Source of the DNA: Eledone cirrhosa
Taxonomy: Eukaryota
Length of the DNA: 64,000 nt
NCBI GenBank assembly: GCA_964016885.1
Contig: OZ024745.1
Location: forward strand, 63,736,001 to 63,800,000
Reading direction: 5' to 3'
The notes under the pieces are model-generated. The model ran no database searches, was not told the DNA's origin, and saw nothing but the letters and a program-made list of their open reading frames with translations. Position numbers and translations under genes: made by a program. This document shows positions 1 to 64,000 of the stretch, piece by piece. Every line of letters begins with the position of its first letter. Within the stretch, counting starts at the first letter, position 1.

Positions 1-6
1 GAGCGA

Positions 7-35
7 CCCCGAGCAACGCCGGGCTTTACTGCTAG
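7..35 (+). mobile_element. Helitron-like 3' terminus (element body lies left of the window)
   Basis: GC-rich hairpin CCCG-AGCAACGC-CGGG followed 8 nt later by CTAG then T, the standard Helitron 3' end pattern. Confidence 0.55.
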
Positions 36-299
36 TATATATATATATATATAAAATATATACACTATCTTTTGGAGATACGGGATTCCGTTCCTCGTAG
101 TGGCCGATGGCAACTTATTTTGCTGTCTTTATGTGACTTCAAGCTATTGTATAATCTATTTTATAACAATTCCGTGCATAAGCACGCCGCCCTTTCTATT
201 TATATTTAGCTTTTTAAATGTCTTTTCATGTTTTTATGACTCTAGTTGTGCATGTATTATTTATTTATAAACATGCGCCAGAAATATACCTGATTAAAA

Positions 300-1130
300 T
301 ATAGATCAGGATAGTGCTGTTGTTCTAGTTTTACGGAGAAACTGCTGAGTAATTCACTCGGTTATCCTTTACAAATAATTTATTATTTATAGCCTTTTGG
401 TGAATCATCAACTTAAAAGCACAAAACAAATGCAAATACTAAAGACTTTAAATGAAAATATATGTACAAACTTAAGTAAGTATGCATATACATAAAGAAA
501 AAAGCACTCAATGTGTATTTAGTGTATTATTTTGTAGATTAGCAGCAATCCGAATCCCCTATCAATATGTTTCTTAAGTGTGCAGCTACATACTATTTGT
601 TTCTTCAGATTTCCGTGGAATGTGATATATATGGATCGCAAGCAACCAGAATGTAAATATCCTTTTGGTCATGGGATGCCATTGGATATGAGAGCTCTTG
701 TGATATAATTAAACACTTGATAGCTATGATTTGTTGGAATATTCAAAAGTAGAAGCTGGATTTCGTTGAAACTGTAGCTGTGTTTATCCCAAAAATATAT
801 TCTCTGCTGCTTGATTTATACTGGGGCAATGCAAATGTTCATCAATGAGGATAGAATCAAATACTTTCAAACTTTTTGGTGATTAGTACCTTGAGTATTT
901 ATATGAAACGGAGGAAATATACCTCTTTCGCGGAAACTAACGGTATGAATATGATGTTTATAAGGTAATCTGAATCCGCTTTCGGTAAGCTATAACAGCT
1001 TTTTCGTTGGCCTTGGGAAGTCAATGTCCCACCACAAGGAAAGAGGCTCGATTTCGGCAATCGGCGTTGGGATGTTGAGATATAGTTATGACAGATTTGT
1101 GTTTGGGATTAGGGCGTGCAATGGGGTGGG
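300..1130 (-). pseudogene. Heavily decayed Penelope-like RT remnant
   Basis: Manual minus-strand translation with frameshifts gives motif-like pieces in the expected order: PLHALIPKHK, LKVFD, SNGIP..SG.L..IY, KHIDR..LLIY, FLRKTRT. Many stops. Confidence 0.3.
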
Positions 1131-2334
1131 GGTGTATGTTATCTAGACAAGAATACATAGCTTTAACATTGTAGGTATTTAGAGATCTTATGGTATTTAT
1201 ATATAGTAGTGCCTAACGCAAGATTAAATATTTACTAACGTTGTTGTTGGTTTCAAATGCACCGTTGGTTTCAAACATTCTGCTGTGGTTAATTTTCTCT
1301 TGAATGTCGTGAACGTCTACGGCCATTGACTCTGGCGAATTAAAGGCTTTGGTGAAAAGTAGATCCTCGCTCATTTGGCCTAAAGCTTGCAGGAGAGTTC
1401 GGTGTGTGCATTAAAACAACATATGAACATTTGAACAAAATTTGAAGTCAAAGATACTTGAAAATGGGTACAAAATGTGTTATATAAAAATCCGAAAAAT
1501 TCGTGTTATGGTGTCTGGTGTTCAATTCTTTTGTGCCACAAAATCGAACCAGTTCACGATTAATTGTTGATGGTGATTCAGCTGTGGACTTTCTTGTTTT
1601 CGCCTTTGTCATTTAGTCGAATGTCAACACTAATCCAGCAGAGCGCCTCTCTTTTTTATGGTATGTGGGAAACTATATGCAATATGTCAGGTCCATACAA
1701 TAGCGTGCGATTTGTACAGACGTTTATATTTATTTTCACAGTTAATGTAACTATGTAAAGGCTCACACGATGGCTGCACTCACAAGAGGTTTTTTAACTA
1801 GCAAAGGTATTTTCAAAGAGATTTCATCTGAGCGTGTTGCATTATACTTTTAATTCACAATGTATTTATTTTGTGTCCCGTCATTTATAAGACGTTATAC
1901 TAGAGGGATTTGTCTACTATATCGTAGAGCTATCTAAATCTTTATACAACATTTATTGCATTGAAATGCACCAAATCAGGATTGGCATCTTAGAATTGAA
2001 GTAAACTATAATCAATAGCCGAGTGAGTAGGACTTTAGGTTAATTGCTCATTTGACATCATCAGGTATTATCTGAACTCAGCTGTTTGAATATCATGAAT
2101 GCTATCAATGTTTAAATATCAGTATATATATCATTACTGGTAGGACACAGCAAACTATATAATTTGCAATACAAAGAGCTTCAAAAAGGACAACATAGAG
2201 AACGTAATCTTAAGTACACACTTTTGGAAGAAAAAACGAAAGTCCCTAGCTAGAATGCGTTTGATCACTGATGCTCATGTCACCTAACACAATATAATGC
2301 GCTCATTACGCATTTGTACCTTCAGAATATGAGA

Positions 2335-2515
2335 TGGCACATCATGATGGCCACTATGATAATAATGAAAAGGATGACAAGTACGGTAATGATGATGATG
2401 ATGATGATGATGACGTGAAAGGGAAGGAGTATGATTTTGTGATGCGGAGAATAAAGATGGTGATGATGATAATGGATGAGGACGACGATAATTATGATCA
2501 GAATGATAATGATGC
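2335..2515. repeat. Degenerate (GAT)n low-complexity tract
   Basis: GATGATGAT runs; accounts for the Asp-rich ORF 2334-2552. Confidence 0.85.
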
Positions 2516-3510
2516 TGTTAAACCTCTGTTCTATCCTGTTCGAGTAAACTGAAGTTCTAATTCATTTGAAACCGAAACTACTCCGTGTTTTCTTTCTCTT
2601 GCGGACTAAAGTAGGAAACATATTTTCTAATGCCGTCTATTTCTAGGACGCTGCGGTGCGATTTGAGGAGGAATCCGCTTTTATTCCGAGAGGTTTAATC
2701 GCCATAACATATTCTACTTGATCTATATTTAAGGAGGAGAAATGACTGAACTTATTGGCAATAGAAAAGAAAAATACTAACAAAACACGAAAGTAAGGCA
2801 CATACACATGTCAATGTATGGTTGCGTGCGTGTGTGTTCAATTAATCAGCTGCAGGCTGAATGACCCAGTTACGTAATAGATGCTTCTCAAAATTATACT
2901 TTCCCAGCGTTCAAATAGAATTCTTCTTTTCCTTGCAGTTCACTGGTCACATATTTGACTTCCTTGTTTCTAGAAAGTTCAGACGCGTTAGGAAGCAAGT
3001 TACATATTTTATTTATAACACTTTCCCGTGTGTAGATATGCAGAAACGCGTAAATATGTTGAAATATGCATCTACTTCTATTTATTTTCCGCTCATCAAA
3101 CGATTATTGTTCAAACAACGGAAACGATTTACTCGGAGTGAGTGATTTTATATTATTTTCTAATCAAAATAATGTTGGGGATATGTCCAGGCGTAGCATA
3201 TTTTCGTTATAACATAAGGAGGACGACCAGAAAATAATCAACCATTCGTCAGGAATTCATGGGTTAGGAATAAATAAATATATCGATAAAACTTACGCTT
3301 TCAATCTTCATCCCAAACTACCCAAACTCCTTCATGTGGGTTTATGTCATACTGCAACTAAATACATACACATATGATATAATATGATACATAACCTATA
3401 ATTTATTGAAACAGTAAGAATTACCGACCAGCAACCTTGTATATATATATATATATATATATAAAGAATGATTAATAAAACAGATAGACATCATAAAAAG
3501 GTAATTCATT

Positions 3511-3640
3511 CCAAGAGTTTACAAATGTTTCCTTAGTGGTTATACAGCCTAATCATGCTATATGCAAATTGGTAGTTATTAATTTGCAGATACTCAATTT
3601 TCAAATGCTGCTCGTACCACCAATTCTTCAGCACTAATAG
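3511..3640 (-). ncRNA. Inverted copy of the 5762-5891 hammerhead motif
   Basis: Same core on the minus strand; stem II base TTGGTGGT/ACCACTAA pairs fully (one G-U), stem I is weaker. Confidence 0.55.
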
Positions 3641-3797
3641 CTGGATCATAGTTTTTTTATATTTCTTAAAGGGAGTAATTGGGGAAGGTAGAGTAGAAAA
3701 GGAAGAGAGAAAGAGAGGGAGAGAGAGATAGAGAGAGAGAGAGAGCGAGAGAGAGAGAGATAACTACTACTGGGAGCGTAAAGATAGACCCACTAAC

Positions 3798-5138
3798 TTC
3801 GACGTTACCATGGGCTACATGGAAAATTTAATAATCTACAGCGGGGAATATATAGACGACGCGCTTCTATTAGATAATAACTTAAATAACCAGAATATGG
3901 AAATACTACGCAAAAGCATTAAGAAACTTTTTAGAGAATTGGGTCTGAAAATAACGTACGAATACAATCTTAAATAAGCTAATTTTCTATACGCAACTCT
4001 TAATTTGAACACAGGACTGATACGACCCTTCCACAAGATAAACGAGAACCTTACCTATATTAATTACAACTCGAATCACCCGGTTCCTCGTAGTATTTCT
4101 CTTAGAATCTCTCGCCTATCGTCTAACTCCCAGATTTTCAGCGAACTTGCAGAATACTATAATAACGCACTGGGGAATGCTGACCACCGGGATAAAATAG
4201 AATGCATTGATAAGAATAACCAGAGCACACATAACAACACACGAAATAGAAGATAATGTAACCAGGGCACAGGCATACAAACACACGCATGCAGTACCAC
4301 CAGACATACTAATAATAGAAAATCATCACCAAACTCAAATAAATTACGTTGTAGGAAGTATGTCTGGTATAATCCCATTTTTAATGCTTCGATTAGTACG
4401 AAACAATCTCTTTTATTCTTTAAGTTAATTAACAAGCATTTCCCTAATTCCCATAAATACAGTAACATTCTAAACTCTAAGACTATTAAGCTATCATACT
4501 CCACTGCACCGAACCTAGAAGCACACATAAAAAAACTTAACTTAAAGCGATTATTAAACAACACTACAAAACAAAATATTTTAGACACAGATGGGCATAA
4601 CGTAATATCAACTTCCAAACCACCAAATGGGAGGCGGGTATTACACAACCCACCTGTACTGTTATCAGAACCTATCCATGGTACAGTTGTTACCCATAAC
4701 AAAAAATGTAATTGCCACCTACCAGAGAGATGCCCATTGAAGAATAAATGCCTAGAGTCCAACATTTCTTATCAGTGCATTGTCAAATCAAACGACCAAA
4801 AATGGTATTACGTTGGGTCTACCACTACCTCCTTTAAATCACGTTGGTATCGTCATTGCTTTTCGATTAAACATCCTGAACACCGTTATGTAACTACATT
4901 CGCTAATAAGACCTGGCAACTCCGTGAATACAACCAGCAGTTCACCCTAAAATGGGATAAATTATCCAGCGCTAGTGCATATCGGAGTGGATTAAAATAC
5001 TGCATATTATGCAACCTTGAACTAATTTATATCTTAAAATCTAAAAGCAATATACTAAATGACCGAATCGAACGATCGTTATACTGCAACCACAAACTGA
5101 AGGCTAAATTTTCTCACTATAAAAGTAACTTAACATAA
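3798..5138 (+). pseudogene. Disrupted PLE RT C-terminus/thumb and GIY-YIG endonuclease
   Basis: FDVTMG at 3798, YSGEYIDDALL, IRPFHKINENLTYINYNSNHP, WYNP, CNCHLPERCPLKNKC, SYQC...YYVGSTTTSFKSRWYRH, CILCNLE, ILNDR, CNH; split by frameshifts. Confidence 0.9.
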
Positions 5139-5606
5139 TTTGAACCCGAGACTACTACACCACTTTCCCGCTAACTAGTTTCACCCAATACGCACTTCCT
5201 AACTATATCACCCACCCACCCCCACACACACACACTACTAACCAGTACCTTGCTTATCGTAATAAATGGATACTTAAGTACGATCAGCAAACTACAACTA
5301 TCAACTCGGTGTATATCGCCTTTCCTTCCCTTTCTCTTAACTTTTTTATGTCCCCTCTCTCTTTCCCTTTCTTTCTCTCTCTCTTTCTCTCTCTCGCTCT
5401 CTGTCTACCTCCCTCCTTCTCTACATTTATTAACCTGCTCTCTGTGGCAATAAATAATTCCAAACTTGATAATATCAACACAATGCCTAAGTTGTCACTT
5501 TGATAGTAAGCAGGATAATAAAACCATTTGTTGAACACCTATCACAATATTTAGATTAAGCTATCTGTATTCTCCAAACCACTCTCTTCTATTTCTCCTA
5601 CCCCTA

Positions 5607-5685
<79 letters not shown>

Positions 5686-5761
5686 CCTCTCTTCTCTCTT
5701 CCATTTCTACTCTATCTTACCCAATTACTCCCTTTAAGAAATATAAAAAACTCTGATTCAG

Positions 5762-5891
5762 CCATTAGTTCTGAAGAATTGATGGTACGAGCAGCATTTG
5801 AAAATTGAGTATCTGCAAATTAATAACTACCAATTTGCATATAGCATGATTAGGCTGTATAACCACTAAGGAAACATTTGTAAACTCTTGG
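5762..5891 (+). ncRNA. Type I hammerhead ribozyme motif with ~93-nt stem II domain
   Basis: CCATTAGTT / CTGAAGA (5771-5777) / long hairpin / GAAA (5871-5874) CATTTG TA / AACTCTTGG; stem I imperfect (7 of 9 pairs). Confidence 0.6.
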
Positions 5892-6145
5892 AATGAATTA
5901 CCTTTTTATGATGTCTATCTGTTTTATTAATCATTCTTTATATATATATATATATATATATACAAGGTTGCTGGTCGGTAATTCTTATTGTTTCAATAAA
6001 TTATAGGTTATGTATCATATTATATCATATTTAACTATTCCTTTGTAACTCGTTGAGTAACCCGTCACCGTACGTCGACTCTATCTAGTGTAGTAATTAA
6101 CCATTACTGCATTCAGGATAATCCTAAGCATTTCTTGAATAACCT

Positions 6146-6410
<265 letters not shown>

Positions 6411-6562
6411 TATAGATTTTGAGTTTATGTTGGTTGTATACCAACACCTCAGTATGCAGGCTGGAGCACTCGACGAACTGCGCAGGTTGGTTTGGTTACT
6501 CCGGAGTAGTGTAAAATAAAGTTAAATAAAAGTCAAATGATTAAAATTTAGCTTCGTTTATT

Positions 6563-6617
6563 ACTGCTATATATATTTCAGTGACAGCCATCTTTGGCTG
6601 TGACCTCTTCAGGCAGT
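6563..6617 (-). ncRNA. Minimal type I hammerhead ribozyme (inverted copy)
   Basis: Reverse complement of 9223-9277 with one A/G change at the base of stem II. Confidence 0.9.
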
Positions 6618-7546
6618 TTGAATTAGTATGGTATAGACAAGTACATATGTTGTTTAGGTGTATAATATTGTCAATACTCTGATATGCCCAGTTCCTTGTT
6701 GGGTTGTTAATTCACTGAGGAACTGGAGTCATATGAATTCAAACTAACGAATTTCAGTGTCAAAGGTCCCCTTCTCCTCTCATTGGTCAGTTATTAGAAC
6801 ATTCCTCATTCTAAGTGTTGTTATTGTTGGAGTTAGCTTAAAAATTGATAAAATAGTAGAAGGGACAAGGTGTTAAAGGAACAAAATAACAAAAAAAGTG
6901 TCAAACTTCCCATTGGTCAGTTCTGAAAGCATTCCCCAGTCAGAAGTCTATAGAATTCTTTCTGGGGTGAGGCTCCCTGTAGTGTTTTTGCCTGCTATTG
7001 TTCAGTACATTTGACCTCCACCATTATTTTGGTACTGTTGTTGGTGTAGTGGTCAGTTTATATCTTGCTACTGCTAACAATTTAGCAGTATCCAGTTTGT
7101 GTTTTTTCTTCATCCCGCCCGCCACCATCGTAGTGGTGGTGGTGGGGGGGGGGGGGGTTCTTCCATGTATATGAAGAAATATAAGGCAATAAATGAAGAA
7201 AACAGAAAATAAATAAATAATATAATAAAATAATTAATATAATTTGTGTAATTTGAAAATAAATAAATAAATAGAGAATAAAGAATAAAGAATAAAGAAT
7301 ACATGAGAGATTGGTGAAAAAGTAATGAAAATGCATATGGAGAAGTGAGAAATAATGTAGGATGAAGTGTGTGTGTGTGTGTGTGCTATAACCAATCTCA
7401 AGGTCAGAATATGTTGGATAGATTGGTATGAGACAAGCAGAACCATGTGAAAGGAGGGAAGGAGGGACCCAGAGCCCACCCAAGAAACACAAACAGACCC
7501 AAGGACCCCCCACCGAGCATGGGGGAGGACCAACATGTAACACAAA

Positions 7547-7993
7547 ATGAGAACCTTAATCACCCTCTGCAACTGCAGAAACCTCGAATCATGCCCCCTT
7601 GGTATTGAATGTCTCAAGAAGAACCTTGTGTACGGTTGTAGGGTTAAAACCCCCAACTCCGAACACCTCTACATAGGAGCCACATCAACGAGCTTTAAGG
7701 ACCGCTGGTACAACCATCGCCATTCATTCAAGAAGGAGGCCAAAAGGAAAAGCACAGCTCTCTCCGACCTGATCTGGAAGCTTAAGCTGGACAGGACCCC
7801 ATACTCTCTGGCCTGGTACATAATCAGGAAAGTACCACCCGATAAAGGGGGATCTTGTATATGCAAACTATGCCTGTACGAGACCCTCGAGATACTAAGA
7901 GGTGGAAGCGGCCTGATAAACCTCAGAACCGACTTCTTCGGGACATGCAGACACCTTAGAGCCGGGACCTTTCTCAAGATATATGGACAGTAG
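7547..7993 (+). CDS. GIY-YIG endonuclease of PLE (Naiad-like) type, 148 aa, uninterrupted
   Basis: CNCRNLESCPLGIEC, LVYGC...LYIGATSTSFKDRWYNH, CKLCLYE, LINLR, CRH; ATG preceded by an in-frame TAA at 7538-7540. Confidence 0.85.
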   Translation: MRTLITLCNCRNLESCPLGIECLKKNLVYGCRVKTPNSEHLYIGATSTSFKDRWYNHRHSFKKEAKRKSTALSDLIWKLKLDRTPYSLAWYIIRKVPPDKGGSCICKLCLYETLEILRGGSGLINLRTDFFGTCRHLRAGTFLKIYGQ

Positions 7994-9222
7994 CAACACA
8001 AGAAGATGTGAACTCCCCTCAAGCTATAGGGACTTCTACAGAACATGAAAACACCTCTCGGCCAGACCTCCCTCAAGCTATATGGGCAATAACAACACCC
8101 TAGGTTGTGAACTCCCCTCAAGCCACAGGGAACAACCCAGGCGGAGCAGACACCATGATAGCCCAGAGATAGAATCGGACACAGCCATAACGATTTGGCC
8201 AACATCTATAACACAAACACTTATAATTTACCAGATTTCTGACTTTCAAGTTCCAATCTTAAATCTTGATTTCTCTTTATTAATTTGTTATATGTTTTCT
8301 ACCCTCTTCACTGTATCACCTTATATTTATTTTAAGTTGAGATAGATTATAACACAAACACATTGAGTTTGAATATCTCATCTTAACATCTTGTCTCATA
8401 CCAATCTATCCAACATATTCTGACCTTGAGATTGGTTATAGCACACACACACTTCATCCTACATTATTTCTCACTTCTCCATATGCATTTTCATTACTTT
8501 TTCACCAATCTCTCATTTATTCTTTATTCTTTATTCTTTATTCTCTATTTATTTATTTATTTTCAAATTACACAAATTATATTAATTATTTTATTATATT
8601 ATTTATTTATTTTCTGTTTTCTTCATTTATTGCCTTATATTTCTTCATATACATGGAAGAATCCCCCCCCCCCCCCCCACCCCCACCACCACCACCACCA
8701 CCACCACTACGATGGTGGCGGGCGGGATGAAGAAAAAACACAAACTGGATACTGCTAAATTGTTAGCAGCAGCAAGATATAAACTGACCACTACACCAAC
8801 AACAGTACCAAAATAATGGTGGAGGTCAAATGTACTGAACAATAGCAGGCAAAAACACTACAGGGAGCCTCAACCCAGAAAGAATTCTATAGACTTCTGA
8901 CTGAGGAATGCTTTCAGAACTGACCAATGGGAAGTTTGACACTTTTTTTGTTATTTTGTTCCTTTAACACCTTGTCCCTTCTACTATTTTATCAATTTTT
9001 AAGCTAACTCCAACAATAACAACACTTAGAATGAGGAATGTTCTAATAACTGACCAATGAGAGGAGAAGGGGACCTTTGACACTGAAATTCGTTAGTTTG
9101 AATTCATATGACTCCAGTTCCTCAGTGAATTAACAACCCAACAAGGAACTGGGCATATCAGAGTATTGACAATATTATACACCTAAACAACATATGTACT
9201 TGTCTATACCATACTAATTCAA

Positions 9223-9277
9223 ACTGCCTGAAGAAGTCACAGCCAAAGATGGCTGTCACTGAAATATATATAGCAGT
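9223..9277 (+). ncRNA. Minimal type I hammerhead ribozyme
   Basis: ACTGC / CTGAAGA / AGTCACAGCCA-AAGA-TGGCTGTCACT / GAAA TATATA TA / GCAGT: 5-bp stem I, 11-bp stem II with one mismatch, palindromic stem III; AATAAA follows at 9278-9283. Confidence 0.9.
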
Positions 9278-9353
9278 AATAAACGAAGCTAAATTTTAAT
9301 CATTTGACTTTTATTTAACTTTATTTTATATTTCTTAATATATATATAATAAA

Positions 9354-9777
9354 TGTAATCTGAGTTTTTCAAATATTAATAATAACTTTCGAATTCGTTT
9401 CTCAATTTTATAGGCATGTCAGCAGAATGAACACTTCATTCTTGCTCTTGTGTTGGCATGAGAACACAAGGGCCAGAATGAAGTCTTCATTCTGCTGACA
9501 TGGCTATAAAATTGAAGCTTTTTTGCATAATTGCAAACAAATCGAATGTTATTATTAATATTCGAAAGAGGGCGGTGGATTGGCAGTATCGGTAGAGGGT
9601 CGGACGCCATGCTTTCCAGCATAGTTACGTCCCTTTACGATCTGAGTTCAAATCCCGCCGAGGTTGACTTTGCCTTTCATCCTCACGGGGTCGATAAAAT
9701 AAAGTACCAGTAATGCACTGGGTAATTGCTGGCCTTGTGCCTAAAGTAGAAACAATTATTAATATTCGAAAAACTCA
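9354..9777. mobile_element. Foldback/MITE-like palindromic element in (TA)n, interrupted by a SINE
   Basis: Arms mirror around ~9455-9462 (CATGTCAGCAGAATGAA...TTCATTCTGCTGACATG); related to 60274-60555. Confidence 0.75.
9568..9754 (+). mobile_element. tRNA-derived SINE (major family of this window) with 17-bp TSD
   Basis: A box TGGCAGTATCGG, B box GAGTTCAAATCC; ATTATTAATATTCGAAA at 9551-9567 and 9755-9771. Confidence 0.9.
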
Positions 9778-9802
9778 TATATATATATATATATATATAT
9801 AT

Positions 9803-9953
9803 GGCTGCAATCAAATCAGTGCCTTGTAAACTGAGACACTTGTCCTCGAAAGGAAGCATGTGCAGCAGTGCACTCTCAGTGTGAATGTAATTCTACTGTA
9901 GCAGGTGGAGAAATTCAAATATCTCGAGGCCGTTTTCACGAGTGATGGAAGGA
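9803..9953 (+). pseudogene. Short RTE-like LINE RT fragment
   Basis: Translates as [40 protein letters not shown], typical of the end of a LINE RT domain. Confidence 0.65.
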
Positions 9954-10292
9954 AATATATGTGTGAGTGTTCCCGTATCTGAGTGTGTGTGCGTTCGTGT
10001 TTCTGTGCGTGTGTACGTGTGTGCGTGTGTACGTGTGTGCGTGTGTACGTGTGTGCGTGTTTGTGTGTGTCTGTATGCGTGTGTGCGCGTGTGTGTCTGT
10101 GTGTGTGTATGTGTGTGTTTGTGTGTATGTGTGTGTAATCATATCTAATTACATTTCAGAAAAGTCAACATTGTGTTTTAATATGTTGATATATTGATGT
10201 ACGTACATATATCAATATATATTTGTGTGAGTGTGCCCGCATGTGTATATGCGTGTGTTTGTAATGTGTGCATCTGCATGTGTGCATGTGTG

Positions 10293-10364
<72 letters not shown>

Positions 10365-11886
10365 CGTGTGTGCGGGTATAATAAACATATATGATTACTA
10401 CTTTTATATTAGAAACAAACATAAGCAGCAGATATAGAATGTGTATAGAGACAGCGAACAGGTCGTTGGCAACCAGGAAGTGATTTGAAACTTCATAGTA
10501 CATATTGCTTATTTGAATTAAAGTGAAACTGAAATGGTTATCTTGCTACTACCATAATGTATAGTTTTCAGTTTCAAAGCAACATTTCAGATCACACCAT
10601 GTCTCTAAAAGTATATATTGCGGGAATAGTCTCCGAAATATACACATATGTTTTGCTCTCAATAGCTGATAGCTGCATCATTCTCATTACATCAGTCTTT
10701 GTTTCTTCACTCTGAAACCAAATACCTCGGTTCCCGATGGGTACACTTGATCACTGAAGTTCTCTAATGTTCCATCAAAGTCAAGACTATCAAGTCGTTC
10801 ATTTCAAGTCTTGCATAACTATGGTTATTTTCATTTTCTAACATCAATAGGCATGGTCATTTTCAGCCCACACATGAGAGTCTTTTTACAGATACATACA
10901 TTCATACATAGATGCATACATGCATATATGAATGCATACAGTAGTCTAGTTTAGTCTAGCAGGATGCAGAGATTTCCATTAAGCTATCTCATATATATAT
11001 TTGGTGTGTTGATTTATATCAAAATCTCTGTTTATTATAATCCACACTAATTTTAACACATAGACTCAAGAATATGATGTATCACTCTGCTTTTGTTTCC
11101 AAATATAAATTATACATACATCTGGTGGTTGCAAAGTATTTCATGTTTTGTACTTCCTTCACGACTTTATTATTGTCCTAGTTCATCGTCTTGCATTGTT
11201 TTAGGTGAAATACAAAGGGCGATTTTCACGTAGTGACCATGCTGTACAATTGGCAAAATACGAAATATGAAATAAATGAAGAAAATTATATTGATCTCAT
11301 GGACTGTATTATGGATTTTAAGCCAGTTAATAAGAGGATCCGTTGGGAGTTAAGACATGAAATCACAATTGTTGATTGTGAAACTTATGGGACTGTCTTC
11401 TCACTCTGTTCCCCTACGGAATCGTTTAGACATTTACATTAGCTCAATATATCCAATGCTACACGTTGTGTCAATGAAAGGGTATATTGCAGCAATTTAT
11501 TTTAGTCTATAATACAATTACAGTCCTTAAAAACTGCTGATAACACACGCATGTCCAAACCCATCAAACAAACTTACACACGCACGTCATTCCCTAACAT
11601 TAAGAACATAAAAAAAAATAGAAAAAAAGTAAAAATAAAAATTGCAACAACAAAAAAATTGATAAGAAAATATGAATCTACGATGGAAGAGTTGCTGAGA
11701 AAAGAAAACAAAGTTCTGTGATGTGAAGAAAGACCTTTTATTCAGTAAAAATTCCTCTTCAAAATGATTCAGTTAACCCAATTAGCACTCTCTCCTATCT
11801 AGGTTTCTGACGTAATATAAATAACCCCATATTACCACATACACGTTTACACACGTATACATATACTCCTTTTGTGTTTTGTTTTC

Positions 11887-11947
<61 letters not shown>

Positions 11948-12394
11948 TTACATATATATCTGCATATATGTATGCATGAATATAATAAATATATATATAT
12001 ATATAAATCAGTGACTGACGCAAAACAATCGGTGACGTCATCAGATGGTGTGAGAATAATATATTTAGTTAAGTAATCATAATTGGGACATAGCAATGAT
12101 GTGGAGTCGGCTACTCGTGCCATCCCCGCTGTGTCAGGCTCCGCTACGTTTGTATATATACAGAGTGTTCAACTGGGACTGCGCCAATGTATATATAAAC
12201 ACATACATATTTAATATGTTTGCATAAAAACATGCCAGAAAATACGGATTTCCATGTAAATTGGAAAAAATGATAAACACTTTTATGTGTGTGTGTGTAT
12301 GCATGTATGCGTGTGTGTGTGTATGTATATACATACTTACACATATGCTCTTACACATAGGTATATTATATATATATATATATATATACATATG

Positions 12395-13317
12395 AATAAA
12401 GTTAGTCCTTCATCAGTGATCTTCCAACCATCATTGGTATTTCATCGCTTTAAAGACCATATACCTCAGGTTGGTGCGAGCAACGGCTAAAGAATGTCGT
12501 TGGGACACGTAAATAAGGTGAACGAGCGAGAGTGTAAACAAACAAAGATGGTAAAGCAACGAAAAGTGAGGAAGAAAGAGTCAAGTCCCAGATTTCCATG
12601 AATATAAGTTCGGTGAAATCGTGAACGAGAGAGAATAAAGACCATCAAACCTAGTCGAAATGTGAGCAAGGAAGGAATTCCGCACAGGTCAAACGGGAGG
12701 AAGAAGGAATCCAGTCCGTGAATTCGGTGAACATAAGTTCTGTGAAATCGTAGACCAGACAGAGAAAAGGGGAACCAGCCTGACCAAGCGTGCGAGAGAA
12801 AAGAATCACGCACAGGTCAAACGGGAGGAAGTAGGAGAGGTAGTAGCAGAGAGTGAGTGAGTGAAGGTGAGGAAGAGGCTAACAGAGAGAGTGACTGTTA
12901 GAGAGGGTAAAGATACAGAGAAAGAGGAAGCAGTAAGAACGAAATAGACGGGTCACAGCGGGGGAAAATATATGTGTGAATATGAGAACACATGTGCTGC
13001 GTGGTTGCAATTGGGTTACATATAAATAAAGTTAGTCCTTCATCAGTGATCTTCCAACCACCATTGGTATTTCATCGCTTTAAAGACCATATACCTCCGG
13101 TTGGTGCGAGCAACGGCTAAAGAAAGTCGTTAGGTCACGTAAATAAGGGGAACGAGCGAGAGTGTAAACAAATAAAGATGGTAAAGCAACGAAAAGTAAG
13201 GAAGAAAGAGTCAAGTCCCAGATTTCCATGAATATAAGTTCGGGGAAATCGTGAACGATAGAGAATAAAGACCATCAAACCTAGTCGAAATGTGAGCAAG
13301 GAAGGAATTCCGTACAG
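12395..13317. repeat. ~293-bp direct repeats (12395-12687, 13025-13317) around a GA-rich spacer
   Basis: Near-identical copies with 630-bp period, bounded by TA microsatellite. Confidence 0.85.
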
Positions 13318-13576
13318 ACATATATATATATATATGTGTGTGTGTATGTATATATATATATATATATGTATGTATATGTATGTATATATTTTTATCTAAA
13401 GACATTTTTTCCAATTCCAACCCGCCCGTCTCCTCAATATATCTAATTTCTCATTCTTTCTTCTCATAAAGGACTAACGTTAAGACCCTTTTCCTGCTAT
13501 ATCAAGCGTTAACCTAATATATCCCTTTCATATACTGTACCGATTGTTTTGTTATTTCTGTTTACCTTTTACATAC

Positions 13577-13615
<39 letters not shown>

Positions 13616-13622
<7 letters not shown>

Positions 13623-14331
13623 GAAATGTATAGAAATTGTTTTAGCGAGAAGCTAACAGTTCCATAACATATATGCGACTATATCCTCAAGATGGGGAAA
13701 ATAGTTATCGTAAGATGTAGGAAAAATAATTCAAACTCATCTCAAAAAGAGAATCAGGATACAAATTCATCCACAGAATTTAGTGAAATCCAGGGAAAAA
13801 TCAATAGACCCTTAACTCATGATAAAATAAAGTTTAAAATACTTATCCTTCAACTTGGAAAAACATCAAATGCTCTGACTATTTCATGAAAACTTTCAGT
13901 GGAGATGGTTACGGTTGGATTTCAATCGTCAGCAGAGCTCAACAGATAACCAGGGCTCCCACAGAATTATAAGCCAAAAAGGGAATTCTAAAACTGGCTA
14001 GTTCGCCATCATGCGTGATTATGAAAAACGCACATAAGGAAAAACAGGGCTAGTGACGTCAGGATGAAAATGAATGTTTGTTTACAAGAAATAACAGTCA
14101 AATACATTCCGAAAAAAACTCTACAAAAGGAGTTCAGCAAACAGCAATATTATCGCAGTTTTATAAAAAAAAAAAACGGGATTAGTCACAGATAATTTAA
14201 GCACTCAAGGAAAAAAATCCGAGTATAAATATAAATGAAAGGTATAGAAATTGTTTTAGCGAGAAGCTAACAGTTCCATAACATATATGCGACTATGTCG
14301 TCAAGATGGGAAAAATAGTTAACGTAAGATG
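13616..14331. repeat. ~103-bp direct repeats (13616-13718, 14228-14331) flanking a ~510-bp spacer
   Basis: TATAAATGAAA.GTATAGAAATTGTTTTAGCGAGAAGCTAACAG... occurs twice; unit lies between (TA)n tracts. Confidence 0.85.
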
Positions 14332-14363
14332 TATATATATATATATAAAATAGTTAACGTAAG

Positions 14364-14394
<31 letters not shown>

Positions 14395-14462
14395 AATATA
14401 TATATATATATATTTATATATTTATATATTGAAAAAAGTGTGAGATCCTTGGTACAATTAGG

Positions 14463-14677
14463 TATATTTGAAAAAAAGGAAAAGAATGACTTTACTTGTA
14501 GTGTTATGCGAGAAAGTTCTCCAACAAAGTTAACCAGGAGTCTTTAAAATACTTCCCACCGAAGTTAACAAAGAACTTACTAGATCTACCAACTCATAAT
14601 ATTATAATATTATAAAATTAAATCAAATTATTTAACACTACAAGTGAAGTCATTCTTTTCCTTTTTTTTCAAATATA
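14463..14677. mobile_element. MITE-like element with ~44-bp terminal inverted repeats
   Basis: TATATTTGAAAAAAAGGAAAAGAATGACTTTACTTGTAGTGTTA (14463-14506) mirrored at 14633-14677. Confidence 0.7.
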
Positions 14678-14696
14678 TATATATACATGTGTGTGT

Positions 14697-14804
<108 letters not shown>

Positions 14805-14889
14805 CACCTTGATTTTACATTCTTCATACCAGCATTCCTGTAATTCTATTTTCTTCGCATCGTAGAAAAATACCTCTGTAAACAATTTA

Positions 14890-15990
14890 GAAATTGAGCT
14901 ACAATTCCCCTATAGACAGACAATGATTCTTTCTCTTCATCTACCAAACAATACCTATGTTACACTAGTGAGTTGTTACGCCCCAACTCTATGTTCATCT
15001 GATCAAGATATTGAAACATTCTATTATCAGTTTCACACACTGATCTCCATTGTTCCATACAAGATCAAGCTCATCATAATGGGAGTTCTCAATGCTAGAT
15101 TTTGAAATAACTATCAACACGGCATGATGATTTTCGGCGAAATGGAGTCGGAGCTATGGGCTTAGAGTGCTTTAACTCTGCAAGGAATCTAATCCTAGCA
15201 TCACTAATAGAGCTTTTCAAAAACCTACACTCGACCCAGCGAGTGGCACATGCTTTACTATATCATCACATATATGTGAGATCTACAAGATTTCAATATC
15301 AATGGCTCTTTTCAATTTTCTTACTATTTCTTGGAAATAGTAAGAAGATTGATAAGTGCCTGAAAATGTCTGCAAATCTCATTTGTCCTGGTTTCTGATG
15401 ATATTGAGGCTTTCATATGAGAAAATAGCAGGACTGCTCCGATGAAAGCAACTTAGATGTTCAGAACCTATTCGAGTTGCATACGCTACACAGACTTTGA
15501 ATAGGATATAATAACTCAACAATTAAAAGGGATGCCTATAAAGTTTGTAAACAGCAGGCACTACCCTGACTTAGAAAAGGAAGTGTGCCTAGTGGGCAGC
15601 TAAAGCAGCTGAACTGCAAAACACTGCTGACAAAAAAGACTCGAGGGTATTTTATAATGGTTTGAAGGCGGTATAGAGTCTGAGGTAGAGCAGCCCAAAT
15701 CCAGTTCTATCCTCTGATGGTAAACCCTCTACACAAAGCTCTGATACTCTTTAAATGGAAGGAACACCTTGAAAAGGTTTTAAATGCTGAGTCAAACGTA
15801 GATGAAGATGTAATATCATCTATTCCAGAAACGCCAGATATACGGAATTAGCATTCAATCTAAGCGTAAATGAAGTACAAGATGCTCTCAAGCAACTGTC
15901 ATCGAATAAAGCTCCTGGTAAAGACAGCAACGCACATTATATTCTCAAATATGGTGGTCAAAAACTAGTTCGTAATCTTCCTCAGATATT
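14890..15990 (+). pseudogene. Decayed RTE-like LINE (APE domain to RT start)
   Basis: LVSCYAPTLCSSDQDIETFY, LIIMGVLNAR, WKEHLEKVLNAES, LSSNKAPGKD. Confidence 0.75.
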
Positions 15991-16111
15991 TTTGAAAAAC
16001 AGGCATAACCATAATGAAATGAACAAAGAAAAATGTTCAACCCTCGTATGTGCATATATATACAAATCTCAGTGAATATATATATATATATGCGTATTTA
16101 TATATATACAT

Positions 16112-16287
16112 ATAATTGTTTCTACTTTTGGCACAAGGCCAGTGCATTACTGGCACTTTATTTTATCGACCCTGTAAGGATGAAAGGCAAAGTTAATCTC
16201 GGCGGAATTTGAACTCAGACTGTAAAGGGACGTAACTATGCTGGAAAGCATGGCGGCCGACCCTCTATCGATACTGCGAATTCACCG
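16112..16287 (-). mobile_element. tRNA-derived SINE, major family
   Basis: Reverse complement of the 9568 SINE. Confidence 0.85.
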
Positions 16288-16345
16288 TTAATTAATATGT
16301 ACATACACACACACAAATATTTATATATGTCCGTGTGTGTGTATG

Positions 16346-16435
<90 letters not shown>

Positions 16436-16457
16436 AGTGTGTGTATGTATATATATA

Positions 16458-16517
<60 letters not shown>

Positions 16518-16684
16518 AAACAAACATCGACGCCTGACGTGATAACCACAGAGGAAGGGTAGATAAACAAACCAATGAGTGTCGGTATTATGATATCTCT
16601 TTAGGGTGCCGCACTGTTTCAACAACTACATTGTTAAGTAGTATATGACACTGTTCCTTTTATTATTATCATTTATTACTACTA

Positions 16685-17570
16685 GGGTGGTGAATTGGCA
16701 GTATCGGTAGAGGGTAGGACGCCGTGCTTTGCAGCATAGAGTTACGTTCCTTTATGATCTGAGTTCAAATCCCGCCGATGTTAACTTGGTCTTTAATCCT
16801 TACGGGGGTCGATAAAATAAAGTAACAATCACGCACTGGGGTCGATTTACTCGACTTTCCCCCCCAAAAAAAAATTGCTGGCCTTGTGCCTATATAATAA
16901 ACCATTATTTATTACTACTATTTGTTATAATTACGGACAATATACTTTGCGGTATAGAGTTACGCCTCCTTACGATCTGAGTTCAAATCCTAACGAGGTT
17001 AGCTTTGCCTTTCATCCTTACGGGGTCGATAAAATAAAGTACCAGTAATGGTCTGGGGTCGATTTGATCGACTTTCCCCTACCCCGAAATTGTTGGTCCT
17101 GTGCCTAAACATCAGAAACCATTTTGAAGGCGGAGCATTGGCAGTATTGGTGGAGCGTAGGGCACCATGCTTCGTAACATAGATTTACGGCCCTTTACTT
17201 TCTATGTTCAAATCCTGCCGAGTTTAGCTTTGCATTTCATCCATACGGGATCAATACATAAAACTCCAGTAATGCACTGGGTTTGATTTGATCGACCCCC
17301 CCCCAAAAAAAAAATGCTGGCCTTATGCCTAGAGTAGAAATCATTATCCTTTTTTATTATCATTAATATTATCATTATTATTGATTGGCAGTATCGGTAG
17401 AGGGTTGGACGCCATGCTTTGACGCATTGAGTTGCGGCCCTTGCCATTCTGAGTTCAAATCACGCCGAGGTTAACTTTGCCTTTCATCCTTACGGGGTCG
17501 ATAAAATAAAGTACCAGTAATACACTGGTGAATTGCTGGCTTTGTGCCAAAAGTAGAAACAATTATTATT
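16685..17570 (+). mobile_element. Head-to-tail cluster of four major-family SINE copies
   Basis: B boxes near 16761, 16980, 17205 and 17451, each followed by the CCTTTCATCC..GGGGTCGATAAAATAAAG body and an ATT-like tail. Confidence 0.85.
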
Positions 17571-19299
17571 CAAAGGGGACATAAGGCACCCGTCTCTGCT
17601 CCCTCAAAGGCAACACATAATATTTGGGTCTTGGACCCAAATATTTCAACATCTATTTGTTTTTACTTTTTTTCGTTTGAAAAATATGAATGGAATGCGC
17701 CCCCTCTCATTAAGCTAACTGTCATGTGACAGTGGCTCAAACGTTAAGTGGAGTGATACTACCCCACCATGACCATATGGTGATGGTGGGGTAGTACCAC
17801 CACTTTAGGCAGTATCACCAAAAAGAACAACAGCAGCACCACCAACAAAATCAAAACAAATGAGAGGAACACCTGAGATAATGACAACACCAGCAACAAC
17901 TGCAACAGCAACAGCAACAACACCAACAATTATATCAACATTAACAACGACAACATTAACATTGAAATAGCAACAACAAAAACATGAACAATAACACGAG
18001 TACTTTTGCAGCTGTGGCTGCAAAAGTAAAACTTTGCACACAATGGATTTAACAGAAAATAAATTTTTCCCAGGCAACAAAGTTTATCACCAGAGAAAAG
18101 TTCTGGGCCGACTTAATCATCCAAACAAAGGTTATGGCAGCGACGGAGAGGAGAACTCTGAAATATTGGTGCAAAGCTGAGATGGCCTCCAAGCACAAAT
18201 GGCGGTTGCACTAAAGTTCATCATAACAGATTTTGTTGTTGTTGCTATTGTTTCTAATATTGTCGATATTGTTACTGACGTAGTTACTGTTACCATTTTT
18301 CTGCCGTTCTAAGATTCTGTCAATAATCATAATTGATAAAAATAATAGTCCTTTGTTCTGAAAATTTTTAATAAATGCCTTTCATCCTCACGAGGTCGAT
18401 AAAATAAAGTACCAGTAATGTACTGATTAGTTGCTGGCCTTGTGCCGAAAGTAGAAACAATTAATTTTATAAAGCTGAGAATAAAACTGCTTGTATGTGA
18501 AAGGTTCGCATCAGTCATTAAAAAGTAAAATCTTTAACACAGTCAAACACATTTTCAAAGCTCATCTGTTCCACTAACACACTTACAGTGCTAGCTACAT
18601 AATATAGCTCTATAGTATTGGAATGGAATGTCATAGACCTAGATTCTATAGATCGTAAGACGAGAAATTTTCCAAAGAAGTACAAAAATTCAAAAAGAAT
18701 TGTGCAAAGAAAATCCGCCCCTATCGTATACAAAACGCAAGATGCTATCTGAAAAATATAAATTAGAATCATATCATTGTTGCTGTTGTTGTTGGTAGTG
18801 ACTTTTTTGTTATCGTACTCATTCACTTTCTTACAGTATTTTCGATTCAAATGAAGAGCAGGTAGATAAATATGTGTGTATAAAGATGTTTGTATAATAG
18901 TCTTTTCATCATTCATTTGCTCATACTCGTGAACACATATGCAGGTATGTATGTAGTTCTACATACTCACATGCACACATTTATATTCAATCTCATATAG
19001 GAGCCACACGAAACAAAAGCGGGTATCTCCTTTACCATTTTTCAAGAAATAGGGGTATCTGTTTACAGAATTTATATCATTATAGTAAAGCTGATGCACA
19101 CGGGAGTACCACTTGGTGTTTGTCATTCGCCACAGAGGTGTACATTCGCTACACAAAAAAGGCATTTTTTATGTAGTTCTGTTTCTTCCGGTTCAGATGC
19201 GCGCCTTTTTCCCAAATATAAATTTGATCAATAGGCGCAATTTGTTCATAAAGTATATCCTCTTACTTCTTACTACCTCGTATCATATACTCTTGTCAT

Positions 19300-20060
19300 A
19301 AAAATGTAAGGTACGTTTGAAAACAAAAGATGAACTGCCAACGTTTGACCTTAGTTGATTTTCAACATGACATATGTTGCAAACGTCAATAGCGTATATT
19401 TACAATATATTGTTGTAATTTACATTGTTACATAATTGATATAATATTATATAATTTCTTAAACGTCTTTCATACAAACTTAACTGCATAAGAAATCAGA
19501 GCTGGTCAACACATCAGTGCATCATATGATTCTGAGAAATAAGCGTTTCTTTTAAAATGCAAAAGTGACTTTCACATAGGTTGATTATATTAAAGCTCTA
19601 AATATCAGGATATACCCAGTGTGATTCAGTGTTTTAATTGTTTGTTTATTTTGGATTGGGAATTGTTTTTGTTTTTTTTAATAAAACATTATCAGATGCC
19701 CTGCAACAAAAAATGTTTTCAAAATAGAAAGGGCCATTGAGTCAGATTTAATCGCAAATTATATCGGAAAAGTTATAATGCAATTTCTCTACAGACTTCG
19801 CCATTGCATAAGCATTTAGTATCAAGAAAACTTGAGTTGTATGGTGAGAAGGAATCTTAACAAAACGAAAGTAACTTTAGCAATTTGGGTTCGTAGGTTG
19901 TTACAATTTTGGTGAATCTTCCTCTTATCATAAAAGCGCATCGTAATAATGTGGAAAAAACCCCTATTTCTCTCAGATCATGCAAAAGAAATATTTTCAG
20001 CTAATAGATTCTATTATTTGCAACAAATTGCTTAAGGCCAAGTATTTTGGCCTCGGATTT
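19300..20060 (-). pseudogene. Possible very old PLE RT remnant
   Basis: Weak ordered motif-like pieces KIHQNCNNLRTQI, NGPFY and TYVKVTFAF; may be chance. Confidence 0.2.
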
Positions 20061-22556
20061 GACTTTTTTTTAAGACAAATCATATCGAGTGCAAATGGCA
20101 GGAATATTTCATTATCGTGTTATTGACTTTAAGGAGAAAAAATCTTTACATAATTGTCTTTTATCGAATTATACAATTAAAATGAAAGAATGCTGAAAAC
20201 ATAACGGAATTAATTTTTTTTCAACTTAAGAACGTTGAAAGGCAACACAGTTATAGATGGTTTTAAAAGTGCTGTCCAACAGAGGGTTGATGAAAACACT
20301 TCAAAGCTGTATTTTAAAAAGTGATAATAATTCTCTTATTTTTGGTTAGAGGGCCTGCTGCTGATGGTAATTTATTATGTGGATATTGAGCTGTTTATTC
20401 CTGATTTCACTTCGTCAGGACACGCTGAAAGGAGCAATATGAATAGATGTCAAACCTGAACCGGGAACTTGATAGTATTCCAGAAACTAGACTGCTAACC
20501 TAGTTCATAGATAGTTTGATATCACCGAGGAACGTTTGGTAGAAGAGAGGATATGACAGGTACTAAATCAAATTTCCATCTTTAAGTTCTTGGATGAGCT
20601 TCGATTTTAGAACGCAATCCTCACTCAGATTGATTGTGTTCAAAATTGCCTCATTGAACTTACCGAAAACTTTCGTAATGCATCGCATTAGCCACCGTTC
20701 ACAATTTCTATCGTTTCTTTGTAAAGCAGATACGAAGCATTCGTCAATGCTTCTCAATTAATCACTTCAAATTATGCTTAAACTATGAGATGAATAGAGT
20801 ATCTAAGCGATAAATCTTTCCGCAAAGGAAAAGGTACCAGGTGAAAGGGCAAACGGTATAGAGCTAACCGCGAAAGAATGACAGAATCTCTTGATTATAA
20901 TCATAATCAATTGAAAGAAATATTTATTAAACTCATTCAAGCTTCATATCTAAATGAGAAACTAAATTTAAACAGGGCTGAACTTCATTCATATTTATAT
21001 TTAGTCTACAATAAAATCATGCGAATAACGTTCCTATGAAATATTATTAATTAGAAACAACTATGAAATGATCCCACAAGTAGCAAAAATATACTATTTC
21101 TAAAATAATGGCATTAATCATACAAATGATTTAGAATAGAACTACGGCATTTTGAGAAATAATGTTTAATATAATGGATTCTAAATTGAAAGGAACACAT
21201 CTTCGTTTAAATTTATGAATTGAGGTTGTTTGATTAATTTCAACTTACGAGATAATTGCTTAAGTCTTTGAGAGTAAATGCACATATACCTGCGATATCA
21301 GCCTAACATCGAATTCAAAGAAGAAAAAATACCATTTAAATCATCATAGCAAAGACATATAATGTCATAATTATATAGACATAAAGATAGTAGTATAGTT
21401 GATATATGTGAGATATTTAATAATTGATTAGTGAGGACTTCAGAAATCCAGTACAATGCAGTCGAAATATATGAAAAACGAAGGATGACAAATAAAACAA
21501 AACAAGGTAAAGTTTCTTTTACCAAGTATATTTCAAGATAATACTCTCTTTTTTTTTTTTTTTTCATTTGTCATACTTTTCTCTTTATATCTTTTTATCA
21601 CATTGTACCGGCTGGAAGCGGTCTACAAAAAGCTGATGCTTTTCATTTTTCCTTCAGGTTCACAGAAAATGACATACTCTATAACTTACACATTCAAGTG
21701 CTTTTAAATTTATTTTTGGCAATGAAATGCCGCAGATTTCCTTGATGAAAAACTTAATTTTATTGGGTAGAATGTGAGAATATTGGATGCTTCAATATTT
21801 GGCTTTGCTCTAAGGCTTCAAACATAATTTCGACATAATTTCGACAACCCTGTCACGGACACATATCTTTTATATATACATACTCTCACGTTTGCAGCAT
21901 CGAAATTCTCTTAAGAGTTGATTTAGAAGAGCTACAGTATAAAGTAAATGCTGCAGCAATAGCGTGAAACAGGAGCTGACTGTGCTGGATGCATCTATCT
22001 AGAATTACCCATGCTTCTGATATTACAGCTAATGATGTGCCCCAACCTTGTAAGAAACACTTTTTGTTTAGACGTTGTAAAGGACTAGAAAAAGCCAATG
22101 GCTCTTCTCGACGAACGATATAATCATACGAAGAGTTATGTATTTCTATAGCCAGAGGTGGTACACGAAAAGTAAGTCAGGAGTGAACTGTTATACACAA
22201 ATCACGCCACTTTGTAATATGATCTTCGCTGACATATATGAGAGAATGTCGATGTTGGATTGAAAGTTTACCGAGTTCATTCCATCTGTTTATCAACTAT
22301 GCAACGTAATGTTGAAAATATGAACGTGTCTATTTGGAATAAAATAACAGAGCTTTATTCCACATTGCATCTCCGTTACAAGTACATTAATTTGCTTTCC
22401 TATAACGAAATCTTATTGTTTTACAATGGCATAAATTCTCGACGGGAGTCTTCACTGTTCCTTCACTTTCTCCCTCTCACCCCCCTCTTTATCTCTCTCT
22501 CTCTCCCTCTCTCTCTCTCTCTCTTCCCTCTTTACTCACGCACAGACACACACGCA

Positions 22557-22589
<33 letters not shown>

Positions 22590-22601
22590 GCATATATATA
22601 T

Positions 22602-22732
22602 ATTTAATATAGAAATGGCTTCTATAGGACTAGAACTTTTTCATTCGAAGGAAATCATCAGGAAAGGCTTTCCTGATGATTTCTTTCGAATGAAACAGTT
22701 CTAGACCTGTAGAAGCGACTTCTATATTAAAT
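22602..22732. repeat. 131-bp palindrome of two back-to-back truncated hammerhead cores
   Basis: CTGATGA-TTTCTTTCGAAT-GAAA on + (22673-22695) and its mirror on -, centred near 22667. Confidence 0.7.
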
Positions 22733-24354
22733 GTTGATACTCTGCTATGTATTGAGTACTTAACTTACTGCGGTTACCCCCCGATTGAACCCGGGATACA
22801 CATATTATATATATATATCCAGCTGACAAAACATATAAGATGAGTAAAATTTATCCTACGAGGATAGCTGGTGACGTTGCCAACCTTTTTATGGTATGGT
22901 GGGAAAGGAGACTCAAAGATCTCCTTGATGAGAGCTCCATAGACCTCATTATGTACTCTCGTTACGTAGACGATATTAATATAGTAATAAGGATACCCCC
23001 ACAAGAGAGTACTAACAAGTATGATTTAGAATGTGGCACAATGGAAAGCACCCAGCATATAGCTAATTCCATACACCAGGGTATAACTGTAACTAACGAC
23101 TACCCTTCCAAACACCCTAACAATAGACTACCTGTATTAGACACGGAACTCTGGATTCACACTATAAACGAGAGGGCCCAAATTTTCCACTCACACTACG
23201 CTAAACCCATGGCCTCCAAATACCTGATACTCAAAAACTCAGCAATGTCCAGTAGTGCTAAGTTTAATATTCTGATCGCAGACTTGGTACTAGTGATGAA
23301 GAATGTGTCCCGCATGTGAGACCCAACAGAAATGGATAGACACATCCAAAACTTCATCAAACGCATGCAGTTCTCTGGCTACAACCAAAGGTACAGAATC
23401 AGAGTATACGAAGGAGCCACGGAGCAGTATAATACCCTCATAGAACTGGACACGAAAGGAATTTTTCCCATTATACAGGAGCAAATCATGGAATAGCTTA
23501 GATAGGACTAAACATAAGATAGGGAAAGCCACATCATGGAACGACAACCAGAGATACCAGAGGTACCAGAGTGTCATGTTTGTGGACGCTACCCCTGGAG
23601 GGAAATTAGCTAACCAGAAAGACCCACTTAAAGATTAAACTGGTAGAAATGCCAGGAACTGCCATAAAAACCCTGATCAGTAAAACATACCCTTTTAAGA
23701 AAACCCACTGTACTAATAGGAAATGTATTATATGTAAAGTAAATCCCCGGATAAACTGAAAGACTAGAAACGTAGTCTATAGCATACGATGTACAGAGGG
23801 TACTTGCAGAAACATGACAACAACATACATAGGCGAGACAGCTCGTAGCATAGATGAACGAATAGACCAACACTGGGGGAACTAACAGGACGAAAACACG
23901 GTTGAGTACTATACGAACACGCCAGGCAACAACATGAAGGTAACATAAACAACAAAGAAATTAAAATAATATCTAAACATAGAAATGACCTAACACATAG
24001 GCAAATCAGAGAGGCAAGTGAAATAGAACTTAGAAGGCCAAGGCTAAACAGACAAAATGAATGGAATAACAACACCCAAACAAACAATACTGACTTAAGA
24101 GAAATATAAATAAATAAATAAGTAAATATATGCACAAGCACAATAACAACAAGCACATATAAGCACACACTAGTAAACTAAGATAGAATATAATAACCAA
24201 AACAGTCACCCAAACGCGAACACACAACACACACCAAACACTATACACACACGCAAACGCATGCGCAGAGAAGAAGAAAAAATAAATAAATAAATAAATA
24301 AACAGATAAAATAAAGATGGCGTAGATATACAATACAACAGGGGGAGGAACATA

Positions 24355-24408
24355 ATAGCACCACTGACGATGTTGCAGATGTGCAACGAAAGAACTTTGT
24401 TAGACTAT
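24355..24408 (+). ncRNA. Minimal hammerhead ribozyme motif in pLTR
   Basis: CTGACGA-T-GTTGCA-GATG-TGCAAC-GAAA-GAAC-TT; perfect 6-bp stem II, bulged stem I (ATAG..CA / TG..CTAT). Confidence 0.7.
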
Positions 24409-24576
24409 ATATATGTGTTTATATCTATATTCTATCTGTATTTTGACCGTTGGTCACTCAATGGTAAACATTGAGGACCGAATGAATTAACTGATATAAA
24501 AGATACAGAAGCGAAAACCAACCAAACAGTGAGTGTGTTCTGTTATTAATTCTGGCAATATTATTACAACAATATG

Positions 24577-24764
24577 GGGTGGTGGATTTGCAGTATCGGT
24601 AGAGGGTCGGGCGCCATGCTTTGAAGCATAGAGTTACCTCTCTTTATGACCTGAGTTCAAATCCCGCCGAGGTTAACTTTGCCTTTCATCCTTACGGGGT
24701 CGATAAAATAAAGTACCAGTAATGCACTGGGATAATTGCTGGCCTTGTGCCAACAGTAAAAATA
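24577..24764 (+). mobile_element. Major-family SINE inserted into the pLTR with 17-bp TSD
   Basis: ATTATTAC(A/G)ACAATATG at 24560-24576 and 24765-24781; the homologous pLTR at ~61405-61430 lacks the insertion. Confidence 0.9.
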
Positions 24765-24832
24765 ATTATTACGACAATATGACCCTCCCCAAGTATAACT
24801 ATATATATATATATATATATAGTTTTGCGAGG

Positions 24833-24885
<53 letters not shown>

Positions 24886-24961
24886 CGAAGGAAATGTGGT
24901 AAGGAACCAGGTGGACCATAACGCACCAAAGTACTCAATACTTAGGGTAGTAGAGTGGGTA

Positions 24962-25069
24962 ATAGGAACGAGTAGGACCCCGACGGCTGAGCTCAACCCG
25001 TTTTTTTTAGTCCAGAATTAGCCGTCGAAACGGCTTGAGCTCAGCCGTCGGGGTCCTACTAGTTTCTAT
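24962..25069. mobile_element. 108-bp mini element with ~42-bp GC-rich inverted repeats
   Basis: GTAGGACCCCGACGGCTGAGCTCAA...TTGAGCTCAGCCGTCGGGGTCCTAC; a related half copy lies at ~28900-28945. Confidence 0.75.
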
Positions 25070-25691
25070 ATATATATATATATATATAATGGAAAAATTT
25101 GAACAGGGACAAAACAGAGAGGCAGTACAACGAATGTTTATTTACATTGTGCATTTGTTGTGATGAAAGGAGCAATGGATAAGAATGAAAACTGAGTTAT
25201 AGACAACAATGTTCTCAAAGCACGACCTGAGTTTCGAACTTACTGAATTTAAAAGTATTCTTTAACTCTCATTAGATATCGTTTAACACTGTCCCCACTG
25301 GAGATGAAGCAGATGACGCCAATATGATAACTGCAAATTTAGGTCACGAAATGCTTGTGAATTTGCGTATTCATGTTACTTTCACAAAAATTAAAAAAAT
25401 TGCCAGTGCAACAGGAAAATATAGAAATTCGTTATACTGCATCACATTTACTTTACAGCTACAAGCCATTTCACTGTAACTAATGTTAACGACCTTTTAC
25501 AAGTACACAAAAAAAAATGAAAACTGCATTAGGTTCACCACTCGTGTCGTTCTCCCAGGAAATTTGGGTTATATATCTCTGAGTTTCATTTTGTAGCTAG
25601 TCTCCATCCCTTCCTCTTCTACTCCCTCGCTCCTCCCTCTTCCACCTATCTTTGTTCTCTCTTTCTCTTTCTCTCTCTCTCGGTCTCTCTC

Positions 25692-25741
<50 letters not shown>

Positions 25742-25880
25742 AGTGTGTCTGTGTGTGTATACATACATATATATATAGAGAGAGAAAGAGAGAAAGAAAG
25801 AGAGAGAGAGATGTATATATATATATATATGCATATAAATATATATATATATATGCATATAAATATATATATGTATATAA

Positions 25881-25978
<98 letters not shown>

Positions 25979-26749
25979 GTGTGTGTGTGTACTTACTTTC
26001 ATTTTCAGCTGATATATCACATCTAAAGATTACTTATTTTCGAAGGCATCTGGATATCTGGAGTATTACAATTACACATTGCTCTAGGGTCACTATCTTT
26101 CTACGCCCAAGGTTGTCATGCTGAGAAGACCTGAGCGTTCGTTATTTACATGCTCTTCGTTATTTACATTGTTAGCGGTTACATGTATTTTATGCTATTT
26201 CTTCTACATTAGCTGTTATGTTACCTTTTACGGTCGTATAATTATTTATGTTTTCATTTACTTATGGTTACAAAATGATATATTTTCTGCTAGGTTATAT
26301 GTTGTTGAATACGAAGGCCTATCCATATTTTTTTTTTTTTTTATTCTATGGTATTTGATATTTTCGACAATGCCTGAGTTCTGAATTGAAGATTATACCA
26401 GGTAATGTTTATCCGTCTGTCTGTGTTATGTGTAGATCCTTAATGGTTGTTTTGTTATGATTCTCTCCATTATCTTATCTTTGAAAGATTTCTTAATGTA
26501 GGAGTTATCCCAGTATTTTCTACTCTCCAATTTGTATTCTTATTCCCAGGTTCGAGTTTATGTCATAATTTAAATTTTCTTATTTAGTCGTCGGTTTGCC
26601 TCTAATTATAGATCCAAATTTTCGAGAACCTTAGGCTACAGTAATATCTCACCAGAGCATTTAATATGGCTGGCTTTAGTGTTACTGCCTCGTCACTTAT
26701 ATTATATTGTTGACCTGGGTCTTGGAATTGTTTAACACCTCAGGAATGT

Positions 26750-27010
26750 AGGTTATGTTTCTCTGTAGCTCGATCTTGCTAGTAGTGCCACGATATAAAA
26801 CTTGGCATATCGATTTAGAATATTCTTATTGTCAGGGAGTTTAGAAATCCTAATAGAAACTTCTCTCGTTATAAAGATAATAATGGTCTTAAGTTGGGTG
26901 GACATTCTATGCCCGTCGTTCAACTTCTCGTTAGGTTTGTGAAAGGTTCTATACATCCCCGAATTCAGTTGTAAAGTTACATCTAAAAGTTACATCTAAA
27001 AGTTTACAAT
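26750..27010 (-). pseudogene. Decayed Naiad-like PLE thumb fragment
   Basis: NFLDVTL then YRTFHKPNEKL...VSIRISKL...YAKFYIVAL, collinear with ORF 4005-4256. Confidence 0.7.
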
Positions 27011-27179
27011 TGTCTCGTTTCTTAAAGAATCCATGTATATTATTCCACAGTGTTGCACTGAATGAACTTAAAATACTAGGGTATTTTGATTGCCAAATGT
27101 ATTTTTATGAGTGCTCCGTGGGCTTATGCAAGAAGTATGTTTAGCTTTCCAGCATATGTAAGGTTTCCATTAATGTGGT

Positions 27180-28060
27180 ACCTTCAAGCGGTTTATCACC
27201 AAGGAATTTGCGATCAACAACAGATAATCAGTAATATTACTAAAGCTGTGTATTTAGACAGCATAATTACAACAACAAACACCCTTGATAATGAAATGTC
27301 TTTATAGAAGGCAAGTAATGCTTTTGGTAAATTAGATAGGCGTCACTGGTGTCGAAGTGAAATTTCCATTGATATAAAGTTAAATAATATCTTCATTAAA
27401 TAATATTTCCATTGATATAAATTTGTAAAATATCTTCATTAAATAATATTTCCATTGATATAAAGTTGTATAATATCTTCATTGATTTACACATGCGATG
27501 CATGCGTCACATACCACCTAAATATCAAAAAGCTTGCGAATTTTCATCAACAATGTCGTCGTCAAATATTCGGTATCCATTAGCTATTGCTTCTGAATAA
27601 TGGTGAAGTGCTGCAAAGAAGTCATTTTGAAAGTATTGAATCTCGCATACTTCAACATAAATTGCACTGGAGCATCTGTGTGGTAAGAACCCCAGGTACT
27701 CGTATTGATAGGTGGTTTTTCTACATGAAATAAATCAAAGCAAAGAGCCAAGACATAAAACAAAACTCAGCTATCAAGTCTCCATCAAATGAGCTGTGAG
27801 AATATACAAAATAAGAGACAATAACTGGGAAAACATTACTCCAGATTGGTCTAGGATGAAAGCAGTGTTTAATGAAAATCAGGAGCTTGACAAATTATGT
27901 GTAGTGCATGAAGAATTAAAAATGGGTCAACGTAAGTCTATGCGAAATATTACCTTAGCTGGGGATATGGAAGCTCAAAATAACATTGTGTGCAATGAGG
28001 GTGGCCAAGATTGCCACAGTAAAGCTGATCTTAAAAGTTATCAGAAGAGCCATGTGCAAA
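27180..28060 (+). pseudogene. Decayed RTE-like LINE 3' end
   Basis: VYLDSIITTTNTLDNE, ASNAFGKL, KLANFHQQCRRQI, EVLQRS..ESIE, and a decayed terminal zinc finger CNEGGQDCHSKADLKSYQKSH. Confidence 0.7.
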
Positions 28061-28314
28061 ATGTTGTTGATTATGATTTCTTTGGTATTTATTAATGTCT
28101 GAAGTAAAGAAGAATGTACCTCGACTTTTTTGAGATTTCACTATCACAAAACAAGCAGCGAAAGTAGGAGTAACGTTCAGTGCTGCAGCATACGCAGAAA
28201 TTAATCTAATTAATTGGAAAGACAAGTAGTCATGTACGGGCAACCATGTATGAAAAAGATTAAGAAATGGCAATTTTTAAAATCGAGATGCAGTCATCAT
28301 ATATATATACACTT

Positions 28315-28400
<86 letters not shown>

Positions 28401-28557
28401 GTGTGTGTGTTTACAAAAGAACGTACACAGAGACACTCATACACGCATGTATATATATATATATGAGGGCGTTAGCCCCCTGGTGTTCGCATAGCTACGG
28501 CTTCTTAAAATCGTATTTCTTTCGAAATACGAAATTTCTATACATATATATATATAT

Positions 28558-28893
28558 ATCATCATCATCATCATCATCTTTTTACGTCCGCTTTTCCTGC
28601 TTGCAAGGGTGGGACGGGAACTGATTCTGGCTTGATTTCTACAGCTGGATGCCTTTCCTAACACCAACCTCATTTGCAGTGAGTGCTGGGTGCTTTTTTG
28701 CCGTGGCACCTCCACGACCACTTTGCAGTGGAATGATAGGGACCCCAGTCCCTATCATCTCATTTCTACAGCTGAGTAAACTGGAGCAATGTGAAATAAA
28801 GTGTCTTGCTCAAGGAAACAACACATCACCCGGTCTGAGAATTGAACTCACAACCTTTCGATTGCAAGGCCAATGCTCTAACCACTAAGCCAT
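28558..28893 (-). mobile_element. CORE-like tRNA-derived SINE with (TGA)n tail
   Basis: Minus strand has A box TGGCTTAGTGG, B box GAGTTCAATTC and CCTTGAGCAAGACACTT resembling the CORE domain. Confidence 0.7.
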
Positions 28894-28944
28894 AATAAAG
28901 AGTCGGGACCACGACGGCTGAACTCTTCCCGTTTCAACAGCTAG

Positions 28945-31266
28945 TTGAATAGGAAATCGCCAGGCCCAGACCTCATTACAGGATACTGGTTGAAGAATTT
29001 CACTTTCTATCGGCAAGATCTCATACGGCTGTTTACAGAAACTATTAAGGGCACACAAGAACTGCCCAGATGGTTATCAACTGCCTCTACTCTCCTCATT
29101 CCCAAAAATAGCCAAACCACCCTTGCTAAAAATTACCGCCCAATTGCCTGCCAAAACATCATGTATAAATTATATACTGGGTGCCTTAACCTGTTCTTAC
29201 AGGATCACTGTGCTACCAACAACATCATAACACCTGAGAAAGCTGGTGGAAAGAGGGAGGTGTGGGGTTGCATAGATCACCTACTAACTAACAAAATGAT
29301 TCAGGAAAAAACAACAAAGAATCGCAGAAACATGACTGTCGTGTGGCTGGACTATCAAAAAGCATTTGATAGTGTACCTCATGGGTGGATTGTTAAGGCT
29401 TTACAGTTAGCTAAAGTCCCACAACCATTGGTAGCTGCTGTTGAACGCCTGACCAAGAACTGGTACACCAGTTTGATCCTTAGAGGTGAGAAGGAGCAGG
29501 TTAAGACTGATAAGATACATTACCAGAAGGGCATCTTTCAGGGTGATAGCTTGTCAGTGCTACTCTTCGTTCTCTCACTGAATCCACTATCTTACCTACT
29601 CAGGAAACAAGGTCGACAAAGAAGTGGGACCAGAAGTATCTCCCATCTTTTCTTTGTTGATGACCTGAAGTTGTATGGGCCAAATATCAATGACATCAAG
29701 AAACAATTGGACCTCATTACACAATTTTCAACCGACATCAAAATGAAATTTGGTGAGTCCAAGTGTGCATATTTGGCAGTAAAACGTGGAAGAGCTGTGC
29801 CCTCCTCTAGAAATCTAGAGATGAACGGCCTGACAATACAACCTCTGCAGTCAGGTGACAACTACAGATATCTTGGACAGGATGAGAATGTCAGATATGA
29901 TGGACCCATAAATAAGGAGAGAACCAGAACTGAATACCTCAGAAGAGTAAAGAAAATATGGTCATCAGAACTGTCAGCATACAACAAATACATTGCCCAC
30001 AATACTTATGCTGTGCCAATTCTAACGCCAACATTTGGCCTACTGAACTAGTCATTGCAAGAACTAAGTGAGATGGATGTTAGAACTCGAAAACTTCTCA
30101 GTGTTACTGGGAACTTTAACATCAATGGTGATGTGGATAGGCTATACTTCTCACGCAAGGAAGGTGGCCGGGGTCTAAAATCAATATTAACAACATATGA
30201 GACCCGGATAGTGACACTGAAGCAACACCTTCAACAGAGGAAAAAGGTTGGCAACCATCTTGCCCAGGTTTATGACCATGAAAAAAGAAATATCATTAGA
30301 ATAGCGACTGATCTGGAGGAGGGATATGGAATAAAGCCCGATATAAATCTCTCACCCAGAGAAATCGGAAGATCCTATTCAATGTTCAAACAAGAAAAAA
30401 AAATTGACCAATTTACAGAAAAGGTTGTGCATGGATACTTGAGGCGTAAAACACAGGCCATAGAGGGGATAAACCACTCAAAAAGCCTGGCATGGAGTTC
30501 CGACAAGTTTATGACATCACACCTTGAGGGATATCTCTATGCAATACAGGAACAAGAACTCCCTACCAAATATCTGCTGCACAAAAGAGGAGGGCCAGCA
30601 GCTGACAATAAATGTAGGCTATGTAAAACAAAGATCGAGGATGTAAGCCACATTGTTGCCAGCTGCGAAAGAATGTCATCTCGCTACTACCTCCCCATGA
30701 GACACGATGGGATAGCTAGAACCATCTGGAACGCACTTCGGAAAACAAAATCAACAACAAACGAGGAAGAATATATTGAGACAGATGGCACTAAGGAATA
30801 CTGGTGGAACCTGAAAATAAAAACTGCCACCAAATTAAAGCACAACCGGCCTGATATTGTAGTTTGGGACCACACATTGAAAACGTGTTCTGTTGTGGAG
30901 ATCAGCTTCCCACTTGATGTAAACGTTGTCAGAAAAATACAGGAGAAGGAGGACATCTACGGACCATTGATGAGGAGTTTACAAATCCAGTATCCAAGAT
31001 ACACCTTTAGCTTCATACCCATCATTATTGGTGCTACGGGTTATATACCAACCCGCTTGGACCAAAGTATGACTGAACTTGGATTTGCGGACAAAAAGCG
31101 CAGCTCCCTAATTCATAGTCTACAAATGGCTGCGATAGCTGGCACCTTCAAAATTTGCAAAACATTCTTGCGATTCAAGGGATGACAATTTCTTTTCTTT
31201 TACAACCTTGCCACCAGGAAGGTGGCCGGTCAAAAAATATACTCAAAATTAAGAGAAAGAGAAAAC
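28945..31266 (+). mobile_element. 5'-truncated R4/Dong-like non-LTR retrotransposon (RT, CCHC, restriction-like endonuclease) ending in (TACA)n
   Basis: KSPGPD, YRPIAC, WLDYQKAFDSVPH, GIFQGDSLS, FFVDD, CRLC..EDVSHIVASC, RHD, RPDIVV..VVEISFP; one in-frame TAG (30049-30051) joins the two ORFs. Confidence 0.93.
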
Positions 31267-31352
31267 ATACATACATACATACATACATACATACATACAT
31301 ACATACATACATGCATACATACATACATGCATGCATGCATACATACATACAT

Positions 31353-32074
31353 GGTGGCTGCCAACTCGTTTTCGAGTACGGCCAATACTTTATATCCATG
31401 TAGGAAAACCCCTACCGATGCGCTGAACGAGTGTGACTTTTTAGTCCAGCCAGCGACTTGAAAACTCTGGTACAAACACTACACTTGTGACAATTATTGA
31501 CACAGTGTTGGCCCATCGTACCATGTGACGACAAGTGCAGAGAGATCTCCAGAGATAAAGCAATGCCTGTGACGTGAAGCTTTTATAGTGAGCAAAGGCA
31601 CAGCACAAAGCCAGTCCCACTCTCTTTACCCAATATGATATTTACCAAAAAGAAGAACATACATATATATATATACATACATGCATGCATACATACATAC
31701 ATACATACATACATACATACATACATACATACATACATACAGGCATGCATGCATACATACATACATGGTGGCTGCCAACTCGTTTTCGAGTACGGCCAAT
31801 ACTTTATATCCATGTAGGAGAACCCCTACCGATGCGCTGAACGAGTGTGACTTTTTAGTCCAGCCAGCGACTTGAAAACTCTGGTACAAACACTACACTT
31901 GTGACAATCATTGACACATAGTGCTGGGCCCATGGTACCATGTGACGACAAGTGCAGAGAGATCTCCAGATATAAAGCAATGCCTGTGCCGTGAAGCTTT
32001 TATAGTGAGCAAAGGCGCTGCACAAAGCCAGTCCCACTCTCTTAACCAAGATGATATTTACCAAAAAGAAAAAC
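31353..32074 (+). mobile_element. Two tandem copies (31353-31658, 31767-32074) of a ~306-bp non-coding element embedded in (TACA)n
   Basis: Near-identical copies, each preceded by TACA repeats and ending AAAAAGAA(G/A)AAC. Confidence 0.8.
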
Positions 32075-32457
32075 AAGTCAACATCATTGGATACCATCAG
32101 AGTTGCAGGTGTTATATCAGAGTTTTCCTTCTCCTAGAATTCTGCCTTGACAAAGGCTAAGGGGTCATCTCTCCCGGTGATTTTGGATGGCCATTGACTC
32201 TTAAGAGCTCCTTTGCCCTTCGACAGGTTTTGTTTTTAGTCCTGCAGGATGTCCAAAGTTCCCCTCCTCACCAAGAAACCTTGGTGGGGTTGCCAGTTTA
32301 GTCGCCAACGACCCGACCATGAGACAGGTTGTACTGGGCTACATGTTAGCAGTAGCACCAACTGGTGACCTGACATACATACATACATACATACATACAT
32401 ACATACATACATACATACATACATACATACATACATACATACATACATACATACATA

Positions 32458-32698
32458 ATTGGAGCTACGGGTTATATACCAACCCGCTTGGACCAAAGTA
32501 TGACTGAACTTGGATTTGCGGGCAAAAAACGCAGCTCCCTAATTCATAGCCTACAAATGGCTGCGATAGCTGGCACCTTCAAAATTTGCAAAACATTCTT
32601 GCGATTCAAGGGATGACAATTTCTTTTCTTTTACAACCTTGCCACCAGGAAGGTGGCCGGTCAAAAAAATATACTCGGAATTAAGAGAAAGAGATAAC
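32458..32698 (+). mobile_element. 3'-end fragment of the 28945 R4/Dong-like element, flanked on both sides by (TACA)n
   Basis: Near-identical to 31027-31266. Confidence 0.92.
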
Positions 32699-32735
32699 AT
32701 ACATACATACATACATACATACATACATACATACA

Positions 32736-32764
<29 letters not shown>

Positions 32765-32766
<2 letters not shown>

Positions 32767-33697
32767 TGGCTCCCACTTAGAAGGATACGCTTTTGCAATC
32801 CAAGAACAGTAAATCAACACGAAATATCTGATTCACGAAAGAGATAGGAATGAAGGCAAAACACCTAGATGTGACAAGAAGTGCAGACTCTGCAGAATTA
32901 ACATCGAAGATATCACCCATTTCATAAGCAGCTGTCCAAAGATGTCATCGCGGTATCATCTACCTATTAGGCATGATGTAGTGACCAAAACACTGTACAA
33001 TGCAATCCGTAGAAAATATAGCCCCGATAATAAACACATTAAAAACTACAACAATGTGGAAGGCATACATATACATAATATGAAAGAGTACTGGTGGAAT
33101 GTTCCAGTAAAAACACCAATAAAATACATGCATAACAGACTAAATATAAGTATATGGGACAGGGAAAGGAAGGCATGCACAGTAGTAGAAGTTAGCTGCC
33201 CAGTAGATGCCAATATAATATCAAAAGTTAGCGAAAAGGAGAATATTTATGCAGAACTAATGAGAAATCTGCAGATACTCGACCATGACTATACCTTCAG
33301 ATTTATCCCTGTGATTATTGGGGCACTGGGATATGTTAGTAACTGCCTCAATACAAATCTTTAGAAGCTGGGCTTCACAGAAACAAAGAACACAACTAGT
33401 TAGGAAATTACAAATACACTTCATAATGGAACAGACAGTAAAAATATGTAAAATATTCCACACATTTTGTATCTAATAACTGCATATACAAATGTACAGA
33501 TTCAAAGCATATGCACACATACAACTTAAAACATACACATGCACACATACAATAACATCCATACCTGCACACACATGCATGCAGCCATGAATACATATCT
33601 ACCTAATTGATGTGTAAATTCCAATGAAAGAGTTTTGTATCTGTCAGAAACCGACTCTCTCTATTGGCAAAAATTTGTGAAATTATAAAACCAGAAC
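32765..33697 (+). mobile_element. 3' fragment of a second TACA-associated R4/Dong-like family
   Basis: SHLEGYAFAIQEQ, CRLC..EDITHFISSC, RHD, VVEVSCP, IPVIIGALG; begins at (TACA)n and ends CCAGAAC-ATACATA. Confidence 0.85.
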
Positions 33698-34872
33698 ATA
33701 CATAAAGAGAGCTAGCTAGAATAGATTTTTATACATATATAGACCTATCACGGACTTTCTCTCTCCATCACTCTCTATGCATATATATATAGAGAGAGAG
33801 GGGGAGAGAGAGATGTATATATTTTTAAATAGTACATATGTGTGTATGAATTCTTCTGCGTGTTTTCTAACGAAAGCAATTTTATGACACATATGAATTG
33901 GTTCATAGCATGTTTGTCACATAAAAATACGTCTCATGTTTTAATTTGGTACGTCACTTTATGAATGTCACCCAACGATTTATGATTTGGCTGTGTTAGG
34001 AGATTGTCTCTCGTTAGTTTGATGATACTTTTAGTAAACCCATTGATTACTTGTGTACAATGTGAAACTACGACTGCATATTTAATATGTTTCCTTTATA
34101 TCGACTCTGTTGGATTTAATTTCCAGATGACCTGACTGAATTTCTCGCTTTATGTGACACTCTCTCGATGTTTGACATCCATAATGATTTAGGGGCTTAC
34201 TTTATGAAACAGATATCCTCTTTCCTGATGACCTGCAAGTTTTGCTTTGCTATCTTTATTTGTATTTTATTTTTTGATTGTTTTTAATATAAAATGCCAA
34301 TTACAAAGTCAGATCATTAATATTGCCATTAGCTGTAAACTTTGAAAAAACATGAAAACAATGACAAACAGTTGAAGCAATACGTTCAGATTTGGTTTAT
34401 AATTTCATATATGTTATTAACAGAATCCTAAATAAAATGTATTACTAAATTACATTACTTGTTTAATAATATTACATGTTTGAAGTTTCAGCATATTATT
34501 TAATTTATTTTAACTACAACAATAAGTTTATCCGTATCCTATCATGTTTGCTAACAGTTTTATCAGGACAATTGTTTGTGTTAACATATTCAATGCCGAA
34601 AACACAACACTCAATTATAAATATTAATGCTGTGTATAAAAGACTAAATTAATTCAATAGTTTTAAAATAGCTGTAGGAAGGATGGAACACAACTTCTGG
34701 CACGTTTCGGTCATTTTGCAGCACTTTAGTGAATCAATGACATCACCATATTTGTCGAAGTAATACGAACATATCATAAAGTTGAAGTATGGTGTACAAT
34801 AATTAACTGCAAAGATAAAACAGTTTTATGGATTTAAAGAAATATGTCAAATCCAAAGTCATATCTATGAGT

Positions 34873-35414
34873 ACGAGTAGAGGGACGGACGCCATGTTTT
34901 CCAGCATAGAGTTACATCCCTTTACGGTCTGAGTTCAAATCCCAACGAGGTTAACTTTGCCATTCACCCTTACGGTGTCGATAGAATAAAGTAGATAGAA
35001 TAAAGTAACAGTAATGCACTGGGATAATTGCTGGCCTTGTGCCAAAAGTAGAAACAATTATTTTATAACAATTCATTCTTTTTGTTGATCTCCTTACCTT
35101 CATTCGATGGAAATTCCACCATGTTGTTTTTCCTCCTTTTATTGTCCCTAATGCTGCGCATTCTAGTGGCCAGCAACAGAAGTGTTTTATTATTTGAAAA
35201 TTGAGGACGATGGATTGGCAGTATCGGTAGAGCGACGGACAACATTCTTATGCCCTTTACGTTCTGGGTTCAAATCACGCTAGGGCTACATTTACCTTTC
35301 ATGCTTACGGAGTCTATAAAATAAAATACCAGTCACGAATTGGAGTCGATTTAATCACATTTTGACTCCTCCCAAATTGATGGCCTTGTGTCTAATTCAG
35401 AAACCATCATTATT
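34873..35414 (+). mobile_element. Two major-family SINE copies (~34873-35062, ~35205-35414)
   Basis: B boxes GAGTTCAAATCC and GGGTTCAAATC with the shared body and ATT tails. Confidence 0.8.
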
Positions 35415-35509
35415 ATCCGTTTGTGGGAGACCATTTGTTGCTGGTGGTGTAATTCTGGTACCAGATGTATACCACCAGTGAATTGAGGTGCGACCTTCAA
35501 TTGTCAACC

Positions 35510-37425
35510 ACCTTTATGAGTATCTTGGCTGTTACAAGGTGTGTTGCTTTCTGTAGGGGCCCAGCTTGAAGTTGGACCCTTTCTTTCCTAAATAGCCTTC
35601 AATTCAGGTACTCACAGTTCCAGAAGCCCTACTACAACTTGGATCATCTTCACCATCTTCATTTCCCATGCTAGTGGTGGTTCGTATTTCTCAGGCGTCT
35701 TCAATTCTTTGTCACAAACCTCATTGTCAGTGGGACACGCTGCATCCAGAATCAAACATTGTTTGTTAACTTTTTTTATCACTACAATATCTGGTTTGTG
35801 ATGTTCCATTTCATGGTCACATTCTGGCTTCTGCTCGCACACTGGCTTGCTCTTTCGAGGCCGTATTTTCCACATTACTGCCAATGAATGATTTTTTCTA
35901 TGTTATCATGGCGTCGCTTGCATTCTTTCTGTGTCAGCTTTGTTCACAGGTTGATGATATGCCACATGGTTTCATCGTTTTCTCTGTACATCCTACATTT
36001 TCTTCTTTCACCTGAATTGTCGATATCATGTTTAACATTATTTTTTCAAAAGGCGGCTTGTTTCTGTGACGCACAAATTAAGCCTTCCATTTCTGGTTTA
36101 AGGTCACTTTTCTGCATCCACAACCTCTGCTTGTCCATCCAAATCTGTGTTTGCTTCTGTGTCCCTTTAATATTGCCCATACATCCTCTTTTATTTTCAT
36201 CTGCTTTCAGTTTCAATTCGCTTATCCTTGTATTTCTTTTATTTTTTTTTTTTTTTTTTTTTTGCAATCTCCATCTTTCAACATGGTGGCCTTGATTATT
36301 CTGTCAGTGTTGACATGGAAATTCCATAAAACTGTCACCTTCTCGCCTCATGTTATTTCATCTGGGTGATGGCTGAACCATTTTCTCTCTGTTGTTATAC
36401 CATTAATCCTGCATATTACCTAATTTGATCATTAGTCTCAACATAGTCATCACAGAATCAACATTTTGGGCCAGTTCCATTTCTGATAACATTGGCTTCA
36501 AAGTTGCGCGTTGAAAGAAACTGATCTTGTGCGACCAAAATCAAGACCCTCTCTGCTTTTAACCCATAATTGCTCCGCTGCCACTGATAGGTAAAAGATA
36601 GATCTACAATAGGTTCTTTGTTACGAAGATCATACTGTCCATGCAGTTAGTTTTTCGCCCACTTAGTTCACGTTCCATTACCCTTCTTGTTTTGCCAACA
36701 TTTTGATTTTCTTTGCAGATTTAATTGCAGAATCTCCACCATTTCGAAAAAGTAATCTGAATTATTCTGCAAACTTCCTACTTTCCTTTTTGATTGAATG
36801 TAATTTCTTCTTCCTTTCATGATCTGTGGTCATTTTCAGCATCCAATGATCTGTAATTTTAATGCTTCAGTTCAATGGCTGATAGTTTGCATGACGGCTC
36901 AAGCTGAATCCTTCATGTACCTCCGTTTTTGTCTATAGAGATAGAGGCGCTCCACATCTGATTTTATCTGATTTTGGGTGATGTATTTTATTACAGGTTA
37001 GAATTCCTTGATTTTGTTGTCCATTTTCCTTATTTCATTAACGTTCTAGTTTATGATACTGAAACTGTAGGTGACAACTTGGATTGCAAACACATATATG
37101 GAAGATATTTTATTCTTTGAGTTGAGCTCAGGTTTCAAGATAACACGTACTCTCCAATAGCATTCCTTCTTGATTATCTCTTTCATGCTGGCATTGATAC
37201 CTAGATATCAGTAATTTTTTTTTTATAATTCTTTAATTAATGTATTCAGATATTTTCCATTGAGTTTGTGCATGCCATTCTGCCTTTCTTGAATGCTGCT
37301 TTAGTTCATTTTTTTCAATCCAAACTCCATCCATACATCATCGTTGAATAATTTAACTGTCTCCAACATTCCTTCGAAATCCCTGTCATTTTTGGCATGC
37401 AATTTCGAGTCATTCATATATAATC
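35510..37425 (-). pseudogene. Decayed R4/Dong-like LINE pieces
   Basis: HHKPDIVVI...ILDAACP, DLKPEMEGLICASQ, YMNDSKLHAKND. Confidence 0.75.
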
Positions 37426-37440
37426 TTTATTATTATTATT

Positions 37441-37745
37441 TTCTTGGAGTCTCAGTCATTGATGCTATTTAACTAGAAAGTTTGTTCAAATGAACAACAA
37501 GCTGCTACTTGCAGCCTCAGATATTCAGAACGTATCGGAGCGTTCTTGCTGTTCCCAGCAAGCATTCCTTTTGAAGTGTTCCAAAAAAGGGGGCTGGACT
37601 AATGTTCTTTAACAATCCTTGAAAACTCTTCGAGATAGTACCTAGTCCTCCCATGACAATCGAGACGACCTTGATCTCATGGCAGTCCGAAATCCTTTTT
37701 AATTCCTACTTTCTACTTCTTCACATTTATTGCACTCTTTTGTCA

Positions 37746-37782
<37 letters not shown>

Positions 37783-39985
37783 GTTCTTTGTGTCTCAGTC
37801 ATTGATGTTATTTAACTGGAAAGTTTGTTGAAATGAATATCAAGCCACTACCTGCAGCCTCAGATATTCAGGACGTATCGGAGGGTTCTTGCGGTTCCCA
37901 GTAAGCATGCCTTTTGAAGTGTTCCAAAAAGCGGGGCGGGGCCAATTTTCTTTAACCATCCCTGGAAACTTTTTGAGATAGTACCTAGTGCGCCTATGAC
38001 AATCGGGACCACTTTAACTTCATGGCAGTTCCAAATCCTTTTTACCTCCCACTTTAAGTCCTGGTATCGGTTAATTTTCTCCCTCTCCTTCTCTTGCACT
38101 CTCGTGTCAAATGGGCAGGCCACATCCACAATCAGGTACGATCTTTTTTCCTTGTCCAAAACCACCAGGTCAGGTCTATTGTGTTTCAGTTTCTTGTCCG
38201 TCTGTATCCTAAAATCGCACAGCACCTTCACCTGATCGTTTTCTATCACCGACTCTGGCTTATGCTCATATCACTTCTCAGAATGTGGTAAATTGTTTAC
38301 TTTGCATAGGTGCCAGTGGATCACCCTGCCCATCACATCATGTCTCCCGCCTTTATAGTGAGTCTGGGCTAGGTGTTTACACTCGGATACAATGTGAGCC
38401 ACAGTCTCCTCTCTCTCTCCACAGATCACAGTGGTCTAGCCTCCTCCTTGTAAATATGGTGTTTCAGCCACTTCGTTTTGAGGGCCTGCTCTTGCGCAGC
38501 CATTAGCATTCCTTCTGTAGCCTTTTTAAGGTCTCCTCATTTCAACCAGTTCCATGTCTGTGGATCTCTGAATTCAGTTTTCTCAAAGAAGGTACTATGA
38601 AGGGATTTTTCATGAAGGCTGCTCTTTCTCCTTGTTGTTATTTCCTCCTTGGACATCCCTGGTCTATTGTCCTCTCCTTCAGTACAATTCTGAGCATTGG
38701 CTCCTTACTATCAGTCACGTATTTGTATAGGTTGTTTTTCTCCATCTGAACACAGTCCTCTATGCTGATAAGACCTCTTCCACCTTCAGATCTCTTTAAT
38801 TAGAGTCTATCGACATCACACCTCTTGTGGAACATGTTGTAGATAGTCAATAGCTTCCTAGTCTTCCTGTCCATTTCTTTTTGTTCAGCAACATTCCATC
38901 TCAGAATTCTCGCACTGTACCTAATAATAGACACAGCTCGGCAATTTACTGCACTTATCGCATTCCTACCGTTCAGATGTGATTTAATACGCTCCTTACT
39001 CTCCGAATGTATTCAGATCTTAACAATTCCTTCATTTTTTTGTTCTTGATGTCATCAGCCTCCAGAACACCCAAATACTTGTATCCTTCTTCAGTGTCAA
39101 TTTCCTTTATCATCTCACCTGTTGGTACCCGGATTCCGTTGCTTCTGCTCAATTTACCCCTCTTCATCACAAGGACTCCACACTTACTAATACCAAATTA
39201 CATAAATATATCATTGCTGAAAATACGGACAGTGTCAACAAGCACATCCAACACCTTCTCCCTCTTCCCGAAGAGCTTAAGATCGTCCATGAAGAGGAGG
39301 TCGTTGATGGTAAGCTCTCCCTTTCCCAACTTGTATCCTGCTCTCACTTTTCGCAGTAAAATGGTCAGGGGCATCAGGACAAGAACAAACAACAGAGGGG
39401 ACAGACTATCTCCCTGGACGATACCTCTCTTGATCTTCACGTCTCCCAAGGATTCTCCAGCTGAGGTTAACTCTGTTTTCCAGGACTTCATACTTTTGCT
39501 CAAAAACTGTCTGATGTTATCTGCCACCTTGAAGATCTCTAGGCTTTTGGTGATCCAAGAATGAGGCAACAGGTCAAATGCCTGTTTGTAGTCTATCCAT
39601 CCCATGGCAAGACCAGTGTGTCTCCTCTTGCAATTCCTCATTACCATCTTATCAATAAGTAGCTGGTCCTTTTTACCACGGGACTTCTTTCGGCATCCTT
39701 TCTGTTCGTCCAGTAACAAGTTGTTTGTGTGGAGGTGATGGTAGATTTCCTCAGACACAATGCTTGTTAACAGTTTCCACATTACGGACAGACATGTGAT
39801 AGGTCTATAGTTGGTAACATCAGTACCCTTGATTCGGTCTTTCATTACCAGAACTGTGGTACCTTTTGTCAACCACTCTGGTACCTCATCTGACATCAAG
39901 CAGTCATTGAACATGGTTGTCATTTTCGGGTGGAGGGATGTTATATTTTTAATCCAATACCCCTGCACACCATCTGGGCCTGATA

Positions 39986-40018
<33 letters not shown>

Positions 40019-40383
40019 GTTATTACTCTTTGAGTCTCAGTCATTGATGTTAGTTGACTGGAAAGTTTGTTGAAATGAATATCAAGCCACTACCTGCAAC
40101 CTCAGATATTCAGGACGTATCGGAGGTTTCTTGCTGTTCCCAGCCAGCATGCCTTTTGAAGTGTTCCAAAAAGCGGGGCGGGGCCAATTTTCTTTAACCA
40201 TCCCTGGAAACCTTTTGAGATAGTACCTAGTGCGCCTATGATAATCGGGTTCACTTTGACTTCAAGGCAGTTCCAAATCCTTTTTACCTCCCACTTTAAG
40301 TCCTGGTATCGGTTAATTTTCTCCCTCTCCTTCTCTTGCACTCTCGTGTCGAATGGGCAGGCTACATCCACAATCAGGCACGA
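37441..40383 (-). mobile_element. Stack of three Dong-like copies in (TAA)n: 37441-~37710, 37783-39983 (RT to RLE) and 40027-40383
   Basis: YRPITCL, WIDYKQAFD, QGDSLSP, LFMDD, HNRPDLVV..VDVACP; shared 3' end TGACTGAGAC.CAA.G followed by (TAA)n. Confidence 0.92.
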
Positions 40384-40395
40384 TTATTATTATTA

Positions 40396-40444
<49 letters not shown>

Positions 40445-40449
40445 CATTA

Positions 40450-43400
40450 TTGGCAACCTACGTAGTAAATGGTATCATCGTGAGCTCCGCAAAGGTTTGT
40501 TATTTTCAGTTGTTTAAAATTGCCATTTATGGAAAATTGTTATTGTTATTGTATATAAGTTCACATACATTGATTTCTGAAAAGGACACTCAAAAATATT
40601 GGGGCCTTGAGCCAAAAATTTAAACTTTTTATAATTATCAAACAAAAATTTTTCTTGGAAAAATCATGGATGTCTCAGAGTCACTCCTTCCTCACAATCT
40701 AACTCCTCACACCGACACCACCATTGTAAATATTGCTACGTTTGCCAACACTGGAAATGTAAGCAGTAGCAATATTTTAAATTTGTCTCAGGCAGGCGTT
40801 CATTTCCCGCCATTACCAATGACTGCAGGTGTTAAAGCCGCCACCACCACCGCGACAACCACCACCCCACCACCACCACAGCGACAACAGAAACAAAAGA
40901 AAAAAAGAAATTAACTCGTGATATCGAAATGAATTCAACCAAAATGAACTCTTCCACACCGAACACCACTGACGCCACCACCACCACAACTGAAACTAAA
41001 ATTAACAATAGCAAAAATAACGATAACAACAATAGCAACAATGAAATTAAGAAAACTACCCTGAGTTTTGCCAGAGTAGCAAAAACGTGCGAAGCGATCA
41101 AGGTAACTAAGGAGGAATTAGAAGAAGCCAAAGGTTTGGTAAAGAAAGATGGGTACAGGGTCAGCCTCACCCACCCACCCCACACACACCTAATAAAATG
41201 GAGCAACGTCGCCTATGCATCGTATCTTATCGGACAATTAACATAAAATCGCGCCGAGTGGAACGGGCATCCGAGTCCCAAATCCAAAAAGCTTTGGGAC
41301 ATGTGTGGGCAAAAAAAAACCATATCAGACGTGGGCAGAAATATGGAACGTGGACGTGTTCTTTGAAACACCACAGGAGGCCGGAGAAGACTACATTAAG
41401 AAGCGACGACTTCACACTCGTCCCAAGCTATTGTGGCCAGAGACTTGTGAAGATCAGTGTGACCCACGTTCCACCGGCCATCGAAATTCTCTGGCTAATG
41501 GCTGCTGTCCTCGCCGGTATCGAGGCCAACACCAAGATAATTGAAATAGCAAAAGAAAAGCAGGAGAACTGGTCCGGATCTGGGATGGAGCACCTGATCC
41601 AAGCGGACCATAAAAGCATTGAGGAGATCCCAGAGGTAATAGACCTCACTGACGGCAGCCACCTCACCGTAATCGTCGAGGGCAGAAGACCTAGGTGTGT
41701 CGTTTGTGGTGAAGGAACCCACCTAAGGGCTTTCTGCCCTCAGGCTAAAAGGTTGAGGCCACCTCTCTTACCAACCCCAGTGACTCAACCATCAACACCA
41801 CCAGCAGCAGAAATGGCAGCAACAACTGTAGCAGCAACAACAGAAGCAACTGTAACAGCAACAACCCCAGCAACAGTAGCAAAACCAACACCACCACCAC
41901 CCAACGCGCCAGAACTAGCACCAGCGCCTACACCATCCACCACGCCACAACCAAAACCAACGCCTGTGGAGGATTTTCCACTCCCCGGCTTATCGCAACT
42001 GGAGACAGATTGTGACGACGAGGAGTGGGAAACGGTATCAGAAAAAAAGAAAAAAAGAAACCAAAAAGGAAAAAATTCTCTCCATCCCCCTCCAAAAACA
42101 AAATACAGAGGGAAACAAATAAATTATCAAACAAAAAAGTTAGGACAGATATGCCACCATCCACACCAGCATCACCAACCCCATCACCACAAACACCAAC
42201 ACCATCACCATCATTAACCCCAACACCACCATCACCAACACCACAAAAGTCACCAAAAAGCGTAACAGAAACAAACCCACAACAAACGCAAACAAAACAA
42301 AACAACCAAAACGATACACTCTACACAGCATTAAATTTGAACAAGGGCGGAGGATTGGCAGTATCGGTAGAGGGTCGGACGCCATGCTTTGACGCATAGA
42401 GTTACGGTCCTTGCAATTCTGAGTTCAAATCCCGCCGAGGTTACCTTTGCCTTTCATCCTTTCGGGGTCGATAAAATAAAGTACCAGTAATACACTGAGT
42501 AATTGCTGGCCTTGTGCCAAATGTATAAACAATTAAATTTGAACAACAACCAATTATTACACTACATGCAACACAACACCAGCATCACAGAAAAAGACTA
42601 CACAACAACCCAAAAGTTCACACCACCTCCACACATACAAATCACTCGCATCACACAAAAAACGTACACGACACTAAAACAAAAATTTCCCAAAGACATC
42701 GGAGACTTCCAACAAACACTCTCCAGGAGGATTTTTAAGGACATCCTTCCGGAGGCGGCCACAAGCAGGGAAAAGGATGGACAAACCATCCTTCCTCTAC
42801 GAGAAGTAAGGTAAGTGGTCTTTCCCATCTTTTCCACTCCATTTCAACATGACCTCACTCAGAATAGGCAGCATAAATACTCGTGGCTTGGGGTCGTCAT
42901 GGAAGCAGGGCCACCTGCTCAACGACCTCAGGTCACTAAACATAGATGTAGTGACCATCAGCGAGACCAGAATCTCCGAAGCACGGGCCTTCGCACCAAT
43001 CTTCGGCGGCTACGATGTGTACGCATCTCCCAGCCGTCCGGGATCGGGGGGGAGGAGTTGCCGTGCTTTTTCGGAGAGGTTTAGATCTCGCCATTCGGGC
43101 CATCTTCCTGGACCCAGAAGGTAAGTTGGTGGTGCTAGACATGACCAGTGGAGACGGGCAAGCTTTCAGGCTAGTGGCCGTCTATGCCACGACAGGAGCA
43201 GGGCCGCCTGATTTCTTCCGGCGTCTGGAGACCTTTCTTGGAACGCCCCGCTCTTTAGTGTTAGTGGGCGATTGGAACGGGATCTTAGATGTACGCTGGG
43301 ACTGTGTGGGATTAGCGGATAGGGGAGGAGGGTGTAAGAGCCTCACCAACCTGCTCAGGCGTTTTGAACTGTCTGACAGGTAGCAATTGGATTTCCCAAA

Positions 43401-45731
43401 TGTGCCAATGTAGACTTGGACAAATCGCATAGGGTCATCCAGATCATATCTAGATAGAGTATTTTGTAGAGAAATAGATAGGTCTAGCATAGGCTGTCCA
43501 CAATTCGTCTATTGCAACTGGCAACAGAACGGGAGAATTCCCATCTCTGTGAGCCGAGGAGCTGTGGCGCTGCTGAGAAAGGATCCGAACAAGGGGGATA
43601 ACATAGATAATTTTAGGCCCATAACTCTGCTAAACACAGAGTTCAAAATTTTGGCCAAGGTGCTAGCAAAGAGGTTGGCGCTTGTCGTTGGTGGTCTGGT
43701 GGGAGAGGCGCAGACATGCGCCATTCCCGACAGATCCATCCACGACAACCTCCACCTCATGCGATACATCGTAGAGAGGGTAGCTAGGGAACCTGGAACG
43801 GGTGGGTCCTTGATCAATTTAGATCAGTCGAAAGCTTTCGATAGGGTCGACCATCTTTACCTAGCGGCAGTCCTGAGGGCGGCTGGCTTTGGGCCCGTCT
43901 TCAGAGGCTGGATCGCTGCCATGCACAGCGATATCTGCTCTGTGGTGAGAGTGAACGGTCACATTTCGGAACCGTTCAACATCATGCGCTCAGTCTGCCA
44001 AGGATGTCCCCTCACGTCCCTCTTGTACGTATTGACTCTCGAGCCATTACTGCACAAACTGGAGACTTTGAGGGGGGTCCTGCGCGAACTAGGATGCGGA
44101 AGATCCGAGTCAGCATATGCGGACGATGTCACCGTAGTGGTGTCGAACGCCAAACACATCGAGGCGATCGGCACTACACTAAGAGAATACGAAGCGGTGA
44201 CAGGAGCAATGATCAACCAGGAAAAGTCAGTGGGCCTGCAGCTCGGCACCTGGAGAGGCAGGTCCATGCCGTCCAACAGCGTCGTCGGGCGCTGGACGGA
44301 CGGACCAGTTAAATTGCTCGGGGTCTGGTTCGGTCCGGATCTCCAGACGGACAAAAACTGGGACGAGGTGACGAGCAGGGTGGCTTCCCTCACCCAGAAA
44401 TGGGCCGAGAGGAAGCTATCCCTGAAAGGTCGAGCGGAGGTGGCTAACGCGTATAACGCGTCCGTCTTCTACTACCGCCTGACCGTCGTACCTTGTCCTA
44501 AGCCCCGCCTGACTGCGCTGGAGCGTTTGCTCTTTCGCTTTTTGTGGAAGGGACCGCTCCGCTGGTCAGGCAGTCCATCTGCTGTCAACACCCGCTACAT
44601 GGAGGGCTGGGAATGCCCTGGCTGATGATGCGCAGACACGCGCTCAGGCTACGACATCTCCACCTCTTCCTCGACGGTGATCAGGTGTGGTCTCCGTTTG
44701 CTAGATGGGTCTTTCCCCAGCTCGTCTCCTTGACGGAGCTGCAGTCCTGGATCAAGCGAAGACCGAGAGTGAGCGCTTGGAGACTGTAATGTCTTCAGGC
44801 GCTCACAGCCCTCGACCAATCGGGCAATGTGATCGGTGGTAACTCCACCTTGGCGTTCTGTAGAGGACAAGTGGAGGGGAAGAGCGACGACGTACTCTAG
44901 GGAAACTCTAGGCGTCGACGAAAATCAACTAGCCAATCTCTTCGGAAGAACTTTCGGGCCGGGGCCTATGGACAACTTCCAGAAATCCCTGGCCTGGTAG
45001 TGCTACCGAGGAGCTTTGCCAGTTCGGGATAAACTCTACAGGCATGAAGGTGCCGTCAGCGGGGCTTTTCCGAGATGTGCGCAGGACGACGAAACCGTCC
45101 TGCACGCACTCATCCAGTGTCCGAGCATTGCTGACTTGTGGGTTTATGTCGAACACCTGTTGTCGCGTGTAGGACGGATCCAGCTATCAGCTGACTCCAT
45201 CGTGAGGATTGCCCCACCCTCTTCCTTTAGCCGGGAAGGGCAGGCAGTTTTTATCTGTCTGGTGGCCATGGCGAAAGAGATAGTATGGTGGACACGTTTG
45301 AAAGGGCTGAAGACGAGCACTTACCTCTTCGGTGATGCCTGATTAACTTTTTCAAAGTTCATTTAAAAAGGAAAATCAGTGTAGAAAGGGAAGTGCTCTC
45401 TTCCCAGCATTTTGTTGAAATATGGGTGAGAGAGGCAAGAATGGCCCGAGTGAATGGGCCTACTCTGAGTATGTGTCTGTAAATTAAAGGTGAAAACTGG
45501 GAGAGGGCACTTGCCCTGGTGGTCAGGGTCACTGTGGCTTTTTAATGGGCTTTCTCCACGAATGTCCCTCGGAAGTCTCCCCCCTATTGGGGAATTGTTT
45601 CATTGTTCTATTATTACATCCTCTGTTTGTTGTTTTTTACACGCAGAAATGCCCATTTGTACCGCCCTCTATTGTCCTGTACTGTCCTTAATTTCTACTT
45701 TATGTAGACCCTTGTGGTTAATAAAGAAAGC
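40450..45731 (+). mobile_element. L1/Tx1-clade LINE retaining both ends, frameshifted and internally deleted
   Basis: ORF1 from ~40666 with knuckle CVVCGEGTHLRAFC; ORF2 from 42849 with SINTRGL, SET, GDWN, SYLDR; RT FRPITLLN, DQSKAFD, QGCP, YADD; C-terminal RCAQDDETVLHALIQC; ends AATAAAGAAAGC(ATT)n. Confidence 0.92.
42345..42531 (+). mobile_element. Major-family SINE inserted in Tx1 ORF1 with 15-bp TSD
   Basis: ATTAAATTTGAACAA at 42330-42344 and 42532-42546. Confidence 0.92.
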
Positions 45732-45748
45732 ATTATTATTATTATTAT

Positions 45749-45931
45749 TCTTTGAGTCTCAGTCATTGATGTTATTTACCTGGAATGTTTGTTGTAATGA
45801 ATATCAAGCTGCTACCTGCAGCTTCAGATATTCAGGACGTATTGGAGGGTTCTTGCTGTTCCCAGCAAGCATGCCTTTTGAAGTTCCAAAAAGCGGGGCT
45901 GAACTAATCTTCTTTAACCATCCTTGGAAAC
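45749..45931 (-). mobile_element. Dong-like 3'-end fragment in the (ATT)n tail of the Tx1 element
   Basis: Homologous to 40027-40210. Confidence 0.85.
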
Positions 45932-47979
45932 TTATCTGGTGGGAGAGGCGCAGACATGCGCCATTCCCGATAGATCCATACACGACAACCTCCACCTCAT
46001 GCGATACATCATAGAGAGGGTGGTTTGGGAACCTGGCACGGGTGAGGCCCTGATCAACTTAGATCAATCCAAAGCATTCGATCGGGTCGACCATCGGTAC
46101 CTGGCGGCGGTCCTCGATGCAGCCGGTTTCCGGCCCGTTTTTAGGGGTTGGATCGCTGCGACATCTGCTCAATTGTGAGGGAGAACGGTCACCTGTCGCA
46201 GCCGTTTAGCATCATGCGCTCGGTCCGCCAGGGTTGTCCCCTCTCGTCCCTCTTGTACGTATTGGCTCTCGAGCCGTTACTGCACAAACTGGGGGCGATG
46301 AGGGGCGTCCCACGTGAACTAGGATGCGGGAAACACCGTGGTGGTGTAGAGCACCAGATACATCCAGATGCTCGGCACTGCTCTCAAGGAATACGAAGCG
46401 GTGACAGGAGCAAAGATAAACTAGGAAAATCGGTCGGCTTGCAGCTCGGCAGCTGGAGAGGCAACTTCATGCCGGCCGACAACGTCGTGGGGCGTTGGAC
46501 GGACGGACCGGTTAAATTGCTCGGGGTCTGGTTCGGACCAGGCCTCCAAATGGAGAAAAACTGGAGCGAGGTGACGAGCAAGGTGGCCTTCCTCACTCAG
46601 AAATGGGCCAAGAGGAAGCTGTCCCTGAAAGGCCGGGCGGAGGTGGAAAATGCGTACATCGCATCCGTCATCTGCTACCGCCTCACCGTCGTCCCTTGCC
46701 CCGGCCCAACTCTCACCAAAATGGAGCGCCTCCTTTGAAAACGAGGTAAATTTTTGTGGAAGGGACGTGCTCCCATGGTCTGACGATCCATCTGCTATCA
46801 ACAACCGTTGCGTCGAGGACTCGGCATGCCATGACTGATGATGCGCAATCAAGCGCTGAGACTGCGACATCTCTGGTGCTTTCTTGACGGTAAACAGGTG
46901 TAGTCGCCGTTCGCTAGGCACGTTTTCCCACAGCTCATCGCCTTGACACAGCTGCAGTCCTGGGTCAGGAAAAGACCGAGTGATAGCGCTTGGAAACTGG
47001 AATGTATCCAGGCCCTCACTGCCCTCTGCCAGCTGGGCACCAGTATCGGTGGAACATCCACCTCGGCGTTCTATAGAGGACTAGTAGAGGGGAAGAGCGA
47101 CGACGTTCTCGGAGAGATCCTGGGCGTCGAAGAAGATCAGCTGTTTGCTCTCTTCCGGAGAACTTTCAGCCCAGGGCCTATGGATAACTTCCAAACATCC
47201 CTGGCCTGGCAGTGCTACCGGGGAGCGTTTCCGGTCGAGATAAGCTCTACAGGCACTGAAGTGCCATCAGCCGAGCCTGTCCGAGATGCGCACAGAGCCA
47301 CGAAACCGTCGTTCACGCCCTCGTTAAGTGCCCAAGCATTGCTGACTTGTGGAACTATATTGAACAGTTGCTGTCGCGTGTAGGACTGAGTCCATTGTGC
47401 AGATGGTCTCGCCGTCTTCCTTCGAGGAGGAAGTGCAGGCGGCTTTCATCTGCCTGGTGGCCATGGCGAAAGTGATTGTGTGGTGGACAAGGTTGAAAAG
47501 GTTAAAGACAGACAGTTTCCTCTTCGGCGAATCCCTAATTAACTTTTTCAAGTTTCATTTGAAGAGGAAAATCAGGGTGGAGAAGCAAGTGCTGCCTTCT
47601 AGCAAGTTTGTTGAAAGGTGGGTGAATGTAGCGAGAATGGCCCCAGTGAACGGGACCGCTCTGAATATACGGCTGTAGTTTGAGAAATGGAAAAATTGAG
47701 AGAGAGCGGTTGCTCTGGTGGTCAGGGGGCCGTGGTCTTTTGTGTGGTTTTCACCACGAGTAACCCTCGGAGGTTTCCCCTCTGTTGGGGAATTTTTCAT
47801 TGTTTCAATTTTCATTTTTATTGTTTATATATATATATGTTTGTATGTCTTTTTTTGATTTTCTTATATAAATAATAAAAAATCTTTATACGCACAAAAC
47901 CCACATTGTACCGTCCTGTACCGTCATGTGCCGTCTGTAATGTTTTTGTTGATGTCAGCCCTTGTGGCCAATAAAGAAA

Positions 47980-47981
<2 letters not shown>
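45932..47981 (+). mobile_element. 5'-truncated second Tx1-clade copy (diverged subfamily)
   Basis: Collinear with ~43695-45730; ends CCCTTGTGGCCAATAAAGAAATC(ATT)n. Confidence 0.92.
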
Positions 47982-48011
<30 letters not shown>

Positions 48012-48013
<2 letters not shown>

Positions 48014-50900
48014 AGTTGCATTTATCTTGCCTTAGGTTCATACGAGTTATATATCAGGTCTAGTTGCATCTATTTTTCGGTCTGTTTGGATGCTAATGTT
48101 CCACAAGATTGAGATGTTTTCTTTTTCAAGTACGGGGGGGGGGGTGATGCTCCCACCAATTCTTTTGATGGGGCAGGTCAAAATGCTTACACATTATCCA
48201 ATGTATGTATTGTGCAGCTCTGTCGTGCCTGTTTAGGTATTCGGTTGGAGCTATAGGACTGCACATTGAAATTATATGATACATGGCATAATGGGTTGCA
48301 TCCATTTTTTATTATGTTGGCTTGGTAATTTTTTGTTGGCCGACATTGATCTTGTGCTGATATAATCAGTCCTTCAGTCTCCGATTTCAGTCCAGAGGAT
48401 ACCAACCACTGATGGGATAAAGGTTTGTCAACATCAGGATTATTAGCTCTTTCAGGGTATTTTCCATACATAGGCTTTTCTTGCCATTTCTTAGCCAGTT
48501 TCTGTAGCGGTTCTTTCTTTGCAGTTACATTTACCTGCTTTGCTTTTTCTGTGTTTTTCATTTCAGCAGTAAATGGAACTTCTGAAATTTGTAGTTCATT
48601 ACTGTAATTTTGTGCATCTTTTGTAATGGAGTATGATCTTTTGATGCTTTCTGTTTCAAAACGAGTTTGATCACCCAATTAGGTATGTAGATAATCCAAT
48701 TGTTGCAGTTTTCAACGCAATATCTAACTGGTTTAACTCACGTCCGCCTTCTTTCCTAAGGAGATATATTCTATCGGTATCTGCCTTAGGGTGATGCATT
48801 CTGTGCATGGTTGAGTACTTTCTAATTTTTGCATCGAGCCTACGAATCGCTGTGCTTGACCAGTTGATGACATTGTAACTGTAGGTTACTACTGGTATGG
48901 CAAGCGTGTTTATGCATCGATCCTATTCCTTGCATTCAATTCCGTTCTTAAGATTGCTCTTACTCTGCGGTAACATTCCTTCCTTATCCTTTCCCTCATT
49001 GTCGAGTGCTTGATTCCGTCTCCTTCACAAACACCTAGATATTTGTAAGTTTCCTCTTGATCAAGTTGTCTTATCACATTTCCCCGATCAAGATTAATGT
49101 CTGAACTTTTCATCAGCTTTCCCCTGGTGAACGTTGCTTTGGCGCATTTATCTAGTCCAAACTCCATTTTAATGTCATCACTGAACTGCTCCACAGTGGA
49201 TAATAGCCCTTACAATTGTTCATCATTTTTTGCAAATAGTTTCAGGTCATCCATGTAGAACAAGTGATTAATGGTTTTCTCATAGACTTTATATCCATGT
49301 TTTGTTTCATTGAGCATTTTACTTAATGGTATAAGTGCGATGCAGAATAAAAGCGGTGATAAAGAGTCACCCGGAAAAATTCCACAATTAATTTTAACTT
49401 CTCCAGCTTCCAGTGATTCCTTTTCACTATTCAAAAGGAGTGTCGTTTTCCATGTCTTCATACTGAATGACAAGAACCTCCTGACCACGGGAGATATTTT
49501 GAAAATCTCTAAACATTTTTCAATCCAACTGTGTGGCAAACTATCGAATGCTTTTTCATAATCTATCCAAGCAATTGATAGATTTTTGTGTCTATTATGA
49601 CAATCTTCCAGTATCATTTTGTTAACCAAAAGCTGATCTTACAGACATATGAGCCTCGTTTACACCCTTTCTGCTCATTGGGAAATAGGTCATTTGTTAT
49701 CAGGTGGTCATATGTATATTCAGTTAGGACTGATGTTAAAATTTTATACATTGTGGTCAAGCAAGTTATCGGTCTGTAATGTTTGGGATTGTTTGGGATC
49801 ATTATTCTTTGGAAGCAGGAATGTAATGCCGTTAACTAGCCATTTCTGGATCCTTAACTATTTCATTGTAAAGTTGGGCTAACAGCTCATGAGACTCTGT
49901 GAAGGCATTTATCCAAAAATTTGGTATTTTGTCTTTTCCTGGGGATTTCCATTTGCTGGTTTTTCTAAGAGCCAAACGCAACTGTTCAACTGTTATATTT
50001 TCCCATATTTGTTCCTCAAGGTGAGCTGTATCTTTCATTTGTCTGTCTATCCATGGAGTATGTATATTATGAACTTTTTCTTCAGCCCAGATCTTTTCCC
50101 AGAATTCTTGCACTTCCTCCTTGGGAGGTATTGATTTAGCAGTTATTGTTGACTTGCCAATTTTTCTGTAGAAGTTTCTTTGGTTGTTTTTGAACATATT
50201 ATTGTCCTTATAGAATCTAGATCGTTTTTCAAAGCGCCTTATACGAGCAACTTTGGCCGACACTTTTTGCTTGATTAATTCTATCAGCATGTCTATGTCA
50301 CTTGTTGATTTTATACTGTATTTTCTTTTCAATTTTCTAAGTTTAGTTTGTTTAACATGTTCACCTACTTTGTAGTTTGTTAGAATTCCTCTGCCAGATC
50401 GGAGAAGGTTTATTTGGCGATTGATGTTCTCTTGCCAAGTAGATTTCTTGTAGGAATTCCTTTGTTTTTTCATTCCACATAAGTGAGTGGTGACTTTAGC
50501 CGACGCATAATAGAGATGATTTAAATCAGTAATGTTTAGTTTGTTTGTTATGATAATGTTTTTGAGAATTATGTTAGTCTTGTGTATTATCTTTTGGTTC
50601 TGTTTGGAGTTCTGGATCTTAGGGAGGGTGTCTCGTTCCCCCATGTCAGATTCTTTCATTTTCATCCATTCGATCATAATTTCATCCTTCAAGTTGGCAA
50701 GTTCATTCTCATTCATTTCTTTATCATTTACGATCTCATTGTTTTTATTTTGAGTTTCATCTTGAGCATACACTCCCTCCACTTTTTCGATCCTTTCCTT
50801 AATTTTTTCTGTTGTCAGTGATTCTGTCCCAACACTGGGATTCGAAGTGTTACAATTTACCTCGTTTTCACTGACACATGTTTCATTTTCCCTTCGCTGA
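48012..50900 (-). mobile_element. R4/Dong-like LINE of another family, lacking its 3' end
   Basis: KWKSPGKDKIPNFW, YRPITCL, WIDYEKAFD, GDSLSP, FYMDD, LKSETEGLI, RPD near 48060; abuts (TAA)n. Confidence 0.9.
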
Positions 50901-51060
50901 CTTTGTGATTTAAATCATCTCTATTATGCATCGGCTAAAGTCACCACTCACTTATGTGGCTTGAAAATGAAAAAAACAAAGGAATTCCTACAAGAAATCT
51001 ACTTGGCAAGAGAACATCAATCGCCAAATAAACCTTCTCCGATCTGACATAGAAATGTTA

Positions 51061-51761
51061 ACAAATAGATGTAGAACAATTATATAAAAGACGTAAAATG
51101 CGTTAATAACTAACATTTTCTTATTTTACGTCTTTTATATAATTGTTCTACATCTATTTGTATCGAACCACAAAGTTACTAAGACAAAACCTATATCTTT
51201 GCTAGCGTAAATATACATCTGTATAAATATGTTGGTAAATATACTAATTTTTTATAATTATCTCCAAATTATTTGTTGAGCAAAATTTGCCTAAATTACT
51301 ACTATGGTTCATAGTATTAAGCCTGGCTACTGTCTTTTTAACACCCCCCACTCCTCACTGATTAACATCGATGTCACGTGATTGATTCCTTTGAATTTAC
51401 CACTGACCAGGAAGGCGGTGAAGTTTTCAATGGCTTGGGATTTAGTCCACGCTAGCTTTTTTCCATCCAATGAATTATTTTTGTATTCGATCCCTGTGTC
51501 TGCGAATCGCCAGGAATCTTAGCCCAGAATGACTCCCTGATGAAGAAAGGATTCTCCATAGTCTCCATTTGGAAAAGTATGTATATCCCCTTTCAGAAAC
51601 TAATTAGTTGGAGTGAAATTTAAGTAAATGAGTTAATTACTATAATTTTCTTATTTTACGTCTTTTATATAATTGTTCTACATCTATTTGTATCGAACTA
51701 CAAAGTTACTAAGACAAAACCTATATCTTTGCTACCTGTATAAATATGTTGGTAAATATAC

Positions 51762-51766
<5 letters not shown>
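51061..51766 (+). mobile_element. Non-coding pLTR-like mini element: short inverted end plus ~125-bp direct repeats around a hammerhead
   Basis: 51115-51248 repeats at ~51645-51766; 51061-51099 is an inverted copy of the repeat start. Confidence 0.75.
51532..51614 (+). ncRNA. Type I hammerhead ribozyme motif with enlarged stem II loop
   Basis: ACTCC / CTGATGA / A-GAAAGG...CCTTTC-A / GAAA CTAATTAG TT / GGAGT; palindromic stem III ACTAATTAGT. Confidence 0.8.
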
Positions 51767-51843
<77 letters not shown>

Positions 51844-52149
51844 CATTATTATTATTATCTTTATTGATATTGTTGTTGTTATTATTTTCATCATTATCAT
51901 TGTAATGGCGATTCCTGTGGAGTTGACATTGAATATTGTAATCGTACGATCACCATAACGTTTTTATGCTTCGTATTTATGTAATTTTAACTTCTCTCTA
52001 AAGAAAATTGCTTTGAAACTAATTTCAACTGGAATGGGGTGCAGTAAAATATACATTAGAAGAAAACGGTTCACATGAAATATTTATATGTTGGAGCAAT
52101 AATTTAGAAATTTAATGATCTGATTTAATTGCAAGAAAAGTGACATAGT

Positions 52150-53200
52150 TACCATATGAAACCCTAAGGCTACATTCTTCAGCTGAAGAAAAGTATGGTT
52201 ACAAGGATTAGTTACTAGCATTAGCTTGTGTTGATATATGCGAGTATGAATCGAATTTAAATTTAAAGCAGAATGACTGTATGTTGCTGCTCGATAAAAA
52301 GAAATAACATTTTGAACAGAATATTTGCTTTTCTTCGCATTCATTAGGCATTCTGGATCATTCTCAAAACCGAAATGATAATAGAATCCCTGTTATATTA
52401 AATCCATGGTGAGATCATTGCCGGAATACCTTTGGAAATTGGTCTGCTTAACCACTATTCCTGTGGGCTAAGTAACAGCAACTTCTGATATTTCAGCCAA
52501 TGTCGGAATATCTACAGATTCATGGGCAGGCCATAAATTCCAACCAAATCTAACCCAAATCACACGCAACCATTTTAACACTGGACAAATTTGACTACAC
52601 AGACTACATAGATATAGGAAAAAGAGAGTATATTCCTGTCCGGAACACCCTTGATAATACATCGTCACATTCAGAAATTCTTCTAGGATTAAGCGAACCC
52701 ATCATCAATGGCATCAACAACTTCTACTGTTTTTTTATAATAATTAACATATCCGACTTCAGCCTCTGAAAGCAGCACGAATGAAGACAATGATGTAATT
52801 GATGTGATTTAGCCACCCAGTATCGATTTAAATAGAGTGAATGTTTTACACTGGCTACCTGTTATATCAGCTTTTGAAATATGACAAACAATTCTGGTAT
52901 TTTGTTTGTTTTATTATACTTTACATCATCTGCCGTTTCGAAGGAACCTGACAATACTGAAACCCCCAAAGCTTAATATTAAAAGGAAAGTCTTATTTAG
53001 AACATGTAATCAGGTATTTTGGTGATGCATTGTTCAATTCCACACAGGAAATCTTTCAAAAGATTTGATAATCTTGCTGATAAATATAAACTCATTAAAG
53101 TTCTATATACAGGGATGTTATATTGCACACACATCATTATAATATGTCGGTCATTAGTGGCAGGTACTACCCAAGTGTATAGACTTGAATCATAATAATA
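52150..53200 (-). pseudogene. Heavily decayed PLE RT remnant
   Basis: Ordered motif-like pieces NIPVYRTLMS..LSARLSNLLK, MMGSLNP, KWLR..LWPAHE, SFYRAATYS...SIH. Confidence 0.4.
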
Positions 53201-55399
53201 TATGTGGGTCACTCTCATTCATATGTAGGCTGCCGTAAATACAACTGTGGCTATTCATATTAAATCTCCTTAAAATGTGTTTAACGACGACTTTGTTCAT
53301 CAGTCAAGATCAACTTTGATTTCTCGTAGCCTACTGCATGCAGTATTTTTATTTGCAATATAGCTTTCTCTATCCGTTGAAAGTAACCAATCATCTAGAT
53401 GTTTTGCTAGGGAGTATAGCTTTATCTCTCAAATCCTTAGATATGTAAAGATGTAATCAAAGAAGCTCTATTTTATAAATTCCGATTTCAAACCAAAATG
53501 TTAACGGGCGTCAACTTCTTTATTAATCACATGAAAAGGCTTTATGTGAAAATGCAACCCGAAAATTTGTGGACAGTTGGATGTTATTTATGCACTACCG
53601 GAAGTTTAAAAGTTGACTCAGGTGGGAATTGAACTGAGACCATAATGGTACGTAAATAAATACAGTGAGTTGAATTATCCGTGGATATCCAACGCACTTT
53701 ATATAAATAAGAACGAACGTAAAAAGTAGTTATTCTACAGAATGTAGATAAATTGCTTTTCTTAGTTCAGATTCTGACAGAGGAAAATGTACATACATTA
53801 AATTCTGACGACAAAAGAGCGAGACTTATTTAATTAATGAATCAATTTGAACTACTCCATCCTTTCTCAAACGTTTTATTTCTGCCAATGTGAAAGTTTG
53901 ACAGTTTTTCGACTATGGATGAAAACCCAATATCTTTAAAAAGTTGAAGATAAAACCCTGTGCAGAAAAATAACTTTTCAATGGAATTTGTAGGGCGGGG
54001 AAATTTAAAGTCCAATCAGGAATCGAAACCTGGTTCATTGGCTAGATAAACACATTGGATTTTCTCTACCTTTGTTTCTACGTCAATTTTCAATTTTCAC
54101 AGTGATAAAATAAATAGTGTTGATTCCTACTTTTGAAAACAAATACCAAATATCTTAAAGCCAGCTTTAATTATTATTGAAGTAAAATACGATCGAATAA
54201 TTAGGACGGTATAAGAAGGTTGTTTACAACGGCGAAAACACAGAACCTATTTAAAAAACATTGATCCACGTTTGTGAAGTGATCGGATAGTTTGCAACTT
54301 GTTTTCCAAGTTTATATTTGTTTTATTTTGTTTGTGTGTGCTTTTGATGCTGTTCGTGTTACTAGATAAGAGATACTTTATACCATCTGTTCCAAACTGT
54401 TAGTGTTGTGTTCGTGACGTAAGCAATCTCAGATTCCGACTAGCAATACTGATAATATTTTCATGACATCGGGAAACTAAAATATACAAAAATAATATAT
54501 AAATGAAATAAATAAATTAGAATAACACTAAAACAAAACTGAACCAAACAAACAGGTGCATTTTAGTCAGTTTTACTGCAGCGCATGCACTTAAACCCAC
54601 TCTTTAGTGAATGGTCTTTCTGAGCACATGTGTATATGTTTGTGTGTTTGTATTATACACTTATGCATGTTTCTATGTATATATGCATATATATAAATGT
54701 GCGTGTGTGTGTATGTTTATTACACATACATACACGAATATATATATATATATATATAATATAATATATATATATATATATATATACAGAGAGAGAGAGA
54801 AATATATAGAAATATAGATATAGATATAGATATAGATATAGATATATATGTGTGAATGTTTTTCGTGCCTATGTATTAATGTGTATAACTTAGGTGTTGA
54901 GATAGTTAAGATAGGCAGTGTTACTAAGGCGTCGATATTCATTGCCTTTTATCTCATAAACTCTATGCACTTCGATATGCGTATGGTACTCCATCTAATC
55001 TCTCCATCTGAACATCGTGGGGTTAAGTATTAGATATTGGTGAAGATAGAAAATGGCTGGATTAAATAGATATCAAGTGTTGTGCATTGTGTTTCTTCTT
55101 TCTTGTCACTAACTTCTATTTATTATCCATTATCACTTCCAGACTCGATAACTCGGCACAGGCATGGCCAAATAGTTGACACGTCTATTTTGTAATAGAT
55201 AACATTGATAACATTAATCAGGTCTTTAGCTAAGTAGTTTTATCTGTCGTATGTCATATGTCATATGTCATATGTCATACGATTTTTGAATGAAAGAGTT
55301 TACAGAAATTGAACCTCAATCTACTTGATTGAGTCTACCTTTTCTTCTTTGTTAAATCTAGACTATCATTAGGTTCAAAGTATCACAATGGTCTTCCTA

Positions 55400-56620
55400 C
55401 TCATTTAAGGAATCTAATCGCTTCCAATGTGTCCAATCGTCTGAGGCAACGATGTTGTCCTGTTCTTTCCCACAACTAATCTTAGAGGCCATGAAGAAAC
55501 AAAAGGAGTTTTTCTTCATGTTCTGATTCGACTGATATACTAATCTATCAATTAATCTATGTTTTTCTTAAAAGATATTCCTGGATATCTGATTATCCAT
55601 CATCAGTATGAAAAATAACATAAATTTCATTAAAAAAAGACAATTCGGCTATAATCGCGAAATATTCTTACAAATTCCTGTCCTGCACCTGTTCTACAAT
55701 GTTTATCATGATGTGTAGGTTGTTGTGGATCGATCTATGTGTCGCATAGGTATGCCTGTCCCCGACTATATTGCCAATAACAAGCACAAAAAGTTCGGCA
55801 AGCAACTTTGCTAAAATGTTCAGTTCTGTGTTCGGCAAAGCTACCAACCTCAAGTTCTTTGTCACGTCCCCCTTGCTCATGTATTTTCCTAGCACCTCGG
55901 CTCATATACCTGTGAATACTACCAATCAGTTGTCAGCATCTCAAGCATGCTGAAAAGACAGTAGATAACAAGTCTGGTATATAGGTGTAGATGTTTAAGG
56001 TCTGGCCATAAAATCTTGGAGATTTGCCTCTCACACTGTGACTCAGCAGATCCACCAATTCGTCTGCTAGGATGGGTTATATGACCATTATTTTTAAACC
56101 TGCGTTTTATAGAGTAACGAGCCCGACGTTTCTTATTGCGTTTTCTTGTTTGGGTTATTTTACGGCATAGTCCCCATTTCCGGCTCCAGCTGCCTGCTGC
56201 AGCAAACAATAAAGAAAAATTCTGGCATGCGAAAATAGAGCACGTATGACAGACTATATGAACCAGGTTATTTTCCCTTGCACAGCGGCTCAGTGCATTC
56301 AACATTTCTTCTTGCCATGCGTTATTTTAGCAGTGCTTTACACTTCTTGGACGGTAGGCATTTTTGTGGGAGGCATTTATCCCCTTGTCTACACCTCGTT
56401 ACATCTCACAAAACATTTCGGGACAATTCTGCAAAAAAAACATTTCGTCCAGGTTCGGATAGCGTTTGCCCACGGTGGTTGGTCAGAGATCGAATCAACG
56501 CCCTGTTACTATGCTGCGCGTCCATTACTCAGGCATATTGGATGGCTTCCGAAGCTTTGTGTTTCAGTATATACACGTTATCACGAACAACGAATCCTTT
56601 TTCACCTGTCGAATAAATGT
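55400..56620 (-). pseudogene. Old decayed Tx1-clade ORF2 remnant
   Basis: KGDVTKNLRLVALPNTELNILAKLLA...RSIHNNLHIM aligns with ORF 43549; upstream EEMLNALSRC...SLSYVLYFRMP resembles the pre-RT linker. Confidence 0.7.
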
Positions 56621-59600
56621 CCACTCTGGACGTTTCTACGACGTTTGAGTTATCTCTTTTCTTCGCCTCTTCTAAGTGATACTTTAGCTCTTTCTTTACT
56701 CTATCATTCTCTTTGTCTCTCTAGATTATAAAGTACTAATGCAAATATTATTTTTTCTACCAACCCCTCCAGCCCACAGAACTAGCTATTCCTCCATTCT
56801 ACTGGCTTTAGTATAGACGTCCGCTAAAATATTGCAGAACATGTATGGCATGTAAATGTAAATTCACAGGGCAGACCTTCCAATACCAGCTATTTGCCCA
56901 ATGGGCAGCTAGCTATTGCCTCTTATATTTGAAGTTGCCCACCAAGGGAGGCAGTGTACTCCATCCTTCAATTCGGTTCACAGCTTATACCGAGGTGCTG
57001 ACTGAAGTGCCACTGAAATACAACACAGATTTCCTTCGATTTGAGCACCCGTCATGGTCAGCCAAAAAAATAAAAAACGAATTATGACTTTATTCACATG
57101 TTGCGCTTCAGTCATTCACGTCCATATGACTTCCTTCGATTAATTTGTGTCTCAGAGCACACAACCGAGTTTTTGACAACGCAGCCTTCTTGTTTCGTGT
57201 TGAAAGTTTGGACGACCATTCTAATGACCCATTTTATAGTGAACTACCATTTGTAGTTTGATGATAAAACTCGTGAATGCTGGCATAACTAAATCAAGAA
57301 AGGGTGAAAGGTAAAACTGAACCCAGCAGGATTCGAACTCCGGACGTGAATGACCTTAACTAAGTACTACACATAATGTTCTACTGAGTCTGTTCTTTAC
57401 AAATGTTGGTTCACGTACCTATCTTTTGTTCTGATGAATAAGGTTTGAAACCGTGTTTCTAATATTTTAGGTCATCAGGACATTGATCGAGAAAGGAAAT
57501 AATCAAACATTCCTCAACCATTTACAGCCCGTCTTTCCTTCTGGGTCAAACTTAAATGTTTATTTTCTGTCGTATGCAGTTGAACTGTGATTTCAAGGAA
57601 ATTTTCTTGAGTTTTTTAAGATTGTTTTGGCTCAATCATTGGCCATATAGATCTATTTGTAATATTTTTTTTTTTTTTTTTGCGAATAGGGTGTATTATT
57701 TAACAAGCCAACCAGCAACAAAAAAGCAATGAAATTGTAAAAATAGTAGAATCTCTTAGAACAACTGCAATGTATGGTTATAATGCAAAAGAATAACAAA
57801 AGCTAAAGATGATTAATATTTATATCTCCTATAATTAGAATAGTTCCGATTTACAGAAGGGAAAAACTTTAAAATTATGGCGTTCATACGTTTTCAGTGA
57901 TTATTAGCGAAGAAGCTTATTAATTATAAAGGAAGCAAGAATAACGAAACGATGCGAATAAAATACGAATAGCTTCTGGGGATTTCCTAAAGTTTACCTG
58001 AAATATATATAACTATATTTGTCTTTTAATTGAATATCATATTGGGTTTTATCGAAAATTCAAAATTCTATTTTCGTCTAAATAATTTCTCAGTGAGAAA
58101 TAATCATAAATATGTGAGAAAGATATATAATTTATTTGAAACAATATAAATACATGCTTCGTACTATCTAGCAAGAATAGAATATGTGCAAAATGACGTA
58201 TAATCTCTACCGTCCCGGCTAGTCCACCGATGTCCGTTGATTTAATAAATGAAATATAAAAATTAATGTGCAGTATTTTAACACATATTTCGTCAGGTTA
58301 TATGCGTTATATGATATATGTATAGATATATAGATATATATACGTATTATTAACTAAGAAACAAACAATTTTTCTAATAATAGATTTCAATACATAAAAT
58401 CTATATAAAAAAATATCCTTATATTTCTTAGAAAATAAGCCAATGTAAAAGGAAAATGTCACATCACTTCCGAAAAATATAAAAGACCCAATTTTGAAAA
58501 TATATCAATACATATCTTTTAGAAATATCTTTGCTCATAAAGTTTACGTATCTATTTAGGTAAAAGTGAATTGTTGCCGCCAACTGTCAGAAAAATATAA
58601 TCCTGAAACAGAAGGTCTGAAAAATGTCGTCTAACTCAAGCACCCTTGTATAAGAGAAGGGTATTGAATGAATTACATTAGCTAAACAATTTTATAAAAC
58701 ATCGTAAGTGAAACAGCTGCAATTGATGATAAAACAACAAAATAATGGGATGGTGCTAAATAACCAAAACGGTACACATGGTATAGAATTTAGTGAAATA
58801 TGTCACACATACAAAAATACATACAAATGTATGTATATGTGAGTATACGTATGACTGTGTGTGTATGTATGTGTGTTATAGTTTAGTTTCATTTGTAAGT
58901 ATAACTTGATACGGTCCATTATCATTTGGTGGAAAAGGTGTTTTATTTTGTTTTAAACGTATCCTTTTTCACAGTTTTTTTGCTAAAACCACCGAGTAAT
59001 ATCACTCCCATGCTAGAGAGATTGGCTTTCTCAAGGATAATGCTGTTCTTATCGCTGTCATTGCAAATGATATTCATGCTCTGCCACTTTTGTCTCGTAT
59101 AAGTGCATGTAGCTTTTTGCAGTCGAACGTACATGACTATGATCTGCCGAATAAAATGGATTATATTCGATATATTTTGCACCTAACTTTGACTGAATTA
59201 TGCGTGATGTTTCGCAGCCGCACCATCAGTTTTGTGAATAACGAGGTGGCCTTGTTATCCTTATATCTATGTTTACACTGAGACCATTACCACTAGTGAT
59301 TATACTGCCCAGCAAATAAAAGTGGTTTCCCTCTCTTATCTCTATTCTCACAGTCTGGGGTGCTCAAATGTGTATTTTGCAATTCGACTGAAGGTGAATA
59401 CGTACAGACAATATCTGAAGATAACCTGTTCAAGTTTTCATACTCCAATATAATTGTTAGTGAGAAGAATTCTCGCTGATGATTATTTGGGATTTATAGT
59501 CCATAATGCGAAAGACATCTGCTGTCACAATAATGGGCTTAAAGATGAATACCCATAAGACTGGAGATTTTATCAGCCAAGTCATGACGCTAGCTAATGG

Positions 59601-60273
59601 GTAAAACCTGTATACTGTTTATATATTTCTTACAAATACAAAGTATTGACAAAAACGAGAGAAAACGAATTCATGTCGCATTAGATGAAAACTTAATGTT
59701 GAGAATTAGTATATGAAGATGAGAATAACATTTTCACATAAGATTTGTGTAATATTTTATGAAAAGGTTTGTAGAAGAGAGAAATATCATGGACATACTG
59801 AGAAATGACTCAAAAATGTCATTTCTTAGGAATGGTTAACGATAAAGGACAGGGGTGAATAAATGTGAATAAAAACATCTATAGTTTATAGAATATATTT
59901 GTTTAAACATACTTGCATGCAGTGAGAAGATACTAAAGGTCAGATTACAAGTTAAAAATAGCATGTGGATTTTAATTTGAGATTTTAATCTTCCGAGCAA
60001 AATGATATTTCCACACATACACATGTCAAAGACGAAGGTTATGTTGGTAAGGTGAGAGCTCTTTAATTTACCGGAAATAGATGAACGAAATCGTTGAAAG
60101 CCGTTTTGTGACTCGGGATGATGACTGATGACTCATTTTTTTTACTTAAGTATAAAACACTTGTATCATAAGAAGCGACAGTCTTCGTTAATAATAATCG
60201 TATATAATTTTAACTTCCTGAACTATGCTAATTATAATATATGGAAACTTGATATTATTTACGCAATGTTTAT

Positions 60274-60374
60274 ACATAAGAGCAAGAATGAAGTGACATG
60301 GCTATAAAATTGAGGCTTGTTTGCAAAATTACAAACGAATCGAATGTTATTATTAATATTCGAAAATCTCAGAT

Positions 60375-60454
<80 letters not shown>

Positions 60455-60555
60455 ATCTGAGATTTTCGAATATTAATAATAACATTCGATTCGTTTGTAA
60501 TTTTGCAAACAAGCCTCAATTTTATAGCCATGTCACTTCATTCTTGTTCTTATGT
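60274..60555. repeat. Near-perfect 282-bp palindrome centred on (TA)n
   Basis: ~105-bp arms are reverse complements; same family as 9354-9777. Confidence 0.92.
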
Positions 60556-60682
60556 TGGCATGCGAACAGAACTGCAGACACTAATGTTTCTGGGTATCAC
60601 CCTTCATCAGTACAGCTCATTGTTCACCTGCCAAACTGTCAGAGCTAGTGAAAATATATGCTATTTTCAAAAATTTACAGTG

Positions 60683-60782
60683 ACTGATCGGCCTGATTTG
60701 CATATTAGCAGACTGGATGATCAGTCAGATCTGCATATTAGCAGATCCTCTGATCAGCCAGATTTGCATATCAGCAGACTGG
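60683..60782. repeat. Three ~33-bp tandem units
   Basis: TGATC(G/A)G(C/T)C(T/A)GAT(T/C)TGCATAT(T/C)AGCAGA repeated three times. Confidence 0.85.
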
Positions 60783-60800
60783 CCTGTCAGTTTCCTTTAT

Positions 60801-60830
60801 ACTAGCAATAAATGGCCGGCTTTGCCAAAT
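60801..60830 (-). mobile_element. Possible isolated Helitron-like 3' end
   Basis: Minus strand GGCAAAGCCGGCCATTTATTGCTAGT resembles the end at 7-35. Confidence 0.35.
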
Positions 60831-60936
60831 TCAAATAAAAAAGAGAAATGTAGAGCGAAATTTTCTTTATATATATATAAAAGGAAAAAATGAAACGAAA
60901 TTTCATTTCTCACTCTTAGTATGACTGTTACTTAAA

Positions 60937-61345
60937 TATAAGTATGTATGCGTACATACATATATGTATACAGACGTACAGTAGTATGTATATATATACA
61001 TACATGCACACATATATATATATATGTACGTATGGATTTAGCGAACATTTATTATAATGCTCGGTTTATTTGTAAACAAACATCACAAATTAAGCCGTAC
61101 AGTGTTTAGCAACAATCTTTGCCCTTTTGTTCAACACTCATCGTTCCTTTGTCAGTGTTGAACAAAAGGGCAACGATGGTTGCTAAACACTGTACGGCTT
61201 AATTTGGGATGTTTGTTTACAAATAAACCGAGCATTACAATAAATATTTGGTAAATCCATACGTACATATATATATGTGTGCATGTATGTATATATATAC
61301 ATACTACTGTACGTCTGTATACATATATGTATGTACGTATACATA

Positions 61346-61350
<5 letters not shown>
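60937..61350. repeat. ~410-bp foldback with ~200-bp arms
   Basis: Arms mirror around a ~16-nt loop at ~61139-61154. Confidence 0.9.
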
Positions 61351-61389
<39 letters not shown>

Positions 61390-61393
<4 letters not shown>

Positions 61394-61801
61394 TACTTGG
61401 GGAGGGTCATATTTGTGTAATAATATTGACAGAATTAATAACAGAACACACGCACTGTTTGGTTGGTTTTCGCTCTGTGTCTTTTATATCGGTTAATTTA
61501 ATTTATTCGGTCCTCAATGTTACCATTGACTGACCAACGGTCAAAAATACAGATACAATATAGTCTAACAAAGTTCTTTCGTTGCACATCTGCAACATCG
61601 TCAGTGGTGCTATTATGTTTCCTCCCGTTGTATTGTATGCTTACGCCAACTTTATTTAGTCCGTTTATTTATTTATTTGTTTATTTGTTTGTGTTCTCTG
61701 CGCATACGTTTGCGTGTGTGTATAGTGTTTTGTTTGATGTGTGTTCGTGTTTGGGTGACTGGCAATATTATTACACAAATATGACCCTCCACAAGTATAA
61801 C
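61390..61801 (-). mobile_element. Solo pLTR of the 22800 PLE family with ~40-bp inverted end
   Basis: 61390-61760 matches ~24203-24800 without the SINE; 61762-61801 is an inverted copy of 61390-61429. Confidence 0.88.
61560..61613 (-). ncRNA. Hammerhead motif identical to 24355-24408
   Basis: Same core and stems. Confidence 0.7.
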
Positions 61802-61849
61802 AATATTTGTTTCGACACACTATTTCATATCAAAAACCTCACAAAACTA

Positions 61850-61881
<32 letters not shown>

Positions 61882-62149
61882 CCAGGGGGTGTAACTTGGA
61901 GTTACTGCAGGTTCACCCGGGAGAGCAGTCGATGTTTAGGTTCACTTCTGTGATGAGGTGTAGAGCTATACAGAGTGTAATATATGAAAGGATAACAAGG
62001 ACGATTGATTACTCTTTCATTGCATTTATTGATAGGTGACGCGCGTTTCGCCACTGATCAGCTCAAGGTTTGATCTGTATCGATACTACCCGACGCAATA
62101 ATCGGCTGCTCGACGGATCCTTTTAAAATGCTATAAGAAAATGAAATAC

Positions 62150-63423
62150 ATGCTATGTGGTAAAGTCAGAGTTTCAAGAGTTTCCGTCTATCGCACACGT
62201 TTGCGTAGCAATAGAGACAAAAGACATAACGCCAATAGATTACTTGGAACCACTATGACACATACGCCTGACAAAAACACACACAAACTACCACCCAACC
62301 ACAAAAACCTCACTAAACACCGCAGAAACCGAAGTAGACCTGTCACATGGTATAACGCCCCGTATACTAGACACGTCGCCACTAACATACTGGGAACCTT
62401 CTTCAGGGCTCTCGAACACATAAATACCACAAACTCTTCAATAGACACACTGTAAAATTCTCTTTCTCCACAGCACCAAATCTAGGCCACACAATAGCAC
62501 ACACTAATAGGGCAAAAATACGAAAACACATGGTTGCTCCACAACAAACCACCACCACAACCCAGAACGAAACCACACACACAACACAACACAACAACCC
62601 ACACACCAGACCCACACCACATGACACCAACCGTCAACGTGCCACCACACCGGTTACACCCAACTGCAACTGCAAAAAAAACGGGCCGAATGCCTACTAA
62701 ACGGGGAGTGCCTCGTTAAATATATTGTTTACCGGTGTGATGTCACAGCCGGCAATAAAGAGTACTCATATATAGGTGCGACATCCACTACGTTTAAGGA
62801 GCGCTGGAATAACCACAGAAGCTCCTTCAAACATAGACTGAAACGACCCCAAACCAGACTGGCCGATTTGATCTGGGACCTAAATGACAGGAATATTGAA
62901 CCCCAGATCTCGTAGTCAGTGAAAAGACGCGTGGCACAACTCCCCAGTGGCAGAAACCACAGCAGATTATGCCTGGTTGAGGCGGCGGAAATAATTAAAT
63001 TAAAATCCGCCATAAACTATAGGTCGGACATAATTGTCAATTGCAGACACACCAGGCTGAACACCTTTTCCGCACAAACATTCGGGGGAGGGCAACGCAC
63101 TAACCATGACCCACCATAATAATAACCACCTCTGCCCCGTATCACCATCGCCCATCTCAGCGAATTTATTAATTTTATTTTATTTTATCTTATTTTATTG
63201 TATTGCATGTAACCATTTGTAAGCCCGTATTTTGTATATCTTGCCGCATACATCACCCCCACCAAAAATCACACTAACCATGACCCAGCATAATAATAAC
63301 CACCTCTGGCCCGTCTCACCATCGCCCATCTCAGCGAATTTATTTTATTGTACTGCATGTGACCATTTCTAAGCCCGTATTTTGTATATCATGCCGCATA
63401 CATCACCCCCACCAAAAATCACA
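62150..63423 (+). mobile_element. 5'-truncated Naiad-like PLE (thumb and GIY-YIG pseudogene ~62330-63075); 3' region probably runs beyond the window
   Basis: RSRPVTWYNAPY, FSFSTAPNL, CNCKK..ECLLNGEC, IVYRC...YIGATSTTFKERWNNH, RLCLVE, CRH; frameshifts and a TAG; ~160-bp tandem duplication at 63099-63423. Confidence 0.88.
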
Positions 63424-64000
63424 TCGCCATACACCCCTCATCCTTGCAACATTGTGTTCGATCGGTCTTCTATGATAGGTTTTACCTTACAATCCATAGT
63501 AACATCGGATCTTGTAAATACAATGTCTATCATATCACACCATCGCCACCACCACCACCACACCACACATCGTCATATGTCTACCATACACATCCGCAAC
63601 CTTATCCCCCATGTTCCCTCTGTCTACCCTAACCTACAACTCCACGCTAAATTCGACCCTCTAAATGTACTGTCGCACACACCACCACCGCCACCACTAG
63701 ATACATCCACATACATCATTAACATCATCAGCACATATCATCCCTCACTCCCAGATCGACTGTATTATACCCCCCCCCCCGGCTGCCTTACCCTGTAACA
63801 TACCGTAACTTCTGATCATGTAATCATCTTGTCGAACATATCACCCCAGCACCACCACCACCACCATGACCACAACACACATCGCCATACGTCCATAAAC
63901 TCTTCTCCCCCGCGTTCCCTATGTCACCTTTTAACCTGTAACCCATCGCACTATTCGATCCTGTATATTTTTGTCGCTCACAACTCCACCACCACAAGAC

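Follow-up and report, generated by a model that had tools for sequence, protein, structure and literature searches.

Results

The endonuclease cassette of the window (the whole 64-kb stretch of DNA analysed here) is, with a probability of roughly 93%, a single insertion of a Hydra-clade Penelope-like element (PLE) encoding both a reverse transcriptase (RT) and a GIY-YIG endonuclease (EN), in which two 5'-truncated copies are arranged head to head. The insertion is likely inactive, and its EN domain was likely kept only because EN sits at the 3' end of the element.

A single inverted insertion with a one-sided tail

The two inverted arms of the cassette, at 6512-7437 on the minus strand and 8390-9328, are 96.3% identical with gaps and differ by five substitutions over 896 aligned sites, in agreement with the near-identical arms described in the original prediction. 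The left arm (6512-7437, minus strand) is a short 5'-truncated copy that consists of 3' UTR and pLTR only, with its 3' end pointing outward. This arm alone carries a tail of about 100 nt (6412-6511, minus strand), which matches the beginning of the 5' UTR in full-length elements and is 97% identical over 100 nt to the natural copy L045. The insertion thus begins at about 6412 and not at 6512, the start given previously. The right arm (7436-9328, plus strand) is a longer, untailed 5'-truncated copy comprising the end of the RT-EN linker, EN, a 1.3-kb 3' UTR and the pLTR, and is 94% identical to L045, which is near full length. Two diverged direct repeats of about 100 nt each (7931-8131, plus strand), found across the family, span the EN stop. 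The arms meet in a head-to-head joint at 7436-7437 with a 2-nt overlap that is unique in the genome. As predicted, no RT sequence was found inside the cassette by tblastn.

A 14-bp target duplication flanks the whole unit, which identifies the cassette as one insertion. Its left copy (6401-6414, plus strand) lies inside a (TA)n tract and overlaps the element end by 2-3 nt, and its right copy (9327-9340, plus strand) is identical to it at 13 of 14 positions. Each arm holds sequence absent from the other, the tail on the left and the linker and EN on the right, so that neither is a simple copy of its partner. An assembly fold-back artefact is ruled out by the target duplication, the one-sided tail and the five differences between the arms. 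To the right of the insertion, a separate MITE-like inverted repeat of 53 bp (9402-9515; 92% complementary, 8-nt loop) gave an Rfam miRNA match below threshold.

Hammerhead ribozyme motifs

Each arm carries an outward-pointing type I hammerhead ribozyme (HHR) motif, at 6563-6617 on the minus strand and at 9223-9277 on the plus strand, followed by AATAAA (6557-6562 and 9278-9283, respectively). The motif descriptor and the predicted fold thereby bear out the ribozymes and AATAAA signals that had been read from the sequence. Both motifs combine a CUGAnGA core, a long stem II, GAAA, a 2-bp stem III with a palindromic AUAU loop and a 5-bp stem I, with fold z-scores of -2.3 (left) and -2.8 (right). 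Activity is predicted, and the right motif would be cut after 9272. The form with a 2-bp stem III and palindromic loop is said to act as a dimer in the accessible part of PMC4209133. The type I descriptor found three sites in the 64-kb window, compared with a mean of 0.017 in 60 shuffles, and Rfam scans of the HHRs returned no hammerhead family at gathering or E-value thresholds. The third site, a type I hammerhead-like motif at 60573-60614 (minus strand), has a short stem II and is unrelated in sequence to the cassette pair.

The 148-aa endonuclease frame

The right arm contains a stop-free frame of 148 aa (7547-7993, plus strand), made up of five accidental N-terminal codons followed by two parts of the family polyprotein, its CxCx5C linker and its C-terminal GIY-YIG domain. 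Over 143 aa it shows 97.9% identity with residues 714-856 of the RT-EN frame in L045. The catalytic residues are present, there are no stops, and the Pfam GIY-YIG match (E 6e-4) falls just short of the curated cut-off. The open frame, catalytic positions and Cys clusters of the original prediction therefore stand, whereas the ATG it regarded as the frame's own is the accidental product of a deletion. More specifically, in the family linker the ATG that corresponds to 7547 is not in frame with EN, and only a 20-nt deletion at 7561-7562 (plus strand) brings the two into register. Among the 40 scored candidates of the genome search described below, this deletion is private to the window copy, and a different deletion of 26 nt brings the same ATG into frame in another copy, L006. 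Contigs of four public runs from one study have the undeleted form at 7561, with family sequence continuing upstream of 7436, and the opposite-strand joint 7437/8389 corresponds in them to normal 3' UTR.

Eleven further ATGs lie within 250 nt upstream of 7547. The private coding changes of the window copy are two replacements, one of them in the Cys linker, and no silent change, too few for a selection test. Singleton changes over 29 copies gave a crude N/S of about 0.58 (44/333 vs 22/96), a departure from the neutral value that is uncorrected for transition bias and is drawn from the best-scoring copies.

Structure and abundance of the family

A search of the species' own 3.0-Gb genome with the central 953 nt gave 1,648 candidates, 40 of which were scored; all 40 align over the full length of the query at 94-100% identity. 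Stretches of 10 kb from 37 loci revealed a family element of about 4.2 kb, composed of a partial pLTR, a 5' UTR, one RT-linker-EN frame, a 1.3-kb 3' UTR and an HHR-bearing pLTR. The natural copy L045 serves as coordinate reference. L045 and L035 have stop-free frames of 856 and 890 aa, respectively, which extend from RT as far as the C-terminus also seen in the window protein; Pfam returned no match for either protein. None of the nine copies with the start codon (L032, L036-L038, L040-L042, L045 and L051) has an unbroken frame from it, the frames extending over 35-206 aa. A poly-C run near codon 70 harbours most of the breaks, and poly-G runs of the linker the others; genuine slippage or assembly errors in homopolymers could account for them.

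Allowing up to one mismatch, an HHR 22-mer matches the genome 5,111 times and an EN 22-mer 406 times, an excess that is the usual 3' bias. A 22-mer from the RT motif gave 357 matches, which are unusable as a copy number, the 22-mer being derived from a rare variant and matching a sister subfamily as well. The family is a young and abundant Hydra-clade element with about 5,100 HHR motifs. The sister subfamily, about 88% identical, has the RT motif region and a portion of the pLTR in common with the family. Two loci, L086 and L087, lie 32 kb apart and agree at 3,022 of 3,022 bases, flanks included; they represent a segmental or an assembly duplicate.

Other mobile-element remains were seen in the window. 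An older, more distant Hydra-like PLE relic at 3759-5111 (plus strand) has pieces of RT, linker and EN at 35-38% identity to the family protein, with a 293-aa open frame at 4257-5135. Decayed PLE fragments akin to the family protein, with linker/EN and RT sequence, lie at 62291-63068 (plus strand) and 26783-27019 (minus strand), respectively. Long LINE-like open frames were recognized by eye from the translations at 28945-31182 (plus), 39201-39986 (minus), 41111-44622 (plus) and 49835-50914 (minus).

Placement in the Hydra clade

The family displays the traits of EN-bearing PLEs, namely pLTRs in partial tandem or inverted arrangement, a tail at one end and a type I HHR motif in the pLTR. In L045 and L035, a PLE-type RT and the GIY-YIG EN share a single frame, with EN (aa 716-856 of the L045 frame) C-terminal to RT; the window copy retains the EN part only. 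According to the accessible text of PMC8557442, the Hydra clade is marked by a C-terminal EN, RWK and DKT motifs, a CxCx5C linker, CxxC and CxH motifs flanking the catalytic E and N, the lack of CCHH, HHRs and (TA)n targets. We found RWK, as RRMRWKAF, in eight of the nine copies with an ATG, and DKT instead of DKG at aa 84 of the L045 frame. The window protein has the CxCx5C linker at aa 8-16, CxxC at aa 106-109 and CxH at aa 134-136, and its translation contains no CCHH. Nearly all outer ends of family copies abut (TA)n. Judged by these motifs, the family belongs to the Hydra clade: every Hydra motif is present, and length alone departs, the ~4.2 kb of the family exceeding the "generally <3 kb" of Hydra elements, which is a general trait rather than a criterion. 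The family is a new member of this known clade, which goes unmentioned in the accessible part of PMC13282606.

The linker also sets the family apart from Neptune and Nematis, whose CX2-5CxxC linker and EN CCHH are absent here. A truncated Naiad, as which the insertion had originally been considered, would share the (TA)n target and the inverted structure common to Naiads. Naiads, however, have an N-terminal EN and no canonical HHR (PMC8557442, accessible text), while the present family has EN C-terminal to RT in one frame, a canonical HHR, DKT in place of DKA, and no CCHH. The domain order refutes a Naiad identity, the probability of which is practically negligible; what holds of that proposal is a young 5'-truncated PLE with an inverted pLTR.

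A protein search with the family protein returned 23 relatives at 32-54% identity, one of them named from a cephalopod. An Argonauta hians entry, labelled "GATA zinc finger domain-containing protein 14-like", contains the Hydra motifs, shows 41% identity to the family RT and is likely a mis-annotated PLE.

EN-only copies as ordinary truncation products

The original prediction had raised the prospect of a non-autonomous family coding for its own endonuclease and two ribozymes and dependent on RT supplied in trans, with the same junction expected at several loci with different flanks. A 27-mer across the junction has one match in the 3.0-Gb genome at up to one mismatch, and this single occurrence refutes such a family for the window junction. 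Thirty loci were fetched, and all 29 top copies other than the window's run upstream into the common RT-linker-EN frame with variable truncation points. They share from 24 to more than 1,490 nt of upstream sequence, and 11 of them fill the entire 1.5 kb fetched. Furthermore, of some 400 EN-bearing arms we compared 65 that contain a complete EN, drawn from loci L032-L098 and the window after removal of four loci fetched in duplicate. In this set, 35 end before the YRDD motif of RT, and 30 reach YRDD or run off the stretch. EN without RT is the commonest result of truncation (35/65 arms), and each of the 35 RT-less arms has its own joint, save for the pair L086/L087 with identical flanks.

The stop-free frame, an ATG in fair context, two intact HHR motifs and young arms are all features that a trans-mobilized family would have, and the independent deletion in L006 puts the same ATG in frame. 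These features are outweighed by the unique junction, the private deletion and the lack, among the 35 RT-less EN arms, of any joint recurring with different flanks. The pLTRs point outward, leaving no sense pLTR upstream of the frame, which is also preceded by the 11 upstream ATGs. A read-through RNA is predicted to pair the arms in a duplex of about 900 bp (-1,613 kcal/mol) that would bury the HHR, and both private amino-acid changes of the window copy are replacements. We regard an EN-plus-ribozyme family as extremely improbable. Only slightly less remote is a reading that accepts ordinary truncation and lets the accidental ATG express a stand-alone nuclease at this locus, from a host promoter or an antisense pLTR promoter. 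The frame is indeed open, and bidirectional pLTR promoters have been proposed (PMC3846280, accessible text); the upstream ATGs, the long duplex RNA, the two private replacements including that in the Cys linker, the absence of a selection signal and the youth of the insertion make it very improbable. A small EN-only subfamily with another junction may exist, since scoring covered 40 of 1,648 candidates and the examination of arms extended to about 65 of the roughly 400 with EN. A literature search that covered few subscription papers found no EN-only PLE family.

Tails, joints and the origin of the inversion

Outer ends of family copies sort sharply into a tailed and an untailed class, separated by 103 nt, and the tail is identical to the start of the 5' UTR. 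Among 72 head-to-head joint rows from 98 loci, 52 are tailed/untailed, six tailed/tailed, one untailed/untailed (L127), and 13 were not resolved; in a separate mapping of outer ends, the loci of the six tailed/tailed rows have tailed/untailed ends. Joint overlaps measure 0-8 nt in 47 of the 72 rows, with inserted bases in 23 and longer overlaps in two. Target duplications with letters other than (TA)n were found in 7 of 47 insertions, compared with a mean of 1.2 and a maximum of four in shuffled pairings, and this excess argues that the bipolar unit arises in one event. Arm divergence is 0.97% within a locus and 2.39% between loci, being lower within the locus in 36 of 43 cases; this suggests that both arms stem from one source RNA or locus, or that conversion took place later. 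The longer arm is the untailed one in 30 cases and the tailed one in 11, and both are equal in 11. At four joints (L049, L060, L063 and L127), iterated short copies of the adjoining sequence (30-115 nt) were observed, as from repeated slippage in end joining.

We infer from these arrangements a mechanism in which both ends of one cut serve as primers, each with a start site of its own, and the products are then end-joined. A full-length copy would supply the protein that makes a staggered double-strand cut in (TA)n, and reverse transcription would be primed by each 3' end of the cut at either of two fixed internal sites, separated by 103 nt, giving a tailed and an untailed end. Both cDNAs would advance toward each other, stop early and join through microhomology of 0-8 nt, and gap filling would yield the target duplication. 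In the window insertion, the two cDNAs would have halted at lengths of about 1.0 kb and about 1.9 kb.

Alternatively, the inversion could arise by self-priming or fold-back at a palindrome, one arm being copied from the other, in which case the insertion would be an ordinary copy all the same. Such self-priming has been proposed (PMC3846280, accessible text), perfectly palindromic joints at an 8-nt site are common in short insertions (L106, L111, L117, L118, L168, L169 and L173), and arms are more alike within than between loci. The window joint, however, is non-palindromic with its 2-nt overlap, each window arm carries sequence that the other lacks, either arm may be the longer one across loci, and a second 8-nt palindrome nearer the 3' end gathers none of 83 5' ends. 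Self-priming therefore appears unlikely, and priming from both cut ends is the reading we prefer.

A pile-up of 5' ends

The 5' ends of family copies pile up at an 8-nt palindrome at 9104-9111 (plus strand; mirror copy at 6729-6736), a candidate transcription start. Among HHR-bearing arms, 36 of 83 have their 5' end within 11 nt of this site and 16 of 83 extend more than 20 nt past it; these 83 arms from 60 loci derive from the first 100 listed HHR matches, one arm at a locus edge having been dropped. A further 19 of the 100 listed matches lie outside the 83-arm set, and of the ten of these in long loci none ends at the site. In a second sample of 20 loci, 18 of 28 arms end there, one of the 28 being at a locus edge. 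Tailed and untailed arms halt at the same position, so the 5' stop is set by place and not by length. Microhomology alone is argued against by the second palindrome, at which no 5' ends collect.

The site has a CA dinucleotide, with CCAAT boxes upstream at 8924 and 9054, as would suit a transcription start; the accessible part of PMC2377424 locates the promoter and start of Penelope within the pLTR. The pile-up may thus represent run-off at the RNA 5' end. No extra cap-derived G was evident by eye at the pile-up, the few G's being explained by the partner arm, and short tail-side arms, a sample not chosen for this question, show no accumulation at the predicted HHR cut. Candidate counts of 1,365 upstream and 720 downstream of 9104-9111 do not support such a stop and differ in the direction opposite to that expected of it, although very common words were skipped in the search, and the two values are neither copy numbers nor comparable.

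Many insertions of about 550 bp among loci L099-L178 are HHR-HHR hairpins with a perfectly palindromic joint at the equivalent of 9104-9111. That these short palindromic insertions are one MITE-like family is less likely, as at least two sequence variants of the family share this joint and many joints are near misses.

More speculatively, most cDNAs would terminate by run-off where the RNA begins, near 9106, and a long arm, like either of those in the window, would require a template jump to the downstream pLTR, comparable to the minus-strand transfer of LTR elements. As a tentative model, to which we assign somewhat less than even odds, Hydra-clade PLEs would prime from both ends of one staggered cut with one fixed start each, most cDNAs would run off after 225 or 328 nt, and longer or full-length copies would arise only by a jump to the downstream pLTR. 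A literature search, again covering few subscription papers, found no description of such a strong-stop pile-up.

Discussion

Comparison with known systems

The following comparisons refer to the accessible parts of the cited works. The closest counterpart considered is Hydra-1_Obim of Octopus bimaculoides (PMC8557442), which was compared by eye with the supplement. It shares RWK, DKT, YRDD, the CxCx5C linker and CxxC/CxH around E and N, and, together with the Hydra clade, the lack of CCHH, the C-terminal GIY-YIG, the type I HHR, the (TA)n target and a divergent RT4 (MGSSDSAQ against MGAYDSAD). Hydra-1_Obim differs in sequence and measures 2,507 bp compared with about 4.2 kb here. Compared with the Hydra clade, the family has long low-complexity inserts in the linker and a 1.3-kb 3' UTR, and its tail of about 100 nt exceeds the 30-40 bp usually reported.

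Poseidon PAc of Anolis carolinensis (PMC11167929) similarly has two internal RT start sites with a spacing that equals the tail, and an HHR near the junction of pLTR and ORF. Its protein cleaves and extends both strands of AT-rich DNA in vitro, with no difference in start site between strands (PMC11167929). Poseidon PAc belongs to another clade, its starts lie inside the ORF whereas those of the present family lie in the 5' UTR before the ATG, and its tail is about one third as long.

Head-to-head inverted pLTRs with one tail and microhomology joints were described for Penelope of Adineta vaga (PMC3846280) and for minimal HHR pairs of Schistosoma (PMC4209133), with target duplications of 8-10 bp and opposite-strand HHR pairs 100-700 bp apart. 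Unlike in those cases, one window arm reaches EN, and the family is numerous enough for counting. The inverted 5'-truncated partner, the one-end tail, the (TA)n target and the opposite-strand HHR pairs are as such known in PLEs (PMC8557442, PMC3846280, PMC4209133), and a tail often present at one end only has already been stated (PMC8557442, PMC3846280).

Among more distant systems, Naiads share the (TA)n target and differ by their N-terminal EN and lack of a canonical HHR. The GIY-YIG ORFs of Terminons encode EN without a fused RT, as here, but keep CX2-5CxxC and CCHH and sit in giant elements. Non-LTR retrozymes are HHR-bearing, non-coding PLE derivatives in tandem arrays (10.64898/2026.07.22.740005); no such array was found in the 80 short family loci examined.

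Implications for PLE replication

The locus itself is of little weight, as truncation on the 5' side routinely yields "EN-only" copies. It warns against inferring a new mobile unit from an intact domain that has an ATG and lies between inverted arms carrying ribozymes. The origin of tandem and inverted structures and of tails in PLEs has been termed unresolved in the accessible parts of PMC8557442 and PMC2377424, and here the family offers countable rules: one tail per insertion, a target duplication and a sharp 5' pile-up. If true, the strong-stop scheme would explain the inverted arms, the one-sided tail, the partial-tandem pLTRs and the thousands of short HHR-HHR hairpins. The family thus provides a testable hint on how PLEs replicate.
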